Part shown: piece by piece, positions 1 to 64,000 of the stretch
How positions within the stretch are numbered: the stretch's first letter is position 1
How the letters are laid out: the number at the start of each line of letters is the position of its first letter
Assembly (NCBI GenBank): GCA_040904565.1
Contig: JBBDTI010000031.1
Location: forward strand, 39,056-103,055
DNA length: 64,000 nt
Reading direction: 5' to 3'
Origin: Rhodothermales bacterium
Lineage (GTDB): Bacteria > Bacteroidota > Rhodothermia > Rhodothermales > VXPQ01
The notes under the pieces: model-generated
What the model saw: only the letters and a program-made list of their open reading frames with translations
What the model was told of the DNA's origin: nothing
Databases searched by the model: none
Translations under genes and position numbers: made by a program

Positions 1-754
1 GGCAGATGGCCGTCAGCACGGTCGAGACGGCGGCGGATAGCGCCAGATTGCCGTTCGTCTTGTAGTTGTAGATCTGCAGCGTGAGAAAATTTTCCGTGCC
101 TGCGAAGAGCAGGGGTGCGGTAAAGGACGCCATCGAGATCATAAAGACGAGGAGGGACGCTCCCACGAGGGCGGGTTTGAGCTGGGGAAGCACGACCCGA
201 CGAAAGGTCGTGACGCCCGACGCTCCGAGTCCGGCCGACGCCTCGAGCAAGCTCCGATCGATGCCGCCGAGGGCCGACATGACGAAGAGATAGAAGTAGA
301 CGTACATCGTATATACGTGCACGAGCCAGACGGCCCAGAGTCCGTCGAACGAGAAGGGTACGCTCTGAAGGTCGAGCAGTGCCTGGAGGCCGCGCGGCAA
401 CATCCCGCTTTCCCCGTAGAGAAACAGAAACGCGAGGACGCCGACGAGGGGAGGAAGGGCCAGCGGAAGGGCGGCCACCGCCATGAGAAGCCCGCGCAGC
501 GGGAACGTGAAACGATGGAAGAAAAATGCGAGCGCCGTCCCCAGGAGTCCGGCACCGAGGACCGTCGTGATGGAGATGAAGACGGAGTTATAAAGTGCCC
601 GGACGTTGGCGGAGGACCACGAGGAAAAGAGGCGCGCGTAGTTGTCGATCGTCATCCCGATCTCGAACGTGCGCAGGCTCGGATAGAGGACGTACGCTGA
701 GAGGATCAGTAAGAGCGGGACCGCAAGGTAGGCCGTAGCGCGGCGCGTCAGCAT
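1..754 (-). CDS. ABC transporter permease, Fe3+/FbpB-like (runs off window start)
   Basis: Manual translation from ATG at 754: MLTRRATAYLAVPLLLILSAYVLYP...LPLALPPLVG...EASAGLGASG..TFRRVVLP (EAA motif); multiple TM segments; not in ORF track because truncated. Confidence 0.85.
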   Translation of the reverse strand, partial: MLTRRATAYLAVPLLLILSAYVLYPSLRTFEIGMTIDNYARLFSSWSSANVRALYNSVFISITTVLGAGLLGTALAFFFHRFTFPLRGLLMAVAALPLALPPLVGVLAFLFLYGESGMLPRGLQALLDLQSVPFSFDGLWAVWLVHVYTMYVYFYLFVMSALGGIDRSLLEASAGLGASGVTTFRRVVLPQLKPALVGASLLVFMISMASFTAPLLFAGTENFLTLQIYNYKTNGNLALSAAVSTVLTAIC

Positions 755-760
755 ACGATC

Positions 761-1453
761 CTAGAGATTGCTGCGGCCTTCGAGGGCACGCGATAGGGTC
801 GCTTCGTCGGCGTACTCGAGGTCGCCGCCGATCGGCAATCCGCGTGCGATGCGCGTAAGTCGGACGCCGTGCGGTTTCAGGAGCTGCGAGATGTAGTAGG
901 CCGTCGTATCGCCTTCGACGTTCGGGTTCAGCGCCAGAATGACCTCCTCGACGGCGGGGCGTTCGTCAGGTTCATACGGCAGGGCGTTTTCGGCCACGGC
1001 GGCCTCCCCGTTTTCACCAGATACCTTCTCCGATGAGACCCGCTCGAACTCCGGGTCGATGCGTCCCACGAGGGACCGGATATTGAGATCCTCAGGTCCG
1101 ATGCCGTCCAGCGGCGAGATAACTCCGCCGAGGACGTGATAGACCCCGCGATATTCGTTCGTTCGCTCGAGCGCCATCACGTCGTTAGCATCTTCCACGA
1201 CGCAGATCAACGAGTGGTCGCGGCGATGCGATCGGCAGATCGAGCAGGGATCCTCATCCGTCACGTTGTTGCAGACCGAGCAATTCTTGACCCGGTCTTT
1301 TACGTTGACGAGGGCTTCGGCCAGCTCGACGACGTCCGCCCGCGCCATCTTCAGGACATACGAGGCGAGCCGCTGCGCGGTCTTTCGGCCGATCGTCGGC
1401 AGCTTCGTGAATTGCTCGACGAGCGCCTCGACCGACTCGGACGTGAAATTCAT
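761..1453 (-). CDS. recR: Recombination mediator RecR
   Basis: Hh[14 protein letters not shown]4 Zn finger CSVC..CSIC, Toprim [27 protein letters not shown]; next to ybaB/dnaX. Confidence 0.97.
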
Positions 1454-1513
1454 GGTGGAGGCGAAGTTAGTCCGCGGGCAGGTAGGAGCAGGCGTGCATC
1501 GACGCGGTCGATG

Positions 1514-1852
1514 CTAGAGTCCGAGCGAGGAGAGGTCCATTCCCGGAGGAAGCATTCCGCCCGCGGCTCCAGACATCTCCTGCTGAGCCATTTCCTGCGC
1601 TTCGTCCAATGCTTTGTTTACACCCGCGATGACCAGATCTTCCAGCAGTTCAAGGTCGTCGGGATCGATCGCGTCCGGCTCGATCTTGATGCTCGTAACG
1701 CGCTGCGCGCCATTGGCGGTCACCTTGACCATGCCGCCGCCGGCCTCTGCCGTTACCGACTTCGAGGCCAGGTTCTCCTGGACCTCGTTCATCTTCTTCT
1801 GCATCTCCATGATCTTGCCGAACATATCGGCCATATTTCCACCGTTGGACAT
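1514..1852 (-). CDS. ybaB: YbaB/EbfC nucleoid-associated protein
   Basis: AGGGMVKVTANG, LEDLVIAGVNKAL; dnaX-ybaB-recR synteny. Confidence 0.95.
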   Translation of the reverse strand: MSNGGNMADMFGKIMEMQKKMNEVQENLASKSVTAEAGGGMVKVTANGAQRVTSIKIEPDAIDPDDLELLEDLVIAGVNKALDEAQEMAQQEMSGAAGGMLPPGMDLSSLGL

Positions 1853-1987
1853 GAGGTACCCTGCAAATTTTGCTGAATGGAACTCGAGTCGACGCTAAAC
1901 CACTGTGTAACCACTGTGCTCCGCTATCGGCGGCGTCACGGAGACGCGTGCGATGGAGGCGTTCCGACAACGCGGCGCCCCCCTTAC

Positions 1988-4084
1988 TTACCAGACCAGC
2001 TCACCGCCGAACTGATCGAAGATGGCACGGACGACCGGGTTTTCCTCCCGCTTCCGTTTCATGTACTCGTACGGATCGAAATCTGAGGCGGTTTCTTGGG
2101 ACGCCGTCTCATCCATCGATTCGCGAATCGAGAACTGAATCGTACGGATCGAAACGTCGACCAGCTCTTCGAGGTGGCCGAGCACGTAGGACGACTGGCT
2201 GGTCAGTACGCGCCGGTGAAAATCGTTGGGTACGGCAATTTGAACGACGCCGTCGTCGAAGGCTTCGGGCTCGGTGTGATGAAGAAGCGACCACACCTGG
2301 ATCTTGTCGTTCTTGACGGCCTCGAGCAGCTCGTCCCACGCGCCGGTGATCGGGCCCGCGTCTGCTCGGTCGGGCGGCGCGCGATCCGGTTCCGCCTCGT
2401 TGTCGTCTGTCGACGCTTCGGCGGGCGACGGCCTGCGAAGGGCCGGTTTCCCGAGGAGGTCCGACGCACCGCTGCCTGGTGATTGTTTCGGGCTGGTGGC
2501 CGGCTGCGGTGACTCTTCAGGGGGCGGGGTGGACGACGTGCCGTCGCCGAGATGTTTCGGCGACGGCTCGTCTACCAGAGACAACGTCGTCGTAGATCCC
2601 GCTGCACCGGGCGCAGCCGTTCGTGCGCTCCGGGCGGTCGCTTCGGCATCCGACGAGGCCGGCGTGGGTTCCCGCGATGCCCCGGAGACTGGGGGCTCAG
2701 CGTCCGTCTTCGGCGGTTTCGATTTCGGCGGCGACGGATTCGCCGTGTTCTGATCCGGCGTGGACCGTGACGCATCGGACGGTTTCGCCGTGCTCTTTTT
2801 CGGCGTGGACCGTTTGGGTGTGTCGGCCGGCACGCGGGAGGGGGTACGGGACGGCGCATCGGCGGGGGCGCTCGACGATGTCTCGCCGGAAAGATCGCCG
2901 GTGGGGAGTTCTCCCCGACGCGCCATCTCCTCCAGTCGGTCGATCTTCGAGAGGGCGGTACGGAGGTCCGCGCCGAGTGTTATCGATGCCATCTTCAGCA
3001 GCGTGGTCTCCACCTTCAGGCGCGGCTGCGTGGCCCCTTTGATCGCGTCTTCCGCATCGGCCGCCACGGTGAGCAGGCGAAGGAGGTCGGATTCGGTGAA
3101 GTCAGCGACGGCGTCGCCATAGCGCGCCCGGGTCGTCTGCGCCGCCTCGATGAGATCGAGATCCTCCATCGTCCGTGCGACGAGGAGATTTCGAAGGTGC
3201 TCCGACAGCCCGGAGAGGAATTCCTGTAGATCGTGCCCGGCGCGTACCGTGCGCTCCACCAGCCGCAGCATGCCGCCCGTGTCGCGCGCGGCGACGAGGT
3301 CGGTCACCTCGAAATAGCGGTCGACTTCTACGACGCCCAGTGCTTTGGCCAGCTCCGCGTATTCGATGTCGTTACCACAGAGCGATACGGCCTGATCGAA
3401 GACGGAGAGGGCATCACGCAGCGCCCCGTCGCCCTTCCGTGCGATGAGCATCAGCGAGGCTTCATCCGCCCGAATGTTCTCCTCCTCACAGATCTCTGTC
3501 AGCCGGTCCGTGATTTCGGGTACGGCAATGCGGCGAAAATCGAACCGCTGGCAGCGCGAGAGGATCGTCGGCAGCACCTTGTGCGGCTCCGTCGTCGCAA
3601 AGATGAACAGCACGTGCGGTGGTGGTTCTTCGAGCGTCTTCAGCAGGGCGTTGAATGCCGCCGTCGAGAGCATGTGCACCTCGTCGACGATATACACTTT
3701 CTTGCGACCGCCTTGCGGTGGAATGCGAACGGTCTCCCGAAGGTCGCGAATGTCGTCGACACGGTTGTTCGAGGCCGCGTCGATTTCGATGATGTTGAGG
3801 CTGCGTCCTTCCTCGAACGTACGGCACGAGTCGCACGACCTGCACGGTTCCGCATTCGCTTCCCGCTCTTCGAGCGGCGTCGTGCAGTTGATCGCTTTTG
3901 CGAGAATGCGCGCCGCCGTGGTTTTGCCGACGCCGCGCGGCCCGCTGAACAGATACGCGTGTGCCAGGCGGTCGAGCCGGATGGCATTCTTGAGGGTCTC
4001 GGTAACGTGCTGCTGGGCTACGAGCTCACTGAAGAGCTGCGGTCGGTACTTGCGAGCGGTTACGAGATACCTCTGAGCGGACAT
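1988..4084 (-). CDS. dnaX: DNA polymerase III subunit gamma/tau
   Basis: ARKYRPQ, Walker A GPRGVGKTT, EIDAASN, DEVHML, NALLKTLEEPP, SRC; long Pro/Ser/Ala linker; start chosen at MSAQRY. Confidence 0.97.
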   Translation of the reverse strand: MSAQRYLVTARKYRPQLFSELVAQQHVTETLKNAIRLDRLAHAYLFSGPRGVGKTTAARILAKAINCTTPLEEREANAEPCRSCDSCRTFEEGRSLNIIEIDAASNNRVDDIRDLRETVRIPPQGGRKKVYIVDEVHMLSTAAFNALLKTLEEPPPHVLFIFATTEPHKVLPTILSRCQRFDFRRIAVPEITDRLTEICEEENIRADEASLMLIARKGDGALRDALSVFDQAVSLCGNDIEYAELAKALGVVEVDRYFEVTDLVAARDTGGMLRLVERTVRAGHDLQEFLSGLSEHLRNLLVARTMEDLDLIEAAQTTRARYGDAVADFTESDLLRLLTVAADAEDAIKGATQPRLKVETTLLKMASITLGADLRTALSKIDRLEEMARRGELPTGDLSGETSSSAPADAPSRTPSRVPADTPKRSTPKKSTAKPSDASRSTPDQNTANPSPPKSKPPKTDAEPPVSGASREPTPASSDAEATARSARTAAPGAAGSTTTLSLVDEPSPKHLGDGTSSTPPPEESPQPATSPKQSPGSGASDLLGKPALRRPSPAEASTDDNEAEPDRAPPDRADAGPITGAWDELLEAVKNDKIQVWSLLHHTEPEAFDDGVVQIAVPNDFHRRVLTSQSSYVLGHLEELVDVSIRTIQFSIRESMDETASQETASDFDPYEYMKRKREENPVVRAIFDQFGGELVW

Positions 4085-4393
4085 GCAGATAATGCGTTGC
4101 GGAGTGGGGAAATCGTTGTGCCGGTGCCGGACCGTCTTCAACAACCGTCGTCAACAGGAGCGGGGCGCGGGCCGGGATGGACGGCGGCGTCGTGTCGAAT
4201 CGGGTAGCGCCGTGCCGCGGTTCCAATCAACTTAGCAGACGATGCCGTGAGGCGCAAGATCCCTGAGGCTCGAAGACGGGGAAATTGGACCGTGTCGTGT
4301 GGACTCCGCCGCGCCATCGAGGCCCACGCCATCGGTGCCCGAGCGACACGTTCCGACGCCGCGCCGCGGCCCTGGTGGTCCTCTGTTCCGATC

Positions 4394-5146
4394 TTATATC
4401 GTGCCGTAGGTACCTGCGAGCACCCATCCGGTCGTGCCGTTGGGGAGCTGGACCTCGCTCCACGCGGCACGTTGAGTCACGACCTTGACGACGGTTCCTT
4501 CGTGGACCTGCACGTCGGTCCGGCCACCGTTCGGTCGATCGAGCAGCGTCGTTCGATTTTCGAGCATGACGGCTCGAACGGTATGTACGCGATCGTACGA
4601 CGCCGTAAGTCCCAGAAGGATGAAGCATACGCCCGGGAGACCTAATCCGTAGGCGGCGCGGCGAAGCCACGCCGATCGACCGCGGCGGATCCACATTGCA
4701 AGGGCTCCCGCCGCGCCGAGATAGAGGAGGAGTCCGACCGTGAAGAGCGCTGCTGGACTCCAAACCTGACCGATCCGCTCCAGCGCCGTTCGCCATATGG
4801 GCGGCGGGACGCGCGAGAACGAATCGGAGATTTGCCCTCGCGCCAGCGAGAGGTTGTGGGCTACATCCGTACGGGCGGGCAGCCACCTGGCGGCTTTTTC
4901 GTAGTACCGAATGGACTGGCCGAGCTCGTCCATTCTAAAGTACGCGTTCCCCATATTGTAATAGAGCGATCCGCTGCCGTACCCCGCCTCGATCGCCATC
5001 CGATATTGCTCGACGGCTGCCTCGAAATCTCCTTCTCGGAAAAGCCTGTTACCCTCGTCGAAATGACGGTCGGCCACGTCGACCCCCTGCGCGCGGACGG
5101 GGGCGGCGAAGAGCAGTACAGCGGCTATGAGGCACCGGACCGTCAT
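4394..5146 (-). CDS. batE: BatE-like TPR + SH3 membrane protein
   Basis: Signal peptide, TPR (YYNMGNAYFR), two TM helices, C-terminal VHEGTVV...GTTGWV. Confidence 0.88.
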   Translation of the reverse strand: MTVRCLIAAVLLFAAPVRAQGVDVADRHFDEGNRLFREGDFEAAVEQYRMAIEAGYGSGSLYYNMGNAYFRMDELGQSIRYYEKAARWLPARTDVAHNLSLARGQISDSFSRVPPPIWRTALERIGQVWSPAALFTVGLLLYLGAAGALAMWIRRGRSAWLRRAAYGLGLPGVCFILLGLTASYDRVHTVRAVMLENRTTLLDRPNGGRTDVQVHEGTVVKVVTQRAAWSEVQLPNGTTGWVLAGTYGTI

Positions 5147-5149
5147 ATG

Positions 5150-7015
5150 CTACACCGAGGCCGGTTCTGAGCGGCGTGCCTTGACGGCCTCATCTACGGC
5201 GAGAATGACGGCTGCCGCGCGCTCACCGGCGTGTTCCATGGTTTCCCGCTCCGGTACCAGGGGAGCGAATCGCACCCGATCGCACTCATCGAGCAGGTTG
5301 CGCAGCACGGTCCGATCGTCACGGCCGACCCCGACGCTTACCAGGAGTGCGTCGATCTGGTTGCGCGTCAAACCGGTTGCCGCGACATGTAATCGATTGC
5401 CGATGAAGCCGGTGACGGCTCGTTCGATCTCCTTATAGAATGCCCGCGATCGTCCGTCGGCGAGATGCTCCTGTGCCGACCGGAGGTGTTTTCCGGCGAG
5501 CGGATGAGCCATGCGACTCCGCGCTCGACGCGGGTCGTCCGTCAGGGCGCTCTCGCGTCTCCTGGCTGCATAGAGAAAAAGGAGCAGGCCGATGGGGAGT
5601 GCCAGCGCGGCATACGGCCACGCCCGCCGGTGCAGAGGGGGAGCATCGACGGCGTGCCACGAAGCTGCTCCTGCGTGAATAGGAGCGATATCGTCGATGG
5701 GAAGTCCGCCCGACGTCGTGCCGGCCGCCAGAGGCGAAGCCGAACCCGTCACGCGGAGCGCAGGGAGCGCCGCCTCGGACGTTTCATACCGTCCGCTTTC
5801 GGGGTCGAAATAGGTCAGCGTGACGGGCGGAAGCTCGTAGGTACCGTTCGATCGAGGTACCAGGACGTACCTGAACGTCTTGCTCCCACGGATGCGTCGT
5901 CCGTCTCGGTCGATGGACGTTTCAATGCCCGGATCGTAGCGTTCGAAAATGGCCGGGGGTTGGAAGCGGGGCGCGTCCAGCGTGGCGAGATTTCCCGCGC
6001 CGCGGACGACCACCTCAAGCTGCACGGGTTCTCCGACCTCGACGTCGGATTCGTCGATCCCGGCCTCTACGGCGTACGTACCGACAGCTCCCGAGAACGA
6101 GCCCGGCGCGTTATCGGGCAGCGGACGCACGCGGAGGTGCACGGGCGGGGACGAGAGACTGACCGACTCGAACCGGCCCCGCATCGAGAAGAAACGGTCG
6201 AAGGCGTCCGACGCGCCCGACGGCACGTAGGCTTCCGTCTCAATTTCCAGTGGATCGATCGTCAGGTCGCCCGATCGCGTCGGAAAAACGGCCACTCGCT
6301 TCAGCACGATCATGTGATAGACGATGCCGTTTTCGACGCGCGTTTCCGGTACGGGTCTGGAATCCACGTTGAATTCCTCTCTCCAGAACCCCTCTGCGTC
6401 CCACGAGCCGGCAAGACGGCTCTGGCGCAGTTGCACGCCGTCCCGAAAAAAGAGCTGATATTCGATGGTGACCTGTTCGTTCAGCCGGGCCTCTAACGTA
6501 CTTGCGACGGCCCGGATGAACAGGTCGCGCGCCCTCTCGACGGCGTTGTCTGGGCTCTCCTGAGTGGACGATCCGGCTGAAGGCCACTGCGGACGCGCGT
6601 TCCGACCGTTCGGGCGCTGTGACTGATCGACGACCGTTATCGATATCGGTTCGGTGGAATACGTCCGATCGCCAACTGCGACGGAAGCCGCCTTGATGCG
6701 GGCCGGGCCCGCCTCCTGCGGCCTATAGGTCCACCTGAACGAGACCGACTGCTGGAGCCGGCCGTTGATGATCGTCATGCTCCGGTGCGTGCTCGGCGTG
6801 CGCTGCACGAGAACCAGTCCGGATACGTCGGGAGGCGACGGGGTACGTACGTCGGAAAGCGAGGCGCCCTCGATCTCTACACTGAAAACGACGGACTCCT
6901 GCGTGCCGATGGTCGTTTCCGACACGCTGCCGCGCACGGCGACGTCCTGCGCGAGAGCCGGCACGGTGAGGACGAAGGCCAGCATGCCGAATATGGCGAG
7001 ACGTACGTCTATCAT
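5150..7015 (-). CDS. batD: BatD family protein
   Basis: Signal peptide, repeated beta domains, FSGAVG, G.GNL, TYFDP motifs, C-terminal TM; position in bat cluster. Confidence 0.9.
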   Translation of the reverse strand: MIDVRLAIFGMLAFVLTVPALAQDVAVRGSVSETTIGTQESVVFSVEIEGASLSDVRTPSPPDVSGLVLVQRTPSTHRSMTIINGRLQQSVSFRWTYRPQEAGPARIKAASVAVGDRTYSTEPISITVVDQSQRPNGRNARPQWPSAGSSTQESPDNAVERARDLFIRAVASTLEARLNEQVTIEYQLFFRDGVQLRQSRLAGSWDAEGFWREEFNVDSRPVPETRVENGIVYHMIVLKRVAVFPTRSGDLTIDPLEIETEAYVPSGASDAFDRFFSMRGRFESVSLSSPPVHLRVRPLPDNAPGSFSGAVGTYAVEAGIDESDVEVGEPVQLEVVVRGAGNLATLDAPRFQPPAIFERYDPGIETSIDRDGRRIRGSKTFRYVLVPRSNGTYELPPVTLTYFDPESGRYETSEAALPALRVTGSASPLAAGTTSGGLPIDDIAPIHAGAASWHAVDAPPLHRRAWPYAALALPIGLLLFLYAARRRESALTDDPRRARSRMAHPLAGKHLRSAQEHLADGRSRAFYKEIERAVTGFIGNRLHVAATGLTRNQIDALLVSVGVGRDDRTVLRNLLDECDRVRFAPLVPERETMEHAGERAAAVILAVDEAVKARRSEPASV

Positions 7016-7016
7016 C

Positions 7017-7802
7017 CTACCAATCCTTCTCGACCGTACGCGGTTGCCCACTGAGCCGCTGCACCTCGCGAAGCAGCTGTTCCTCTTCGTTCTGGAGGGC
7101 CTGCAGGATCCGTTCGGCCTGCGCCTCGCTCAGCCGCTCGTCGGCCTGTCCTTCCTGCTGCGGCGAACGCTGCTGCTGCTCGCCGTTCGCGGCATCCTGT
7201 TCACGCGAATCGTCGTTCTGCTGCTCCTGCTCGGGTTGCGCTTCGTTGTCGCCCGCCCGGTTCTCCTGGTTTGCGTTCTCCCCGTCGCCATCCTCCTCAC
7301 CACGCGGGTCCGACTCGTCGGAGTCCCCCTCCTGTTGCTGCTGCTGTTGTTCTTCCTGTTCCTGAAGGCGTCGCTTGACGAACTCATAGTTATACTTCGC
7401 GTCCGCATGGTCCGGATCGCGCAGCAGGCTTCGGCGATAGTTTTCCAGGGCGGCCTGGAGATCCTGGGCGGCATAGGCGGCATTTCCGGCATTGTAGGCC
7501 GTACGCGTCACCTCCGCATCCGTCGTCGCAACGGCAAGCGCCTGGTCGAAGGCTTGCCGCGCATTCGGTGCATCTCCGGACCGCAGCAGCGCGGCCCCAA
7601 GATTATTGTGGAGGGCGTAGCGGAGCCGAGCCGGAGCGTCGTCCGCCAGAACGGCCAGCCCGCTGGCAAACGCCTCGGCGGCCTCTTCGTAGGCCTCTTC
7701 GTCGTACAACCGGTTCCCGCGTCTTCCGTCCTTTTCCCCATCGTCGAGGAAAAGGGTGGTCGGACCGAGGAACAGAAGGAGAATGATCGTGAGGATGCGC
7801 AC
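7017..7802 (-). CDS. batC: BatC-like TPR protein
   Basis: TPRs (YNAGNAAY, DAKYNYE), Q/E-rich linker, AERILQAL..EE and terminal EKDW. Confidence 0.9.
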   Translation of the reverse strand: MRILTIILLLFLGPTTLFLDDGEKDGRRGNRLYDEEAYEEAAEAFASGLAVLADDAPARLRYALHNNLGAALLRSGDAPNARQAFDQALAVATTDAEVTRTAYNAGNAAYAAQDLQAALENYRRSLLRDPDHADAKYNYEFVKRRLQEQEEQQQQQQEGDSDESDPRGEEDGDGENANQENRAGDNEAQPEQEQQNDDSREQDAANGEQQQRSPQQEGQADERLSEAQAERILQALQNEEEQLLREVQRLSGQPRTVEKDW

Positions 7803-7924
7803 GGTGGATGCTGCGTTTGGCCGGGTTGCGTGTGGTCGAGCTCAGTCGGGTCAGATGGCGTGTCAGGCTGCCTCTGGTAAGGTGCGTGCGGTCAGGCTGC
7901 GTGCGGTCGGGCGTATTCCGGTGG

Positions 7925-8959
7925 TCAGCTGTCGTCCGTCGCCGCGGCCGAGCGGATCTTACGCCGATCCGTGACCAATCGTTCGAGCATAAGCAGGATG
8001 AGCGCTGCAGCCAGCGGCCACTGGTACCGCTCGTCGTACTCCTCGAACTCTTCGGTGGCAAACTCCTGTCGTTCCAAACGTTCGAACGACGACGTTATTC
8101 TGGGGAGGGAGCTGGACGTGCGGGCGATGCGAAAATAGGCCCCGTCGCCGGCGAGCTGCTGCAGCACCGCCTCCTCCAGCCGGGTTCGAACCGGTTCTCC
8201 CTGGGCGTCCTGCTTGAACCCCGTTCGCCGCCCATTCTCTGTCGTGGGGATGAGAGCGCCCTCGGTCTCGCCGACGCCCGCTGCATACATGACGATGCCT
8301 TCCTGGCGAGCCTCGGCGACGAGTTCGTCGACGGCAGCGACGTGATTCTCGCCATCGGATACGAACAACAGCGCCCGCGTCGGCTCATTATCCGGCGTAT
8401 CGGTGGGTACCTGAAACGCCTGCATGGCCATACGGAAGGCGGCACCGAAGTCGGTGCCCGGCGTCGGAATCATGGTAGGATCGGCCACGTCGAGAAACAG
8501 GCGCACGGCGGAATAGTCCGTCGTCAGCGGGCACTGAATGAACGCATCCCCTGCGAAAATGACGAGGCCGACACGATCCCCCCGCAGTTCGTCGAGCAGC
8601 TTCTTTATTTCGTTTTTCGATCGCTCCAGGCGGTTCGGTCCGACGTCCTCCGCCTGCATCGACTGAGAGACGTCGAGCGCGATGACGAGATCGATGCCTT
8701 CACGTCTGACCTCGCGAAGTTCCGTGCCGAAACGCGGTCCGGCCAGAGCGAGCGCCAGAAGGACGATGCCGCCGGTTACCGCGGCCGCTTTCCAGCGGCG
8801 GCGGCGGGCACTGACGGTCATGGAGAGCCGGGCGACGACCACCTCGCTGCCGAAGCGTCGGATCGCCTCGCGTCGCTTCCACGCTGCCCAGAGAAACAGG
8901 GTCACCGCGAGGGGAGCGGCACCGAGCGCCCATAAATATGTCGGATGAAGCCAGTCCAT
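7925..8959 (-). CDS. batB: BatB VWA-domain protein
   Basis: MIDAS DVSQSM, DRVGLVIFAGDA, PLTTDY, SDGENH. Confidence 0.92.
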   Translation of the reverse strand: MDWLHPTYLWALGAAPLAVTLFLWAAWKRREAIRRFGSEVVVARLSMTVSARRRRWKAAAVTGGIVLLALALAGPRFGTELREVRREGIDLVIALDVSQSMQAEDVGPNRLERSKNEIKKLLDELRGDRVGLVIFAGDAFIQCPLTTDYSAVRLFLDVADPTMIPTPGTDFGAAFRMAMQAFQVPTDTPDNEPTRALLFVSDGENHVAAVDELVAEARQEGIVMYAAGVGETEGALIPTTENGRRTGFKQDAQGEPVRTRLEEAVLQQLAGDGAYFRIARTSSSLPRITSSFERLERQEFATEEFEEYDERYQWPLAAALILLMLERLVTDRRKIRSAAATDDS

Positions 8960-8974
8960 GCGTTTGGTAGGCGG

Positions 8975-9958
8975 CTACGGTGTTCGGCGAAGCCGGGTGT
9001 TGGTCAGCAGTAATTCCAGAAGCAGCAGTCCAAATGCCGGCCAGAGGAAGACGGCGTAGCGCTCCTGGTAATCGGTATATACGCGCTCCTCGATCTCCGT
9101 CCTTTCGAGCTCTCCGATCTCATCGTACACCTCTCGCAGCGTTTCCTTATCGGTTGCCCTGAAGTAACGACCGCCGGTGTTCGTGGCGACGGTGGTCAGC
9201 ATCTCTTCATCGATCTCCACGGGAACCATCCTGCGGCGTTGACCACCGAAGGGATCGTTGAAGAGGAACGGAGCCTCTCCGTGCGTTCCGACGCCGATCG
9301 AGTAAATGCGAACGCCGATCGTTTCGGCCACCTCGGACGCCGTGACGGGATCGATCTCTCCCCGATTGTTCTGTCCGTCCGTGAGCAGGATGATGACCTT
9401 GCTGTCCGCCGTACTCTCTCTGAGCCGGTTGGCGGCCATGGCAACGGCCGTGCCGATCGCCGTACCGTCTTCGATGACGCCTACATTGACCTCGTCGAGC
9501 ATCCGCAGCAGAAAGTCGTAGTCGAGCGTAAGCGGCGTCTGCGTATACGCCTTCGCGGCAAAAACGACGAGGCCCACGCGATCGGACGTGCGGCCTCGGA
9601 TAAACTCTGCTGCGACGTCGCGCGCCGCCTCGAATCGATTGGGCGCGAAGTCCTGCGCGCGCATGGACGTCGAGGTATCCAGAACGAGCATGATGTCGAT
9701 GCCTTCGGCGAATCGCTCCTGGACCACGTTGCGATCCTGGGGCCGGGCCAGAGCGAGGATGCCGAGCACGAGAACGCCGACGCGGAGCAGGACCGGAAGA
9801 CCGCGGATGCGCGCCCAGACCGAACGGGGTGCGTCCCGGGCCGGTGCGACGTTACTGTACCGCATACCCCGCCGGCCCCGGCGTCGCCACCAGGTGTACC
9901 AGACCATCGGTGGTACGAGCGCAAGCAACCAGAGCCATTCGGGTTGTGCGAACTGCAT
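8975..9958 (-). CDS. batA: BatA VWA-domain protein
   Basis: ALARPQ, GIDIMLVLDTSTSM, GTAIG, LTDGQNNRG, TGGRYFRA. Confidence 0.93.
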   Translation of the reverse strand: MQFAQPEWLWLLALVPPMVWYTWWRRRGRRGMRYSNVAPARDAPRSVWARIRGLPVLLRVGVLVLGILALARPQDRNVVQERFAEGIDIMLVLDTSTSMRAQDFAPNRFEAARDVAAEFIRGRTSDRVGLVVFAAKAYTQTPLTLDYDFLLRMLDEVNVGVIEDGTAIGTAVAMAANRLRESTADSKVIILLTDGQNNRGEIDPVTASEVAETIGVRIYSIGVGTHGEAPFLFNDPFGGQRRRMVPVEIDEEMLTTVATNTGGRYFRATDKETLREVYDEIGELERTEIEERVYTDYQERYAVFLWPAFGLLLLELLLTNTRLRRTP

Positions 9959-10089
9959 GGTGGACCGTTTCGATGAGACGATGGGGGCGCGTGCTCGTTC
10001 GGCGCGGGCCCTGTAGAACGCGTGAGCTACATGTGGATGCGGTGATTCTCTACCATCGGACGCGCGATTTGTTGCCGCGGCGAGTGGAC

Positions 10090-10857
10090 TCAGCCGGAGG
10101 TGAAATCCGGGTGCCGCCGCACGGCGTCGACGAGGGCGGGGAGGACCTCGCCGGCCGGACCGACAACGGTCTCGTCGATTTCGTGGGCGATCGCGCTCGC
10201 TTCCACGTTGATTTCGGCGACGTAGGCCCCCGAATCGGCGGCGCGAAGCGGGAGCGCGGCGGCTGGATACACGACGGCGCTCGTGCCGATGCTCAGAAAT
10301 ACGTCGGCGCGTTCGGCCGCTGCATGGGCGCGTTCCATGGCCCCGGCCGGCAGCATCTCGCCGAACCAGACGACGTCGGGACGTATGAAGCCTCCGCAGT
10401 CCGGGCAGACGGAGGGTTTGCCGTCCGCCGGCGGTTGCAGATCATCCTGCGTGGCTTCGTGCTCGCAGTCGATGCAGTAGCTGCGCAGGATGTTGCCGTG
10501 GAGTTCCACGACGTTCCTGCTTCCGGCCCGGTGGTGCAGGCGGTCCACGTTCTGCGTTACGATCGTAACGCCATTCGTCATCGTCTCGAGCTCGGCGAGG
10601 GCCGTGTGGCCACGGTTCGGCTCTTTTTCCAGTACGATGCTGCGGCGATGCTCGTACCACTTCTGCACGAGTTCCGGATTCCTCAGAAAGGCGTCGACGT
10701 TGGCCAGCTCTTCGGGCTTGAATCGATTCCAGATTCCGCCTTCGCCCCGGAACGTAGGTATCCCGCTCTCCGCGCTGACGCCGGCCCCGGTCAGGACGCC
10801 GATCCGCCGGGCGCGAGCAAGACGTCCGACGAGCTCGTCACTGAAGGCTTGAGGCAT
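10090..10857 (-). CDS. cobB: NAD-dependent protein deacylase (class III sirtuin)
   Basis: TGAGVSAESGIPTFRG, TQNVDRLH, ELHG, CIDC/CPDC, RPDVVWFGE, GTSAVVYPAA; YxxR motif (WYEHR). Confidence 0.95.
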   Translation of the reverse strand: MPQAFSDELVGRLARARRIGVLTGAGVSAESGIPTFRGEGGIWNRFKPEELANVDAFLRNPELVQKWYEHRRSIVLEKEPNRGHTALAELETMTNGVTIVTQNVDRLHHRAGSRNVVELHGNILRSYCIDCEHEATQDDLQPPADGKPSVCPDCGGFIRPDVVWFGEMLPAGAMERAHAAAERADVFLSIGTSAVVYPAAALPLRAADSGAYVAEINVEASAIAHEIDETVVGPAGEVLPALVDAVRRHPDFTSG

Positions 10858-11917
10858 CAGGTCGTTCCGGATAATCAGGCGAGGGGCGAGGTGCATCGTC
10901 CACCGGTGCGAACTCGGACCTCGGCGGTTGGAGACCGCTCGTATGATCCGACCCATTAGGGTCTGCCTGGTCGGTCACGGGCGCTGGCCGGAGGTCGCGT
11001 TCTACATCCTCTACGATGTCCCGGGCGACGGACGTGAGCCGGAGCGCCTTCGACGGAGGTGGCGAGGCGTTTGCAAACTTGACGTAGTCGGCGGCTACGA
11101 GGACGTTTCGAAGGCGTGCGGTCGTTTCTTCCGAAGGCGTGCCGTGTCGCCTGAGCTCGTGAATGAGCTCCCCCGTCGTGCTTTCAAGAGCCCGCACGTG
11201 CAGCCGCCGGGCGACGTACGTCCGCAGCAGCGCGGAAAGCTCGTCATAATACGGCGGGATGTTGGCCGGATCGGTCAGGTCGAGTCGCTCCAGCGCGTCC
11301 AGGCGCTCGAACGCCTCTCGGTCCGCCGGTACGGGAGGAGCCTGGGGGAGCGCCGACGTGGTCCCGCCCTTCCGTTTGCGATAGAGGTAGAATGCCAGCA
11401 GGGCGGCGGCGACCAGCAAGACCGCCGCCGCGGCGAACGGCCAGGTGGCGGACGGAAAGTCGACGAGCGGCGCCACGTCCTTGATCCCTTCGGCATCGTC
11501 CGGCACCAACGGGGTGACGGGAATCACCCTGGCCTCGGTACGAACGGTAAACGTATCCTCTCCGGCTGTGAACAGGACCGGAATGGAGGCGACGTGCGCC
11601 GTGTCCAGCGCGAAGGTGGTTACCTCATATACGATGCTGTCAATCCGCGGACCCTCAGCCCTGGTGTCCTCGAAGAGGCGGTGAGAGATGACCTCGACGT
11701 CGCCGAACTGAAGGACGGTGGACGTGTCGGCGATGGGAAACCGGGCGGGAGCGGCAAAGTCGTGACGTGCCGTTACTGAGAGCTGAAAGCGATCGCCCAC
11801 CGTGACGCTGTCGACCGTCACGCGGAGGTCAACCTGCTGGGCGGATGCGAACGGCACGGCCAGCAGAAGGACGAGAGCCACGGTTGCGCCGGCAACCGGG
11901 CGGAAGGAAGTTGTCAT
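10838..11917 (-). CDS. Bat-cluster exported/membrane protein (DUF4381/BatD-like)
   Basis: Signal peptide, one TM helix, ALESTT.EL and ADYVKFA motifs typical of the gene between DUF58 and batA; ATGA overlap with DUF58 stop. Confidence 0.8.
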   Translation of the reverse strand: MTTSFRPVAGATVALVLLLAVPFASAQQVDLRVTVDSVTVGDRFQLSVTARHDFAAPARFPIADTSTVLQFGDVEVISHRLFEDTRAEGPRIDSIVYEVTTFALDTAHVASIPVLFTAGEDTFTVRTEARVIPVTPLVPDDAEGIKDVAPLVDFPSATWPFAAAAVLLVAAALLAFYLYRKRKGGTTSALPQAPPVPADREAFERLDALERLDLTDPANIPPYYDELSALLRTYVARRLHVRALESTTGELIHELRRHGTPSEETTARLRNVLVAADYVKFANASPPPSKALRLTSVARDIVEDVERDLRPAPVTDQADPNGSDHTSGLQPPRSEFAPVDDAPRPSPDYPERPDASSLQ

Positions 11918-12792
11918 CGAGACGTCTTGTTTCGGTGGCGGAAGAAGCGTATCAGCGGCTCCACGTACCCTTCGTCCGTGTGAATCGGGACGTAGTCCAT
12001 CCGGATCCGGCGAAAGAGTTCCTGCGTGTAGGTTCGGCGCCGGCGGGCCTGCCACGCGAAAGCTTCTCGCGTTCGCCTGGAGCCCGTATCGATGACGACC
12101 GTCTCATCGGTTTCTGCGTCTGTCAGCTCTAGCAGGCCCATGGACGGCAGGTTCTCTTCGCGTGGATCGATGAGATGAACGGCAATCGTATCGTGACGGC
12201 GGGCGACGACGCGCAGCGGTTTGGCGAATCCGTCGTCCATGAAGTCACTCATCAGGAGAACGATCGAATGCCGGCTCAGCACGTGGAGGATGTGATTCAG
12301 CGCGACAGACAGGTCCGTGCCGCGCGACGCCGGTTCGTGAGCGAAGAGGTCGCGCAGCAGGCGCAGCACGTGACGCCTTCCTTTCTTGGGCGGTACAAAG
12401 AGCTCGATCTGATCGGAGACCAGCAGCAGTCCAACCTTATCGTTGTTCGAGATGGCGCTGAAGCCTACGATCGCGCAAATTTCCGCGGCCACCTCCCGCT
12501 TGAAGTGGGTCTGCGAGCCGAAATCCTCTGACCCCGAGACGTCGACGACGAGCATGACCGTCTGCTCCCGCTCTTCCTCGAACACCTTGACGTACGGGTC
12601 TCCCGTTCGCGCCGACACGTTCCAGTCGATACTTCGGATGTCGTCGCCGAACTGGTAGGGCCTGACCTCGGAGAACTCGATCCCGCGTCCCTTAAAGGCC
12701 GAATGGTATTCTCCGCCGAAGACGTTGTTTACCAGTCCCTTCGTACGGATCTCTATCCGGCGGATTTTCTTGAACAGTTCCTTGGGAATCAT
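11914..12792 (-). CDS. DUF58 domain protein (MoxR-associated)
   Basis: GEYHSAFKGRGIEFSEVRPYQFGDDIRSIDWNVSAR, EEERE, DVSGS. Confidence 0.93.
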   Translation of the reverse strand: MIPKELFKKIRRIEIRTKGLVNNVFGGEYHSAFKGRGIEFSEVRPYQFGDDIRSIDWNVSARTGDPYVKVFEEEREQTVMLVVDVSGSEDFGSQTHFKREVAAEICAIVGFSAISNNDKVGLLLVSDQIELFVPPKKGRRHVLRLLRDLFAHEPASRGTDLSVALNHILHVLSRHSIVLLMSDFMDDGFAKPLRVVARRHDTIAVHLIDPREENLPSMGLLELTDAETDETVVIDTGSRRTREAFAWQARRRRTYTQELFRRIRMDYVPIHTDEGYVEPLIRFFRHRNKTSR

Positions 12793-12805
12793 CGTCGTGA
12801 ACCGA

Positions 12806-13777
12806 TTACTGAGACCATTCCGTCGGTTCTCGGTCCCATCGGTGCTCCGCAAGGCGATCGAGGAGGTCCGCGTCGAGGCCGCCCTTATCGCTGGCGCGCA
12901 TGTTGGCTTCCACGTGGCGCAGCTTCCGCATGCCGGGGATGACGGTCGAGACCGTATCGTTCGAGAGGATGAACCGGAGCGCCATTTCGGGCAGGTCCAT
13001 CTCGCCGGGCACGAGCGGTTTCAGGGCATCCGCATGCTCGACGCTCGGGATGAGGTTCTCCGGTACGAAATACGTGTTGCGCCAGTCGCCTTCCGGCCAG
13101 GTCGAGTCCTTTGTCAGCTTGCCCGTAAGCGTGCCTTCGTCGAATGGAACGCGCGCGATGACCGCTACGTCGTGGTCCCTGCAGGCGGGGAAGAGTTCGT
13201 CTTCCGGAGCCTGATCGAAAATGTTGTAGATAACCTGCACGGAGTCGACCAGTCCGCTCCGGACGGCCTTGACGCCGTTCCACGGCTCCCAGCGATTGAG
13301 GCTGATGCCGATGGCGCGGATGAGGCCCTGGCGACGGAGGTCGTCGAGTTTCCCGTACCACCGATCATCATCCACCCAGCTGTCTTCCCAGACGTGCAGC
13401 TGCATCAGGTCGATGTGGTCGAGTCCGGTGTTTTTGAGGCTCTCCTCGACGCACGCCTGGATGTAATCGGGTGGAAATACCTCGTCCAGCGTGAAGCCGC
13501 GCCGGCTGGGCCACTCCCGGTTCTTCGGGGGGACCTTCGAGGCCGTATAGAGGGTTTTACTGGGATGCTGCTGAACAAGCCTGCCAAGCAGTTTTTCACT
13601 GTGTCCTTCGCCGTATGCCAGGGCGGTATCGAAGAAATTGCATCCCAGTTCGATGGCACGATTCAGCGAGCGCAGCGACTGCTCGTCGTCCGAATTCTCC
13701 CATCCTCCCATACCCCACATGCCGTAACCGACGTCACTGACCTGCCATCCTGTTCGTCCGAATCGGCGATAGTTCAT
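12806..13777 (-). CDS. Aldo/keto reductase
   Basis: [43 protein letters not shown]. Confidence 0.92.
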
Positions 13778-13959
13778 TATTTAACGCTTATTGGTTTGCG
13801 GTTCGCGCGCCGCTACGATGCGGCACGTATTATGATGCGGCGACTATTATAATGACAAGCTTCGAGGAAGATGCCGCCGAATGTGGATCTCGATGCCTGC
13901 CGGCAAGTTACCACACCGTCTCGCCGGGATACCATGCAATCTTCACGAACACCAGTAGA

Positions 13960-14667
13960 ATGGCCGTCACGTTTGGAATCATCGTCTTTCCGGGATCGAA
14001 TTGCGACCACGACGCCTACCACGTCGCAAAGCACGTATTCGATCAAGATGCCCGTTTCATATGGCATAAGGAGGCACAGCTCGGCGACGTCGACGTGGTG
14101 ATCGTTCCGGGCGGCTTTTCGTACGGAGATTACCTTCGGTCCGGAGCCATCGCGCGATTTTCTCCGATCTTGCAGGATGTCGTTCGTTTTGCCGAGAAGG
14201 GAGGGCTGGTCTTCGGTATCTGCAACGGGTTCCAGATCCTGTGCGAGGCCGGCCTCCTACCCGGTGCGCTGATGCGCAACGCGGCGCTGCGATTCGCCTG
14301 CAAGCAGACGCACCTGCGCGTCGAGAATGCCGAGACTCCCTTTACGTCTCGGCTCAAAGAGGGGCGCGTGCTGCAAATTCCCATCTCTCACGGGGACGGG
14401 AATTATTTTGCGTCGGATGACGTGCTGGACCGGTTGGAAGAGAATCGTCAGGTCGTCTTTCGTTATGCGGAGGCTGACGGACGCATTACGGAGGAGGCCA
14501 ATCCGAATGGGTCGGCCCGAAACATTGCCGGTATCGTCAACGAGGGCCGTAACGTGCTCGGAATGATGCCGCACCCCGATCGCTGTGCGGAGGCGGTGCT
14601 CGGCAGCGGCGACGGACGGTACATCTTCGAATCGATACTCGATCACGTCTCGGCCGTACACGCGTAG
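13960..14667 (+). CDS. purQ: FGAM synthase glutaminase subunit PurQ
   Basis: [43 protein letters not shown]. Confidence 0.96.
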
Positions 14668-14699
14668 CCGTCTCTCCCCAGTCTCTTTCTGCGCATCGG

Positions 14700-15344
14700 A
14701 TGTTCGACTTCTCGGAAGCGCCGATCACGCTGATCCTGATCCTGGTCAACGTGCTGGTCAGCGGATACGCGTTGTTCTTCGATGAGTCGCTGATCGATCG
14801 GCTGGCGTTCAAGCCGCGGGAGATCCTTCGGCAGGGGCAGTACCGGCGTTTGTTCACGGCCGGATTCGTACACGTAAGCGGATCGCACCTGCTCTTCAAC
14901 ATGATCACGCTCTATTTCTTCGGGCGTCCGATGGAGCAGTACGTGCTGGGGCCCGGCAAATTTCTGCTGCTCTACGTTGGATCGGAGCTGGCAGCACACG
15001 CCCTCTCGCTTGTCCTGCATCGGGATACGGCGGGATACGCGGCCGTAGGAGCGTCAGGCGCCATCAGCGGCGTCCTCTTCGGATACTGTCTGTTCGCCCC
15101 GCTCCAGCCGATCTACCTGTTCTTCGTGCCCATCGGCATTCCCGCGGCGCTCTTTGCCGTGGGGTACGTCTTCCTTTCGATGTACGCCATGCGGCGGGGG
15201 CGGGAAGGAGGACGCTCCATGACGGGCGGCATCGCGCATGAGGCGCACCTCGGCGGGGCGTTCGGTGGCCTGTTGCTCACGGTACTGTTAGAGCCGCGCG
15301 CCATCTCCATCTTTCTCCAGGAACTGAGTCGCATCGGGATGTAG
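14700..15344 (+). CDS. Rhomboid family intramembrane serine protease
   Basis: H....HLLFNM, catalytic GASG, AHEAHLGG; hydrophobic helices. Confidence 0.93.
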   Translation: MFDFSEAPITLILILVNVLVSGYALFFDESLIDRLAFKPREILRQGQYRRLFTAGFVHVSGSHLLFNMITLYFFGRPMEQYVLGPGKFLLLYVGSELAAHALSLVLHRDTAGYAAVGASGAISGVLFGYCLFAPLQPIYLFFVPIGIPAALFAVGYVFLSMYAMRRGREGGRSMTGGIAHEAHLGGAFGGLLLTVLLEPRAISIFLQELSRIGM

Positions 15345-15423
15345 CTCGATCTAAAACCGTTATTGCACACGGCGGTTGACCCATGTATCCAAGGGGTTAC
15401 GCGAAAAGCACCGTTATTGCCAC

Positions 15424-15452
15424 TTGCGATTAGATCGTGGCGGATCTATATT
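15424..15452 (+). promoter_or_regulatory. Putative sigma70 promoter of candidate sRNA
   Basis: TTGCGA (15424-29), 17 nt spacer, TATATT (15447-52). Confidence 0.6.
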
Positions 15453-15458
15453 AAGATC

Positions 15459-15553
15459 ACCTCATGCGCCTGGAGACCCATTCACGTGGGGACCATCAGT
15501 CGCTTCAACGTGGGCTTCAAGAAGCTCGGTCTGGTGGGCAGGCCGGGCTTTTT
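15459..15553 (+). ncRNA. Candidate ~95-nt small RNA (family unknown; ends approximate)
   Basis: Bounded by a promoter and a 12-bp hairpin + T5; internal stem CCCAT-TCAC-GTGGG. Confidence 0.5.
15522..15553 (+). terminator. Intrinsic terminator
   Basis: AAGCTCGGTCTG-GTGGG-CAGGCCGGGCTT (12 bp with two G.U) running into TTTTT. Confidence 0.7.
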
Positions 15554-15649
15554 GGTCTCCGGCCCTCGGATGCCCAGCTTGTCAACACGCCGCCGACGTC
15601 TTGTGGATATCGTGTTAGTCAATTGTGGATTAGTCGTGGCGCGATTCTC

Positions 15650-15678
15650 TTGACGTGCGCACCCTTCCACGCTATAAT
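15650..15678 (+). promoter_or_regulatory. Near-consensus sigma70 promoter of the large ncRNA candidate
   Basis: TTGACG (15650-55), exactly 17 nt, TATAAT (15673-78); the best match I noticed in the window. Confidence 0.85.
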
Positions 15679-15683
15679 AAGCC

Positions 15684-16719
15684 CAGTGCCTGACGGCACT
15701 GTTCCTTGACGCGACTGAAAACTCTGGGCTGCATGAGGATGCCCGTGCACTGATCGTAAGATCAGTCAGGAGATGCGGCAATCGAACGGCAGGCGGTGCC
15801 GGTTGGTCTGAAGGGGTTCGCCCTCGCAGGCTTTCTGGAACGGCTGCCGGTTTGGATGCATGCGTATCCATTCGCTCACAGACGCGCTGCTTCGGCAGTT
15901 AAGTGTGAGTCGGGTGGAATCGCCAAGCCTTCTCGTCGTGGACCGTGGCTTCGGCCGCCGGTCCCCTCGGTTTCGGCCTTCGGGTCGGCCGAACGGAAGC
16001 GACGGATGGTGCGCATCAGTCCCGCGCGATGCTATGAAGCGATCGGCTGAAAAGCCGTCTGCGGAGAGCGGCGTTTGTTGATGCAGTGAGCTGGAGGATG
16101 TTCGGTGGAGGCCGGACGCGTGATGAAACCGTCTGTCGAAGGACGACGGTGGAACGTGTCCCGGTCGGTGAAGCCGGTATTCGCCACGTGCTCGCCGAGA
16201 GCGGTTTGTGACGAAGCGGCCGTACCTTTGGGTGCGACGTGGATCCAACCGCTCGATGACGCGGCCAACCGCTCGCTGCGGAGAACGACGTTCGACGAAC
16301 CAGGCGGTGCCGGATCGACTCCGGAGCACGGACGCTCTATGACGCGACGGCAGCAATGCCGCCGCTGAGAGCCGACGTGTGATGAAGGAGTGGATCGGCC
16401 AGATCAGCCGGGCGTGGAGCGCGAGCGAGAAAACTGAACGTGCGGGCAATCAAAGGTCCGTGGCTGCTAAACCGTCTGCCCATGCGGTTTAGACGTATCG
16501 CTGCCGGGAAACCGACAGCCGTGCGCACGGCCACCAGTGCCGGTCTTCGTACCGGCAGGAGAGTTGGCCTCCCCACCGATGGTAGGTTGCTGTTTCGGCA
16601 GCGAACTGCATCGAGGGAGGCCGGTCGCGCTGAGGGATAATTACATGGCGCACTCCGGATGCGCCGCACGATTGCACACGATTCTCTGATGCCGCCTGCT
16701 CTCGCAGACGGCATTTTTT
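15684..16719 (+). ncRNA. Candidate large (~1,030 nt) structured non-coding RNA, family unassigned
   Basis: No credible ORF in six frames; own promoter and terminator; dense hairpins with C(UUCG)G and GNRA loops and + strand G.U pairs; long-range 5'/3' helix 15702-15716 with 16623-16637. Confidence 0.8.
16689..16719 (+). terminator. Intrinsic terminator of large ncRNA candidate
   Basis: ATGCCG-C-CTGC-TCTC-GCAG-A-CGGCAT followed by TTTTT. Confidence 0.8.
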
Positions 16720-16799
16720 ATGACAGGGCTTCCCGTTGGGCGCGGAATGGACATTCCGTTCGCATGTTTCCCTCCATCAGCCGTTAGCTGGTTTTCGGC

Positions 16800-17450
16800 A
16801 TGTCCCTCGCCGCGCGCGTCCACGTCATCGTCGTCAACTACCAGACTCCGGACCTGCTGGATACGGCCGTGCGGTCGTTCGTCGAGCACTACCCGGACGT
16901 TCCCCTGCTGATCGTCGACAACGGGTCCCGCGACGCGTCACGAGACGTCATCGAGACACTGCATGCTGACCTTGCGAACGTGTCGTCCCTCCAGTTGGAG
17001 GAAAACCGCTATCACGGGCCGGCCATGGACCTGGCCCTGCGGCACGTAGATGTCGACTACGTGTTTTTGCTGGACAGCGACACGAAGACCATGAGGGGAG
17101 GTTTCCTCGAGGAGATGCTGGCGCGATCCGAGGAGCCGAACGTATACGGTGTCGGAAAGATCGCGGAGGTAAACGAACGTGGATTTGCCGCGACACGGGG
17201 CATACCCGTGCTCGTGAGCGCCTACATGCTCATCGATCGAGAACGCTATCTCGACCTTCCGCCGTTTATTCACCACGGTCTTCCCGCCCTTCAAAACTTT
17301 CGCGCGGCGGCCGAAGCAGGATACCGACTCGAACCCTTTCCCGTAGACGAGTATATCGAGCATTTCGGACGGGGGACGGCCGAGCGGTACGGATACGGGT
17401 TGGGCTGGAAGGGGCGCCTCGATTACCTGCTCAACAAGCTGGGCTTTTAG
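16800..17450 (+). CDS. Glycosyltransferase family 2
   Basis: IVVNYQT, IVDNGSRD, DxD (LLDSD). Confidence 0.88.
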   Translation: MSLAARVHVIVVNYQTPDLLDTAVRSFVEHYPDVPLLIVDNGSRDASRDVIETLHADLANVSSLQLEENRYHGPAMDLALRHVDVDYVFLLDSDTKTMRGGFLEEMLARSEEPNVYGVGKIAEVNERGFAATRGIPVLVSAYMLIDRERYLDLPPFIHHGLPALQNFRAAAEAGYRLEPFPVDEYIEHFGRGTAERYGYGLGWKGRLDYLLNKLGF

Positions 17451-17534
17451 GCTTCGCGCGATGACGGCGCTATCGCATGGCGCTACCACATGGCACTATC
17501 GCCTTGCGCCTCTACCGATCGCCGCAGCGGAACA

Positions 17535-18896
17535 TCACCACGGCAAACTCGAGGTCGGGCGGCCTACCACCCCCTCCATTTCGCGGAATTCCTCGGCATA
17601 CCGTTTCACCTCGTCACGTTCGATCACACCCCGTTCGGTCGCGTACGCGTCGATGAGGTCTGCCGGCACGCGTTCGAAGATCTCGGTTCTAACATCTACG
17701 CGGTCCGACACAAGCCCGACGCTGGAACGATCCGCTCGTTCTTGCTCGGCAGCGACATCTCCGAACCGGCCGTCAAGTTCTCGCTTTACGGCGACGTCCT
17801 CGGAGCGGTCGTCACGTTCTTGCTTCTCGGACGCCTCCCCGGAGCGATCCGATTCATTCGTCGCGAGCAGCTTGTCGAGGGCAACCGCTACATAGACAGG
17901 CACGCCCCGACCGCGTGCGACGAGTGCGGCCAGGCGTGAGCCTACCTTGTTGACGATCGATCCATCGGGGAGCAGGGTATCGCACCCCAGCAGCACGGCA
18001 TCGAAGGGCGGTGCCGAAGCCATGGACGCGTCGGGGATGAGCGTCACGTCGAGCCGTGCCCGATCGAGCCGTCGCGCTACCTCCACACCTTCGCCACCCG
18101 GAAGCGAGACGGCCACGACGACGCGTGCCCGCGTCGACAGGAGTGCATCCAGCACCGTTCCCGAACGGGAGACCGTAAGCACCGTTGCGCCGCCGATGAA
18201 CTCGGCTGCCGCACTCGATGCAGCGTGGTCGGACGAAACGGCTTCCCGAAGCACGGTATGAATACACGCGGCCCGTTCGCCGCCGTCCGGCATCGACGTC
18301 AGGCACCGACGCATCGCACGGTTGATCCGGTTCCGGACGGCTGCCATGGACGGACGAGCAGCGACCAGTTCCTTCGCGAGCGCTCTAATATGAGTCCGGG
18401 AGGAGGCCTCGGCCGCGCGATCGCGGAGAACTTCGAGCGCCCGCAACGACAGGTAGGCCGAACCGTGTTCACGATCCGTTCGCACGTCAGCTACCGACGG
18501 CGCGACGGCCCGGTACGACCGCCACAGCTCCGGAACGGTCGCCCGCTGCAGTATGTCGGGCGGGGCCGCCCATTCCCCCTCGGTCGACTCTTCATTGAGC
18601 GCGGGCTGTCGCCGGCGCCCGTCGAAGAGGTACGGATGCACCGTCCACGCGATGCCGAGTTCTTTGTCTTCGACGGAGAAGGGGTTGCCGCGTCGGACGA
18701 GTTCCACGTCGGTGAACCCCGTTTCCTCTTCGATCTCGCGACGAGCCGCTTCGTCCGGGTCGCCTTCGGCATGCCCGGCTACGGCTCCCCACCTTCCGGG
18801 ATAGGACCCCACCTCGCTGCTGCGTCGCAGCAGCAGGACCTCGGCCTCGGCTCGAACGAAGCACGTTACGACGTGCCTGACTTCAAGATCGACCAT
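17535..18896 (-). CDS. NUDIX hydrolase / eIF-2B-like (IF-2B, MtnA/R15Pi superfamily) fusion
   Basis: Nudix box AARREIEEETG; then DREHGS, ARPSMAA, TVSRSGTV, LGCD, VNKVGS, FERVP...ATERG. Confidence 0.85.
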   Translation of the reverse strand: MVDLEVRHVVTCFVRAEAEVLLLRRSSEVGSYPGRWGAVAGHAEGDPDEAARREIEEETGFTDVELVRRGNPFSVEDKELGIAWTVHPYLFDGRRRQPALNEESTEGEWAAPPDILQRATVPELWRSYRAVAPSVADVRTDREHGSAYLSLRALEVLRDRAAEASSRTHIRALAKELVAARPSMAAVRNRINRAMRRCLTSMPDGGERAACIHTVLREAVSSDHAASSAAAEFIGGATVLTVSRSGTVLDALLSTRARVVVAVSLPGGEGVEVARRLDRARLDVTLIPDASMASAPPFDAVLLGCDTLLPDGSIVNKVGSRLAALVARGRGVPVYVAVALDKLLATNESDRSGEASEKQERDDRSEDVAVKRELDGRFGDVAAEQERADRSSVGLVSDRVDVRTEIFERVPADLIDAYATERGVIERDEVKRYAEEFREMEGVVGRPTSSLPW

Positions 18897-18901
18897 ATGC
18901 T

Positions 18902-19777
18902 TCAGGCGTCGATGAAGTGTTCCAGTCGTTTTACCTCATCCTGCGACAGCGTCACGTCGGCCGCCTTCGCCGAATCCGCAATGCTCTCAGGCCGCGACGC
19001 GCCTGGGATGGGGAGGACGACGGGAGATTTCGCTCGCAGCCACGCGAGCGCGATACAGTGTGGGGAACGTTCCCGCGCCTGGGCCATCTCGACGAGCACG
19101 TCGTGCTCGCCGACCCGCTTGGCACGCCGTCGTCCACCGACGGGTCCCCAGGGCAGGAACGTGAGTCCCTCTCGGTCACAGTACTCCAACGTGCCGTCCT
19201 CGAGCGGCTTTCGGTGCCAGAGTGAGAACTGGTTCTGGACGGATACGACGCGGATCACGTTACGAGCACGCTCGATTTCCTCGACGGAGTAGTTCGATAC
19301 GCCCACATGCCGGATCAATCCCTCATCGACGGCTTCGCGCACCGGTGCCAGGGAGGCCTCGATGGATACGTCCGGATCCGGTGCGTGATGCTGCCACAGC
19401 TGGATGGGTTTGCCGCCCAGTGCCTCGACGCTCTCGCGGATGGTGCGCCGAAGGTGATCCGGATCACCGTTTCGCGGCCATCCGCCCTCGTGGCGCATCA
19501 GTCCGCCTTTCGTCGCGACGACGACACCGGATCGATCGCCTTCGTACGCCTCTAGGGCTTCCCGAATAAGCCGTTCGTTATGGTGCTTGTCTGGTTCATC
19601 CAGACAGTACGAGTCGGCCGTATCGATGAATGTAATGCCGCTGTCGAGGGCACGATGCACGACAGAGAGGGCCTGATCGCGCGGCGGCCGTCCATCGATC
19701 GAGAGGTGCATCCCGCCGAAGCCGATGACACTGACCTCAAGATCCGTATCGCCGATCGTCGTGGTGGGCAGTTTCAT
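18902..19777 (-). CDS. Aldo/keto reductase
   Basis: IDTADSY, VATKGG, GVSN, SVQN, PIPGAS. Confidence 0.92.
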   Translation of the reverse strand: MKLPTTTIGDTDLEVSVIGFGGMHLSIDGRPPRDQALSVVHRALDSGITFIDTADSYCLDEPDKHHNERLIREALEAYEGDRSGVVVATKGGLMRHEGGWPRNGDPDHLRRTIRESVEALGGKPIQLWQHHAPDPDVSIEASLAPVREAVDEGLIRHVGVSNYSVEEIERARNVIRVVSVQNQFSLWHRKPLEDGTLEYCDREGLTFLPWGPVGGRRRAKRVGEHDVLVEMAQARERSPHCIALAWLRAKSPVVLPIPGASRPESIADSAKAADVTLSQDEVKRLEHFIDA

Positions 19778-19876
19778 GGTGGGCGTCGTCTCGTTGTTTC
19801 GGTTCTCCCGCGGATTTGGTCGTCTCGCCGTATTGGTCGTTTCGAACGTCCGGCCTCTACTTCTTCAAAACGTCGA

Positions 19877-20758
19877 CTACAGCGCAACGTTCAGCTTCTT
19901 CCCCAGAAGCAGATGCGCCAGGGCATACAGCTCCAGTCCGAATGGAGGATACCCCAGGTATCCCAGGAGGGGCATCTCAAAGAAGTACAGGAATTCGACG
20001 CCGGGCGTACGATACGTCCATCGCGGGAAGGAGTACATATTCCAGAGCTCCCAGAAGAAGCCGCAGATGAGGGCGCCGAGCGCGAGGGACAGGGCGGGGC
20101 GCCAGTCGCAGCGGTCCAGCGCATCGAAGAGGGAAGGTTGCCCCGTCCACAGGTTAGCGGCCTCGATCAATCCGAAAAGCATCCCCCAGATAAATGGATA
20201 GAAGCCGTCCGGATACATGTAGATAAGCAGGGCCGCAGCGACGCCGGCCGAAAAGGAGGCGGCCGCCGTATGACGGCTGGCTGGTATCCGCGGGCCCGTT
20301 CGACGTTCATCCACCCACCGAAAGGAACGGACGAGTTCAGCCGTTTCAAACACGGCCGGCATCACCGTCGAAAAGGCTACCGTACAAAGTATGGCATATT
20401 CCAGGTCGGAAAACAGCTCGGCGCCGACGTACGTCCAGTTCTGCGTGTGGAGATTGATCATCTCGAAGAGCCACCAGGCCGGTGCCGATGCGACGAACAG
20501 GGCGACGAAACCCCTGCGCGAGCGCGACAGGATGGACGCTCCTCGTCGCAGGTGGACGAGCCCGTCGACGGCAAGGATGTAGCCGAGCCACAGCGGGAAG
20601 AAGAAGACGTGGGTACGCGGTCCGTCGACCGTCCAGTTCAGCGCCCAGAACGCCAGGACCAGGGCCGCGCCGGCCCAGCCGTGAACGGGAAACCGGTGCT
20701 CGGCGACGCGTTGGGGGTCCGGAGCAGAAGACACGGGTCTATTCGATCCGTTTCTCAA
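19877..20758 (-). CDS. Conserved integral membrane protein of unknown function
   Basis: About 8 hydrophobic segments with repeated W.FE..N....W.Y motif and FEMPLLGYLGYPPF; overlaps upstream gene by 20 nt. Confidence 0.75.
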   Translation of the reverse strand: MRNGSNRPVSSAPDPQRVAEHRFPVHGWAGAALVLAFWALNWTVDGPRTHVFFFPLWLGYILAVDGLVHLRRGASILSRSRRGFVALFVASAPAWWLFEMINLHTQNWTYVGAELFSDLEYAILCTVAFSTVMPAVFETAELVRSFRWVDERRTGPRIPASRHTAAASFSAGVAAALLIYMYPDGFYPFIWGMLFGLIEAANLWTGQPSLFDALDRCDWRPALSLALGALICGFFWELWNMYSFPRWTYRTPGVEFLYFFEMPLLGYLGYPPFGLELYALAHLLLGKKLNVAL

Positions 20759-21878
20759 ACATCGCGTATTCCTTGTCTACGACGCCCCCGAACGATTCGA
20801 GCGCGTTGCGGAGCCGCTTGTTGCTGTCGAGCACCCAGCTCATCTCGCTTGCATCGTAGCCGTTCCGGGGGCCTTCCTGAATGACGGCCAGATTGAGGAC
20901 GGCATCCAGCCCGCGGCCCTGGTATTCGCGGAGCACGCCCATGAGCGGCGTCCGGCACTCGTAGAGTCCACCCCACTTCGCATAGGCAAGCATCTTCGGC
21001 AGCCCGAACGGCAGCAGGCGACCGTCGTCGACGTGCCGGAGCAGCTGGTTTATGTTTGGGAGGGAGATCGAGAAGGCGACGGGCCGTCCCGCATCCTCCA
21101 GGATAAAGACGATGTTCGGGTCGACGATCTGCTTCATCTCGCCGGCGAGCTGCCCGAATTCGCCTTCCGTCATCGGAACGTGCCCCCAATTGTTCGACCA
21201 GGCGTCGTTGTAGATGTGGAGAATGGTCCTGGCTTCTTCCTCGAACCGGTCCATATCGATCGTCCGAACGCGGATGCCCGGGTTGCGCTGCTTGACGATT
21301 TCCACGCCGCGTTCCAGCCTCTCCGTCGACGCGTACTTCTTGTGGATGTAATACGCCCACATCGTCATGGCGCGTTCGAATCCGTGGCGCTCCAGGAAGG
21401 CCTCGTAATACGGCGCGTTGTAGGGCATGAGCACGGACGGTTCGCGATCGAATCCACCTACGAGGAGTCCGGCCGTGTCGTTTAGAGACGGGTTCGCGGG
21501 GCCTCGTACCCCGGTGAGGCCTTCGCTCCTGAGGCGCTCGATGGCCGCGTCGAGGAGCGCTTCCGCTACGGCATAGTCGTCGATGGTTTCGAAAAAACCG
21601 AAGAAACCGTTACCATCGTCGTATTTCTGCAGGTGCATGCCGTTGACGACGGCAGCGATGCGGCCCACCACGCGACCGCTCGCATCTTCGGCAAGCATCG
21701 AGTGGATGGCGCTGTGTTCGAAAAAGGCGTTCTTCCTGGGATTCAAGACACGGCGCACGTCACGCCGGAGGGGTGCGACCCAGGCGGGATAGTCGCGGTA
21801 GAGATCATACTGGAAATCAATGAACCGCTTAAGGTCTTTCTTCGAGGAGACCGGGCGGACCGTTACGCGTGTCGACAT
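20739..21878 (-). CDS. YghO-like GNAT protein, candidate bacterial ceramide synthase (bCerS)
   Basis: GRIAA, GFFGFFE, MPYN.PYY, YNDAW..NWGHVP, EMSWVL..N; ~380 aa; adjacent to Spt-like gene. Confidence 0.75.
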   Translation of the reverse strand: MSTRVTVRPVSSKKDLKRFIDFQYDLYRDYPAWVAPLRRDVRRVLNPRKNAFFEHSAIHSMLAEDASGRVVGRIAAVVNGMHLQKYDDGNGFFGFFETIDDYAVAEALLDAAIERLRSEGLTGVRGPANPSLNDTAGLLVGGFDREPSVLMPYNAPYYEAFLERHGFERAMTMWAYYIHKKYASTERLERGVEIVKQRNPGIRVRTIDMDRFEEEARTILHIYNDAWSNNWGHVPMTEGEFGQLAGEMKQIVDPNIVFILEDAGRPVAFSISLPNINQLLRHVDDGRLLPFGLPKMLAYAKWGGLYECRTPLMGVLREYQGRGLDAVLNLAVIQEGPRNGYDASEMSWVLDSNKRLRNALESFGGVVDKEYAMFEKRIE

Positions 21879-21991
21879 GAATGGCAGATCGGTGAGCGAT
21901 GTGAAGCGCGTCCCGAAATGAAGACGCGCCCTATGAAGATAGGAAGGGACGTACAGCGGGTCGAGGAAGCCGATCGCGATGGGCGTCCTGT

Positions 21992-23284
21992 CTAGACGGC
22001 CCCGTTATTACTGATGATTCCGTGCTTGCGGCCTACGCGTTTGAATGCCTCAAGGATGAAGTCGAGCTCGTCGTTCGTGTGCGTCGCCATATAGGAGGTG
22101 CGCATCAGGGACTGACCCTGCGGCACGGCCGGTGGAACGACGGCGTTGACGAATACACCCTCTTCCAGGAGGTCGCGCCAGAATTTGAAGCACGTCATCA
22201 TGTCACCGATGACCACCGGAATGATCGGCGTCTGGCTCGTCCACACATTGAATCCCAGGTCACGAAAGCCCTCACGCATATAGTCTGAGATCTCCCAGAG
22301 CCTGTCGAGTCGTTCCGGCTCACTTTCCAGGATATCGAGACACTTGATGACCGTCGCCACGTTAGCGGGCGGCATGGAGGCGCTGAAGACGTGTGTAGAG
22401 CTGCGATGCCGGATGAACTCGATCACGTCCCGATCGCCGACGCAGAATCCTCCCAGTGAGGCGAAGCTCTTGGAGAACGTGCCCGTCACGAGATGCACGT
22501 GATCGTCGAGGTCGTGATAGGCCGCCGACCCACGGCCCCCGGGCCCGATGACGCCGCATGCATGGGCATCGTCGAGCATCAGCGCGGCACCGAACTCTTC
22601 GGCCAGCCCCACGAGTTCGGGTACCTTCGCGATAACCCCGCTCATCGAGAACACGCCGTCGGTGACGATGAGCTTTCCGGCATCCGGGCGATCGTCGTGC
22701 ACCTTTTTCATCTGGTGGCGCAGATGGTTCATGTCGTTGTGCCGGTAGCGCAGCGTTTCCGCGTGGCTGACCTGCGTTCCCGCCACGATACATGCGTGGT
22801 TGTCCTTGTCGGAAAAGATGAAGTCCCCCTTGCCGGTTACGGCCTGAATGACGCCCTCGTTCGTCATGTATCCTGTCGAAAACAGGACGCAGGCGTCGCG
22901 GCCCATGAAGGCGGCCAAACGCTCTTCGAGTTCGATGTGGAGGTCCAGTGTGCCGTTCAAGAACCGGCTTCCCGTGCAGCCCGTGCCGTACTGTTTGATC
23001 GCCTTTGCGGCCGCCTCCTGGACGCGCGGGTCGGACGTCAGGCCCAGGTAGTTGTTCGATCCGGCCATGATGATTTCACGGCCGTTCATAATGGCGCGCG
23101 ATCCCTCATTTCGCTCGATCTGGCGGAAATACGGATACAGATCTGCCTTCTTGACCTGTGCGTAGTCCCCGGATTCATCGAAGAACCGGTGGCACTTATC
23201 GAAAAGTGTCGGTTCGCCTCGCAGCGTTTGAACGTCCGACGGCGGCGTGCCGTCGTCCTCCTTGTGAAAGTCAGGCGTCGTCAT
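21992..23284 (-). CDS. spt: PLP-dependent alpha-oxoamine synthase, serine palmitoyltransferase-like
   Basis: LYPYFR, GSNNYLGL, GTGCTGSRFLNGTLDLH, DGVFSM, GTFSKS (PLP Lys); resembles Bacteroidota Spt more than BioF/Kbl. Confidence 0.75.
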   Translation of the reverse strand: MTTPDFHKEDDGTPPSDVQTLRGEPTLFDKCHRFFDESGDYAQVKKADLYPYFRQIERNEGSRAIMNGREIIMAGSNNYLGLTSDPRVQEAAAKAIKQYGTGCTGSRFLNGTLDLHIELEERLAAFMGRDACVLFSTGYMTNEGVIQAVTGKGDFIFSDKDNHACIVAGTQVSHAETLRYRHNDMNHLRHQMKKVHDDRPDAGKLIVTDGVFSMSGVIAKVPELVGLAEEFGAALMLDDAHACGVIGPGGRGSAAYHDLDDHVHLVTGTFSKSFASLGGFCVGDRDVIEFIRHRSSTHVFSASMPPANVATVIKCLDILESEPERLDRLWEISDYMREGFRDLGFNVWTSQTPIIPVVIGDMMTCFKFWRDLLEEGVFVNAVVPPAVPQGQSLMRTSYMATHTNDELDFILEAFKRVGRKHGIISNNGAV

Positions 23285-23415
23285 GTTCGACTCGAGGGTG
23301 ATGCTGGGAGGGTAGCGGTGAAGGTGCGAGAAGAACAATTCTTACGAGCAAGGGCACCCTAAGTGCTGGAGACCATGCGGTTAGCAGGTATAATATGCAA
23401 TATCTTGCTCGCATC

Positions 23416-24561
23416 TTAATCGAACCTTCCTGTCGACGGCGTAACGCCGGCGGCGGAAGCGTCTCGCTTCCGTGCACGCGGCGGAGTTGATACGGCGGTG
23501 TGTCGCGAAAGGACTCCTTCGATCGCTTCGACAGCGTGATCGTTTCCGCAGGTAGCGTGGGCCTCGAGTCGTTCCTCGAAGGTGGAGTGACCGTCCAGAA
23601 AGGAGGTCACGTCCTCCTCCGTTAGCGGGCGGTCGATGACGGCCTCACCGAGACCCTCACGTTTCAGAAAGAGTGCATTGAGCGTTTGTTCGAAGATCCC
23701 GCGGTTGGGAACGACCAGCAGGGGTTTGCCCAGAAACAACGTTTCGCTCGTCAGCGTGAAGCCCGCCGTCGAGATGACGCCGCGGCTCGATGCCAGATCG
23801 CTGAGGAATTCGTCGATACACGGTTCCTTGAATCGGACGTTCGGGTAACGGTGGCCTCCGCCGGGCGGGTCGAAGTTATATGCGACGAACGGTGCGTCTA
23901 CGTTTCGCAGCGTGCGAAGCACGTGTTCGGCGCCGTCCGTGTGATTGTAGTATACAAGGATGTGTTCGCCGCGCGTCGGGACGAGGTTCTGAACCGCCGG
24001 TCGGATGATCGGAGGCACGAGCTTTACGCGATCGGGGCGGCGCAGGGGTGGATAAAAGAAAGAAGTGATGAGCGTGAGCTCTGGAGAGGGCGGGACGATC
24101 AATCGGATGACGAGTCCCGTGAGGCCGGCTCCCCATCGATACTGCCAATCGAGACGGTACCTGGTTTCCGTTACAATCTGCTGGTGATTGAACGAAACCA
24201 CGGGGACCCCGAGGCGGTCGGCCGCGCGGTGAGAGAACGCCTCGAAATCGGTGATGACCAGGTCGGGATCGACGATCGCGAACGTATCAGCGAGATCCGT
24301 CACGATCCGATCCAGATGAACGATCGAATCCCAGTTGGCATGGACGGTCTGAAAGATGCACACCTTGTTTCCCTCCATCACCTGTCTAAGTGACGGCACC
24401 TCAATGACCGCCTCATCCTTCATCGTAAGAATGTCTCGGGACGTACCGCCGCAGCAGAACACGATCTCGTGGCCGCGTGCCCGCAGCGCATCGGACACCG
24501 CCATGACGCGCGACGCATGTCCCCGACCCTGTCCACTTAAAGCGTAAATGATTCTAGCCAT
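23416..24561 (-). CDS. GT-B glycosyltransferase (MJ1255/VC2487-like)
   Basis: YALSGQGRGHASR, PDLVITDFE, ISTAGFTL.SE, FEQTLNA. Confidence 0.85.
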   Translation of the reverse strand: MARIIYALSGQGRGHASRVMAVSDALRARGHEIVFCCGGTSRDILTMKDEAVIEVPSLRQVMEGNKVCIFQTVHANWDSIVHLDRIVTDLADTFAIVDPDLVITDFEAFSHRAADRLGVPVVSFNHQQIVTETRYRLDWQYRWGAGLTGLVIRLIVPPSPELTLITSFFYPPLRRPDRVKLVPPIIRPAVQNLVPTRGEHILVYYNHTDGAEHVLRTLRNVDAPFVAYNFDPPGGGHRYPNVRFKEPCIDEFLSDLASSRGVISTAGFTLTSETLFLGKPLLVVPNRGIFEQTLNALFLKREGLGEAVIDRPLTEEDVTSFLDGHSTFEERLEAHATCGNDHAVEAIEGVLSRHTAVSTPPRARKRDASAAGVTPSTGRFD

Positions 24562-24835
24562 ATATATCCGGGGCTCTACGTGGCGGCAGGACCGTTCGAG
24601 TGCTCCTCTTCGTGTGGCGTGTCCGGATAAAAAAGAGGCGGACTGTCTTTCCAGAGATGACCCTCCAGAGACGATCCGCCATCCATACGCCAAATGTTAC
24701 GGTTTCCCAATTATAAAGGTTCGAATCCCCACCGGGCGTCCGGCTGCACTCTCGAGCAGCCGACGGGGTGTGACGCGCCCGGATGGATCATCGCATGTAT
24801 CATCGCGCGTGTGGCCGTGGGGATGATGCCGGCCG

Positions 24836-25459
24836 TCACGGCCTCAGTCGCAGGCTTGCGGCAAATCCGCCAACGGCGGGACGTACCGACAACGACAGGT
24901 CTTCACCGACGTCGAAGTCGAGGAGATGGGCGCTGACGTAGGCATCAAGTATCGAGAGCCCATAAAATAAGCCGCTGCCAATGTACAAAAGGTCACGGTT
25001 TCGCCGAAGATTGTCGCGATTCTGCCGGAAGAGTGTGCTCAGGCGACCCTGAATGCCGTCGGCATCTTCCGGCGTCAGCCCCAGGTCGGATATGAGATCC
25101 AGATAGTCGTCTTCATAGGACGTCGGCACGTCGATGGTGGCCGACTCACGGACGATCCAGAGATACGCGTGGCGATATCGCAGGTACCGATGGTTGACGA
25201 AAAGCGCCGATCCGGCGAAACCTGCCAGCCCGCCCCATACGACGGGCAACTTGTAGTACTGGTGATTGTAGAGCTGTCCCCAGCCCGGGGCCGCGGCAGC
25301 CCGCCACAGGGCACCGCGAGGGGAATGGTCGGCCGGCAGAGAGGAGTCCGCCGTGTCGCCGATCGATTCCTGCTGGGCAACCGACGATCGAACGACCAGG
25401 AATGAGGTCGCCGCGACCGCCACCACGGCGATGCGCAGGACGACGATCCGCTTCCGCAC
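24836..25459 (-). CDS. DUF5683 domain protein
   Basis: APGWGQLYN..YYKLPVVWGG, ILDAYVSAHL..FDV; directly downstream of parB; GTG start inferred. Confidence 0.85.
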   Translation of the reverse strand: MRKRIVVLRIAVVAVAATSFLVVRSSVAQQESIGDTADSSLPADHSPRGALWRAAAAPGWGQLYNHQYYKLPVVWGGLAGFAGSALFVNHRYLRYRHAYLWIVRESATIDVPTSYEDDYLDLISDLGLTPEDADGIQGRLSTLFRQNRDNLRRNRDLLYIGSGLFYGLSILDAYVSAHLLDFDVGEDLSLSVRPAVGGFAASLRLRP

Positions 25460-25461
25460 GG

Positions 25462-26385
25462 CTATTCCTCTAGGATCAGTTCGAGTAACCGTTCGAGATC
25501 TTCGTTGGAATAGTACTCGATTTCGATGTGTCCCCCGTCGCTCTTGTGTCGAATCTTGACCTGCGTACTCAAGAAATTTCGGAGTCGGGTCGTATAGTTT
25601 CTCACTTGAAGCGAATCCCTGTCCACCAATTCCCGCCCTGTAGGTTCGGTCTGTTTCGGCGGTTCGGTAGCCTCTTCCTGCGCTCGATGCCATCGGCGCA
25701 CCTTCTTTTCAACGTCTCGAACGGACAGATCCTGGTCCTCTATCTCTTCGATCAGGCGTTGCTGAACGTCTTCGTCGTCGACGTTTATCAGCGCACGGGC
25801 ATGTCCGACCGATACCATCCCGTCTCGCAGACTGGCCTGGATCCGCGCCGGGAGTTTCAGCAAGCGCAGGAAGTTGGCGATCGTGGCGCGCCCCTTTCCG
25901 ACCTTCTCCGCCACGCCTTCCTGCGTGAGGCTGCATTCGTCGATAAGCCGCTGGTATCCGAGGGCGACCTCGATAGGATTCAACTCTTCGCGCTGGATAT
26001 TTTCGACGATGGCCATCTCGAGCATTTCTTCGGAGTCGGCCTCGCGCACGTAGGCAGGAATGCGGCTTAAGCCGGCTCTGCGCGCGGCGCGGAGGCGACG
26101 TTCCCCGGAGATGATCTCGAAGCCGTCCTCTGTCGTGCGCACCGTGATGGGCTGGATTACCCCGAGCTGCTTGATGGACTCCGCCAGCTCGTCGAGAGCC
26201 GAATCGTTGAAATCCTTTCGCGGCTGGTAGGGGTTCGGCCGTACGAGAGATACGTCGACCTGAGCGACGCGACCGGCGAGGCGGTCGCGGCTGGTTCGCC
26301 GAGGCGCTTCCTGCTCGTCGTCCTCCTCGTCTGACGGAAGGATTGCGCTCAGGCCGCGTCCCAGTGCTGCTTTTTTCGATGCCAT
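25462..26385 (-). CDS. parB: Chromosome partitioning protein ParB
   Basis: ALGRGLSA, PNPYQPRK, GERRLRA, VENIQRE.LNPIE, HTH. Confidence 0.97.
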   Translation of the reverse strand: MASKKAALGRGLSAILPSDEEDDEQEAPRRTSRDRLAGRVAQVDVSLVRPNPYQPRKDFNDSALDELAESIKQLGVIQPITVRTTEDGFEIISGERRLRAARRAGLSRIPAYVREADSEEMLEMAIVENIQREELNPIEVALGYQRLIDECSLTQEGVAEKVGKGRATIANFLRLLKLPARIQASLRDGMVSVGHARALINVDDEDVQQRLIEEIEDQDLSVRDVEKKVRRWHRAQEEATEPPKQTEPTGRELVDRDSLQVRNYTTRLRNFLSTQVKIRHKSDGGHIEIEYYSNEDLERLLELILEE

Positions 26386-26406
26386 GCTCGTAGGTGTGTC
26401 TAAGGC

Positions 26407-27270
26407 CTAGTTCGTGTACCCGTTGGCGGCTTCGGATGAGCCGGAGAGGGCCGCCCCGCCGCTCGGTTCGCCGATGGGCTCCTGCGCTTCGTCGGGATCG
26501 AGAAACGACTCGCTGTTCTTGATGATCTCCCTCGCCAGCGCGATATAGTTTCGTGCCCCGACGCACGTAGCATCGTAAAGGATGACCGGCTTTCCAAAGC
26601 TGGGCGCCTCTGAGAGGCGGACGTTACGCTGAATGATCGTGTTGAAGACCTTGTCTCCAAAATAGCGGCGCACCTCCTCGGCGACCTGATTCGAAAGTCG
26701 CAGCCTGGTGTCGAACATCGTCAAGAGCACCCCCTCGATCTCGAGGTTCTTATTGAGGTGCTGCCGTACGATCTTGATCGTGTTGAGCAGCTGCCCGAGC
26801 CCCTCCAGCGCAAAATATTCCGCCTGAACGGGGATAAGCACGGAATGCGAGGCGGTCAGCGCGTTGACCGTGAGCAATCCAAGAGACGGAGGGCAGTCGA
26901 TTATGACGAAGTCATACGAGCGCCGGACACTGCGCAGCGCACGCTTGAGAATGCGTTCTCTTTCCGCCACGTCAACCATCTCGATTTCCGCTCCGACCAG
27001 GTTGATGTGGCTCGGAACGACGTCGAGAAAGTCCATTTCCGTCGACCGCACCGCGTCTTCGACGGGAATGTCGCCGATCAACACTTCATAGGTCGAATTG
27101 CCCGGCGTCTTGTGTTCGATCCCAATGCCTGAGGTGGCGTTCGCCTGGGGGTCGACGTCAATAAGAAGAGTCGGGTGCTCCGTCGCAGCCAGCGATGCCG
27201 CGAGGTTAATCGACGTCGTCGTCTTACCTACGCCGCCTTTCTGGTTGGCGACCGAAATGACTTTTCCCAT
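26407..27270 (-). CDS. parA: Chromosome partitioning ATPase ParA/Soj
   Basis: [43 protein letters not shown]. Confidence 0.97.
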
Positions 27271-27429
27271 TGACTACCTGAGTTACTGACGTGACGTCCA
27301 GCTTCATGCGTTGATTTGGCCGGTCTGTTCTCGAGCGCCCAATCTATGAAGATTCGCGCTCCCAAACCAGTTGGGATAGGGGTCCGCACCTTCCTATCCT
27401 CTAATTCATTCGTGGTTTCATCGTTTATG

Positions 27430-27442
27430 CAAGTTATTGATT
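27430..27442 (-). promoter_or_regulatory. IHF-consensus site in AT-rich parA/helicase divergent spacer
   Basis: Minus strand AATCAATAACTTG matches WATCAANNNNTTR exactly. Confidence 0.45.
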
Positions 27443-27581
27443 ATAATGATCTTGTATAAAATTGGATCTTCCGTATGTCTGAGCGATAGGGTTGACGCGG
27501 TAGCGGCGCGGCGTTTATTACGTGGTGTCGTTTGCGTACTCTGTGAGCGTCTCTACGAATCCATTTCTCTCATCGTACATC

Positions 27582-29669
27582 GTGGCCCGCCGATTCGTAC
27601 TGAAATCAGATGATCGTGACGGGCTGGACGGCCAGCTCACGATCGATTATGCGGCGGAGCTGAACGAACAGCAGCTGGCAGCGGCCACGGCGTCGGGGGG
27701 ACCCATACTGGTCGTCGCGGGCGCCGGTACCGGCAAGACGCGGACGCTCGTATATCGGGTAGCCTATCTCGTCGAGACGGGCGTCGAGCCGGATCAGATC
27801 GTGCTGCTGACCTTCACCCGTCGGTCTGCCCGAGAGATGCTGACCCGCGCCGCAACGCTGCTCGACGGTCGCTGCACGCGCGTGGCCGGAGGGACGTTTC
27901 ATTCGTTCTCTCTCGGCATCCTGCGCCGTTACGCCGGTATGCTCGGCTATCCTAACCATTTCAACATCCTGGATGCGGCCGATGCGGCTGACGTGGTCGA
28001 CGTGCTGCGCACCAGGAAGGGGCTGCATCGGACCGACAAGCGCTTTCCCCGGAAAAAGACCATCCACACGATCTTCTCGTCCGCCACCAATCGCGGCCAA
28101 CCGCTCGAAGAGTTGCTGGAGTCGAAGTATCCTCAGTTTTTCGAGTTCGTCGACGAACTCGCGGAGCTTCGAGGCGCCTATGCCGAATACAAGCGGGATC
28201 ACGGTCTGATGGACTACGACGATCTGCTGCTGCGCACGCTGGAGCTCTTCGACGATCATCCGAACGTGGAGAAGCAGGTCGCCGCCGGCTGCCGTCACGT
28301 GCTCGTCGACGAGTATCAGGACACGAACCGTCTTCAGGCGGAGCTCGTAGCGCGATTCGCGTCGGTGCACGGCAACGTGATGGTCGTGGGGGACGATGCC
28401 CAGAGCATCTATCGGTTTCGTGGGGCGGACTTCCGAAACATCTTCGAGTATCCACAGCGATTCGACGGTGCACGCGTGCTCAAGCTGGAGAAGAATTACC
28501 GATCTAATCAGCCGATTCTAGACCTGGCCAACCATCTCATCCGGAAGGCCTCGCGAAAGTATGAAAAGACGCTGCACAGCGACATCAAGGGAGGGGAGCG
28601 GCCGGCCGTCGTCCCGGCGCCCGACGATCGGGACGAGAGCCGCTTCGTGAGTCAGATGGTGCTTCACCTCCGCGAGCAGGGCGTGGCTCTCAACCGAATG
28701 GCCGTGCTGTTTCGAAGCAGCTTCAACTCGTACGATCTCGAGATCGAGCTGAACCGTCACAATATCCCGTTCGTGAAATACGGCGGACTAAAACTGAGTG
28801 AAGCGGCGCACATCAAGGACGCAGCCGCCCATCTCAAGGTGGTCGAGAATCCGATGGATGCCATTTCGTGGAACCGCGTCCTTCAGCTCCTGGACGGAAT
28901 CGGGCCGAAGACGGCGGCGGATCTCATCGACTGGATCACGGCGGCCGAAGAGGACCCGTTCCTCATAGAAGATCGGCCGTTTTCGCCGCGCTACGTCGAT
29001 GAGATCAAGAAACTGTTCGAGATGTTGCGTAAGCTTCGCAACGGCGACCTTGCACTGGTCGACCAGGTGGAAGCCGTCGTCACGTATTACGAACCCATTC
29101 TTAAGCGGCGCTATTACGAGGATTATCCGAAGCGCCTGCAGGACCTCGAGCATTTTGTGGCGCTGGCCGGAAATTTCGAGGAGCGAGGCGCCTTTCTGGC
29201 CTCCATGGCGCTCGATCCTATCGAACTGACGGCGCTCGACGCCGATCCGTCAGAGGAGGATGAGGCGCCCCTCGTGCTGTCCACCATTCATTCGGCGAAG
29301 GGTCTCGAATTCCATACGGTGTTCATCATTCACGCGCTCGACGGCGTCCTTCCGTCAGGCTATGCCTTGAAGGATCCCGATGCGATCGACGAAGAGCTCC
29401 GCCTGCTGTACGTGGCCGTGACGCGGGCCGAGGAGAATCTGTTCATCTCGTATCCTATTTTGCAGTATCGGCGGTATCAGGGGCAGTACCTGACCGAACC
29501 GAGCCGTTTTATTCAGGACGTACCCGATAATTTGCTCGAAGAAATGAAGCTCGTTGAGGAAGAGTCGACCTCGCTCCCCGAGACCGGGGAGGTGCCACTC
29601 CTCGGAGGGCGCGGGCCGGACGACCCGTCGCGGTCGGAGTCCGAATCGGATGACGCATTGCCGTTCTGA
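27582..29669 (+). CDS. UvrD/Rep/PcrA family ATP-dependent DNA helicase
   Basis: AGAGTGKT, TFTRR, VDEYQDTN, GDDAQSIY.FRGA, NYRS, STIHSAKGLEF, YVAVTRA. Confidence 0.95.
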   Translation: MARRFVLKSDDRDGLDGQLTIDYAAELNEQQLAAATASGGPILVVAGAGTGKTRTLVYRVAYLVETGVEPDQIVLLTFTRRSAREMLTRAATLLDGRCTRVAGGTFHSFSLGILRRYAGMLGYPNHFNILDAADAADVVDVLRTRKGLHRTDKRFPRKKTIHTIFSSATNRGQPLEELLESKYPQFFEFVDELAELRGAYAEYKRDHGLMDYDDLLLRTLELFDDHPNVEKQVAAGCRHVLVDEYQDTNRLQAELVARFASVHGNVMVVGDDAQSIYRFRGADFRNIFEYPQRFDGARVLKLEKNYRSNQPILDLANHLIRKASRKYEKTLHSDIKGGERPAVVPAPDDRDESRFVSQMVLHLREQGVALNRMAVLFRSSFNSYDLEIELNRHNIPFVKYGGLKLSEAAHIKDAAAHLKVVENPMDAISWNRVLQLLDGIGPKTAADLIDWITAAEEDPFLIEDRPFSPRYVDEIKKLFEMLRKLRNGDLALVDQVEAVVTYYEPILKRRYYEDYPKRLQDLEHFVALAGNFEERGAFLASMALDPIELTALDADPSEEDEAPLVLSTIHSAKGLEFHTVFIIHALDGVLPSGYALKDPDAIDEELRLLYVAVTRAEENLFISYPILQYRRYQGQYLTEPSRFIQDVPDNLLEEMKLVEEESTSLPETGEVPLLGGRGPDDPSRSESESDDALPF

Positions 29670-29675
29670 TCGACC

Positions 29676-30149
29676 ATGAGCGTACGTCCCGCGAAGAGTT
29701 CTTTCCTCTCTCACCCGGATGCCGGTACACGGATCGAGGAAGTAGATTTCGACGCTATCGAGACGATCCGGGAGATGAACGTCGCCATCTTCGATGAGGT
29801 ACGCATCATCAATACGTTCGACCGGGAAGACCTGATGATGCTGATCGCGTGGGTGGAGGATCGGCCGGCCGGTTTTAAGGTCGGCTATCGCGAGAACCGC
29901 TTCGCCTTCTACAGCGCCAAAGGCGGTGTGCTGCCGGAATATCGCCGGCAGGGTCTGGCACGACAGCTGTTGCTGTACATGATGGAGGAAGCCAGGCGCC
30001 GCGGGTACGTCCGCCTCACGTACGATACCTTCCCGAATCGCGATCGGGGGATGACGATTCTGGGCCTCAACGAAGGGTTTCGCGTCGTGAAGGCCGATTT
30101 TAACAAAACCTACAAGGACTGGCGACTACGACTCGAAAAACGGCTCTAG
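29676..30149 (+). CDS. GNAT family N-acetyltransferase
   Basis: Motif A GGVLPEYRRQGLA. Confidence 0.85.
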   Translation: MSVRPAKSSFLSHPDAGTRIEEVDFDAIETIREMNVAIFDEVRIINTFDREDLMMLIAWVEDRPAGFKVGYRENRFAFYSAKGGVLPEYRRQGLARQLLLYMMEEARRRGYVRLTYDTFPNRDRGMTILGLNEGFRVVKADFNKTYKDWRLRLEKRL

Positions 30150-30177
30150 CGAGGACGTCCTTCGGCCACCCGAGGCA

Positions 30178-30336
30178 CTAGAACAGGGCGTAGACGAAGG
30201 GTGCCAGCGCCGACCCCTGCGTCATAACCATAAGCAGGCTCAGCATGACGAGCATCAGAACGATGGGCGCCAGCCAGAATTTTTTGCGGATGCGCAGGAA
30301 GGTCCAAAATTCGCGAAGAATGGAAGTTTTTGCCAT
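30178..30336 (-). CDS. DUF5989 family small membrane protein (52 aa)
   Basis: Manual translation MAKTSILREFWTFLRIRKKFWLAPIVLMLVMLSLLMVMTQGSALAPFVYALF; below ORF-track size cutoff. Confidence 0.85.
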   Translation of the reverse strand: MAKTSILREFWTFLRIRKKFWLAPIVLMLVMLSLLMVMTQGSALAPFVYALF

Positions 30337-30435
30337 GAGTTGGGCTGGTATGGACGTTGGAGAGCGTTGTATTCTGGCCGTACTCGACGGCGACGTGCGG
30401 GGTCGCCGCGCACCTCGGATAATTACTCCAATTTC

Positions 30436-31140
30436 ATGCCGAACACAGATTCTGCCAAGCTAGCCGCCGGAAAACATGCGGCTGCACTCGTTGAAAACGG
30501 GATGCACGTCGGCCTGGGTACCGGGTCTACGACGGCTTTTGCGCTCGAAGAGCTCGGGCGGCGCATTCGCGAGGAGGGGTTGTCCGTCGTCGGGACGCCC
30601 ACGTCGTCCGCTTCGGAACGGATGGCCCGGCGCGTCGGAATACCCCTCGTAAGCCTCGACGAGGTGGATCGGCTCGACATCGCGCTGGACGGAGCCGATG
30701 AGGTCGATCCTGATCTGAACCTGATCAAGGGACGAGGTGCGGCGCATACACGCGAGAAGATCGTGGCATCGCTGGCCGACCGGTTCGTCGTGCTGGCTGA
30801 CGAATCGAAGCTGGTCGAGCGTCTGGGCGTTCGGGCGCCCGTACCCGTCGAGGTACTTCCCATGGCCGCGCATCCCGTCGAACGGGCTCTTGCACGACTG
30901 GGCGGCGCGGCGGTGCTGCGCATGGGGCAACGGAAGGACGGCCCCGTGGTGACCGATCAAGGTTTCTGGATCCTCGACGTGACCTTCGAAGGGATCGACG
31001 ATCCTGACGGATTGAATGCGGCCATCAAGCAGCTTCCGGGGGTTCTCGATCACGGCCTGTTCGTTCACCTGGCCTCGGATGTGATCGTCGGACAGGAAAA
31101 CGGTACGTATCGGGTCATCTCCACCGACGACTCGACGTAA
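30436..31140 (+). CDS. rpiA: Ribose-5-phosphate isomerase A
   Basis: GLGTGSTT, DGADEVD, IKGRGAAHTREK, VTDQG. Confidence 0.96.
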   Translation: MPNTDSAKLAAGKHAAALVENGMHVGLGTGSTTAFALEELGRRIREEGLSVVGTPTSSASERMARRVGIPLVSLDEVDRLDIALDGADEVDPDLNLIKGRGAAHTREKIVASLADRFVVLADESKLVERLGVRAPVPVEVLPMAAHPVERALARLGGAAVLRMGQRKDGPVVTDQGFWILDVTFEGIDDPDGLNAAIKQLPGVLDHGLFVHLASDVIVGQENGTYRVISTDDST

Positions 31141-31183
31141 GCGCGATGGCGTAAGGATCTATAGTTCTGAGCGCGCGAAGGCG

Positions 31184-31735
31184 TCAGCTTCCATGGCTCG
31201 GTGGGAAGATTTCGGATACGTGCAGCGTGTCGCCTCCCGGCAAATGCAGGTCCGTCGGTGTTTCTCGAAGCGCATAGACGTTTCGCTCGGGCAGGCTATA
31301 GACGTCGACGATGCGCTCGTGGACGTCTACGATCCACACTATCGGGACGCCGGCACGTGCGTAGCGTTCGAGCTTGACGTCCCTGTCGTAGGCGATGCTC
31401 GTGTCCGCCACCTCGACGACCACCAGCGCATGCGGACCGAGAATAGGCCCGTCCGGGTCCCGATCCGGACGTAAGATGACGAGATCGGGCTGCGGCTCGG
31501 TGTACGCGGAGAGCCGCAGCGGATTCCGTGGGCTGATCGGAAAGGGCGTTCGGTGGATACAGAGCCGCGTCAGCTTGGTGACGGTGTTCGCGTGCGGCCA
31601 GCCGATCGGTTCCATGACGATCAATCGACCGTCGATCAGCTCCACGCGGTCGTCGTCGTTAAGAATGCCCGCTTCCACCATCGCGTGCATGTCGTCCGCC
31701 GAGATGCGCCGAAGCGGCGCGTCGGCCAGGTTCAT
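31184..31735 (-). CDS. Uma2/DUF820 family endonuclease-like protein
   Basis: ELIDG, PQPDL, VVEVADTS..YDR.VK..YARAGVP. Confidence 0.9.
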   Translation of the reverse strand: MNLADAPLRRISADDMHAMVEAGILNDDDRVELIDGRLIVMEPIGWPHANTVTKLTRLCIHRTPFPISPRNPLRLSAYTEPQPDLVILRPDRDPDGPILGPHALVVVEVADTSIAYDRDVKLERYARAGVPIVWIVDVHERIVDVYSLPERNVYALRETPTDLHLPGGDTLHVSEIFPPSHGS

Positions 31736-31812
31736 GGCGGTCTCCGGTTGATGCATCGTCCAGCGTTCTCGCATATAGACACGCTCGGCGTCGCCGCATA
31801 ACCTCCAACAAC

Positions 31813-31847
31813 AAAAAAGCCCCGCTCACAGAGGAGCGGGGCTTCTT
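31813..31847 (-). terminator. Intrinsic terminator downstream of tonB
   Basis: AAGCCCCGCTC-6 nt-GAGCGGGGCTT with an A6 tract (U-tract on minus strand). Confidence 0.85.
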
Positions 31848-31960
31848 GATACGTGTTGATACGTGTCTGGCGGACGATGATACGGACGACCCCGTTTGGA
31901 GGGCGTATGCAGCCCGCACGAAATCCGGCCGCCGCGCATCCCGAGAACCAGGTGAACCGG

Positions 31961-32623
31961 TTAGTTAAGCCGGAACGTGATCGGGAGCGACATCTTTACC
32001 TTGACGGGACGACCGCGCTGCTGGCCGGGCGTAAACGTTGCCTGCCGCACGGCACGGACGGCTTCTTCGTCGCATCCGGCACCGATGCCGCGGACGACGA
32101 CGGGATCCTGCACGTTACCCTGTTCGTCGACGACGAACTGAACGATGACCCGCCCTTCGACGCCGGCCTTTTTGGCGATTTCCGGATACTTGATCTTGCT
32201 CTGGATGGAGTTCAGCCCGCCGATCAATTCGGGCATCTGCTCCACGATAACGAAGATTTCCGGCTCCTCTTCTTCTTCCTCTTCAACAGGCGGCGGAGGC
32301 GGCGGTGCCGCGGCCACCGGCGCGTCCAGATCCAGCGACGCATCCAGGTCGAGTGCTACATCTTCCAGGACCTCGTCGTTCGGTACCTCAACGGGGACCG
32401 GAGGCTTCGGCGGAGGCGGCGGCTGCTCGATCTGCGTCGTCTGCTGCACCTCTTCCATGGTAATCTGCTCCTGCTCCGGCATGTCGATCTTGAAATCTGA
32501 ATTCGAGGACCAGTCGACGCGGAACCCGACAATCAGGACACCCAGTGCCACGACGAGACCGATCTCGATGTAGAGCGGATACCTGTTGTGCAGGTTAGCA
32601 TTGTCTTCTTTGCGTACGGGCAT
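31961..32623 (-). CDS. tonB: Energy transducer TonB
   Basis: N-terminal TM, Pro-rich linker, YPEIAKKAGVEGRV.VQFVV, PGQQRGRPV.V. Confidence 0.93.
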   Translation of the reverse strand: MPVRKEDNANLHNRYPLYIEIGLVVALGVLIVGFRVDWSSNSDFKIDMPEQEQITMEEVQQTTQIEQPPPPPKPPVPVEVPNDEVLEDVALDLDASLDLDAPVAAAPPPPPPVEEEEEEEPEIFVIVEQMPELIGGLNSIQSKIKYPEIAKKAGVEGRVIVQFVVDEQGNVQDPVVVRGIGAGCDEEAVRAVRQATFTPGQQRGRPVKVKMSLPITFRLN

Positions 32624-32635
32624 GTCGGCGGTCTC

Positions 32636-32668
32636 TGTAAGTACGGTGTAAGTACGGCGTAAGTACGG
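32636..32668. repeat. Three tandem 11-bp repeats YGTAAGTACGG upstream of tonB start
   Basis: TGTAAGTACGG TGTAAGTACGG CGTAAGTACGG. Confidence 0.9.
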
Positions 32669-32766
32669 CGATCGGATAAACAGGCCGGGATGAAACGTGG
32701 GATCCCCGCCGGTAACGTTTCACTAGAACTGCTCAACCTCCGGAAATCGAATTCGGTTCCGTGAAT

Positions 32767-33192
32767 TCAGTCCGGGCGTGTGGGCTTAGGTGGTCTTTCT
32801 GTCGCCGCGCTAGACGTGGGGTCATGTCCACCGGAGGATGGGGGATGCCTGGAGGGGCGCCAGAAGAGGTAACCCGCGACGCCGCTGAGGAGTCCGGCCG
32901 TGTTGGCCAGGGCGTCGAACAGATCCGGATCGCGGTGGAAGGGAATCAGTCCCTGATAGATCTCCGTTCCACCGGCGAGCAGGAGTCCGGCTACGATTAC
33001 GTTTCGCACGGCGGACGTCCGACCGTTGCGGGTCACGTGGAGCCAGAGGACGGCGAAGCCGACGAATAATCCGAAGTGAACGAACTTATCGGCTCCCACA
33101 ATGCTCGTTCCGGGGAGGTTCTGGCCCGGGAGGGTGCACAGGGCTACGATGAGCAGCGTCCAGCCGACGGCGGCGGCAAATCTCCAGGTCAT
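32767..33192 (-). CDS. VanZ family membrane protein
   Basis: DKFVHFGLF, TEIYQ..IP.R, DALANTAG; ATGA overlap with nnr stop. Confidence 0.88.
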   Translation of the reverse strand: MTWRFAAAVGWTLLIVALCTLPGQNLPGTSIVGADKFVHFGLFVGFAVLWLHVTRNGRTSAVRNVIVAGLLLAGGTEIYQGLIPFHRDPDLFDALANTAGLLSGVAGYLFWRPSRHPPSSGGHDPTSSAATERPPKPTRPD

Positions 33193-34781
33193 GAATGAAG
33201 TCGATCCTTCATGACGGGAGGAAGCGAATCGAGCAGATCCATGGCCTGCAAGGAGCGGGCGGATCGGTCCCGTGTATACCGGTCGGCTGCCGCTCCCCCC
33301 AGATGAAGTGCGGAGATGGCGGCCTGCTCCGGGCTGAGTCCCTGGGCGAGGAGTCCTACGCACAATCCGGCCAGTACGTCGCCGGTACCGGCGGAGGCGA
33401 GCGCGGGTCCGCCCGTGGCGTTGATCCATGCGGACCCATCTGGGGTGGCGGTTACGCTCGGCAATCCCTTCAGGATGAGCACGCAGTTCCACGCCCGGGC
33501 GAAGTGCTGCGCGAGGGCGACGCGGTCGTCAGGATCGATATCCACCGCATCGAGCTCGCGGCCGGCGAGGCGTCTAAATTCGCCCATATGCGGGGTAAGG
33601 ATCCAGCGACCACGAGCGTGCTCGGTGATAAAATCTGTCTGTCCAGAAAGTGCGTTGAGTCCGTCCGCGTCGATTACGACGGGCAGCCGTGCGCTTTCAA
33701 GGAGCCGCCGCACGAACTCCTGCGTATCGGGAGCTCGCCCGAGGCCGCAGCCTACCAGCAGGGCGCCGGCTTTCTCGAGCCGCGGGCTCAGTGCCTCCAG
33801 CCCACCATCAGGACCGATGCCGCGGTCGGAGGCCGGTAGCGGTATGGTGGTAATCTCCGTAAGTTTGCCGGCGAGCACGTCCTGAATCCGTTCGTCGCAA
33901 CCGCAAACGACGTAGCCGGCGCCGACGCGTGCTGCTGCCGAAGCCGCCATCACGGGGGCCCCGGTCATGCCCCTTGACCCTGCGACGACGAGGGCGAGTC
34001 CGACCGAATACTTATGGGCATCGCCCCCGCGCTCGGGCATCCACCCGCGAACGATATCATCGGAGGAGAGGCGAGCGCATCCGGATCCGTGCTCCTCGCC
34101 GGCGCGGAGGAGCGCGAAGTGCGGGATGCCGATTTCGAGGACCTCGACGCGGCCGGCGTACGAGGGGCCATCGTTGAGGAGCAGGCCGGGCTTGGCCGCG
34201 CCCATCGTATAGGTTTCGTCGGCACGGAAGGCCACGCCGAGCGGCCTCCCGACGTCGGCGTGCAGTCCGGTCGGAATGTCTACCGCGACCTTCTGGCCGG
34301 ACGCTGCGTTAAGTCGGGCAACGAGTCCGCGCACGGGTTCCCGTAGATCGCTCGTCAGACCCGTTCCCAGCAGCGCGTCGACGTGCACGTCGACGTCCGG
34401 CAGCGGTGCGTCGTCTTCCAGCCGGGCGATATGCAGTCGGGAATCGGGCATCGTACTGCCGAGACGTTCGAGAAGCTCGAAATGGGCGTCGGCATCGGTG
34501 GACATCGAGCCAGGCCCGGCGAGATGGATGACGTGTACGTCTGCACCCGCGTCGCAAAGGTAGCGCGCGATGACGAATCCGTCACCGCCGTTGTTGCCCT
34601 TCCCGCAGTAGATGGCGAACGACGCGGCCGATCCGAAGCGGCGAAGCAGCTCGTACGCGGCACCGCGCCCGGCCGATTCCATCAGCGTGAAGCCCGGAAT
34701 GCCGAATCGATCGATCGTGTACGCATCCGCCGCTCGCATGGCGGCGGCGGTCAAAACGGGTGTCATCGCGTGCTCCATCAT
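33189..34781 (-). CDS. nnr: Bifunctional NAD(P)H-hydrate epimerase/dehydratase
   Basis: LMESAG, GKGNNGGDG, DALLGTG, DIPTG, DADGLN, LTPHMGE, AGTGDVLAG. Confidence 0.95.
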   Translation of the reverse strand: MMEHAMTPVLTAAAMRAADAYTIDRFGIPGFTLMESAGRGAAYELLRRFGSAASFAIYCGKGNNGGDGFVIARYLCDAGADVHVIHLAGPGSMSTDADAHFELLERLGSTMPDSRLHIARLEDDAPLPDVDVHVDALLGTGLTSDLREPVRGLVARLNAASGQKVAVDIPTGLHADVGRPLGVAFRADETYTMGAAKPGLLLNDGPSYAGRVEVLEIGIPHFALLRAGEEHGSGCARLSSDDIVRGWMPERGGDAHKYSVGLALVVAGSRGMTGAPVMAASAAARVGAGYVVCGCDERIQDVLAGKLTEITTIPLPASDRGIGPDGGLEALSPRLEKAGALLVGCGLGRAPDTQEFVRRLLESARLPVVIDADGLNALSGQTDFITEHARGRWILTPHMGEFRRLAGRELDAVDIDPDDRVALAQHFARAWNCVLILKGLPSVTATPDGSAWINATGGPALASAGTGDVLAGLCVGLLAQGLSPEQAAISALHLGGAAADRYTRDRSARSLQAMDLLDSLPPVMKDRLHS

Positions 34782-36523
34782 GGATTTGAAATGACCTGGC
34801 TCTCGCGAATCCGAAGCGTATCGGCCAGGGATGTTTCCCAGCGTGCGCGAACACGTACGGAATCGGCCTGCCAGACGACGGGCTCCGGCGGTACGTACGG
34901 ACGAAGCGAGCCGCCGTCCCAGCTCCCGCTGGCATTGCGATCGCCGTACGCGCGAAGCCTGTACGTGCCGGCTGGAAGTCCGTCCGATACAAACGAGCCC
35001 GTAGAGTCGGGCGTGAGGACGAAGTCGGGCACGTCGACCTCTACGGCGACAGGGTGAATTTCCACGATGACGGGGTGTACGTCGGACTCGACGATGCCCC
35101 GGATCTCACCCATCTCTGCAGGCGGGATGCGGCGGAATGCCGTCGAAAAGAGCGAGTCGATGCCGGCCAGTGCCGAGCCGTCGACGCGCAGCTCGATGGG
35201 ATAGGTCGGTGAGAGCGGAGGGTCTGAGATAAACCGGTAGGTAGTGCCGTCATCGGTCAGCGCGGAATAGGCCAGCGGACGGCCCGTAGAATCGATTAGC
35301 TGGATTGCCGCTTCGAGCATGGACGCATCAAGCGGCACGTTGAAACGCGCTCCGGGCTCGACCCCGTGCGGAAGCACATAATCCGTCGCCTGGCCGTCCA
35401 TCGGCAAGAAACCCAGGAATCGAGGCTGAAGCGTATCCGGGGCGATCGATGCCGTAAAGGTGACGACGTCGTCGACGACGGGATTGGCGCTCGTATCGGC
35501 GAGAGCCGACGGGCTAACGCGGTGCGACGTTTCATCGAGCGGCGGGGACGTGAAGAAGACCTGGCGGGGAGCGTCCGGGAAGATGTAGAGCTCGCGCAGG
35601 TCGATGCGGGCATCCGTCGTCGAATCCCGCAGCTCCCAGTTCGACGGATCGCGATCGAGGAAGCGCACCGGTTCGGAGAAGTACAGGGTGTGGCGGGTGG
35701 TGGACAGCGACTGAACGCGGAGGGGCAGCGGAGGCGTCGTGTCCAGTCGCGTCAGTACCCAGGGTCGGTCGAGTACCGTCGACGCTGAATCAGCATACAG
35801 CGCCCGTACGGGAGGTGCCGCAAACTCTTCCGTCGGATCGGGTGCCAGATTCCGATTTTGATCGCGAACGGCCGTAACGAAATAGAACTCCTCGGTGAGA
35901 TATTCGAACCGAAATGAGCCGGACCGGTCGGTCTGCGTCCGGTAAGCGGGCGGACCCGCCGCCGTCCGCGGCGCGGCGGCGCCGGGATCGCCGTTCAGGA
36001 AGGCGTCGTCGATGGAAGCACTGTCTCCCAGCGCATAGGCAAAGACGTTCACGTCGGCGGCCGGCATACCCGTACGGGGATGCACCACGCGTCCCTCGAG
36101 CGTTCCGGCATTAATGACGGGACCGGTTGAAAACGCGAGGGTCAGTGGAGATGAGAGTGATACCCCGCGAACGTCGCTGAGGCTGTTGTCCAGGCTGACA
36201 ACGTACGTCGTGTTGGCGCGAAGTGCTTCAGCAAAGCGTACTTCTACGCTTCGGCGGCTCCAGTCGATCTCGGGCGGTGCGGTGGGCGAGGGGGTGATAG
36301 ACAATGCTCTGCTGAACGAGGTTTGATCGACGTATTCGGAGAACGTGATGCGGATCGACGAGCGCGATACGTTCACGGCTCCAGGCGACGGCACACTTTC
36401 CACGATGGTCGGAGGCGTGTTGTCCACCGGACCGCCTGCGGGAGGCATGGGGGTAGCACACGAGCCCAGCAGCAGGCCGACGAGCAGAAGTCCGACCAGC
36501 AGCGTCATACACGATCGCGTCAT
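34778..36523 (-). CDS. Ig-like (Big_5) domain lipoprotein
   Basis: Lipobox LLGSC, PAGGPVD.TPP, FSEYV, FSTG; C-terminal D.N.SG.WD.G. Confidence 0.82.
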   Translation of the reverse strand: MTRSCMTLLVGLLLVGLLLGSCATPMPPAGGPVDNTPPTIVESVPSPGAVNVSRSSIRITFSEYVDQTSFSRALSITPSPTAPPEIDWSRRSVEVRFAEALRANTTYVVSLDNSLSDVRGVSLSSPLTLAFSTGPVINAGTLEGRVVHPRTGMPAADVNVFAYALGDSASIDDAFLNGDPGAAAPRTAAGPPAYRTQTDRSGSFRFEYLTEEFYFVTAVRDQNRNLAPDPTEEFAAPPVRALYADSASTVLDRPWVLTRLDTTPPLPLRVQSLSTTRHTLYFSEPVRFLDRDPSNWELRDSTTDARIDLRELYIFPDAPRQVFFTSPPLDETSHRVSPSALADTSANPVVDDVVTFTASIAPDTLQPRFLGFLPMDGQATDYVLPHGVEPGARFNVPLDASMLEAAIQLIDSTGRPLAYSALTDDGTTYRFISDPPLSPTYPIELRVDGSALAGIDSLFSTAFRRIPPAEMGEIRGIVESDVHPVIVEIHPVAVEVDVPDFVLTPDSTGSFVSDGLPAGTYRLRAYGDRNASGSWDGGSLRPYVPPEPVVWQADSVRVRARWETSLADTLRIRESQVISNP

Positions 36524-37290
36524 GAGCCGTCTCCACCCGCCGATCGGAGCGTAAAAAACAGGTACACGGCTACGGCGGTGGCTGCCGTAACGACGGCGGG
36601 CTCGATCAGGCGCCTGTAGCGGCCGGCAGGGGGCAGCTCGCCCTGTGTCTCGGGATACTCCTCGTGCTCCACCGCGTCTACGTCGCCCCGCGCGATCACG
36701 TCGGAGCGTCGCCCGGCGCACCGGTCGTCGACGAGGACGCGTCCGTCCGGGTTGCTGACCGAGTATCGCAGTGAAAGATGAACGTTTCGCGAGAGGCGGC
36801 TTGACGACCGGGTATAGGCGACGCGTGCCTCTTCCAGGGCGATCGTGACGCGTGCGCGATCGCCGGCCGTACCATCCGCGATATCCGCGATGAAGACCGC
36901 ATGTCCGTTCGACTGCCAGACCGAGACGAGGGCAGAGCGCACGTACGGCATCTCATTCGGTGCGGTTAGCACCACGTCACGGACCCCTTGTGGCAGCTCG
37001 CCCAGACATTCAACGGCAATGTCCTGGAAGAGCGAGAGATTGGTGGATTGTGCACCGGCCGAACCGGTGCACAACGCAAGGATGGCGATCAGGAGCGGCA
37101 CGGCCGATCGCCGGCCGAACGGCGCCGGGCAGATGGGCGACGGCCTTTTCGACGATCGCCGCCCGTTGACGGCCGCCCGCCTGCAGGTAGGTGCCCACGG
37201 ACCCGCCGGCAGGCCCGCACGTCCGGCGGCGCAGCTCGACGTCGATTGAATGATCGGCTTCAAGAACATGCGTTGAACGCTGAATCGCAT
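36520..37290 (-). CDS. Hypothetical exported/membrane-anchored protein (start uncertain, may be near 37101)
   Basis: Signal-like PLLIAILALCTGSAGA, C-terminal TM IEPAVVTAATAVAVYLFFTLRS; ATGA overlap with next gene. Confidence 0.65.
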   Translation of the reverse strand: MRFSVQRMFLKPIIQSTSSCAAGRAGLPAGPWAPTCRRAAVNGRRSSKRPSPICPAPFGRRSAVPLLIAILALCTGSAGAQSTNLSLFQDIAVECLGELPQGVRDVVLTAPNEMPYVRSALVSVWQSNGHAVFIADIADGTAGDRARVTIALEEARVAYTRSSSRLSRNVHLSLRYSVSNPDGRVLVDDRCAGRRSDVIARGDVDAVEHEEYPETQGELPPAGRYRRLIEPAVVTAATAVAVYLFFTLRSAGGDGS

Positions 37291-37594
37291 AGGCTCCGCT
37301 CCGGGCGAGGGCCGTGATGGTCGAACGTGTAGGCGGCCGAGATCCGTCGCCTGGTTCGGGGTTGATCGAGGGTTGATCGAGGCCCGGTCACGGGTTCGTC
37401 GCGGACTGATCCATAATAACAAACGACGGCACGGCGGGCATGGTATCTCCGCTAAAAGCGCCGACCGCCGGTCCACGGCCCGCCGGGTCGACCGAAGCAG
37501 GAGATCGCTAACCGGGGATCTAACCCAGTGTTTCTACGTCGGAATCGCACGAGAGGCAGAATTTCACAACGGGCACCTGGGGACCCCATTACGT

Positions 37595-38374
37595 ATGGCT
37601 CGATTGTCCAATCGACGCATGAAGGAAGTTCGGTCCCTCGGCCAGAAAAAGTATCGTGACCGGTACGGAGAGACGATCGTTGAGGGCGTGCGAGCCGTGG
37701 AATCCGCGCTGGATGCCGGAGCGGCCATCCGGGACGTACTCGTAACGGCCGACCTGCGGCGGGACGATCGGCTGGCTCCCCGGCTGGACGCGTTGGGCGA
37801 TCGCGTGCACGTCGTCGACGAATCGGACATCGGTGGCGTCGCTACGGTTGAATCCAGCCAGGGCATCCTGGCCGTCGTTGCCGTAGAACGGCTCGACGCG
37901 GATCGGCTGGCGGACTGCGAGCGCGTCCTGGCGCTCGACCGTCTCCGCGATCCGGGCAACGCGGGGACCCTCGTTCGGTCGGCGGCGTGGTTCGGCGTGG
38001 ATGCGATCGTTACGGGTCGAGGGACGGTCGACCTGTATAATCCCAAGGTGGTGCGCTCGGCGATGGGCGGACTCTGGGATGTCGCGCACGCCGAGGTTAC
38101 CGACGTGGTAGACACCCTGCGCGATCTCCAGGAAGCCGGCTTCACCGTCTACGGCGCGGATATGTCGGGGACGGCGGTCGAAGCGTGGATGCCCGTCGTG
38201 CCTTCGGTGCTCGTGCTGGGCAGCGAGGCGCACGGACTCTCGGACGGCGTCGAGCGTGCCGTCGTCGAACGCATCGTCATCCCGGGACGCCCTCGCCGCG
38301 GAGCGACGGAATCGTTGAACGTCGCCGTCGCGGCCGGCATCCTGATGCACGCGTGGACCACGGAGCAGCGATAG
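37595..38374 (+). CDS. TrmH/SpoU family RNA methyltransferase
   Basis: DPGNAGTLVRSA, YNPKVVRSAMG, LGSEAHG, ESLNVAVAAGI. Confidence 0.93.
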   Translation: MARLSNRRMKEVRSLGQKKYRDRYGETIVEGVRAVESALDAGAAIRDVLVTADLRRDDRLAPRLDALGDRVHVVDESDIGGVATVESSQGILAVVAVERLDADRLADCERVLALDRLRDPGNAGTLVRSAAWFGVDAIVTGRGTVDLYNPKVVRSAMGGLWDVAHAEVTDVVDTLRDLQEAGFTVYGADMSGTAVEAWMPVVPSVLVLGSEAHGLSDGVERAVVERIVIPGRPRRGATESLNVAVAAGILMHAWTTEQR

Positions 38375-38468
38375 GAGCGGTGAACTCGGCCGGAGGCACC
38401 GGGGTGAGATCAGGCCGCGCAAATACGCTGGTGGCTAACGCCTATATTTCAGGTCCGTACCCCGCAAC

Positions 38469-39707
38469 ATGGTCACGATGTCACAGATGGAAATTCCTTC
38501 GCTCCAGGGCCTGAGTATTGACCCCGGACTCATGACGATGGAGAAGCCGGCGTCGCTGGGCGAACAGCACACCTCGCTGCGAATCGGCGTGCCCTGCGAA
38601 GTCTCCAACGAAGAACGGCGCGTGGCGATCGCACCGATCGGCGTCGCCGGTCTCGTCGCGAACGGCCACGAAGTCTACGTCGAGAAGTCGGCCGGATGGC
38701 AGGCTCATTTCCGCGACGACGAATATGCTGAATTGGGCGGTGAGATCGTGGACTCGCCGGCAGATCTTTACAGCAAGTGCAATCTGATCGCGAAAGTGGG
38801 TCCGCCTGCGGGAGACGAGCTCGACCTGTTGCAGGAGAAGCAGATCCTCATCTCCGCCCTTCACCTGGGCCACACGACTAAAGAGTTTCTGGGCCGATTG
38901 ATGGAGCTGCGGATTACGGCCATCGGATTTGAGTTCATTCGGGATCCCGACGGCACCCTCCCGATCGTCCGCATGATGCACGAGATCATGGGCTCGATGT
39001 CCGTGCAGATCGCCGCCCGCTATCTGGAGAGCGGAGAAGGAGGTAAGGGTATCATGCTGGGAGGCATTTCCGGCGTACCGCCTTCGACGGTCGTCATTCT
39101 CGGAGCCGGAGTCGTAGGAGAATGGGCCGCCCGGACGGCCCTCGGGTACGGAGCGCACGTCATCGTCCTCGACACGGATCTGAGCGCGCTGCGCGGCATG
39201 GAGCATTACCTGGATCGGCGCATCACGACGGCGATGGCGTCGCCGCAGTATCTGCGACGAGCCGTGTTGACGGCCGACGTCGTCATCGGTGCGATCATGT
39301 CGGACGGTGCCCGCTCTCCCATGCTCGTCACGGAAGACATGGTCGAGTCGATGCGGCCCGGAACGGTCATCGTCGATGCCGTGATCGATCAGGGCGGCTG
39401 CATCGAAACCAGCCGGCCGACGACGCATTCGGAGCCGACCTTTCGAGCGCACGACGTCATTCATTACTGCGTCCCCAACATGCCTTCAAACGCAGCTCGC
39501 ACGGCGACCTATGCATTGACGAACGTCCTGGTGCCGTATCTCGTACAGATCGGGGAGGTGGGGTCGATCAATGAGGCCCTCTGGCGGAATGTCGGACTGC
39601 GAAACGGCACGTACGTCTATCGCAGGCACCTGACCAAGAAAAGTCTCGCCACGATGTTCGGAATGCCGCACCGCGACATCGAGTTGCTGATCGCATCGGG
39701 CATCTAG
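38469..39707 (+). CDS. ald: Alanine dehydrogenase
   Basis: IGVP.E...E.RVA, GAGVVG, IDQGGCIETS.PTTH, HYCVPNMP; start may be 38478. Confidence 0.88.
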   Translation: MVTMSQMEIPSLQGLSIDPGLMTMEKPASLGEQHTSLRIGVPCEVSNEERRVAIAPIGVAGLVANGHEVYVEKSAGWQAHFRDDEYAELGGEIVDSPADLYSKCNLIAKVGPPAGDELDLLQEKQILISALHLGHTTKEFLGRLMELRITAIGFEFIRDPDGTLPIVRMMHEIMGSMSVQIAARYLESGEGGKGIMLGGISGVPPSTVVILGAGVVGEWAARTALGYGAHVIVLDTDLSALRGMEHYLDRRITTAMASPQYLRRAVLTADVVIGAIMSDGARSPMLVTEDMVESMRPGTVIVDAVIDQGGCIETSRPTTHSEPTFRAHDVIHYCVPNMPSNAARTATYALTNVLVPYLVQIGEVGSINEALWRNVGLRNGTYVYRRHLTKKSLATMFGMPHRDIELLIASGI

Positions 39708-39923
39708 CTCCATTCCCGTTGCTGTCGCGTAAATCCATCCCTTGCCGCGGAAGCCTGTTTCGATCGTCCTGAGATCCGCCGCCGCGCGCTCGCTTCTCTG
39801 GAGTCTATTCTGTTATTTACATCGCGGTTTGCCCTGTTGTGCATCTCTCGGCCGAAGCGTGGGCGGCGGCCGGTGATGAGGGTTACGAAACATAGCTGAC
39901 TTTCTACCGACACTTGGAGACTC

Positions 39924-41090
39924 ATGAGAATAGGTGTGCTTACAGGGGGAGGCGACGTCCCCGGCCTCAATCCATGCATCAAGGCAATTGTTCTTCGCGC
40001 CATCGAGCAGGGGCACGACGTGATAGGCCTTCGAAGGGGATGGGGCGGCCTCTTGTGGATCGATCGTGACGATCCGTCTGCGCGCGAGAAATATACGATG
40101 GATCTCAATGCACGCTCGGTCCGCACGATCGATCGAACCGGCGGTACGGTGCTCCATACGAGCCGCGTCAATCCGAGCCGCGTCGCTCCGGATGCCGTAC
40201 CTGAATTCCTGCGGGATCCCGAACATCTGAAGGCGGAATCTGAAGATCCTCGTCCGCGCGACTTTACGGCGCACGTCTTAAAGAATCTGGAGCATCTCGG
40301 CATCGACACGCTGATACCGATCGGAGGTGACGATACGCTCAGCTACGGCGAGCGGCTGCACCGGGAAGGCTTTCCGGTCGTGGCCATTCCGAAGACGATG
40401 GACAACGACGTATACGGTACGGACTACTGCATCGGCTTCGGGACCGCCGTCACGCGCAGCGTCAAATTCATCCATCAGCTGCGTACGAGTGCCGGGTCGC
40501 ACGAGCGCATTGCGGTGATCGAGCTCTTCGGCCGTAATTCCGGTGAGACGAGCCTGATCAGCTCGTATCTTTCCGGCGTCGATCGCGCCATCATCTCCGA
40601 AGTGCCGTTCGACCCGGAGAAGCTGGCGGATCTGATCATGACGGACAAGACGGCCAACCCGAGCAACTACGCGATGGTCACCATCAGTGAGGGAGCCCAC
40701 ATGGTCGGCGGGAAGGTCATCGAATATGGCGAGACGGATCCGTACGGGCACCGCAAGCTCGGCGGAATCGGCCAGATTACGGGTGAGGCGCTCAAGAACC
40801 TCACCGGTGAGAACATCATCTATCAGCAGGTGGCGTACCTCATGCGCTCGGGCGCACCGGATGCGCTGGACCTGATGGTAGGCGTCAACTTCGCCAACAT
40901 GGCGATGGACGTGATCGAGAAGAAGGAAAGCGGCCGTATGGTCTCGTTGACTGATGGGACGTATACACACATTCCGATGAACGAGGTTACGAGCGGGCTC
41001 AAGCGCGTTGACGTGGATGAACTTTATGACGTCGATGAGTATCGACCGAAGGTCCACCACGTTATGGATAAACCGATGTTCTTGTACTGA
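39924..41090 (+). CDS. pfkA: 6-phosphofructokinase (PfkA family, likely PPi-dependent)
   Basis: [37 protein letters not shown]. Confidence 0.92.
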
Positions 41091-41179
41091 CGGCAGCCGG
41101 ATCCCGCCGGGTCGCCACTGCGTTTCTTTTGCGTTCGTCTCGCCGCCCCTACGCCCACTCCACAAATCATCGGGCCGCC

Positions 41180-41401
41180 ATGACACACGGGACCGTGATT
41201 ACATACGACTCGGCTCAGTCATCCGGATACATCCAACCGGACAATGACGACGAGCGGGTTCCGTTCGATCGTGATTCGCTCGTCAACTATCCTGACGACG
41301 AAACGCCGACCGCCGGCGACCGCGTCCGATTCAATGTTGAGGGTGGCCTAGTCGGCCTCTGGGCGACCCACGTAGAACGATTGACAACATCAACCGAGTA
41401 G
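41180..41401 (+). CDS. Small cold-shock-domain-like protein
   Basis: GTV..Y.....GYI.PD, GDRVRFNVE...G..A..V pattern. Confidence 0.65.
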   Translation: MTHGTVITYDSAQSSGYIQPDNDDERVPFDRDSLVNYPDDETPTAGDRVRFNVEGGLVGLWATHVERLTTSTE

Positions 41402-41488
41402 CAAGCCGAGGCCGTTCGCACGCGGCGAGCATAGCCGTTTAACCACGATCATTTGAATAAGACGAGTCCCTGGAGGGAGTTAGGAATC

Positions 41489-42265
41489 TTGAATCAGCTA
41501 GTAAAGGACAAAGTCATCCTCGTAACCGGTTCCACGACGGGCATCGGTGAATTTGTCGCCCGGCGCGTCGTAGCCGAGGGAGGCCGGGTGATGGTCCACG
41601 GCCGAAGCGAGCCGCGGGCCGCCGAGATAGTCGAAGAGCTGGGTGATGCCGCCGCCTACACGCTGGGGGATCTTCAGGATCCGGACGTTGCCGGCCGGCT
41701 CGTCGACGCCACGGTCGACCGTTTCGGACGACTGGACGGCCTCGTCAACAATGCGGCACTTCTGACCCGGTCAAATCTGGATGATACCGACGTGGAACTC
41801 TTCGATCGTCTCGTCGCCGTCAATCTCCGGGCGCCGATGCTCCTCACGAAGGCGGCCGTGGACCAGTTTCGCTCGCAGGGCGGCGGGGTGATCGTCAACG
41901 TCGGTTCTATCAACGCCCTCGGCGGCGAGCGCAACCTGCTCGTCTATTCGATGACCAAAGGCGGGATGCAGACCATGACGCGCAATCTATCGTCGTATCT
42001 CGTGCACGAAGGCATCCGCATCAATCAGATCAACGTGGGGTGGACGTTGACGGACAACGAGAAGGAGATCAAGATCCAGGACGGACTGGAAGACGGATGG
42101 TGGGAGAACATCCCGCCTGCGCACGCGCCGTCAGGTCGCATCTTCTCACCGGAAGAAGTCGCCGCACACGTCGTGTTCTGGCTCTCCGATGAAGCGGGCC
42201 CCGTCAACGGCTCCGTCTTCGAGATCGAACAGTTTCCGATGGTCGGGCAAAACGCATCCAAATAG
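41489..42265 (+). CDS. SDR family oxidoreductase
   Basis: TGSTTGIG, NNAA, YSMTK; TTG start inferred. Confidence 0.92.
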   Translation: MNQLVKDKVILVTGSTTGIGEFVARRVVAEGGRVMVHGRSEPRAAEIVEELGDAAAYTLGDLQDPDVAGRLVDATVDRFGRLDGLVNNAALLTRSNLDDTDVELFDRLVAVNLRAPMLLTKAAVDQFRSQGGGVIVNVGSINALGGERNLLVYSMTKGGMQTMTRNLSSYLVHEGIRINQINVGWTLTDNEKEIKIQDGLEDGWWENIPPAHAPSGRIFSPEEVAAHVVFWLSDEAGPVNGSVFEIEQFPMVGQNASK

Positions 42266-42273
42266 TACCGGGG

Positions 42274-42936
42274 ATGAGTATCGAGCTGGCCGGCAGGGAG
42301 GTCGAACTGGACGGGCGAGAGGTGCGCGTTGTGGGATGCCTCATCGAAAAGGAGTTGAGCACGCCGGACTACTATCCGATGACGGTGAATGCGCTGACGG
42401 CTGCGTGCAACCAGAAGACGAATCGCGAGCCGGTAGTAGCGTATTCGGAGTCCGAAGTCAGAGATACGCTCGATCAACTTCAGCGAAACCGGCTGGTGGG
42501 CTCCGCTTCGAGTCCGCATGCGAGAACCGGCAAATATCGTCATGCGCTGGCGGAGATGCTGGATCTCGCGGAATCGCATCTCGCCATACTATCGTCGCTC
42601 ATGCTGCGGGGGCCGCAGACGGCCGGAGAGCTCCGTTTGAGAACGAGCCGCATGCACGCGTTCGAATCACTGGAAGCGGTCGATGCCGTACTGGACGAGC
42701 TGGCGGCGCGCGACCCATCCCTTGTCGCCGAGCTTCCCGTGCGCCCGGGGCAGAAAGAAGCGAGATTCATCCACCTGTTTTCCGGACGGGACGAAATCGA
42801 GCGCGAGCTCCAGCCGACGGACGCTCGTGACGATGGCGGGCGTATCGAAGAGCTGGCGCGAGACCTCGATGAGCTTCGGGAATCGGTCTCCCGGCTGGAG
42901 GATGAGTTACGAGCGTTCAAGAAACAATTCGAGTAG
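42274..42936 (+). CDS. YceH / DUF480 family protein
   Basis: LIEK..TPDYYPMT.NAL..ACNQKTNR.PV, LMLRGPQT.GEL. Confidence 0.92.
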   Translation: MSIELAGREVELDGREVRVVGCLIEKELSTPDYYPMTVNALTAACNQKTNREPVVAYSESEVRDTLDQLQRNRLVGSASSPHARTGKYRHALAEMLDLAESHLAILSSLMLRGPQTAGELRLRTSRMHAFESLEAVDAVLDELAARDPSLVAELPVRPGQKEARFIHLFSGRDEIERELQPTDARDDGGRIEELARDLDELRESVSRLEDELRAFKKQFE

Positions 42937-42990
42937 AATGCCCACGACGACGGGCGCGCGTAGGCCGAGTGGCGGTGCCGGAGAAGGCAA

Positions 42991-43488
42991 ATGAGAGTCA
43001 AGATATTTACGACCGGCGGGACGATCGACAAGACGTACTTCGACGCGCGAAGCGAGTACGAGGTGGGAGAACCTCAGATCGTCGACATCCTCAAGATCGC
43101 GAACGTCGGCGTCGACTACGAGATCGAGATCCTCATGCGCAAGGACAGCCTGGACCTGACGGAAAACGATCGCGAGCTGATCGGACGCCATGTCGAAGAA
43201 GAGCCGTGCCGCAACGTGCTGATTACGCACGGTACGGACACGATGGTCGCGACCGCCGGACGACTCACGGCGGTGCCCGACAAGACGATCGTGCTGGTCG
43301 GTTCTCTATCGCCGGCCCGCTTTAAGAACAGCGATGCCGAGTTCAATATCGGGTTTGCATTCGCTGCCGTCCAGACGCTGGCTCCCGGCGTCTATATCGC
43401 GATGAACGGACAGGTCTTCCCGGCCACGCGCGTTCGGAAGAACCGCGAACGAAATCGATTTGAGATCGCGGCCGGCGATACGGACTGA
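42991..43488 (+). CDS. Short asparaginase-domain protein
   Basis: TTGGTIDK, KDSL, ITHGTDTM, SDAEFN. Confidence 0.88.
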   Translation: MRVKIFTTGGTIDKTYFDARSEYEVGEPQIVDILKIANVGVDYEIEILMRKDSLDLTENDRELIGRHVEEEPCRNVLITHGTDTMVATAGRLTAVPDKTIVLVGSLSPARFKNSDAEFNIGFAFAAVQTLAPGVYIAMNGQVFPATRVRKNRERNRFEIAAGDTD

Positions 43489-43552
43489 TGCCTCGTGACG
43501 TACCTCGCGTTTACGTGAACGTAGACGTGCGTCACAAAACACCAGTCGAACG

Positions 43553-43825
43553 CTACGGCTTCTCCGTCGCCACGAAGTCCGCCCGCTCGCCCGCGGGCGT
43601 AGACGTTATATTCGTGATTTCCACGCTGAAAGTCTTCTCCTTCTCTCGACTGCGATCGTACAGGATGCCACTGAACGTGACTTCGTCATCCTCATCGATA
43701 TTGGAGATGTTCTCACCGAAGAAAACGCCCTGATACTTCTTTCCGAAAACGGTTTTCTTCGAGAAAGAAAAGCCCTCTCCTTCGATATCTTCGAGCGTGG
43801 CGTCGTGGAGGTCGTAGAGACTCAT
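43553..43825 (-). CDS. Small acidic hypothetical protein
   Basis: Protein-like composition, GC3-biased codons (MSLYDLHDATLEDIEGEGF...). Confidence 0.7.
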   Translation of the reverse strand: MSLYDLHDATLEDIEGEGFSFSKKTVFGKKYQGVFFGENISNIDEDDEVTFSGILYDRSREKEKTFSVEITNITSTPAGERADFVATEKP

Positions 43826-44361
43826 GCTACCGGTATCATTCGTTCGACTCACGTACAGGTCGCGGGTGCAGACGCGTCGCCGTTGCCCGCGCTAATCATT
43901 TCTTGTATGCACTTCTCTGTCTCAATGGTCCGGTTATCGGTACGACGTCGTGCACCATTGACGTTCGGTGAAAGAGCGTCGGCCGGACTTTTCAGGCACC
44001 GCCCCAGACGGTCAATCGGAAATTGATGCCGCCAATCGATCGAAAACCGTCGCAACATGAGACGATCCATCATGCGCGTCCCCTGCGGCACGGTAGCTGA
44101 AAGACGGTCTCGGCCCGCGTGAAGGCGACGAGTGTCGGGGTGCGTTGATGAGTCGATCTTCCGTAAGTCCTTGCTTAACAACGTGTTTTGTTTGGTGGCG
44201 GCGCGCTGGTTGCGGCGAAATGTCCGGTCGTGGTGACGTGCTGCCTACGCGTGCACCCAAACATGGTATGAAGATTGTATGACGGATACTGTGGCAAACG
44301 GAGTCGTCGATTCATTAGAATTTGAGCGTCGAAATGGGCGGAAGCTACGGAGTGCTGATTC

Positions 44362-46083
44362 ATGGGTAACAGCTACAGTACGTTGTATCGACAGTCGATG
44401 GGCCTGTTATCCAGGCCGAAGTACGTCGTCGATCGAGTTCGAAGGGTCGCCGGAGATGCACAGGTTGCATCCAGCTTGACGAGGAGCCGGGTGCAGCTCT
44501 CGAGGCTGGTCCTGCTTGCGATGGTCGTCCTGTTCCTCGCGTTCAGTGCAGTGCTGTACGTGACGGATGTAAACGGTGTGCGAGCGTTCTGGCCCGAGGT
44601 CATCCTCGTCGTTAGCCAGTTCGCCGCACTGGCCGCGTCGTACACCGTCCCTTTCGTACGCCGTTTCATCAGCGACCTCATTCGCGCATTCTGCTTCATG
44701 ACGGCCGCCCTTTTCGTGATGCTCGCGGCGGCCAACGGATTCGGTTCCAACTATGCTCTTGGACTTCTCTTCGTCATTCCCGGCCTTGGAGCCGGATACG
44801 GTGCCGTTACGCGCTCTCCACGGTCGCTTGCGACGTTCTTCGGCATCGTGTGCGTAGGGGCGATAAGTGCATGCCTTCTTACAGCGGGTGCTACGGCAAG
44901 CACGGTCCTGTTTACGATCTCCCTCGTGTGCATCTCCGTGCTGACTTTGTTTGTCGCCGCCGGCTGGCTCAACGCCCGCGAGCGGTATCTGGCCAGTGAG
45001 GAGCGCTACCGGGCCGTCGTCGAGGAGGCCTCGGATGGTATCTTCATGCTCGACCCCGATACGTTCGACGTCCTCGACGCTAACCGCGCCTTCTGCGAGA
45101 TGCTCGCCGTGTCGCGCGCCGACCTGAGATCGGTTCGGATCAGTGACTATTTCGAGCGTACGTGCGGCATGGATCAGGGGGAGCGTTCGCTGTTTGACAG
45201 GGCCGCGAACAGGGTAGAATGTGTCATCCATCGGTCGGACGGATCGAACTTATTCGGAGATCTGAAGATCGACCGGATACGCCACGAGGGCGGAGACGTG
45301 TTGAGCGTCGTCGTGCACGACGTTACCTCCCATAAGGAACATGAGGAACGACTTCGGAAGGCTAAGGAGGGGGCGGAAGAAATTGCCCGCTTTAAGTCGG
45401 CACTGCTCGCCAACATGAGCCACGAGATTCGTACGCCGCTGAGCAGTATACTCGGTTGGACGTCCGTGTTGGGCAAGGAGGTGACCGACGAGCAGCGGGA
45501 GGTGGTTCGACTCATCGAACGAAGTGGAAAGCGGTTGCACAACACGCTGGATTCCGTGTTGGAGCTGGCGCACCTGCAGGCCAACGTCAAGAAGGTGTCG
45601 CCCGTTCGCTTCGATCTGCGGGAGACGGTCCGACAGGCGGCCGAGCGGTCACGGCCGGAGATCCAGCAAAAGGGACTTGCATTGACGATCGGTGGCAACG
45701 ACGATCCAATGTGGGTCGAGTCGGACCCCGCTTGTCTTCAGCGTGTACTCATGCACCTGCTCGACAATGCAGTGAAGTTTACGCACGCCGGCCGCATTTC
45801 CGTCAAGACGGAGCGCCGCGGCGCGGAGATCGCGGTGTCCGTGACGGATACGGGCATCGGTATCGCGGAGGATTTCATACCCGCCGCCTTCGACGAATTC
45901 AGGCAGCAGTCGGTCGGACTACGGCGTGCGCACGAGGGGAATGGTCTGGGCCTGTCGCTCGCGCGCCGGCTGACGGACCTCCTGGGCGGTCGGGTGAACG
46001 TAGAGTCCGAACAGGGTGTCGGGACGACGATTACGGTGTATCTTCCGGCAGGCATGCTGTCCTCCCGGCGCCTCTGCGCCTGA
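44362..46083 (+). CDS. Membrane PAS-domain sensor histidine kinase
   Basis: TM region, PAS, H-box NMSHEIRTPL, N-box DNAVKFT, DTGIG, GNGLGL; no adjacent response regulator. Confidence 0.92.
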   Translation: MGNSYSTLYRQSMGLLSRPKYVVDRVRRVAGDAQVASSLTRSRVQLSRLVLLAMVVLFLAFSAVLYVTDVNGVRAFWPEVILVVSQFAALAASYTVPFVRRFISDLIRAFCFMTAALFVMLAAANGFGSNYALGLLFVIPGLGAGYGAVTRSPRSLATFFGIVCVGAISACLLTAGATASTVLFTISLVCISVLTLFVAAGWLNARERYLASEERYRAVVEEASDGIFMLDPDTFDVLDANRAFCEMLAVSRADLRSVRISDYFERTCGMDQGERSLFDRAANRVECVIHRSDGSNLFGDLKIDRIRHEGGDVLSVVVHDVTSHKEHEERLRKAKEGAEEIARFKSALLANMSHEIRTPLSSILGWTSVLGKEVTDEQREVVRLIERSGKRLHNTLDSVLELAHLQANVKKVSPVRFDLRETVRQAAERSRPEIQQKGLALTIGGNDDPMWVESDPACLQRVLMHLLDNAVKFTHAGRISVKTERRGAEIAVSVTDTGIGIAEDFIPAAFDEFRQQSVGLRRAHEGNGLGLSLARRLTDLLGGRVNVESEQGVGTTITVYLPAGMLSSRRLCA

Positions 46084-46122
46084 TCGGATGCCGTTACCTC
46101 ATCAATTGTCCGCTCTGACGCG

Positions 46123-46962
46123 ATGCTTCCAACCGTGGCGGCCGCCTTTCGACTCGTTCGGCCGCTCAACATCACCATTATCCTGGCCGGTGTAGCGGCA
46201 GGAGTGATTCTTTCCAACGGATCGGTCGTGCTTCCCGCGGAGATTCTGGCTGCCGGCGGACTCGCGGCGGCGGCGGCCGTGCTTGTAGCCGCCGGTGGGA
46301 ATGCCCTCAACGATGTCGTTGACCTGCAGATCGATGCCGTCCACAAGGCGGATCGTCCACTCCCATCGGGACGCATCTCCATCCGGGCTGCCCGCCTGGT
46401 CTGGATGCTGACGACTCTGGCGGGAGTGCTGCTGGGCGCGATCGTTTCGGGACTGCACCTGGGCCTGGCCATCCTGGCCGCCGTCCTGCTCTACGTCTAC
46501 AGCACGAAGCTCAAGGGGCGGCCGTTTCTGGGCAACGCTACCGTGGCTTTCGTCGTCGGACTGGCCCTCCTCTACGGAGGCCTGGTTGCGGCATCTCCCG
46601 AGCACGCCGTCGTGGGTGCCGTGTTTGCGTTTCTTACGACGTTCTCCCGCGAGGTGATCAAAGACGTAGAAGACATGGAAGCGGATGCTTCGGCCGGACT
46701 CCGAACCGCACCTGTCGTGTACGGCGTCGCCGTTGCACGTTACGTTTCCGTGGGGGGTGTACTGCTCACCGTGCTGCTCACGCCGATACCTTTTCTCTGG
46801 ATGGATTACGGCCCGCTGTTTCTTTTACTTGTGCTTCTGGCGGACCTCCTGCTGCTTCGATGCGTCTGGATTTCCCCCGACCGTCCAGAGGACGCGGCGG
46901 CGGCGAGTGCCTGGCTGAAATGGGGGATGGTCGTAGGCATTGCGGCGCTCATTGCGGCATGA
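46123..46962 (+). CDS. UbiA-family prenyltransferase, DGGGP synthase-like
   Basis: NDVVDLQID..HK.DRPLPSG, YS..LK, REVIKDVEDMEAD. Confidence 0.85.
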   Translation: MLPTVAAAFRLVRPLNITIILAGVAAGVILSNGSVVLPAEILAAGGLAAAAAVLVAAGGNALNDVVDLQIDAVHKADRPLPSGRISIRAARLVWMLTTLAGVLLGAIVSGLHLGLAILAAVLLYVYSTKLKGRPFLGNATVAFVVGLALLYGGLVAASPEHAVVGAVFAFLTTFSREVIKDVEDMEADASAGLRTAPVVYGVAVARYVSVGGVLLTVLLTPIPFLWMDYGPLFLLLVLLADLLLLRCVWISPDRPEDAAAASAWLKWGMVVGIAALIAA

Positions 46963-47041
46963 CGATCCTATTGGATCGGTCTGCGTTCCACCGGCGGAAC
47001 GTGCTCCATACCCATCTGCTCTTCTTCACGCGTATCTACCC

Positions 47042-48265
47042 ATGACGACCTACGACGTGATCGTCGCCGGTGCCGGCCCGGGAGGAGCCACGGCGGCCGC
47101 CGTAGCCGCCCGAGCGGGATTGCGAGTCCTCCTTGTGGATCGTGCGCGGTTTCCGCGCGACAAGGTTTGCGGTGACGCGCTGAGCGGTAAGACGGTTGAT
47201 GTAATGAATAGACTCGGGATCACGGATGCCGTCGCGACGGCATCTTCCGTCGATTCATGGGGCGTCCTGTTCGGGAGTCCGGGTGGCAGCGAAGTCGTCA
47301 TTCCGTTTGCGGAGCCGAACGACGAGATGGATCCACCCGGATACCTTTGCGCCCGCGAGATCTTCGACGAACTCGTAGTGCAGTGTGCCGTGGAGGAAGG
47401 CGCGGATCTGTGCGAGCAGACCGTGGTAGAGGGACTCATCCGGTCGGGAGAGCGCGTGACGGGGGTTCGATTGCGCGAGGGCACGTCGCGCCGCGACGAA
47501 CACGCTCGAGTCGTCATCGGCGCCGACGGTGCATATTCGGCCGTGGCACGGGCCCTTGGCTTCGTACAGCTGGATGCGCGGCATTACTACGCGGGCGTTC
47601 GAGGCTATTACCGCGGGGTGACCGGCTTCCGCCCGGGCAACGTGATCGAGCTGCACTTTGTGGAGGAGGCTATTCCGGGCTACTTCTGGATTTTTCCGAT
47701 GGCTGACGGCATGGTAAACGTCGGCATGGGCACGCTGAGCGCGCGCATCAAGCGGAAGGACGTCAGGCTCAAAGAAGTGCTCCGGACCACGGTGGAAAGT
47801 CCGCGCTTCCGGGCCCGTTTCGAACGGTCGGAACGGATCGGCCCCGTACGTGGATGGGGCATGCCGCTGGGTTCGTCGCCGCGCCCGATGGCCGGCGCCG
47901 GATGGATGCTCGTCGGCGACGCTGCCAGTCTGATCGATCCGTTTACGGGGGAGGGGATCGGTAATGCCATGCTCTCGGGCGAGATGGCGGGCAGATGGGC
48001 CGCGCGAGCCCGGGAGGCGGATGACGCGAGCGCTGCGTTCCTTCAATCGTATGAACGTGACGTTCACCGAGCCCTCGATGCGGAATTACGGCTCAGCTAT
48101 ACGCTGCGCCGCCTCGAACGATGGCGGTGGCTTCTCGATACCGTCATCCGAAAGGCGGAACGTAATCCGGAGGTCGCGTGGACCATCAGCAGCATGTTTA
48201 ACGATCTCGGCGCACGCGAGCGTCTGACCTCTCCCTTATTTTATCTCCGATTATTGATGTCCTGA
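47042..48265 (+). CDS. Geranylgeranyl reductase family FAD oxidoreductase
   Basis: GAGPGG, FPRDKVCGD, GADG..S, GYFWIFP, GDAA..IDPFTGEGI. Confidence 0.88.
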   Translation: MTTYDVIVAGAGPGGATAAAVAARAGLRVLLVDRARFPRDKVCGDALSGKTVDVMNRLGITDAVATASSVDSWGVLFGSPGGSEVVIPFAEPNDEMDPPGYLCAREIFDELVVQCAVEEGADLCEQTVVEGLIRSGERVTGVRLREGTSRRDEHARVVIGADGAYSAVARALGFVQLDARHYYAGVRGYYRGVTGFRPGNVIELHFVEEAIPGYFWIFPMADGMVNVGMGTLSARIKRKDVRLKEVLRTTVESPRFRARFERSERIGPVRGWGMPLGSSPRPMAGAGWMLVGDAASLIDPFTGEGIGNAMLSGEMAGRWAARAREADDASAAFLQSYERDVHRALDAELRLSYTLRRLERWRWLLDTVIRKAERNPEVAWTISSMFNDLGARERLTSPLFYLRLLMS

Positions 48266-48342
48266 CGAGGTCCAGGCCGGCGGATGCTCCGCCTGTGCCA
48301 TGAGGCCTCGGTGGAACGATCAGACCGCCTCTTCGCCGCTCG

Positions 48343-49545
48343 ATGACCATGACCACTGCCGTTTATTTTTTTGCCGTTCCGGCTGCCACCTATCTCACGC
48401 TCGTCGCTGCCGGTGCCGTGGGATTCCGGCGGACGGGGATGGCGGTGCCTTCGCGAGGGGGCGATGGGTCGCTCCCGTCGGTCAGCGTCGTCAACCCGGC
48501 TCGCAATGAGGAAGGCGCCATCCGCGCCTGCATCGAATCCGTCCTGGCGAACGAGTATCCGGACGACCGGTTGGAGGTCATCGTCGTCGACGATGGTTCG
48601 GAAGATCGAACGCCGGTCATCGTGCGGCAGATGGCCGGCCGCCGGAGACGTGCTGCCGCCGGGTACGAACCGGACGAAACGGGCCTCAATGCGGGCGGCG
48701 AGATCCTCAGGCTGGTGAACGTTTCGCACGATCCGGACCAGCGGATCGCGCACAAGAAGGAGGCGCTTCGCCGCGGGGTCGAGGCGTCCAGGGGGAGGAT
48801 CATCCTGACGACCGACGCCGATTGCAGGGTCGAGCCGACGTGGATCCGGGCAATGGTCGACCGTTTCGACGACGACACGGGCATGGTTACGGGCCCCGTC
48901 CTGTATCGTCGCGACGGCTCGTTTTTTGGAGACGTGCAGGCTCTCGAGTTCCTCGGACTCGTTGCCCTGGGAGGCGGGCTGGCCGCCGTCGGCCGCCCGC
49001 ATCTGTGCAACAGCGCAAACCTCGCGTATCGCCGCGAGGTGTATGAAGAGATCGGTGGCTACGAAGAACTCGGACACGTTTCGACGGGGGACGATGAAAT
49101 GCTCATGCATCGCGTGGCGTTCGATACGTCGTGGAAGGTGCGTACCTGCATGCAGGCGGAGGCCGTCGTGGAGACCGAGGCAAATCAATCCCTGAAGGAA
49201 TTCTTTCAGCAGCGCCGCCGCTGGGCGTCCGCCCATGCCAGATATCCGCACGTCCATCTCGTCGTCATCAGCGTTCTGTGCTACATCTTCTACGTCGGAC
49301 TGGCAGGCGGACTGGCTGCTGCGCTGTTTTGGCCGGATGTGCGAGGGATCGTAGCCCTGTCGTTCGTGTTGAAAGGTGCCATAGAAGCATCCCTCCTCGT
49401 CCCAGCATCAACGCGGTTCGAGCGAACTGCGTTGATGCGTCTTTTCATTCCCGCACAGTTCCTTCAGATCATCTACGTTCTGGTGATCGGTGTCGCCGGA
49501 ACGTTCGGAAGCTATGAATGGAAGGGACGCCGCGTACCGCGGTAG
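48343..49545 (+). CDS. Membrane glycosyltransferase family 2
   Basis: PARNEE, VDDGSED, TDAD, GDD, QRRRW; C-terminal TM helices. Confidence 0.9.
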   Translation: MTMTTAVYFFAVPAATYLTLVAAGAVGFRRTGMAVPSRGGDGSLPSVSVVNPARNEEGAIRACIESVLANEYPDDRLEVIVVDDGSEDRTPVIVRQMAGRRRRAAAGYEPDETGLNAGGEILRLVNVSHDPDQRIAHKKEALRRGVEASRGRIILTTDADCRVEPTWIRAMVDRFDDDTGMVTGPVLYRRDGSFFGDVQALEFLGLVALGGGLAAVGRPHLCNSANLAYRREVYEEIGGYEELGHVSTGDDEMLMHRVAFDTSWKVRTCMQAEAVVETEANQSLKEFFQQRRRWASAHARYPHVHLVVISVLCYIFYVGLAGGLAAALFWPDVRGIVALSFVLKGAIEASLLVPASTRFERTALMRLFIPAQFLQIIYVLVIGVAGTFGSYEWKGRRVPR

Positions 49546-49569
49546 TAAGGCGAACTCTCGAACACCCGC

Positions 49570-50103
49570 ATGTCCGACAGCACGAGATTCGACGTAGCAG
49601 TCGTTGAGAAGGCCCGCAAGGGAGACGACGCGGCCCTGCGAACGGTCGTGGAAAAGGTCGAGCCGATGCTGCGGGCCTATTTCACGTCGCGTATAGGCCG
49701 ACGTTCGGAAGTCGACGATCTGGTGCAGAATACGCTCGTCCGCCTGCATCGCGGCATCAGCGACCTCAATGACGCCAGACGATTGAAGTCGTTCACGATG
49801 AAGGCAGCCGTATTCGAGCTGCAGGACTACTATCGCGGGAGGTACCGTGCGAAAGAGCACCTCTACGATCCCGATCATCCGCCCACCGCTGCCTCTTCGT
49901 CGGAGCCACCGGCCGGCACCCACTACGATTTCGAGCGGGTGATGAGCATTCTGTCCGACAAGGCCCGCACTATTCTCGAGATGCGCGAGTACGGCTATCT
50001 GTATGCCGAGATCGCTGATGCACTCGACACCACGGAGGCTGCCGTGAAAATGCAGGTCAAGCGGGCGTTCGAGAAGCTTCGTGAGACGTTCGATGACACC
50101 TGA
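49570..50103 (+). CDS. ECF RNA polymerase sigma factor
   Basis: DDLVQ region 2; region 4 Y.EIADAL..TEAAVK..V.RA. Confidence 0.9.
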   Translation: MSDSTRFDVAVVEKARKGDDAALRTVVEKVEPMLRAYFTSRIGRRSEVDDLVQNTLVRLHRGISDLNDARRLKSFTMKAAVFELQDYYRGRYRAKEHLYDPDHPPTAASSSEPPAGTHYDFERVMSILSDKARTILEMREYGYLYAEIADALDTTEAAVKMQVKRAFEKLRETFDDT

Positions 50104-50117
50104 ACTGGAAAAACTCC

Positions 50118-50144
50118 GTTACCTTTCGCGCGCTTCTGGCGGCT
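50118..50144 (+). promoter_or_regulatory. Possible ECF-type promoter upstream of fecR-like gene
   Basis: GTTACC-16 nt-CGGCT resembles ECF -35/-10 elements; weak inference. Confidence 0.3.
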
Positions 50145-50254
50145 TACAAGAAGCACGAGCTACGGCTAGATCTGCCTCCGCCGGGGTGTCGTGCCGCCAT
50201 CGATACGTATGTGTCGATATCCATTTATCGATTTTCCACCCGCAAGGCTAGCTA

Positions 50255-51457
50255 ATGGACCCCTCGATCGAACATATCGTCTTCTACGACGATTTGTCTG
50301 CCGAGCAGACGGGCGAGTTGCGACGGATCGTTGCCATCGATCCGGAGGCGGAAGCCCTGCTGCTCCGCTGGCGCGCCGTTCGGACGGAGCTCGCGCGTGC
50401 GCTCAATACAGATATGGTGGACCGGGAGGTCTTTCTCCTTTACGTCCTCTCGCGGCACGGGCGCAGTCGTTCGCTTTCGCCTGCTGAACGAGACCGCGTC
50501 GAAGAGGCCGCTCCCGAGATCGAGAAGGCGCTCCGCCGCCGTTCGAGCCTGTCGATAATTGCAAAGCAGGTGCGTTCGGACGTAGAGGCGTTTGAGGCGA
50601 TCTGGAGCGACTGGTTTGACGACACGGATGCAACGAAAGGCGACGGGCGTTCTGCATCGCCGCGACGTGCCGTTCGCCGCGCTCGTCCGGCCGTTGCTCG
50701 ACGCTCCGGCGCGCGACGCTGGGTCGTTCGCGCAGGAATTGGAGTTACTTTCGCCGTTTTTGCGGCGCTCCTTATTCTTGTAGGTCAGCGTGAGTTCGCC
50801 TCTGAGACGATAACGACGGCGCCGGGTGAGGTGCACGTGGTAGAAATCGGTGGTGGCTCGGTCGTCCGCATGCTCGGCGATTCCCGCCTCACGTACGTCC
50901 CTCCGGGAAGGGGCTTCCTGGTGGATCGGCAAGCCGCGTTCGAGGGGCGGGGGTTTTTCGACATCGCGCCGGCGGCTCGGGGGTTTGTATTGAAGACGCC
51001 GAACGCTCAGGCCGTGGTGCTGGGTACGTCCTTCGGGGTGCAGGCGGACGAAAATGTGACCGAGGTCGTGCTTTCGCAAGGAAGCCTGTCACTGGCATCT
51101 CGCCAGACGCCGGACCGTGTCGTGGTGCTGTCATCCGGCCAGCTGAGCCGGGTCGCCGCCTCGCAGCTCCCGTCGGACCCCGTCGACGTGCGCGTACACG
51201 ATCGGCTGGCATGGACCGGGCTGTTCGTGTTCAGGGCCACGACGGTCCGAGACATCCTGACGACGTTGAACCAGGCATACGACGTCCCGTTGACGGCGGA
51301 CGAGCCCCTTCTGGAGGAACGCGTGACGGGCCGGTTCGAACGGACGCAGACGCTCGACGATATCCTCGATGTGATCGCGGCCTCCGTAGGAGCCCGGGTG
51401 GAAGCGACATCGGAGGGAGCCTATCGCCTCGCCGCCTCCCCGTCACCACGCCGGTAG
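50255..51457 (+). CDS. FecR family anti-sigma/sensor
   Basis: TM, G.GFFDI, VLGTSFGV, AW..G.FVF; between ECF sigma and TonB receptor. Confidence 0.9.
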   Translation: MDPSIEHIVFYDDLSAEQTGELRRIVAIDPEAEALLLRWRAVRTELARALNTDMVDREVFLLYVLSRHGRSRSLSPAERDRVEEAAPEIEKALRRRSSLSIIAKQVRSDVEAFEAIWSDWFDDTDATKGDGRSASPRRAVRRARPAVARRSGARRWVVRAGIGVTFAVFAALLILVGQREFASETITTAPGEVHVVEIGGGSVVRMLGDSRLTYVPPGRGFLVDRQAAFEGRGFFDIAPAARGFVLKTPNAQAVVLGTSFGVQADENVTEVVLSQGSLSLASRQTPDRVVVLSSGQLSRVAASQLPSDPVDVRVHDRLAWTGLFVFRATTVRDILTTLNQAYDVPLTADEPLLEERVTGRFERTQTLDDILDVIAASVGARVEATSEGAYRLAASPSPRR

Positions 51458-51575
51458 AACGTGAAGGCCCGGTCGGCGCGCGCACGACAGCCGGCCACGC
51501 CCCGTTGAACAGCGACCGTCCCAGGATTATCTTTTGCCCCAGCCGAACTGGCGGCAAATCAATATCGTGGGCGGT

Positions 51576-54197
51576 GTGCGCAAGCTCTTTTCCCTTATAG
51601 TTCTCCTCCTCGTCACGGCACCGGCTGCAGCGCAGGCGCTTCGGGTGGATGTGGATGACGGCGCGTTGCGGGAGGCCCTACTTACGGTGCGCGAGCAGGC
51701 CGGGGTCGATGTCGTGTTCTCAGAGCGACTCGTGCGCGGTAAACGATCGACCTGCTCCTACGACGGATCGGACGTGGTCGGTGCGCTTGCGTGCGTGCTC
51801 CGAGATACCGGACTCGAAGCCCAGCGGGTTCGGCGCAACCAGTATGTCGTCGTGCAGTCGTCGGCAGAGGCCGCCTCTTCCGAGCCGGATCGGGTGACGC
51901 TTGCCGGATACGTCGTTGATGGGCACACCGATGAGGTCCTTCCGGGCGCACACGTTTATCTGCCGGATCTCCGGGTGGGGACCGTCACGAACGAGGCCGG
52001 ATTCTTCGCCCTGCCGTCGTTGCCTCCCGTCGACTATCGCGTTCGGGTTTCCTATCTCGGATATGCGCCCGTGGAGAGGCGACTCACGGGTGGTGGGGTG
52101 AAGCATACGATACCGCTCGATCCGGCCACGCTGACGAGCGGCTCCATTCTGGTAGAAAGCGAGGCCGAGGATGAGACCGAGTTTACCAGCGTGCCCGGGC
52201 TCTTGGCGGAGTCACTGAGTCGGCTGGAGGCGCTGCCCTCCTTTCCCGGCGAGTCCGACCTGTTTCAGGCCCTGCAGTGGTTCCCTGGGATCCGGAAGAC
52301 CGGCGAAGTGAACGGAGGGATGGTGATTCGTGGAGCGCCTCCCGACCAGAATCTATATCTACTCGACGGGGCACCGGTGTATCATCCCTGGCATGCGTTC
52401 AGCCTGATCTCCATCTTCCAGACGGAAACGTTCAAGAGCATCAAGCTGTACCGCGGATCCTTCCCTTCGGAGTACGGCGGGCGGATTTCCTCCGTTCTGG
52501 ATGCGCAGATGAAAGACGGCTCCCGCCGCGGGCCGCGGCTCCTCGTGGGCCTGAGTCCAATCAGCGCCCGGTTCATCGTGGAGGCTCCGGCGGCGGAGAA
52601 CAGCTCGTTCATGGTAGCGGGGCGGCGCTCGTATATCGACAAGCTCATCGGCCGCGAGCATCCAGTGGAGAATTCGTCCGGTCGCCGCGACACGCTGCGT
52701 ACGGGGTATTACTTTTACGACGCGAGCGCAAAGTTTACACACCGCTTCCGGCGCGGCGATCGACTCTCCGTCAGCTACTACCACGGCGGCGACGACCTGG
52801 ACCTGCGGCTGCCGTTCGATCTGTCTCTCGATTTTTCCTCCTGGCTGCGGCCCACCGATCTCTTTTTCGAGGTAGTGCACCGGTGGGAAAACCGGTTGAT
52901 CAGCAGCCGCTACCAGCATCTGCTGTCCGATCGGCTGTTTGCGACCGTAACCGCGTATTCATCGTCCTATCTTGCCCGTGAAGGCGCTTTCTTGCGCCCG
53001 ACGACGACGTCGGCGATGGAATCGGACTACCGGGTCGATCTTCGTGAGACGGGTCTCAAGCTGGATGTGGAATATTTCCGATCGCTGGATCACCAATTTC
53101 AGGCGGGAATACACGCCGTAAAACGGGATTTCGAGTCCTCGCTCGATGCCACCATTCGACGTTCTGCCAGCAGCACGGACGACCTGTCGCAGGTCAGTGC
53201 CGCGAACGAGTCCGAGGTGTCGATCTACGTGCAGGACTGGTGGCAACCGGGGGACAGGTGGACCGTTAGGCCCGGCCTGCGGATGAGCGTGTTCGGTGGG
53301 GGGCTCTACACACATGCGGTTCCCGGTCTTTCCTTCGAGTACGCCGTGGACCCGCAGTTTCTACGCCTCAAGATGGGCGTGGGACGTCACGTCCAGTACC
53401 TGCACCGTCTTCGCGACCGTTATGCCTTTACGTACGATCTGGTGACCAGCCGCTGGATACCGGCCGACGAGACCGTGCAGCCCTCGACGGCATACCAGGT
53501 GTCCGGGGGATTCGCGAGTCGCCTGTCGGACGGCGTGTTGGTCGAAGCGGATGCGTACTTTCGGGATGTCGACGGGGCGCTGCTTCCGGAAGACGAGTTC
53601 CGCACGAAGAACGATCTCGTCGGTCCGGGTATCGACGTGGGTGAACTTCTCGGTCAGTACGTCCCGGGGGAAGCCAGAGCCTATGGGATCGAGCTTTCCG
53701 CCCGGGTCGTGCGCCCGGACTGGTCTCTGCGGCTCATTTATGCCGGAGGGAGGTCGCTTACGCGCTCGGCGTTGCTGGGCGAAGACTCGTATCGATCGGC
53801 CCGGTACGACGTACCTCGATCGTTGAGAGTGCTCGGTTCGCGCGAGCTGGGCAATTGGCGGCTCATGGCGTCCCTGGACCTTCGCAGCGGTTACCCGACA
53901 AGCGTCCCTGTGGCCCAGTACGTCGTCGGCGACCCCCTCGACGAAGACCAGCGGTATCTTCATCGCCCGCAGGTGAATAACGGTCGCCTGCCTCCCTATT
54001 TCAGGATGGACCTCTCCGCGGAACGCGATTTTCGGATGCTGGGGGCGGACTGGACGGCCCGCGTGCACCTCTACAATGCCATGAACCGTCGAAACGTGAT
54101 CGCCAGGCAGTATGTGCCGTCGGCCGACGGCCTGGAGGTTCAGAATCGTAGAGGACTGCCCATCCTACCACTTTTCGATATCGAAATGCGCCTCTAA
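51576..54197 (+). CDS. TonB-dependent receptor with N-terminal signalling (STN) domain
   Basis: Signal peptide, STN-like segment, carboxypeptidase-like domain (V.YLGY), plug RG..PDQN..LLDG.PVY, YGGR.SSV. Confidence 0.92.
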   Translation: MRKLFSLIVLLLVTAPAAAQALRVDVDDGALREALLTVREQAGVDVVFSERLVRGKRSTCSYDGSDVVGALACVLRDTGLEAQRVRRNQYVVVQSSAEAASSEPDRVTLAGYVVDGHTDEVLPGAHVYLPDLRVGTVTNEAGFFALPSLPPVDYRVRVSYLGYAPVERRLTGGGVKHTIPLDPATLTSGSILVESEAEDETEFTSVPGLLAESLSRLEALPSFPGESDLFQALQWFPGIRKTGEVNGGMVIRGAPPDQNLYLLDGAPVYHPWHAFSLISIFQTETFKSIKLYRGSFPSEYGGRISSVLDAQMKDGSRRGPRLLVGLSPISARFIVEAPAAENSSFMVAGRRSYIDKLIGREHPVENSSGRRDTLRTGYYFYDASAKFTHRFRRGDRLSVSYYHGGDDLDLRLPFDLSLDFSSWLRPTDLFFEVVHRWENRLISSRYQHLLSDRLFATVTAYSSSYLAREGAFLRPTTTSAMESDYRVDLRETGLKLDVEYFRSLDHQFQAGIHAVKRDFESSLDATIRRSASSTDDLSQVSAANESEVSIYVQDWWQPGDRWTVRPGLRMSVFGGGLYTHAVPGLSFEYAVDPQFLRLKMGVGRHVQYLHRLRDRYAFTYDLVTSRWIPADETVQPSTAYQVSGGFASRLSDGVLVEADAYFRDVDGALLPEDEFRTKNDLVGPGIDVGELLGQYVPGEARAYGIELSARVVRPDWSLRLIYAGGRSLTRSALLGEDSYRSARYDVPRSLRVLGSRELGNWRLMASLDLRSGYPTSVPVAQYVVGDPLDEDQRYLHRPQVNNGRLPPYFRMDLSAERDFRMLGADWTARVHLYNAMNRRNVIARQYVPSADGLEVQNRRGLPILPLFDIEMRL

Positions 54198-54198
54198 C

Positions 54199-55152
54199 GT
54201 GCACCTCCGGACCCACATATCGATGGTCTGCCTGATGGCCGCGCTGATGCTCTTCGGCACGGCTTGCGACACCGTGGCCCCGGTCGACGAATCGCGACTC
54301 GTGGTCGAGGGCTACCTGACCAGTGGCGGGCCACTTTCAACCGTTCAGGTCCGGCGCACGGTCTCCCCGAACGGTCCGTACGATCCCGCTCGAGCCGCCG
54401 TGGACGATGCGACGGTTGAGCTATTCATCGGGGGGTCCACGATTTCCTTTGCCCCGGACTCGAAGGAAAAAGGAACGTACCGTCCCGGCTCCACGGGTGA
54501 GACGATGGTGGCGGCCGGACAATCGTTTTCCTTTCGGGCGGCCTGGCGGGGTACCGTCGCGGAGGCTTCCGGCATCGTACCTCCTACCGTAAAGCTCGGT
54601 GAAGTGGACGTAACGGTGCCGGACGAACCGATATCCGCGGTGCTGCTGGATTCACTCGTGCTGTCCGACTCCATCGCTACAGGGCTTTACACCGGATATA
54701 TCTATCCGATAGAGGTCGCGATCTCCTGGAACGACACGACGGTGCAGGGGTGGTCGCCGGAGTCGTCGTGGATCCGTGCACAGATCAGACCGTTTTCCGC
54801 ATTCTCTTCCCCAGTGATCGATCTCTTTCTGCGATCCGACGAAATATTCAGAGAAGCAGAGCAGATGACGATCGACGGGAAACGAAGGTGGACCGGTCTC
54901 TATGCCGTCGGCGTCAGGAATGAGGACGACCCGCTACCACTTCACCGCGTGCGCATATCCATCATACGTTCAAGCTCCGATTACGCCCGCTTCGCGGCCA
55001 GCAAGGACGCCCCCGAGCGGCGTGAGCCGGTTACCAACCTCAGTGGTGCCGTCGGCATTTTCGCAGCCATCGCCGTCGACTCCGTAGACGTGTACGTGGA
55101 GCCGGACGGATCATCGTCGATAGCATCCCATCCGCGAGAAGTGGTACGATGA
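54199..55152 (+). CDS. DUF4249-like lipoprotein
   Basis: Lipobox GTAC, LVVEGYL, C-terminal TNLSGAVGIFAA; follows TonB receptor. Confidence 0.8.
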   Translation: MHLRTHISMVCLMAALMLFGTACDTVAPVDESRLVVEGYLTSGGPLSTVQVRRTVSPNGPYDPARAAVDDATVELFIGGSTISFAPDSKEKGTYRPGSTGETMVAAGQSFSFRAAWRGTVAEASGIVPPTVKLGEVDVTVPDEPISAVLLDSLVLSDSIATGLYTGYIYPIEVAISWNDTTVQGWSPESSWIRAQIRPFSAFSSPVIDLFLRSDEIFREAEQMTIDGKRRWTGLYAVGVRNEDDPLPLHRVRISIIRSSSDYARFAASKDAPERREPVTNLSGAVGIFAAIAVDSVDVYVEPDGSSSIASHPREVVR

Positions 55153-55811
55153 CGGATAATATGGACCTGCGTCCAGGAAGCATCACCTCCATTCGAGCAC
55201 AGTCCCAATCGCCGGATCGCGTATCCGTGTATATCGACGATGCGTTTGCCTTTGGCATGCATCGCGATCTCCTGCTGGAGTTCGACCTCGCGAAGGGTAC
55301 GGAGCTGACCGTTGACAAGCAGCAGGAGATCGTGCGCCGCGACGCCTTCTTCAAAGCGCGAGCGGCCGCCGTTCGTTACCTGTCGTACCGAGATCGCTCG
55401 GCGGCTGAAATCCGACGGAGGCTGGAGCGCGGCGAATACGGAGCGCACGTGATCGAGGACGTCGTTCACGACCTGGAAGAGAAGAACCTGGTCGATGATC
55501 ACCGATTTGCTCTCACGTATGCGGAGGGGCGATTTCACTCAGGTGGTTACGGCCCGGTGCGCGTTCGGTCCGACCTCATGAAGAAGGGCGTCAAGACGGA
55601 AGCGGTCGATGCGGCCGTGTCGACCGTCTTTTCCGAGCGGGACGAGGTGCTAGGACGTGCGCGGGAGATGGGCGTGAAGCGGTGGGGGCAGCTGGAACGT
55701 GAGGACGATCCGCTTCGGAAAAAAAAGAAAGTCTACGACTATCTGGCCCGGCGCGGCTTTCCCTTCGACATGGCGCGGCGCATCGTAAATGAACTGCAGG
55801 ACGACACGTGA
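55149..55811 (+). CDS. recX: Regulatory protein RecX
   Basis: RVSVYID..FAFG, YLSYRDRS..EI, DD.RFA, YGP..VR..L..KGV, YLARRGF. Confidence 0.92.
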   Translation: MTDNMDLRPGSITSIRAQSQSPDRVSVYIDDAFAFGMHRDLLLEFDLAKGTELTVDKQQEIVRRDAFFKARAAAVRYLSYRDRSAAEIRRRLERGEYGAHVIEDVVHDLEEKNLVDDHRFALTYAEGRFHSGGYGPVRVRSDLMKKGVKTEAVDAAVSTVFSERDEVLGRAREMGVKRWGQLEREDDPLRKKKKVYDYLARRGFPFDMARRIVNELQDDT

Positions 55812-56018
55812 GCTACGGTGACGACTCCCCGACGAAGAGCGCCGGGTCGTCGAGCGGATGCATGCCGGCGCATCTTTCTCGATCTGTCGTTCGTTTACGG
55901 CAACACGGGTGCGGCGTGCTCGGCCGGGCGCATCGGGCTCGCGAATTGGGGGCAGGCGGCGGTAGGGGCCCGCAGCATCTACGACAGCGTCGAGAGGGCG
56001 AAGTAGTCAGAGAATGCG

Positions 56019-57467
56019 ATGAATGAAGGAAAGCACGAACCGAGTGAACCACGAGAGGGGGCGTACGAGCGTGAACATCCCTCCGAGTTCGCCTCCTCGG
56101 GTGAACAGTTGCCCTCCGGGTTCACCGTCGACCGAGTCATCCGGGTAGCGCTTGGGACAGGGCTCGTGGCGGCCGTAGCCTGGTTGATCTGGTACTTTTC
56201 GTCGCTCGTCCTTTTTCTCGTGATAGGCGTGGTGCTGGCCTATCTGATGCGCCCCCTGGTGGATCGCCTGCAGGGGTGGGGCGTGGCACGCATCCCGGCC
56301 ATTATGGCGACGTTCGTCCTCGTCTTCGGCGGACTCGTCGTCTTGATCACTCAGCTTGCGCCCTTCGCCACCGACCAGCTTCGCGAGCTGTCTCAGCAGG
56401 TCAACTTTCAGCAGGCAGCGCAGATTACGGCGGTGGACGCGCAGGGACCGGCGGATGCTGCGGGGCTGGACGCGGGCGATGCCATCGTCGCCGTAGACGG
56501 GCAGCCGTGGGATGGGTTCAGCCAGTTGCAATCTATACTTCATGCGAAGCAAGCTGGAGATTCCCTCCAGGTGGAAGCCGAGACGCAAGGCGGAGATCGC
56601 GTCCGGCGGATCTTGATCTTGCGGGACCCTGATCCATCACGGGGAGATCAACCGGTCGGCGACGATGAGCGATACGTCGCTGCGCTGGGCGTAACCGCGC
56701 GCGACGTGACCCTCTCTAACGTCGCCATCGCCATCGAGCGGAGAATCCGGACCGTGCTTCCGATCGAGCGGGGCACCATTGTGAACGGCGTTGCGACCGG
56801 CCTCAATCGGATTTTTGGAGACGATCAGGTGGCCGCCGTCGCCGGGTCGATCGTCGGCTTGTTCACCAATATCTTCTACGCCGTACTGGTGATTCCATTC
56901 GTGGCCTTCTTTTTTCTGAAAGACGGCACTCAGCTGCGGAGAAGCCTGCTGCGCCTCGTACCCAATCGATACTTCGAGCTGACGCTCTCGCTGATCGGAA
57001 AGATCGAGACCATCGTCGGCCGCTATTTTCGGGCGCTCTCGTTTCAGGTGCTCGCGATCGCGGTGGTGGCCTCGACGCTGCTCTACGTCGTCGGACTGCA
57101 GTATGCGGTTGCGGTGGGTGTCTTTACCGGTCTGGCGAATACGATACCGTACTTCGGACCGCTGATGGGCTTCGTGGCCGGTACGCTGGTCGGCGTCGTA
57201 CAGACGGGTGACTTTACGCTCGTGCCGGGTGTGATCCTCGCGATGGTGCTGACGCAGGCGGCCGACAACGTGATTTTCCAGCCGTATATCTTCTCGCGCG
57301 CTGCGCAGGCCCATCCGCTCGTCATTCTCTTCGCGGTTCTGATCGGAGCGCAGATTGCCGGCATCATCGGGATGCTTGTCGCGATACCCCTGATGACCAT
57401 CGTCCGCGTAGCCGTCCAGCAGGTGCTCTGGAGCCTGCGCAACTATCGTATTCTCAAGTCGGCATGA
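56019..57467 (+). CDS. AI-2E family transporter with inserted PDZ domain
   Basis: LAYL..PLV, FFFLKDG, NTIPYFGP, HPL, G..GMLVAIP; PDZ-like segment about 56415-56625. Confidence 0.88.
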   Translation: MNEGKHEPSEPREGAYEREHPSEFASSGEQLPSGFTVDRVIRVALGTGLVAAVAWLIWYFSSLVLFLVIGVVLAYLMRPLVDRLQGWGVARIPAIMATFVLVFGGLVVLITQLAPFATDQLRELSQQVNFQQAAQITAVDAQGPADAAGLDAGDAIVAVDGQPWDGFSQLQSILHAKQAGDSLQVEAETQGGDRVRRILILRDPDPSRGDQPVGDDERYVAALGVTARDVTLSNVAIAIERRIRTVLPIERGTIVNGVATGLNRIFGDDQVAAVAGSIVGLFTNIFYAVLVIPFVAFFFLKDGTQLRRSLLRLVPNRYFELTLSLIGKIETIVGRYFRALSFQVLAIAVVASTLLYVVGLQYAVAVGVFTGLANTIPYFGPLMGFVAGTLVGVVQTGDFTLVPGVILAMVLTQAADNVIFQPYIFSRAAQAHPLVILFAVLIGAQIAGIIGMLVAIPLMTIVRVAVQQVLWSLRNYRILKSA

Positions 57468-57470
57468 AGG

Positions 57471-58304
57471 ATGTGGATCATGGCTGGCGATGCTAAACGT
57501 GCGGCGAACGAGCTCGTGTCGCGCTTTGCCGTGCGCCCGGCGGTGGCGCTCGTTCTCGGCTCAGGTCTCGGTGCCCTGGCGAAGTCCGTCACCGATGCGG
57601 TTGTCGTACCGACGCACAACGTCGCGGGATATCCAGCCTCGACGGTAGCCGGCCACCAGGGTCGCCTGGTCTTCGGACGGCTGGAAGACGTCTCCATCCT
57701 GATCGTGCAGGGTCGCTTGCACCTCTACGAAGGATATAGCGTCGGTCAGATTACCTACCCGATACGCCTGATGCATGCGCTTGGCGTCCGCCGCGTGCTG
57801 CTCACGAATGCGGCGGGCGGTATCCATCCGACGTTGTCGCCCGGGACGTTGATGTTCATCACGGATCACATCAACGCATCCGGGGCAACCCTCACCGGGT
57901 CCGCTGCGCTCTCTGGCACGGCTGCGCCCGAGGCCGTTCGGACGCGCGATGACACGGTACCGTACGACATACAGTGGCTCGATCGTACAGAACGCGCCGC
58001 GCTTCGATTGGGCATTGCTACGAGACGCGGAACGTACGTGTGGACCCGCGGGCCGTGCTACGAGACGAAAGCGGAGATCGGCGCGTTTCGCCGGCTGGGA
58101 GGAGACGCCGTCGGGATGAGCACCGTCCCCGAGGCGCTCCAGGCTTCCGCCCTCGGCATGGACGTGCTCGGTATCTCGACGATTACCAACGCGGCCGCCG
58201 GGCTGTCCGATGCGACGTTGTCGCACGAAGACGTGCTGGCGGTCGGCGAACGTGTTCGCGGCGATCTCGAACGGCTCGTTCGCGCCACGTTGAAGGGATA
58301 CTAG
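57471..58304 (+). CDS. punA: Purine-nucleoside phosphorylase (trimeric type)
   Basis: VLGSGLG, STVAGH.G, GRLHLYEG, TNAAGG, YET.AE, VGMSTVPE. Confidence 0.93.
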   Translation: MWIMAGDAKRAANELVSRFAVRPAVALVLGSGLGALAKSVTDAVVVPTHNVAGYPASTVAGHQGRLVFGRLEDVSILIVQGRLHLYEGYSVGQITYPIRLMHALGVRRVLLTNAAGGIHPTLSPGTLMFITDHINASGATLTGSAALSGTAAPEAVRTRDDTVPYDIQWLDRTERAALRLGIATRRGTYVWTRGPCYETKAEIGAFRRLGGDAVGMSTVPEALQASALGMDVLGISTITNAAAGLSDATLSHEDVLAVGERVRGDLERLVRATLKGY

Positions 58305-58467
58305 CGGTTCCCTGGGGGACGACCAGTCCTTCAAGATCTCCGGAAGACGTTCGCCGACACTGATCTTGTCGGATGAAGGATCCGTATATATTAGCTTAGC
58401 GGTTTCATGCGTGCTGCGTGATGTCGTCCTTTCATTGAATGCCGTGCCTTTGCCTAGTTCGTTGCCC

Positions 58468-59754
58468 ATGCTTCCGATCGTATCCTTTGAAGACCGAAGG
58501 GACAAGCTGCCGCGCATCTTCGATCGCGGCGCCGTGTTCAGCGACGAGATCGATGCGGCGGTGTCCGACATCCTGCGAGACGTTCGCGAGAGGCGCGACG
58601 AGGCCCTGCTAGATCTCACGGAGCGTTTCGACGGCGTACGGCCTGCCCGTCTGCGCATCTCGACTGAACGATTGGCCGAGGCCTATTCCGACCTCGATCC
58701 CGAGCTGCGTGACATCTTCTCTGAGGCGGCTAGCAATATTCGACGTTTTCACGAGAAGCAGGTACGGAGCTCGTGGTTCTCGGACGAGGACGACGGGGTC
58801 ATGCTGGGCCAGCGATTCGTACCGCTCGACCGGGCGGGCGTGTACGTGCCCGGTGGTACGGCGGCGTATCCGTCGACCGTGCTCATGAGCGTCATTCCCG
58901 CGCAGGTAGCCGGCGTACGCGACATTCAGCTGACATCGCCTCCAGGAGATGACGGTGAGCCGCATCCTTTCGTGCTGGCGGCAGCGCACTTCCTGGGTCT
59001 CGACGCTATTTACGCCGTCGGTGGTGCCCAGGCCATCGGGGCCCTGGCCTACGGAACGCAGACCATTCCTCGCGTCGACAAGATCGTCGGCCCCGGTAAT
59101 GTCTACGTCGCCGCGGCCAAGAAACAGGTCTACGGTCAGGTCGACATCGATTCCATTGCCGGACCGAGTGAAATCGTGGTGCTGGCCGACGACGGTGCCG
59201 ACTCCGGCTTTGCGGCGGCGGATCTGCTGTCGCAGGCGGAACACGACCCCCGGGCATCCGCCGTACTCGTTACGACGGACGCCGCGTTCGCGGCCAGGGT
59301 GCGTGAGCGGGCCATCGAGATGGCCGCCGACCTTCCCCGGCGAGAGATCGTCGAGGCGTCACTGGCCGATTTCGGCGCATGTATCGTGGCGGATACCATG
59401 GAGCAAGCCGTCGACGTCGTCAACGAACTCGCGCCCGAACATCTCGAACTGCTGGTACGGGATCCTGAGGGCGTCCTCGGTCAGGTCCGGCATGCGGGAG
59501 CCATTTTTCTCGGGCCGTACTCTCCGGAGCCCGTCGGCGACTATTTCGCGGGGCCGAACCACGTTTTGCCGACGGGCGGTACGGCCCGGTACGCGTCGGC
59601 GCTGGACGTCACCGATTTCCTTCGGCGCCAGTCGATCGTCGCCTATACGCGTGAACGGCTTGCGAAGACGGGTGCGCGGATCGCGACGTTTGCACGGGCG
59701 GAGGACCTGGAGGCCCACGCACGTGCCGTCGAGATACGGATCGACGACCGCTGA
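58468..59754 (+). CDS. hisD: Histidinol dehydrogenase
   Basis: YVPGG.AAYPS, GGAQAI, GPGN.YV, AGPSE, SQAEHD, APEHL, GPNHVLPT. Confidence 0.97.
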   Translation: MLPIVSFEDRRDKLPRIFDRGAVFSDEIDAAVSDILRDVRERRDEALLDLTERFDGVRPARLRISTERLAEAYSDLDPELRDIFSEAASNIRRFHEKQVRSSWFSDEDDGVMLGQRFVPLDRAGVYVPGGTAAYPSTVLMSVIPAQVAGVRDIQLTSPPGDDGEPHPFVLAAAHFLGLDAIYAVGGAQAIGALAYGTQTIPRVDKIVGPGNVYVAAAKKQVYGQVDIDSIAGPSEIVVLADDGADSGFAAADLLSQAEHDPRASAVLVTTDAAFAARVRERAIEMAADLPRREIVEASLADFGACIVADTMEQAVDVVNELAPEHLELLVRDPEGVLGQVRHAGAIFLGPYSPEPVGDYFAGPNHVLPTGGTARYASALDVTDFLRRQSIVAYTRERLAKTGARIATFARAEDLEAHARAVEIRIDDR

Positions 59755-59850
59755 TCGGCCCGGTCCGAAAGGGAGAGCATCTTGCCGACGCAACAGGTTG
59801 TGGTATCATCAACAGTGCAGACAAAACGAAGAGGAGTCGAGGGATCGTGC

Positions 59851-60966
59851 ATGGCAGGTACGGAGAGTGACGGATCGGATGCGATCGCGCAGGTTTTGAA
59901 TCGCATTCGTCCCGCGATTCGCGAACAGCAAGCCTATGTGGTTGGTGGGATAGAACGGCCGCCGGTGAAGCTCAATCAGAACGAGAGCCCGTATGATCTT
60001 CCGGAGGCCATCAAGGACGATCTGCTGGAAGCGTTTGCCGCGATCCCGTTCAACCGGTATCCGGACGAGCAGCCGGGGCGACTCGTGCGGGCCTACGCCG
60101 ATCACGTGGGCTGTGACGCGGAGATGGTCCTGGCCGGAAACGGCTCCAACGAACTGACCTATACCCTGGGGCTGGCGCTCGTCGAAAGGGGTACGCCCGT
60201 CGTCCTCCCGAGGCCCATGTTCTCTCTATACGAAAAGGTCGTGCGGATGCACGACGGCGACCTGGTCGAGGTGCCGTGTCTTCCGGATTACCGATTCGAC
60301 GCGGAGGGGTTGCTCGACGCGGTGCGGACGAATAGACCGGCCCTGACGGTGTTGACGACGCCGAACAATCCCACCGGTCTGGCCATGGAGGAGGGGGAGA
60401 TCGAGGCTATCGTCGCGGCCTCCGATGGGTTCGTCGTGATCGATGAAGCGTACGTCGAATTCTCCGACCGATCCAGCGCCATAGAATTGCTGGATGCCTA
60501 TCCGAACGTCATCGTGTTGCGCACGCTTTCGAAGGCGTACGGTCTTGCCGGGCTTCGCATCGGATTCATGATTGCGCGCCGCCACGTAATCCGCGAAATC
60601 ATGAAGGCGCGGCTGCCGTTTATGATCGATCCTCTTGCGGAGGCCGCGGCGCGGACGCTGATAGCCCACGAGGATCTGCTGGACGGACGAGCACGCAGCC
60701 TGAAAGCGGGGCGCGCAGCGCTCCAGGATGCGCTGGCGTCGCTGGATGGTGTGGACGTCATCCCGTCTCAAACGAATTTCGTCGTGTTCCGTCCGCCGGT
60801 CGAGGCCTCGATCGTGATGGGCCGTCTCGCTGAAGCGGGCGTGCTCGTCAGAAACATGGCGGGGTACCGAGAATTGAGCGGATATCTCCGCGTCAATGCG
60901 GGAACGGAGAGCGAGAACAACGCATTTTTGGTCGCGTTGAAAAATGCATTGACTGAAAGCCGTTGA
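59851..60966 (+). CDS. hisC: Histidinol-phosphate aminotransferase
   Basis: KLNQNESP, GNGSNE, PNNPTG, DEAY.EF, RTLSKAYGLAGLRIG. Confidence 0.95.
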   Translation: MAGTESDGSDAIAQVLNRIRPAIREQQAYVVGGIERPPVKLNQNESPYDLPEAIKDDLLEAFAAIPFNRYPDEQPGRLVRAYADHVGCDAEMVLAGNGSNELTYTLGLALVERGTPVVLPRPMFSLYEKVVRMHDGDLVEVPCLPDYRFDAEGLLDAVRTNRPALTVLTTPNNPTGLAMEEGEIEAIVAASDGFVVIDEAYVEFSDRSSAIELLDAYPNVIVLRTLSKAYGLAGLRIGFMIARRHVIREIMKARLPFMIDPLAEAAARTLIAHEDLLDGRARSLKAGRAALQDALASLDGVDVIPSQTNFVVFRPPVEASIVMGRLAEAGVLVRNMAGYRELSGYLRVNAGTESENNAFLVALKNALTESR

Positions 60967-61062
60967 TGCCGCGACGTTAAATGTGCCGGATGCGTGCTGC
61001 CGACGTGCTGCGGTGAAGGCACTTCGTCGAACTGACATTTACTCCAGGTCGCTAGTACTGCC

Positions 61063-61650
61063 ATGGATTACATACAGGTAGATATCATCGGACTTTCGAC
61101 GAGCCCGTCTAGTGGCGGAGCGTATGCTCTGGTACTCGGCGAGGTCGGAGGAAACCGGCGACTACCCATCATCATCGGAGCATTCGAGGCACAGGCGATC
61201 GCGCTGGAGCTGGAGAAGATCCAACCACCCAGGCCCATGACGCACGATCTGCTTCGCGATACGCTGGATGCCGTCGATGCCGAGGTCATGGACGTCGTGA
61301 TCGATGAGCTGCGAGAGGGGACGTTCTTTGCCAAGATTCGGTACGTTCACGACGGCGACGAGGGGCAGCTCGATTCCCGTCCCAGCGATGCCGTAGCGCT
61401 TGCCGTTCGGGTCGACGCCCCCATCTACGTGGCTCCCAGCGTGATGGAAGAGGCTGGTATACCGACGGAAGAGGAAGGCACGGCCGCGCTGTCGACGGGC
61501 CAGGTAGAAGCAGCCGAGGAGTCGTCCATGACCCAGCTCGAACGCATGGAGCATCAGCTGGAATCGGCCATCGAGGAGGAAGACTACGAAAAGGCGGCCG
61601 AGCTGAGGGATGAGATTAAGCGATTGCAGAGTGAAAAGCAGAAGAACTGA
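61063..61650 (+). CDS. Bifunctional nuclease family (DUF151) protein with C-terminal UVR domain
   Basis: LPIIIGAFEAQAI, RPMTHDL, DSRPSDAVALA, EEDYEKAAELRD. Confidence 0.93.
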   Translation: MDYIQVDIIGLSTSPSSGGAYALVLGEVGGNRRLPIIIGAFEAQAIALELEKIQPPRPMTHDLLRDTLDAVDAEVMDVVIDELREGTFFAKIRYVHDGDEGQLDSRPSDAVALAVRVDAPIYVAPSVMEEAGIPTEEEGTAALSTGQVEAAEESSMTQLERMEHQLESAIEEEDYEKAAELRDEIKRLQSEKQKN

Positions 61651-61811
61651 CGCCCGTTGATGTGGTCCCATGGTTCCGGGCGGGTCGAGATCGGAGCCGG
61701 GATGTAACGCCAATGCCGTCTTGAGAAACGTGAGAGCGAAGCTTTGGCACTCTTGGATTGTGCGAGAGCTTCGCTTTTCCTTTGTGCCATCATCCAACAA
61801 TAGATCCAGAT

Positions 61812-63464
61812 ATGCCCGTCGGAGCCTCCGTTCATGCGTCGATTCGACGCATCCCTTTTTCTGAGATGGATGACTTCTCGACGCTCTTTCGGGACTATTG
61901 TACCGGCTTCGACGCGCTCTCATCGTTCTATGCGGGGGACTACCGGGCACCGGCCGCGCGACGTGCGGCCGTAGAGCGAGCGGCCGCTCATGAGCGGGAT
62001 CGAGATACCCTCGCCGACGTGCTTCTGGAGCAGAACGAGCGTTGGGGGCTGCCGCAGGGCGTTCGCGACCATATCGAAGCGCTCCGACGCTCGGGGAGCG
62101 CGGCGGTTGTCACAGGGCAGCAGGTGGGTCTCCTGACGGGGCCACTCTACACGATCCTCAAGACGGTGTCGACGATCCAGCTGGCAGAACAGCTGTCGGC
62201 GGAGACCGGGCGCGACGTCGTTCCTGTATTCTGGCTGGGTGGAGAGGATCACGACTTCGAGGAAATCTCGAAGGTGTCGATGCTGCGGCGCAATGAACCG
62301 GTTGAGGTGCGGTATGTCGTGTCAGACGCGGGTTCGGGCGGCAACGTGGGACCGGTGGGGCGTATCGAGTTGAACGAGGAGGTGGAACGGATCGTGGGGG
62401 AGCTGGAGGACGTTCTTCCCCCAACGGATTTTCGAGATGAGGTGATGCAGGTCGTACGGACGTCCTACCGGAGCGGGACGACATTCTCCGACGCATTCGC
62501 CCGGATGCTGAGAGCGCTCTTTCCGAACGCCGGGCTCGTCATCATCGATTCGGACGACGTGCGCCTTAAGCGGCTGGCCGCGCCGCTCTACAAAAAAGAA
62601 ATAGACGACGCGGAGCACGTGGCGGAGCTCGTTCGGAAGACGTCCGCCACCCTGGCCGACAGCTACCACAGCCAGGTTCACGTCCGCCCATCCAACCTCT
62701 TCCTTATCAACGAGCGCGGGCGCTTTCCGCTCGACCTCGACGACGGCGTGTTTCGCCTCCGGGATCAGGACGAAAGGTATACCCGCGCGGAGCTGCACGA
62801 ACTGCTGGACGAAGCGCCGGACCGGTTCAGTCCGAACGTCGTGCTTCGTCCGTTGACGCAGGACCTGCTGCTGCCGACGGCCCTATACGTCGCCGGGCCC
62901 AGCGAGATAGCCTACTTCGCGCAGTACGGCGACGTGTACGATTGGGCGGGGATTCCCATGCCGCTCGTTTATCCGCGAGCGAGCGTCAGCATTGTCGAAT
63001 CCAAGGTCTCGAAGGTACTCGAGAAATACGGTCTGACGGTCGGCGATGTCGGGGAGGATCTCGATCGCCTGTTCCAGCGCGTCGTCGTGGATGCGATGGA
63101 CGTCGACGTGGACGAGGTGTTCTCGGATGCCGGGCGTCATCTGCACGAGGCCGTCAATGCCGTGAAGGGTCCGCTCGAGGAGATCGACCGGACGCTGTCG
63201 GGAGCGGCCGAAGCGACGCGAAAGGCGTTCATGGAGGAGTTCGATAAGCTCAAGGCGAAGGCCGTGCGGCTCGAAAAGAAGAACCACGACGTCGTTCGCG
63301 ACCAGCTCGAGAAGGCGCAGTCGAACCTGTATCCTGCCGGTGTGCTGCAGGAACGGGCGATTTCCATTCTCTACTTTGTGAACAAATACAGCCTCGACTT
63401 GATCGGCGCGTTGCTGGACAACGTGTCGACGGACACGACGGAGCACCAGATCGTAGAACTCTGA
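61812..63464 (+). CDS. bshC: Bacillithiol biosynthesis cysteine-adding enzyme BshC
   Basis: VTGQQ.GL.TGPLY, VPVFW..GEDHDF.E, FSPNV.LRP, Y.AGP.E.AY, LQER. Confidence 0.93.
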   Translation: MPVGASVHASIRRIPFSEMDDFSTLFRDYCTGFDALSSFYAGDYRAPAARRAAVERAAAHERDRDTLADVLLEQNERWGLPQGVRDHIEALRRSGSAAVVTGQQVGLLTGPLYTILKTVSTIQLAEQLSAETGRDVVPVFWLGGEDHDFEEISKVSMLRRNEPVEVRYVVSDAGSGGNVGPVGRIELNEEVERIVGELEDVLPPTDFRDEVMQVVRTSYRSGTTFSDAFARMLRALFPNAGLVIIDSDDVRLKRLAAPLYKKEIDDAEHVAELVRKTSATLADSYHSQVHVRPSNLFLINERGRFPLDLDDGVFRLRDQDERYTRAELHELLDEAPDRFSPNVVLRPLTQDLLLPTALYVAGPSEIAYFAQYGDVYDWAGIPMPLVYPRASVSIVESKVSKVLEKYGLTVGDVGEDLDRLFQRVVVDAMDVDVDEVFSDAGRHLHEAVNAVKGPLEEIDRTLSGAAEATRKAFMEEFDKLKAKAVRLEKKNHDVVRDQLEKAQSNLYPAGVLQERAISILYFVNKYSLDLIGALLDNVSTDTTEHQIVEL

Positions 63465-63488
63465 ACGCTTCCCGGCCGCGTACGTGCG

Positions 63489-64000
63489 TCACACCGCCGG
63501 CTCCATCTTCATGACCAGGCGGCAGAGGCGGCGCCAGGTCTTCAGGTCGCGCGTACATTCTTTCCGCAGCTCCTCCACCCGCTGGCGAAGCTCCCGGGCT
63601 CTGGTCGGGTCGGCATCCCGTGCCGCCCGGTAGCGGTCTCTCGCTGTCTTGGCCGCCGTGATGGTAGACGTAAGCTTGTCCGACGTCTTTTCTACGGCGT
63701 CCATGAATGCTTTGGCGTGCTGATCTCGCAGCCGGCTCAAATGGTCGATGAGCAGCTCGCGGTCTGCCTGAACGAGGCGCTTCTTGATCATGAGCGGATC
63801 CATCGTCTTCAGGTCCGACGCCAGGCCGAACTTGCTGAGCAGCCAGATGACGTATTTGGGAGGGTCGAATTGATACCACCGGACGCCGTTGCGGTAATCT
63901 CCCGAGAAGGTGTGGTGGTAATTGTGATATCCCTCGCCAAAGGTGAGCAAGGCAAGAATGAAATTGTTTACCGCCGAATGCTCCGTCGAGTAGGGTTTGC
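63489..64000 (-). CDS. Fatty acid (delta-9 type) desaturase, C-terminal part
   Basis: LTFGEGYHNYHH His box, DYRNG..WYQFDP.K; truncated by window end. Confidence 0.9.
   Translation of the reverse strand, partial: KPYSTEHSAVNNFILALLTFGEGYHNYHHTFSGDYRNGVRWYQFDPPKYVIWLLSKFGLASDLKTMDPLMIKKRLVQADRELLIDHLSRLRDQHAKAFMDAVEKTSDKLTSTITAAKTARDRYRAARDADPTRARELRQRVEELRKECTRDLKTWRRLCRLVMKMEPAV

What the first reader, a model, noticed from the sequence alone, without database searches (positions are those of the whole stretch)
15650..16719. Candidate novel ~1-kb highly structured non-coding RNA with its own promoter and terminator
Seen: the only large gene-free gap in the window is a complete transcription unit, from TTGACG-17-TATAAT to a hairpin+U terminator at 16689-16719, with no protein-like ORF. 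Hairpins tile it: CAGTGCC-TGAC-GGCACTG 15684-701; ACTGATC-GTAA-GATCAGT 15749-66; TGGATGC/GTATCCA 15853-70; GCTGC-TTCG-GCAGT 15886-99 inside GCTCACA/TGTGAGT; GGACCGTGGC-TTCG-GCCGCCGGTCC 15940-64 and CGGCC-TTCG-GGTCG 15974-87, together closed by CGTCGT/GCGACG (multiway junction); CGGCT-GAAA-AGCCG 16044-57; ACCGTC/GACGGT 16128-50; CGGCA-GCAA-TGCCG 16348-61; CTAAACCG/CGGTTTAG 16467-92; CGG-GAAA-CCG in 16500-19; TGCCGGT/ACCGGCA 16538-57; long hairpin 16566-622; GGCGCA/TGCGCC 16647-65. Knowledge: C(UUCG)G and GNRA tetraloops are hallmarks of stable folded RNAs, and the G.U pairs work only on the + strand. I see no signature of 16S/23S, RNase P, tmRNA, SRP or group I/II introns. Inference: a large ncRNA in the size class of OLE/GOLLD/ROOL/MISL, either a distant member or a new class, here in a core chromosomal rather than phage context.
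Basis: partly seen in the sequence, partly recalled or inferred. Interest (0 to 1): 0.93.

Follow-up and report, generated by a model that had tools for sequence, protein, structure and literature searches.

The report
New large RNA with partner sRNA
The gene-free gap holds two conserved non-coding RNA genes of Rhodothermales bacteria, a structured RNA of about 1 kb that matches no described family and a 95-nt RNA that appears to base-pair with its most conserved core, a pairing of a kind not described for large bacterial RNAs.

Summary
Window 15650-16719 is a transcription unit with a near-consensus promoter and an intrinsic terminator. It is not coding, and its + strand folds far better than shuffles (z -5.2). 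It matches none of 4227 Rfam families. The RNA is single-copy, syntenic (rhomboid gene upstream) and found only in one order (Rhodothermales by record titles): 36 of 151 genomes sampled from the class, and in the phylum sample nothing outside that order. Its length varies from 469 to 1207 nt. A nearly invariant 5' ~70 nt and a conserved 3' domain flank a variable interior. Helices H1, P2, P3, P4b and P5 covary, and contigs from RNA libraries of four studies cover it.

Four of its conserved motifs are complementary to the large RNA's P4 loop, 5' core strand and P5 loop. Two of these intermolecular helices show compensatory changes. The two genes co-occur in 32 genomes.

My best reading is a two-RNA module in which the sRNA docks on the P4 loop and then remodels or completes the large RNA's core. 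The biological function is unknown.

The parts
15424..15452 (+). Promoter of the small RNA (TTGCGA-17-TATATT)
   Evidence: Pattern scan gives 9 of 12 matches. By eye, a TTGCnn-17-TATCTT-like pair stands at the same place before the sRNA in five of the relatives printed (L008, L009, L011, L013, L027).
15459..15553 (+). Small RNA (~95 nt). 5' motif ACCUCAUGC 15459-15467; CCUGGAG 15469-15475; variable hairpin 15476-15495; UCAGUCGC 15496-15503; GUGGGCU 15510-15516; intrinsic terminator 15524-15553.
   Evidence: Model R2 matches G000 at window 15456-15553 (70.5 bits). The terminator is found by the scan. The alignment of 30 relatives is A3. An HMM hit lies upstream of the large RNA in 133 of 164 loci. 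The 5' end is inferred from the -10 box and was not mapped.
15601..15629 (+). Two copies of TTGTGGA (15601-15607 and 15623-15629) upstream of the large RNA's -35 box
   Evidence: Read. By eye, a TGTGGA- or TGTGAA-like word stands about 20-25 nt before the -35 box in most of the 30 relatives printed. Its role was not tested.
15650..15678 (+). Promoter of the large RNA (TTGACG-17-TATAAT)
   Evidence: Pattern scan gives 11 of 12 matches. By eye, a TTGAC-type -35 box and a TATAAT-like -10 box are visible in most of the 30 relatives printed; four have a longer H1 that shifts the register, and two or three have a weaker -35.
15684..15701 (+). H1, the 5' hairpin (CAGUGCC-UGAC-GGCACUG)
   Evidence: The five core pairs are 98.9% paired with compensatory changes. 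All seven pairs are 90.5% paired in 116 sequences. It is in the fold.
15702..15715 (+). P1 5' strand (UUCCUUGACGCGAC). It pairs with 16624-16637. Bases 15711-15718 are also complementary to the sRNA motif UCAGUCGC.
   Evidence: P1 is 87.6% paired in 38 sequence pairs. The 5' strand is invariant, and the 3' strand mostly changes between G-C and G.U or between U-A and U.G. P1b is in the fold. Intermolecular helix 2 is.
15720..15725 (+). P2 5' strand (AACUCU). It pairs with 16560-16565. Bases 15722-15729 are also complementary to sRNA 15468-15475.
   Evidence: There are 7 distinct strand combinations with 32 of 35 cells paired; the two outer pairs covary (AA/UU, GU/AC, AU/AU). It is in the fold.
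15726..15744 (+). P4 hairpin with the conserved loop UGCAUGAGGAU (15730-15740). Bases GCAUGAGG (15731-15738) are complementary to the sRNA 5' end.
   Evidence: The loop is invariant or nearly so in 38 sequences. The stem is only 65% paired.
15749..15766 (+). P4b hairpin with a GNRA loop (CUGAUC-GUAA-GAUCAG)
   Evidence: All 6 pairs show changes on both sides among 38 sequences.
15767..16439 (+). Variable interior, a run of hairpins that differs in length and content between relatives
   Evidence: Total RNA length is 469-1207 nt in 45 non-redundant relatives. In genus g8 the conserved 5' and 3' blocks lie about 180 nt apart instead of about 700. Contigs of relatives skip 103-718 nt here (table 5).
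16442..16461 (+). P5a hairpin (GCGGG...UCCGU)
   Evidence: 70% paired, with 5 of 5 pairs showing changes on both sides (helix 1).
16467..16492 (+). P5 hairpin (CUAAACCG / CGGUUUAG) with the conserved loop UCUGCCCAUG. Bases UGCCCAU (16477-16483) are complementary to the sRNA motif AUGGGCA.
   Evidence: 8 of 8 stem pairs show changes on both sides, 83-85% paired. The stem is 89.8% paired against 76.9% when shuffled, with 0 of 500 shuffles as high.
16500..16557 (+). P6 (GAAA-loop hairpin, 16500-16519) and P7 (hairpin, 16538-16557)
   Evidence: P7 is in the fold. P6 was read by eye in the folds. Hairpins are visible at the same places in relatives. Covariation was not counted.
16560..16565 (+). 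P2 3' strand (AGAGUU)
16566..16622 (+). P3 long hairpin (base GGCCUCCC / GGGAGGCC)
   Evidence: 86.2% paired against 79.0 +/- 1.2% when shuffled, with 0 of 1000 shuffles as high. Slid registers give 43-68%. Compensatory changes are G-C to A-U and C-G to U-A.
16624..16637 (+). P1 3' strand (GUCGCG-CUG-AGGGA)
   Evidence: Twelve metagenome contigs end inside this strand.
16647..16719 (+). 3' tail: hairpin 16647-16665 and the intrinsic terminator 16689-16719
   Evidence: Both are in the fold. A hairpin followed by a T-run ends the unit in all 30 relatives of the first set.

Best explanation
The gap between the rhomboid gene and the glycosyltransferase gene holds a pair of non-coding RNA genes on the same strand, each with its own promoter and terminator.

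Shown by the data:
- The large RNA (about 15685 to 16640-16719) is a real, conserved, structured RNA of a family that is not in Rfam.
- Its 5' and 3' ends close it through helices P1 and P2, which meet hairpin P3 at a junction.
- Hairpins H1, P4, P4b, P5a, P5, P6 and P7 are conserved around an interior that expands and shrinks between relatives.
- The ~95-nt sRNA upstream is conserved and co-occurs with the large RNA.
- The sRNA carries four motifs complementary to the large RNA: its 5' end to the P4 loop (helix 1a), the next 7-8 nt to the 5' strands of P2 and P4 (1b), UCAGUCGC to the P1b strand plus junction (2), and AUGGGCA to the P5 loop (3).
- Helices 1a and 2 show compensatory changes.

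Inferred:
- The sRNA first binds the exposed P4 loop with its 5' end, as a toehold.
- It then zips into the 5' core strand and displaces the large RNA's own 3' strands. The sRNA mimics their layout of strand, hairpin, strand.
- This switches the large RNA between a closed and an opened or duplexed state, which would control its activity or its turnover.
- What the large RNA does in the cell (protein scaffold, sequestering RNA or catalyst) is not known.
For: No known family:
- 0 of 4227 Rfam families matched at gathering score.
- Only a chance-level match appeared at E<=10 over 15300-16900, a stretch that includes the sRNA.

Fold:
- z is -5.18 on the + strand and -2.52 on the - strand.

Conservation:
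- DNA matches in 42 of 61 relatives.
- Model R1 matches 36 of 151 genomes sampled from the class, all in one order.
- R1 matches 4 of 151 sampled from the phylum, all in that order.
- Single copy in the genome.
- A rhomboid gene lies upstream in 57 of 70 loci.

Intramolecular covariation:
- P5.
- H1 and P4b.
- P3, with 0 of 1000 shuffles as high.
- P2.

Not coding:
- 9 of 10 indels against a 74%-identical relative are not multiples of 3.
- Mismatches fall 81/83/74 by codon position.
- The - strand frame breaks into three frames in that relative.

RNA evidence:
- Contigs from RNA libraries of four studies (520, 10, 164 and 5 contigs) lie on 15640-16673.
- 19 of 91 metagenome contigs start 0-23 nt before the P1 strand. 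12 of those 19 end inside the P1 3' strand.

The sRNA:
- Promoter and terminator are found by the scan.
- An HMM hit lies upstream of 133 of 164 loci.
- R2 matches 37 of 151 genomes. By my comparison of the two lists, 32 genomes have both RNAs, always on the same strand and 100-250 nt apart.

Pairing:
- Helix 1a: the 8 core pairs are paired in 44/45 to 59/59 of the distinct combinations. C-G to U-A double changes occur at three positions in several lineages. 9 of 1000 shuffles reach the observed value.
- Helix 2: pairs 2-9 are paired in 27-32 of 32 combinations. Pair 1 reads C-G 16 times and U-A 6 times. 1 of 1000 shuffles reach the observed value.
- Predicted duplex of the sRNA body with the 5' region: median -47.8 kcal/mol, z from -3.7 to -7.8 in 30 of 30 species.
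- Co-folding with the full-length large RNA gains -15.3 and -16.7 kcal/mol in the 2 species tried.
Against: - No read-level data show either transcript's ends or the sRNA's expression.
- Helices 1b and 3 are compatible (82% and 88% paired) but show no significant covariation: 194 and 402 of 1000 shuffles reach the observed value.
- Most paired positions are invariant on both sides, so they say nothing either way.
- Cognate pairs are only slightly more stable than non-cognate pairs (-47.8 against -45.9 kcal/mol; 21 of 30 at least as good as the median).
- Related sequences can beat shuffles without any structure.
- Helices 1b and 2 overlap P1b, P2 and P4, which also have support. So either a switch exists or only parts of the complementarity are used. 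The covarying positions of helix 2 lie in the single-stranded junction, which also fits docking without unfolding.
- Strand displacement is pure inference.
- Four genomes match R1 without R2 (two or three of these matches weak), and one has a strong R2 match without R1.
Confidence: 0.5

Rival explanations
1. Stable heterodimer. The sRNA is an integral subunit that docks on the folded large RNA through its single-stranded elements only (P4 loop, the junction after P1, P5 loop). It bridges them without opening P1, P2 or P4. The complex, perhaps with proteins, is the working particle.
For: Three of the four complementary targets include apical loops or junction bases that are free in the folded RNA. 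The covarying positions lie in the P4 loop and in the junction part of helix 2 (pair 1 C-G/U-A, pair 4 A-U/G.U/C-G). P2 and P3 covariation shows that the closed fold is under selection. The two genes almost always co-occur and are adjacent.
Against: The complementarity runs well into P1b (GCGAC) and the P2 and P4 strands (1b is 82% paired). A pure docking model does not need that. Co-folding predicts 34-42 intermolecular pairs, which includes opening of core helices. The P5-loop contact shows no significant covariation.
Confidence: 0.22
2. Sponge or decoy. The sRNA is a regulator of mRNAs that acts through its 5' seed. The abundant large RNA titrates it, or the sRNA marks the large RNA for decay, as in known pairs of an sRNA and a sponge RNA.
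For: The seed is at the extreme 5' end of the sRNA and matches an exposed loop. RNA-library contigs of the large RNA are many.
Against: A decoy does not need about 1 kb of conserved, covarying structure. The complementarity has four segments and is not seed-like. The sRNA was not found at the locus, nor by R2, in the families that lack the large RNA, apart from 4 weak matches in f30. So no independent life of the sRNA is seen. No mRNA targets were searched.
Confidence: 0.12
3. The large RNA works alone. The upstream element is an unrelated sRNA or the rhomboid gene's 3' end, and the complementarity reflects shared ancestry (an inverted partial duplication) without present function.
For: The sRNA reads like a reverse-complement copy of nt ~30-60 of the large RNA with a hairpin inserted, which a duplication could produce.
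Against: An unused duplicate would decay. Instead both sides stay nearly invariant across an order and change together at several positions in several lineages. G.U pairs are common in the intermolecular helices, which points to selection at the RNA level.
Confidence: 0.06
4. It is a divergent or expanded member of a known housekeeping RNA (such as 6S RNA), a cis-regulatory leader of the downstream glycosyltransferase, or a protein-coding gene.
For: The 6S model found nothing in G000 or G008. Its only sub-threshold matches in the class lie in genera that lack this RNA (5 of 13 genomes of g33 and 1 of 2 of f32), a weakly complementary pattern. Like 6S, the RNA is closed by pairing of its ends.
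Against: There is no Rfam match at any threshold used. The 6S-like RNAs of g33 are about 178 nt and not at this locus. The 6S model is blind in most of the class anyway (0 of 66 in f30). The unit has its own terminator, and the gene downstream is the glycosyltransferase in only 27 of 70 loci. Coding is excluded.
Confidence: 0.04

Closest known systems
OLE, ROOL and GOLLD RNAs (large ornate bacterial ncRNAs; PMC12286853, search listing and abstract only)
   Same: A size of 0.5-1.2 kb, many conserved helices with tetraloops, its own promoter, abundant RNA, unknown or poorly known function, and a narrow lineage range. For OLE I recall a membrane-protein gene next to the RNA gene; here a rhomboid membrane-protease gene is the constant neighbour.
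   Different: No sequence or structure match to any of them by Rfam models. Chromosomal and syntenic, with no match in viral contigs. No partner sRNA is described for those RNAs as far as I recall. Homo-oligomer formation was not tested here.
6S RNA with its product RNA (recalled knowledge)
   Same: An abundant RNA closed by pairing of its ends. A short RNA that pairs with an internal strand is proposed to rearrange the large RNA.
   Different: Here the short RNA has its own gene and promoter and is not copied from the large RNA. The large RNA is 3-6 times longer. No match to the 6S model.
Pairs of an sRNA and a sponge RNA in enterobacteria (recalled knowledge)
   Same: Two trans-encoded RNAs that base-pair through a seed at the sRNA 5' end. 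One may titrate or destabilise the other.
   Different: Known sponges are short or derived from mRNA or tRNA spacers, not 1-kb conserved structured RNAs. Here there are four complementary segments totalling about 30 nt, and the genes are adjacent and co-inherited.
Two-RNA particles such as tracrRNA with crRNA, or two-piece tmRNA (recalled knowledge)
   Same: Two separately made RNAs held together by conserved base pairing to form one functional unit, encoded side by side.
   Different: No CRISPR array, cas gene or tmRNA features here. tmRNA lies elsewhere in the genome.

Membership tests
Any Rfam 15 family (includes OLE, GOLLD, ROOL, HEARO, raiA and 6S variants as far as they are in the release) | A match to the family's covariance model at its gathering score | tested here: not met
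   0 matches in the 64-kb window. 0 matches in 15 homologous loci. At E<=10 over 15300-16900 only M23 matched, at 21.5 bits against a gathering score of 41.2.
RNase P RNA, tmRNA, SRP RNA | Being the genome's copy of that RNA | tested here: not met
   Full-length matches above cut-off lie on other contigs: RNase P on C13 (242 bits), tmRNA on C65 (172 bits), SRP on C66 (64 bits).
6S RNA | A match to the 6S model, meaning a ~180-nt rod with a central bubble | tested here: not met
   No match in G000 or G008, and none over this region. The length here is 469-1207 nt.
6S RNA | Binding to RNA polymerase holoenzyme and templating of a product RNA | not testable with these tools
   This needs biochemistry.
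CsrB/RsmZ-type protein sponge | A CsrA-family protein in the same genomes | tested here: not met
   PF02599 matched 4 of 151 genomes of the class. None of them is in a family that carries the RNA.
RNA built of k-turn modules bound by an L7Ae-family protein | Enrichment of the k-turn pattern (C stem, 3-nt bulge, tandem G.A) and an L7Ae-family protein | tested here: inconclusive
   Pattern hits were 10 and 9 in relatives L003 and L005, against 1.7 and 2.0 in shuffles (maximum 5). In the window's RNA there were 6 against 2.1 (maximum 6), and none to one in 9 of the 16 RNAs tested. PF01248 matched 0 of 151 genomes.
Protein-coding gene | A conserved reading frame with 3-nt periodicity of change | tested here: not met
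   No Pfam match for the 227-aa frame.
Large ornate ncRNA (descriptive class, not a homology family) | Longer than 400 nt, many conserved and covarying helices, non-coding, own transcription signals | tested here: met

The most novel reading that the evidence does not exclude
This is a natural two-RNA device. A large ornate RNA has its closing helices opened, or its core completed, by a dedicated sRNA encoded beside it. The sRNA uses an apical-loop toehold and copies the layout of the large RNA's own 3' strands. That would be a cellular strand-displacement switch, or a heterodimeric RNA particle or ribozyme, and a kind of system not described in bacteria.
Probability: 0.3. Interest if true: 0.95.

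Novelty: categorically new. Interest (0 to 1): 0.9.

Why it matters
Very few classes of large structured bacterial RNAs are known, and each has led to new biology. This one is well conserved across an order that includes cultured, non-pathogenic thermophiles. It is present in RNA libraries from several habitats and matches no described family. Its partner sRNA gives an unusually direct experimental handle. The predicted intermolecular helices can be tested with compensatory mutations, and the closed and sRNA-bound states can be probed and imaged. If the pair works as a switch or as a two-RNA particle, it adds a new mode of RNA-RNA control and a natural example of toehold strand displacement.

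Tried and rejected
Tools and alignments that gave nothing or went wrong:
- RNAalifold on the gappy MAFFT alignment A1 predicted no pairs.
- My first P3 column map was off by one for most rows, so helix 4 is wrong. I redid it.
- My P4 columns were also mis-registered (18% paired) and are not used.
I used strand folding instead.
- Regex hunts for the 3' end were noisy. I replaced them with sequence-only HMMs, which found the 3' end in only 41 sequences and P5 in 84 of 136. An HMM for the P3 5' arm found 1 hit and was dropped.

Hypotheses that did not hold:
- A pseudoknot between the P4 loop and the P5 loop. All its pairs are invariant, and one position reads C-G 44 times and C-A 28 times with no compensation. 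The sRNA explains both loops better.
- k-turn modules. These are real-looking in two relatives but not significant in the window's RNA. No L7Ae-family protein was found in 151 genomes.
- A CsrA sponge.
- 6S RNA. Sub-threshold 6S-like matches occur only in genera without this RNA, but they are not at this locus.
- Covariation of intermolecular helices 1b and 3, which was not significant.

Genomes without the RNA:
- In five such genomes the rhomboid orthologue (49-70% identity) was found.
- In the two of them I read through (G020, G060), another open frame follows within about 70-190 nt.
- Neither R1 (best 9.1 bits) nor the sRNA HMM matches there.
- One partial R1 match in L259 lies in coding-like DNA on the purQ side and is chance.

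The genome contigs pattern:
- It was too short. By the downstream motif test, 40 of its 120 loci are true homologues.

Sequencing runs:
- Ten RNA runs of six studies held 5-15% of the sampled words. The seven runs I did not lay count for nothing.
- In the four runs laid, the flanking genes (14700-15639 and 16674-17500) had next to no cover, with summed depth mostly 0-22 and 120 in one bin of X1. The RNA region had hundreds to hundreds of thousands. I therefore report this here only.
- The sRNA region had depth 3.6 in one run, which says nothing either way.

Literature:
- Eight searches found nothing on a large ncRNA or on this sRNA in Rhodothermus or Rhodothermales. One search was the general search on large ncRNAs.
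- Term searches in the main texts of PMC11109978 and PMC8632094 gave 0 occurrences of 'Rhodotherm'.
Full report
**Observation.** A pattern scan finds TTGACG-17-TATAAT at 15650-15678 with 11 of 12 matches. It found two promoter-like sites in 15300-16850 against 0.5 expected from shuffles. The unit ends in a hairpin followed by six T at 16689-16719. The + strand of 15680-16670 folds to -492.2 kcal/mol against -437.6 +/- 10.5 for dinucleotide shuffles (z -5.18, 0 of 20 as good). The - strand gives z -2.52 and is 82 kcal/mol weaker.

**Not coding, not a known RNA.** The longest open frame (227 aa, - strand) has no Pfam match. Against the closest relative (74% identity), 9 of 10 indels are not multiples of three, and mismatches fall 81/83/74 over the three codon positions. 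The 227-aa frame maps to pieces in three different frames of that relative. Rfam 15 (4227 models) gives no match at gathering score in the whole window. It gives one chance-level match (M23, E 0.33) at E<=10 over 15300-16900, and none in 15 homologous loci. RNase P RNA, tmRNA and SRP RNA lie on other contigs. The 6S model finds nothing in this genome or in a complete relative.

**Distribution.**
- The DNA matches 42 of 61 relatives and is single-copy in its own genome.
- A covariance model of the first 104 nt (R1) matches 36 of 151 genomes sampled from the class (24 of 60 genera), all in the window's order. Some families are fully positive (f1 8/8, f5 14/14). Others show none in those searched (f3 0/5, f26 0/17, and f30 of another order 0/66).
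- In a sample of the phylum, 4 of 151 match, again only in that order.
- Record titles of homologous public contigs read Rhodothermales, Rhodothermia, Rhodothermaceae, Roseithermus, Bacteroidota or 'uncultured bacterium'. The other 80 of the 120 pattern hits were chance matches in coding DNA.
- A stricter pattern found 91 metagenome contigs and no viral contig.
- The locus is syntenic: purQ-like gene, rhomboid gene, the RNAs, then often a family-2 glycosyltransferase. The rhomboid gene is upstream in 57 of 70 loci and the glycosyltransferase downstream in 27 of 70; loci are short, so misses are partly truncation.
- Five genomes without the RNA keep the rhomboid orthologue. In the two I read through, another open frame follows it within about 70-190 nt.

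**Architecture of the large RNA.**
- In 45 non-redundant relatives with both ends, the RNA is 469-1207 nt long.
- The first ~70 nt are almost invariant, with 21 invariant columns in 38 sequences.
- The 5' strand UUCCUUGACGCGAC pairs with GUCGCG-YNG-AGGRA near the 3' end (P1). It is 87.6% paired in 38 sequence pairs. The 5' strand is invariant, and the 3' strand mostly changes only between G-C and G.U or between U-A and U.G.
- P2 (NNCUCU with AGAGNN) has 7 distinct combinations with 32 of 35 cells paired, and its outer pairs covary.
- P3, the long hairpin between P2 and P1, is 86.2% paired against 79.0 +/- 1.2% when shuffled (0 of 1000 as high) and 43-68% in slid registers.
- P5 has 8 of 8 pairs with changes on both sides and is 89.8% paired against 76.9% (0 of 500 as high).
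- H1 and the GNRA hairpin P4b also covary.
- The P4 stem is weak (65% paired), but its loop is conserved.
- The interior differs in length between relatives. In two relatives it consists of repeats that fit the k-turn pattern, but this is not significant in the window's own RNA.

**RNA evidence.**
- Contigs of four RNA libraries from four studies, two labelled soil, one ice and one salt lake, lie on 15640-16673: 520, 10, 164 and 5 contigs at 80% likeness or more.
- They include pieces 89-95% alike over the variable interior, so close relatives are in those samples.
- Many contigs skip 103-718 nt of the interior, as expected from shorter relatives (table 5).
- These are contigs. They show presence in RNA libraries, not level, strand or ends.
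- Among the 91 metagenome contigs, 19 begin 0-23 nt before the P1 strand, inside H1. Of these 19, 12 end inside the P1 3' strand, 3 end 20-55 nt after it, and 4 end elsewhere.
- Contigs that equal the RNA and nothing else are what assembled transcripts would look like. I do not know the library type of those records.

**The partner sRNA.**
- Between the rhomboid stop (15344) and the large RNA's promoter lies a second unit: promoter TTGCGA-17-TATATT (15424-15452), a body of about 95 nt, and an intrinsic terminator (15528-15549 plus T-run).
- It is conserved. An HMM built from 30 distinct sequences hits upstream of 133 of 164 loci that carry the large RNA's 5' motif.
- A covariance model (R2) matches 37 of 151 genomes of the class sample.
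- Comparing the two hit lists by eye, 32 genomes have both RNAs, always on the same strand with the sRNA 100-250 nt upstream. Four have R1 only, two or three of them as weak matches. Five have R2 only: four weak matches in another order, and one strong match in a genome with 330 withheld bases.
- Rfam has no match for it.

**Complementarity.** The sRNA's four conserved motifs are each complementary to one of the most conserved elements of the large RNA.

| Helix | sRNA motif | Large RNA target | Support |
|---|---|---|---|
| 1a | 5'-terminal ACCUCAUGC | P4 loop GCAUGAGGU | In 61 distinct combinations from 133 loci, the eight core pairs are paired in 44/45 to 59/59. Three positions show C-G to U-A double changes. 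9 of 1000 shuffles reach the observed pairing. |
| 1b | GCCUGGAG | CUCUGGGC (5' strands of P2 and P4) | 82% paired; not significant, 194 of 1000. |
| 2 | (C)UCAGUCGC(G) | (C)GCGACUGA(G) (P1b strand plus junction) | Pairs 2-9 paired in 27-32 of 32 combinations. Pair 1 reads C-G 16 times and U-A 6 times. 1 of 1000 shuffles reach it. |
| 3 | AUGGGCA | P5 loop UGCCCAU | 88% paired; nearly invariant, 402 of 1000. By eye, one lineage has AUGGACA with a P5 loop reading UGUCCAU. |

The double changes in helix 1a are as follows.
- CUUCAUGC pairs with GCAUGAAG in two loci.
- AUCUCAUGC pairs with GCAUGAGA in two loci.
- CAUGU pairs with ACAUG in five combinations.
- U.G intermediates occur, and there are two mismatch exceptions.

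G.U pairs are frequent, so the selection acts on RNA of this strand. The predicted duplex of the sRNA body with the 5' region has a median of -47.8 kcal/mol, with z from -3.7 to -7.8 against 100 shuffles each, in 30 of 30 species. Co-folding with the full-length large RNA still gains -15.3 kcal/mol (this genome) and -16.7 kcal/mol (a relative).

**Mechanism.**

Shown:
- Two conserved, adjacent, co-occurring ncRNA genes.
- A covarying closed fold of the large RNA.
- Multi-site complementarity between the two RNAs, with compensatory changes in two of the four segments.

Inferred:
- The two RNAs pair in the cell.
- Segments 1b and 2 use the same bases as P4, P2 and P1b. The sRNA has the same layout (CUCU-binding strand, hairpin, CGCGAC-binding strand) as the large RNA's own 3' domain (P2 strand, P3, P1 strand).
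- The simplest reading is therefore competition. The sRNA lands on the free P4 loop and displaces the 3' strands, which switches or inactivates the large RNA or marks it for cleavage.
- The main rival is a stable heterodimer that uses only the free loops and the junction. The covarying positions fit that reading equally well.
- A sponge role is possible but explains the large conserved structure poorly.

No CsrA-family or L7Ae-family protein occurs in the genomes that carry the RNA. The protein partners and the cellular role are open.

**Comparison and novelty.** It works most like the large ornate RNAs (OLE, ROOL, GOLLD) in size and conservation. In the proposed rearrangement it resembles 6S RNA with its product RNA, or an sRNA-sponge pair. 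It is a member of none of these, since every model-based test failed. Eight literature searches and two term searches in survey papers found no description.

**Verdict.** This is a real family of large structured RNA that matches no described family, with a dedicated partner sRNA. Interest is high, and the function is unknown.

Noticed in passing
window 15601-15607 and 15623-15629: Two copies of TTGTGGA lie just upstream of the large RNA's -35 box. A similar word (TGTGGA or TGTGAA) stands at the same distance in most relatives printed. It may be a regulator site or an UP-like element.
   Followed up: no
L164 about 1501-1678 (- strand) and other genomes of genus g33: A ~178-nt RNA scores 30-41 bits on the 6S model, below the 46.4-bit cut-off. 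It appears in 5 of 13 genomes of a genus that lacks the large RNA, plus one genome of a second family (1 of 2 in f32), and it is not at the rhomboid locus. 6S RNA seems undetected in the rest of the class.
   Followed up: partly
relatives L003 and L005, interior of the large RNA: Tandem modules of the form GCUC-GAU-GAAGC-hairpin-GY-GGA-GAGC fit the k-turn pattern (10 and 9 hits against about 2 in shuffles). No L7Ae-family protein was found in 151 genomes of the class.
   Followed up: partly
L002, between the sRNA terminator and the large RNA promoter: A short unit (GGTCTAATGATGGGG-like) is repeated three times in tandem in the closest relative. It is absent from the window.
   Followed up: no
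metagenome loci L179, L193, L198, L205, L209, L212, L218, L230, L247, L253, L256, L257: These contigs of 1.07-1.24 kb begin inside hairpin H1 and end inside the P1 3' strand, so they consist of the RNA alone. Some environmental relatives are therefore longer than the window's RNA.
   Followed up: partly
G111 (family f2): This genome has a strong sRNA match (71.7 bits) but no match to the large RNA's 5' model. It has 330 withheld bases, which may hide the match.
   Followed up: no
window 15459-15467: The sRNA's 5' end, and the 5' arm of P3, look like the anti-Shine-Dalgarno end of 16S rRNA. The P4 loop and the 3' arm of P3 look Shine-Dalgarno-like. This resemblance is recalled, not tested.
   Followed up: no
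window 15766-16449, - strand, and relatives: Long open frames (142-314 aa in 9 of the 11 RNAs tested, about 100 aa in one) run on the - strand of the RNA gene in every relative tested, yet their frames are not conserved. This is probably a by-product of the + strand's base composition. Gene callers may annotate them as hypothetical proteins.
   Followed up: partly

Follow-up and report, generated by a model that had tools for sequence, protein, structure and literature searches.

Organization of the locus

The window, meaning the whole 64,000-nucleotide stretch of Rhodothermales DNA analysed here, contains at 15650-16719 on the forward strand a separate non-coding transcription unit made up of a promoter, a 5' hairpin, the sequence TGTTCCTTGAC (15700-15710), a heavily folded body and a terminator. 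The transcript (hereafter the large RNA) is approximately 1,035 nt in length and is encoded by a single-copy gene in its own genome. The features of the locus are as follows.

15600..15649 (+): A/T-richer stretch with two TTGTGGAT repeats, 5' of the -35 hexamer (sequence reading)
15650..15678 (+): predicted sigma-70-type promoter, TTGACG-17-TATAAT (11 of 12 consensus positions)
15684..15701 (+): 5' hairpin CAGTGCC-TGAC-GGCACTG at the place of a boxB (7 bp with a TGAC loop, dG -11.6)
15700..15718 (+): boxA-like element TGTTCCTTGACGCGACTGA, nearly invariant in 67 homologues and resembling rrn leaders
15702..15716 (+): 5' strand of helix P1a, TTCCTTGACGCGACT, overlapping boxA (pairing and homologue comparison)
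15720..15725 (+): 5' strand of helix P1b, AACTCT, the inner part of the terminal helix
15730..15738 (+): conserved block TGCATGAGG, with columns invariant or nearly so
15739..16559 (+): body of the RNA, folded and differing in length among homologues, rich in hairpins capped by GNRA or UUCG and in motifs resembling k-turns
16473..16491 (+): hairpin loop CGTCTGCCCATGCGG, ranking second in conservation among the blocks
16560..16565 (+): 3' strand of P1b, AGAGTT (6 of 6 positions paired with 15720-15725)
16566..16622 (+): side hairpin at a three-way junction, GGCCTCCC...GGGAGGCC (fold and alignment)
16623..16637 (+): 3' strand of P1a, GGTCGCGCTGAGGGA, varying by transitions without loss of pairing to its invariant partner
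16647..16665 (+): extra, lineage-specific hairpin in the 3' tail (sequence reading)
16689..16719 (+): intrinsic terminator ATGCCGCCTGC-TCTC-GCAGACGGCAT followed by a T run (dG -14.6)

A TTGAC..TATAAT-like pair is found at equal distance in the homologues. Upstream of it, TGTGGATAT..TTGTGGAATAAT is kept in homologues of family f1 and A/T-rich runs occupy this position in other families; the 15600-15649 stretch may be an UP-like element or a regulator site. The 5' hairpin starts at approximately the predicted transcription start, and the order of elements is the end of the -10 hexamer at 15678, the hairpin at 15684-15701 and boxA from 15700. The first-pass annotation had described a hairpin at these positions running into TGTTCCTTGAC, and its coordinates were borne out. 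In some lineages the hairpin is swapped for CAGCGTC-TTCG-GATGCT or made longer. At the other end, the tail hairpin is absent from most lineages, in which P1a is followed by an A-rich linker and then the terminator; the loci behind the 81-sequence homologue set were all found to have a terminator by the criteria used.

The terminal helix and the ends of the RNA

The 5' and 3' ends of the large RNA are complementary. P1a pairs TTCCTTGACGCGACT with GGTCGCGCTGAGGGA at 14 of 15 positions, including four G.U pairs, with one A.C mismatch at 15709/16630. This pairing, and its continuation as AACTCT/AGAGTT across the side hairpin, had been proposed earlier and proved exact in all coordinates. All four elements (5' hairpin, P1a, P1b and side hairpin) are present in the MFE fold of 15684-16640, whose energy is -479.7 kcal/mol, compared with -417.9 +/- 6.3 for 20 dinucleotide shuffles (z = -9.7). 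Considered in the single sequence, the P1a match is moderately unlikely: a match of at least 14 of 15 positions occurs somewhere in 39 of 2000 dinucleotide shuffles of the remaining transcript.

The strong support for the terminal helix is comparative, as the same helices are present in 67 distinct homologues. The helix appears in the MFE folds of the window RNA and of four homologues folded singly, as well as in the consensus fold of 15 homologues from one clade. Across the four helices of alignment A1, 83.9% of 2264 cells are paired, compared with 40.8-47.1% when the partners are slid, and the covariation score (0.194 vs 0.157 +/- 0.004 shuffled) was equalled by none of 500 shuffles. For the two hairpins, 94.9% of cells are paired in the five inner pairs of the 5' hairpin, three of which change on both sides, and 91.3% in the side hairpin, where five of seven inner pairs do so.

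The two long-range helices behave differently. In P1a, nine of 14 pairs vary on the 3' side only (U-A/U-G and G-C/G-U switches) and one of 14 shows two-sided covariation; P1a is almost without two-sided changes because its 5' strand never varies. In P1b, the cognate duplex energy is -8.54, compared with -7.14 +/- 0.22 for permuted partners (0 of 5000 permutations). With 18 representatives the values are -7.05 and -5.53 +/- 0.40 (1 of 5000). Support for P1b rests on this permutation test because the MAFFT columns, in which 67.7% of cells are paired, lose register between clades. Covariation had been put forward as a check on the long-range helix: the helix is conserved and P1b covaries by permutation, whereas the changes in P1a are one-sided. 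The comparisons thus support a 5'-3' helix that is real, conserved and in part covarying.

RNA evidence comes from metatranscriptome contigs of relatives, which map to conserved blocks only. Because depth is summed over many organisms, the figures cannot rank expression. In libraries X9 and X18, respectively, summed contig depth was 416,222 and 265,125 in the bin 15717-15755 and 1,583,966 and 245,994 in the bin 16458-16496; summed depth peaks on the conserved loop at 16473-16491. In the flanks (15600-15677 and 16653-16760) it was approximately zero, but contigs of relatives are not expected to map to these parts anyway. The very high depth summed over conserved blocks in two RNA libraries fits an abundant RNA, and the proposal of an abundant transcript is thus supported in outline only.

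Two readings of the terminal helix were weighed. In the first, the helix is a permanent closing stem within the mature RNA and the sole processing is 3' trimming to the base of the stem. Both strands of P1a and P1b are present in RNA contigs, which suggests that the helix may be retained. Whole contigs from two libraries of different studies (X12 record 7 and X20 record 21) end at 16634 and a match in X18 reaches 16638, such that the contigs stop approximately 80 nt before the terminator T run with nearly the whole P1a 3' strand covered. In most lineages, the short A-rich linker is all that lies between this strand and the terminator, and a hairpin, stem and side hairpin together would form a compact end that is hard for exonucleases to enter. 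Against this, the comparison covered contigs of RNA libraries only, from which the ends of an RNA cannot be read, and a closing stem leaves unexplained the lower depth of the leader bin 15678-15716 (97,639 in X9 and 29,567 in X18, 4-9x below the next bin). The probability of this reading is put just short of even.

In the second reading, the helix is a processing stalk: RNase III cuts P1a/P1b, the leader and trailer are discarded and a mature RNA of approximately 830-900 nt remains. The genome encodes RNase III, and there is a parallel in the pre-16S leader-trailer helix, which is cut by this enzyme in E. coli (PMC10250234). The drop in depth falls on an invariant leader, and one RNA contig of X20 starts exactly at 15717. 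However, summed depth of roughly 30,000-98,000 is still present on the leader, and the step proves nothing because graph branch points can also produce contig ends and 31-letter words become sparse toward the ends of a transcript. The observed contig ends (15717, 15737-15740 and 16634) and the alignment end at 16638 are too ambiguous to be taken as processing sites. The helix is also short and irregular, with 15 bp that include one mismatch and four G.U pairs, then 6 bp past a 3-nt gap and the three-way junction, whereas for relatives RNAduplex predicts 16S leader-trailer duplexes that extend over many tens of bp (dG -103 to -122). Cleavage of this kind is possible and rather unlikely; we lean towards a retained closing stem with the 3' tail trimmed to it.

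The leader compared with rRNA operons

The 16S gene of this genome is not assembled, and its rrn leader was located instead at the end of contig C43. It consists of a hairpin and TGTTCTTTGATGAGATTGG (L125 1499-1517), approximately 120 nt before the 16S gene, with the hairpin ending 1 nt before GTTC. The rrn leaders of five relatives read TGTTC(T/C)TTGAT(G/A)AG, that of G007 reads TGTTCCTTGATG, and in five of six rrn leaders the hairpin ends 0-7 nt before boxA. In five relatives, RNAduplex predictions place the boxA region at the base of the duplex between 16S leader and trailer; L123 is one example, with CUUUGAUAAG paired to CUUAUCAGGG. The large RNA has a similar UCAGGG-type partner strand.

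The 17-nt motif GTTCYTTGAYGNGAYTG has two zero-mismatch sites in the genome, one in the large RNA and one in the rrn leader, an exclusivity that is partly circular because the motif was derived from these same two sites. When up to one mismatch is allowed, five complete relatives contain eight sites, all of which lie in the rrn leader and/or the large RNA. A boxB/boxA-like leader had been suggested for the large RNA, with the rrn boxA of the same genome as the comparison to make; the order of hairpin and boxA is the same, the word is similar and both hold in relatives. Likeness of sequence supports classifying the leader as an rrn-type boxA on which Nus factors would act. The genome encodes NusB (at C94) and Rho (at C89).

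Alternatively, something other than Nus binding could account for the conservation of the 5' strand, which might belong to a functional core of the RNA or be the site of another protein; its rrn likeness would then be coincidental. Invariance runs well beyond the boxA core (GCGACTGA), a second invariant block (TGCATGAGG) comes after the 5' strand, and the rrn and large-RNA versions differ at approximately five of 20 positions. P1a pairing by itself also constrains the sequence somewhat. Pairing fails to explain the invariance, however, since the 3' partner varies freely among the 67 homologues while the 5' strand changes little or not at all. Coincidence is further opposed by the rrn operons of the same genomes, in which the boxA word is preceded by a hairpin and stands at the base of the leader-trailer duplex, and by the restriction of the word at 0-1 mismatches to these two settings. 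This alternative is considered improbable, and an rrn-type boxA is the preferred reading of the leader.

Distribution, known RNAs and proposed model

The 67 distinct homologues share the layout described above, range in length from approximately 0.4 to 1.25 kb and come nearly all from uncultured Rhodothermales; many families of the order are represented. By BLAST, 31 of 40 other genomes of the order have a match and nine do not. Five of these nine were inspected beside the syntenic rhomboid gene: in four, it is directly followed by a coding gene, which suggests that the RNA is dispensable in parts of the order, and in the fifth (G034) the rhomboid gene is adjacent to a divergent hairpin-boxA-like unit. 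A class-wide BLAST with an 81-nt query matched 28 of 151 genomes (G000 included), all of the same order. Absences in this search mean little because the query missed five of six sampled genomes of genus g8, where a longer query matched 11 of 12. A pattern scan of 185,579 species returned 98 stretches. The titles name Rhodothermales, Rhodothermia, Rhodothermaceae or Roseithermus in 56 of these and a Bacteroidetes or Bacteroidota bacterium in 18, and another 18 are from other phyla; the other-phylum matches examined are without the hairpin, and several lie inside coding sequence.

It is very improbable that the region is instead protein-coding, or that it acts as an extended 5' leader or a regulator for the glycosyltransferase (GT2) gene, which lies 80-90 nt past the terminator on the same strand. 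GT2 is downstream in 17 of the 67 homologues (downstream sequence exceeded 1,200 nt in 44 of the 67), and the opposite strand contains an open frame of 227 aa. However, the large RNA and GT2 are set apart by a strong terminator, the linkage is not general, the open frames are unconserved and without a Pfam match, and length differences among homologues are hairpin-sized insertions. The antisense 227-aa frame itself has no Pfam match and gives only broken matches, in several frames, to the nearest relative.

No model among the 4227 of Rfam 15 matched the window at its gathering score. At E-values up to 10, the only match in the region 15400-16900 was M23 (21.5 bits, compared with a gathering score of 41.2), and in four homologous loci nothing was matched inside the large RNA. 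Full-text literature searches returned no description of the large RNA, and none of the papers listed for ncRNA or structured RNA in this group contained the name Rhodotherm-. RNase P RNA and tmRNA were rejected as identities, as both lie elsewhere in the genome (C13:121164-121586 and C65:1-368, respectively). The Rfam 6S model has no match in this genome, but it is insensitive, detecting 6S RNA in five of 14 control genomes and missing it in nine. The large RNA resembles RNase P RNA, tmRNA and 6S RNA in appearing abundant and structured with paired 5' and 3' ends; 6S RNA is a single rod of approximately 185 nt, in contrast to a multibranched RNA of 0.4-1.25 kb. A search of the genome (94.9% complete) for an L7Ae-type k-turn protein (PF01248) gave no match.

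OLE, GOLLD, ROOL, HEARO and raiA are large, ornate bacterial ncRNAs included in Rfam. They range from hundreds of nucleotides to over 1 kb and, like the large RNA, combine a dense conserved secondary structure with insertions that vary, and each is confined to a narrow set of taxa. The large RNA differs from them in falling below the threshold of every Rfam 15 model, and we know of no rrn-type boxA leader described for any of the five. With its clear boundaries, its 67 distinct homologues, a conserved core whose surrounding expansions vary and hints of very high abundance in environmental RNA, it is a candidate for a new class of large bacterial ncRNA.

To our knowledge, boxA-dependent antitermination has been described chiefly for rRNA operons and lambdoid phages, with CRISPR arrays a more recent addition. 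The rrn leader has the order boxB-boxA-boxC, and its antitermination complex comprises NusA, NusB, S10, NusG, SuhB and S4 (PMC10250234). As read from the DNA, the large RNA shares its cis-grammar with pre-16S rRNA: transcription from a strong promoter, then a hairpin and an rrn-type boxA with a word near that of the host's rrn boxA, and a helix between 5' leader and 3' end, with boxA at its base, around an untranslated and highly folded body. The unit differs from an rrn operon in that it encloses no rRNA, lacks tRNA, is served by a single promoter and ends at a terminator of its own, has a closing helix of approximately 21 irregular base pairs as opposed to many tens, and undergoes cleavage only putatively. 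BoxA elements also precede CRISPR arrays (Stringer et al. 2020, eLife, as summarised in PMC7862264; cited in PMC13753749) and occur in the nut sites of phage lambda (PMC10250234). There too, boxA heads a long untranslated transcript and is thought to keep polymerase going, whereas the boxA of the large RNA doubles as a strand of a conserved end-to-end helix and the product is one large folded RNA as opposed to a series of small units or a phage operon.

The proposed model for production of the large RNA is as follows. NusB-S10 would bind the nascent boxA and turn RNA polymerase into an rrn-type antitermination/chaperone complex. This complex would carry the polymerase across 0.4-1.2 kb of untranslated RNA and hold the 5' strand until the 3' strand has been made. 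The two strands would then pair (P1a and P1b around the side hairpin), burying boxA, closing the molecule and defining its stable ends. Protection from Rho may be unneeded, since the transcript is G-rich, C-poor (GC skew up to +0.17) and tightly folded and would thus be a poor Rho substrate. That 15650-16719 is a large structured ncRNA gene with pre-16S cis-grammar, made most likely by a NusB-S10/boxA mechanism, is the account we regard as probable.

If this is correct, bacteria reuse the transcription and folding machinery of rRNA for another large RNA, and the Nus-factor field would gain a second natural substrate comparable with rRNA, in the form of a chromosomal, order-wide non-ribosomal RNA that carries both a boxA and a leader-trailer helix. 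More tentatively, this undescribed RNA of 0.4-1.25 kb might be among the most abundant Rhodothermales transcripts in nature, with a genuine boxA and a leader-trailer helix committing its synthesis and folding to the rRNA machinery; such an RNA would be stable, non-ribosomal and co-produced with rRNA, perhaps as a ribosome-associated or self-assembling particle. One carrier, Roseithermus sacchariphilus MEBiC09517, whose homologue (locus L030) is located near 193.4 kb of CP030158, is in culture, and the question can therefore be tested at the bench.

The transcription unit and its homologues

Window 15650-16719 (+ strand) reads as a single transcription unit, which is present as a single copy in its own genome. 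Its features and the helices discussed below are as follows.

15650-15678, +: promoter of the sigma-70 type, TTGACG-17-TATAAT (11/12 consensus positions)
15684-15701, +: 5' hairpin CAGTGCC-TGAC-GGCACTG, starting ~6 nt past the promoter
15700-15710, +: boxA-like element TGTTCCTTGAC, following the 5' hairpin
15702-15716 and 16623-16637, +: strands of the outer long-range helix, P1a
15720-15725 and 16560-16565, +: strands of the inner long-range helix, P1b
16566-16622, +: side hairpin
16689-16719, +: intrinsic terminator ATGCCGCCTGC-TCTC-GCAGACGGCAT and T run (dG -14.6, terminator scan)
Flanking genes (Pfam): GATase_5 (purQ-like); rhomboid protease, 14700-15344; family-2 glycosyltransferase, 16800-17450

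A protein-coding reading of the unit was rejected: its longest internal frame, of 227 aa on the minus strand, matches nothing in Pfam, and the nearest relative yields only broken matches spread over several frames. RNase P RNA and tmRNA are both located elsewhere in the genome. The 64-kb window matches none of the Rfam 15 families at threshold, and with E-values up to 10 the large-RNA region matches only M23 (21.5 bits versus a gathering score of 41.2). A search of article full texts found no published description. By these Rfam searches, the large RNA belongs to no described family.

Of 40 other genomes in the order, 31 contain a BLAST match to the large RNA. A scan for an exact pattern across 185,579 species, with one genome per species, returned 98 stretches, with 56 titled Rhodothermales, Rhodothermia, Rhodothermaceae or Roseithermus, 18 titled 'Bacteroidetes/Bacteroidota bacterium', four from unnamed bacteria and two titled Flavobacteri*. 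The other 18 are from other phyla; none of those inspected has the hairpin, and several of them are clearly protein-coding. The sole cultured carrier among the matches is Roseithermus sacchariphilus MEBiC09517. After removal of 12 loci judged false and of loci without a terminator by the criteria of the set (many of them cut at a contig end), the working set held 81 sequences, 67 of them distinct. The distance from hairpin to terminator is ~0.4-1.25 kb. One order of parts is common to all 67 homologues: promoter, hairpin, GTTCCTTGA(C/A)GCGAC, variable body, partner of the inner 5' strand, CCTCCC...GGGAGG hairpin, purine-rich partner of the boxA-like strand and terminator. In 56/67, the rhomboid gene precedes the unit on the same strand. 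A class-wide BLAST search with an 81-nt query, which also missed known carriers, matched 28/151 genomes including the source genome, all within the order, and four of five inspected relatives without a match have a coding gene directly after the rhomboid gene. Many members of the order carry the large RNA, but not all.

In one relative without a BLAST match (G034, locus L135 ~2450-2600, rhomboid gene oriented +), an ORF-free gap of ~850 nt follows the rhomboid gene. This gap contains a hairpin and TGTTCCTTGATACGA, then about seven tandem 14-nt repeats (GTGACATTGGTTA-like), and may represent the large-RNA unit in a diverged or decayed form.

The terminal helix

All of the pairings listed in the first-pass annotation are present in the window sequence. 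In P1a, TTCCTTGACGCGACT (15702-15716) pairs with GGTCGCGCTGAGGGA (16623-16637) at 14/15 positions, with four G.U pairs and one A.C mismatch; in P1b, AACTCT pairs with AGAGTT at 6/6 positions. The minimum-energy fold of 15684-16640 includes P1a, P1b and both hairpins (5' and side), with an energy of -479.7 kcal/mol versus -417.9 +/- 6.3 in 20 dinucleotide shuffles (z = -9.7). As a match of 14/15 or better occurs somewhere in 39/2000 shuffled versions of the remaining transcript, the single-sequence match is not overwhelming, and the case for the helix rests on comparison.

The four helices were counted on alignment A1 (MAFFT, 67 full-length sequences). Standard pairs occupy 83.9% of 2264 cells, versus 40.8-47.1% when the 3' partners are slid by 1-3 columns, and the covariation score of 0.194 (0.157 +/- 0.004 in shuffles) was reached by 0/500. 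Two-sided changes are found at 5/7 pairs of the side hairpin (e.g. GC 34 and AU 24 at one pair) and at 3/5 pairs of the 5' hairpin. In P1a, 84.3% of cells pair; its 5' strand is invariant and changes are confined to the 3' side (9/14 pairs, almost all U-A/U-G or G-C/G-U). In P1b, 67.7% of cells are paired in fixed columns. Because its register shifts between clades, fixed columns under-count this helix, and so cognate strand pairs were compared with permuted ones. Cognate duplexes have a mean energy of -8.54 kcal/mol versus -7.14 +/- 0.22 for permuted pairs (55 distinct combinations; 0/5000 as low), and when each distinct 5' strand is represented once (n=18) the values are -7.05 and -5.53 +/- 0.40 kcal/mol (1/5000). 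The same closing helices appear in single-sequence folds of four homologues and in the consensus fold of a 15-member clade. The long-range helix that had been proposed is real and, as a conserved 5'-3' helix, well supported; like a leader-trailer helix, it encloses the whole RNA.

BoxA and the grammar of pre-16S rRNA

The 16S gene is absent from the assembly of the source genome, in which the rRNA genes themselves are unassembled. At the end of one contig (C43:6800-7145; locus L125 1330-1670) stand the rrn promoter, the leader and the initial 40-50 nt of 16S. This leader reads [hairpin]-TGTTCTTTGATGAGATTGGAAGCAT about 120 nt upstream of 16S, with the hairpin ending 1 nt before GTTC, and the large RNA reads [hairpin]-TGTTCCTTGACGCGACTGAAAACTC. 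The two therefore have the same hairpin-then-boxA order and share the word GTTCYTTGAYGNGAYTG. Five complete-genome relatives have TGTTC(T/C)TTGAT(G/A)AG at 98-121 nt before 16S, and the rrn leader of relative G007 is TGTTCCTTGATG. The large RNA and the rrn leader are the only two exact sites of GTTCYTTGAYGNGAYTG in the genome, a count that is not an independent probability, as the motif was drawn from these sites; 14 more sites have 2 mismatches, and a reversed control pattern has 4 sites at <=2 mismatches. In the five relatives, all 8 sites with <=1 mismatch are in the rrn leader and/or the large RNA. The counts do show that no other sites use the word. The boxA-likeness of the leader, well supported by these sequence comparisons, extends to its place after a hairpin and to conservation beyond pairing needs.

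RNAduplex predicts the rrn boxA region of the five relatives to lie at the base of a very long 16S leader-trailer duplex (dG -103 to -122). In locus L123 CUUUGAUAAG is predicted to pair with trailer CUUAUCAGGG, and in L121 AUGAGA with UCUCAU. The boxA strand of the large RNA pairs with UCAGGG-, UGAGGG- or CAGGAA-type strands. The large RNA thus copies the local grammar of the organism's own pre-16S rRNA: hairpin, boxA, and boxA engaged in a leader-trailer helix. The layout works like that of an rrn leader. Next to rrn leader-trailer duplexes, its helix is a short and irregular one. In each rrn spacer of these relatives (L119-L123), GTTCTTTG recurs downstream of the 16S trailer strand; this second copy is presumably the boxA of the spacer, preceding 23S.

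In E. coli, boxA is necessary and sufficient to recruit the rrn antitermination complex, boxA is bound by NusB-S10 and leader-trailer helices are cut by RNase III (PMC10250234). Genes for NusB, RNase III and Rho are present in the source genome. The earlier interpretation as an rRNA-like precursor stands in part: for the boxA-likeness and the conserved helix. Nus binding and antitermination at the large RNA are plausible from sequence and layout, and excision by RNase III to a mature RNA of ~830-900 nt is no more than a proposal. The transcript is G-rich, C-poor (GC skew up to +0.17) and densely folded, which argues against a need for protection from Rho. A chaperone role, in which the 5' strand would be held until the 3' strand emerges, may matter more. 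BoxA outside rrn operons has been published for CRISPR arrays (as summarised in PMC7862264). Here, rrn-like packaging, known in kind, is wrapped around what appears to be a new class of large RNA.

RNA libraries and further elements

Parts of the stretch occur in RNA libraries, and RNA contigs alone, from four of these libraries (metatranscriptomes X9, X12, X18 and X20) of four studies, were compared with it.

Summed contig depth in two RNA libraries (sums over many organisms; mapping of relatives is confined to conserved parts of the family)
15678-15716 (leader): X9 97,639; X18 29,567
15717-15755: X9 416,222; X18 265,125
16458-16496: X9 1,583,966; X18 245,994
15600-15677 and 16653-16760 (flanks): X9 about 0; X18 about 0

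Loose ends flanking the block at 16458-16514 look like homologues (for instance that at locus L003), and so the depth stems from the large-RNA family. The figures show that RNA libraries contain this family at very high depth, and nothing finer. Whole X12 and X20 contigs end at 16634 and the X18 match extends to 16638, about 80 nt short of the terminator; RNA therefore contains the 3' strand. Depth in the invariant leader bin is 4-9 times below that of the next bin, and one X20 contig begins exactly at 15717. The leader drop and the contig stops are weak hints that point opposite ways on processing, and graph branch points also make contig ends.

Within the body, 16064-16367 has k-turn-like signatures (C-stem, 3-nt bulge, tandem GA..GA), the best at 16117-16168 (GGACGCGT-GAT-GAA-ACCGTC / GACGGT-GGA-ACGTGTCC). 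The pattern has 10 matches, some mutually exclusive, whereas 300 mononucleotide shuffles give 2.0 +/- 1.5 and at most 8. A search of the genome revealed no gene of the L7Ae family. The invariant blocks TGCATGAGG (15730-15738) and TGCCCATGC (hairpin loop, 16476-16484) could pair, AUG(A)GG with CCCAU; as neither varies, covariation is uninformative on this putative tertiary contact.

Upstream, TTGTGGAT occurs twice in an A/T-richer stretch (15600-15649) immediately before the -35 hexamer, and homologues of family f1 keep these repeats as TGTGGATAT...TTGTGGAATAAT; possible roles are those of an UP element or a regulator site. An element of ~100 nt (15424-15558), located after the rhomboid gene and before the large RNA, is 73-82% conserved in 8 other loci, other families included. 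It has no Rfam match and could be a small RNA or merely the terminator region of the rhomboid gene, with a promoter-like site (15424-15452), a terminator-like hairpin and T run (15528-15555) and a fold of -44.6 kcal/mol.
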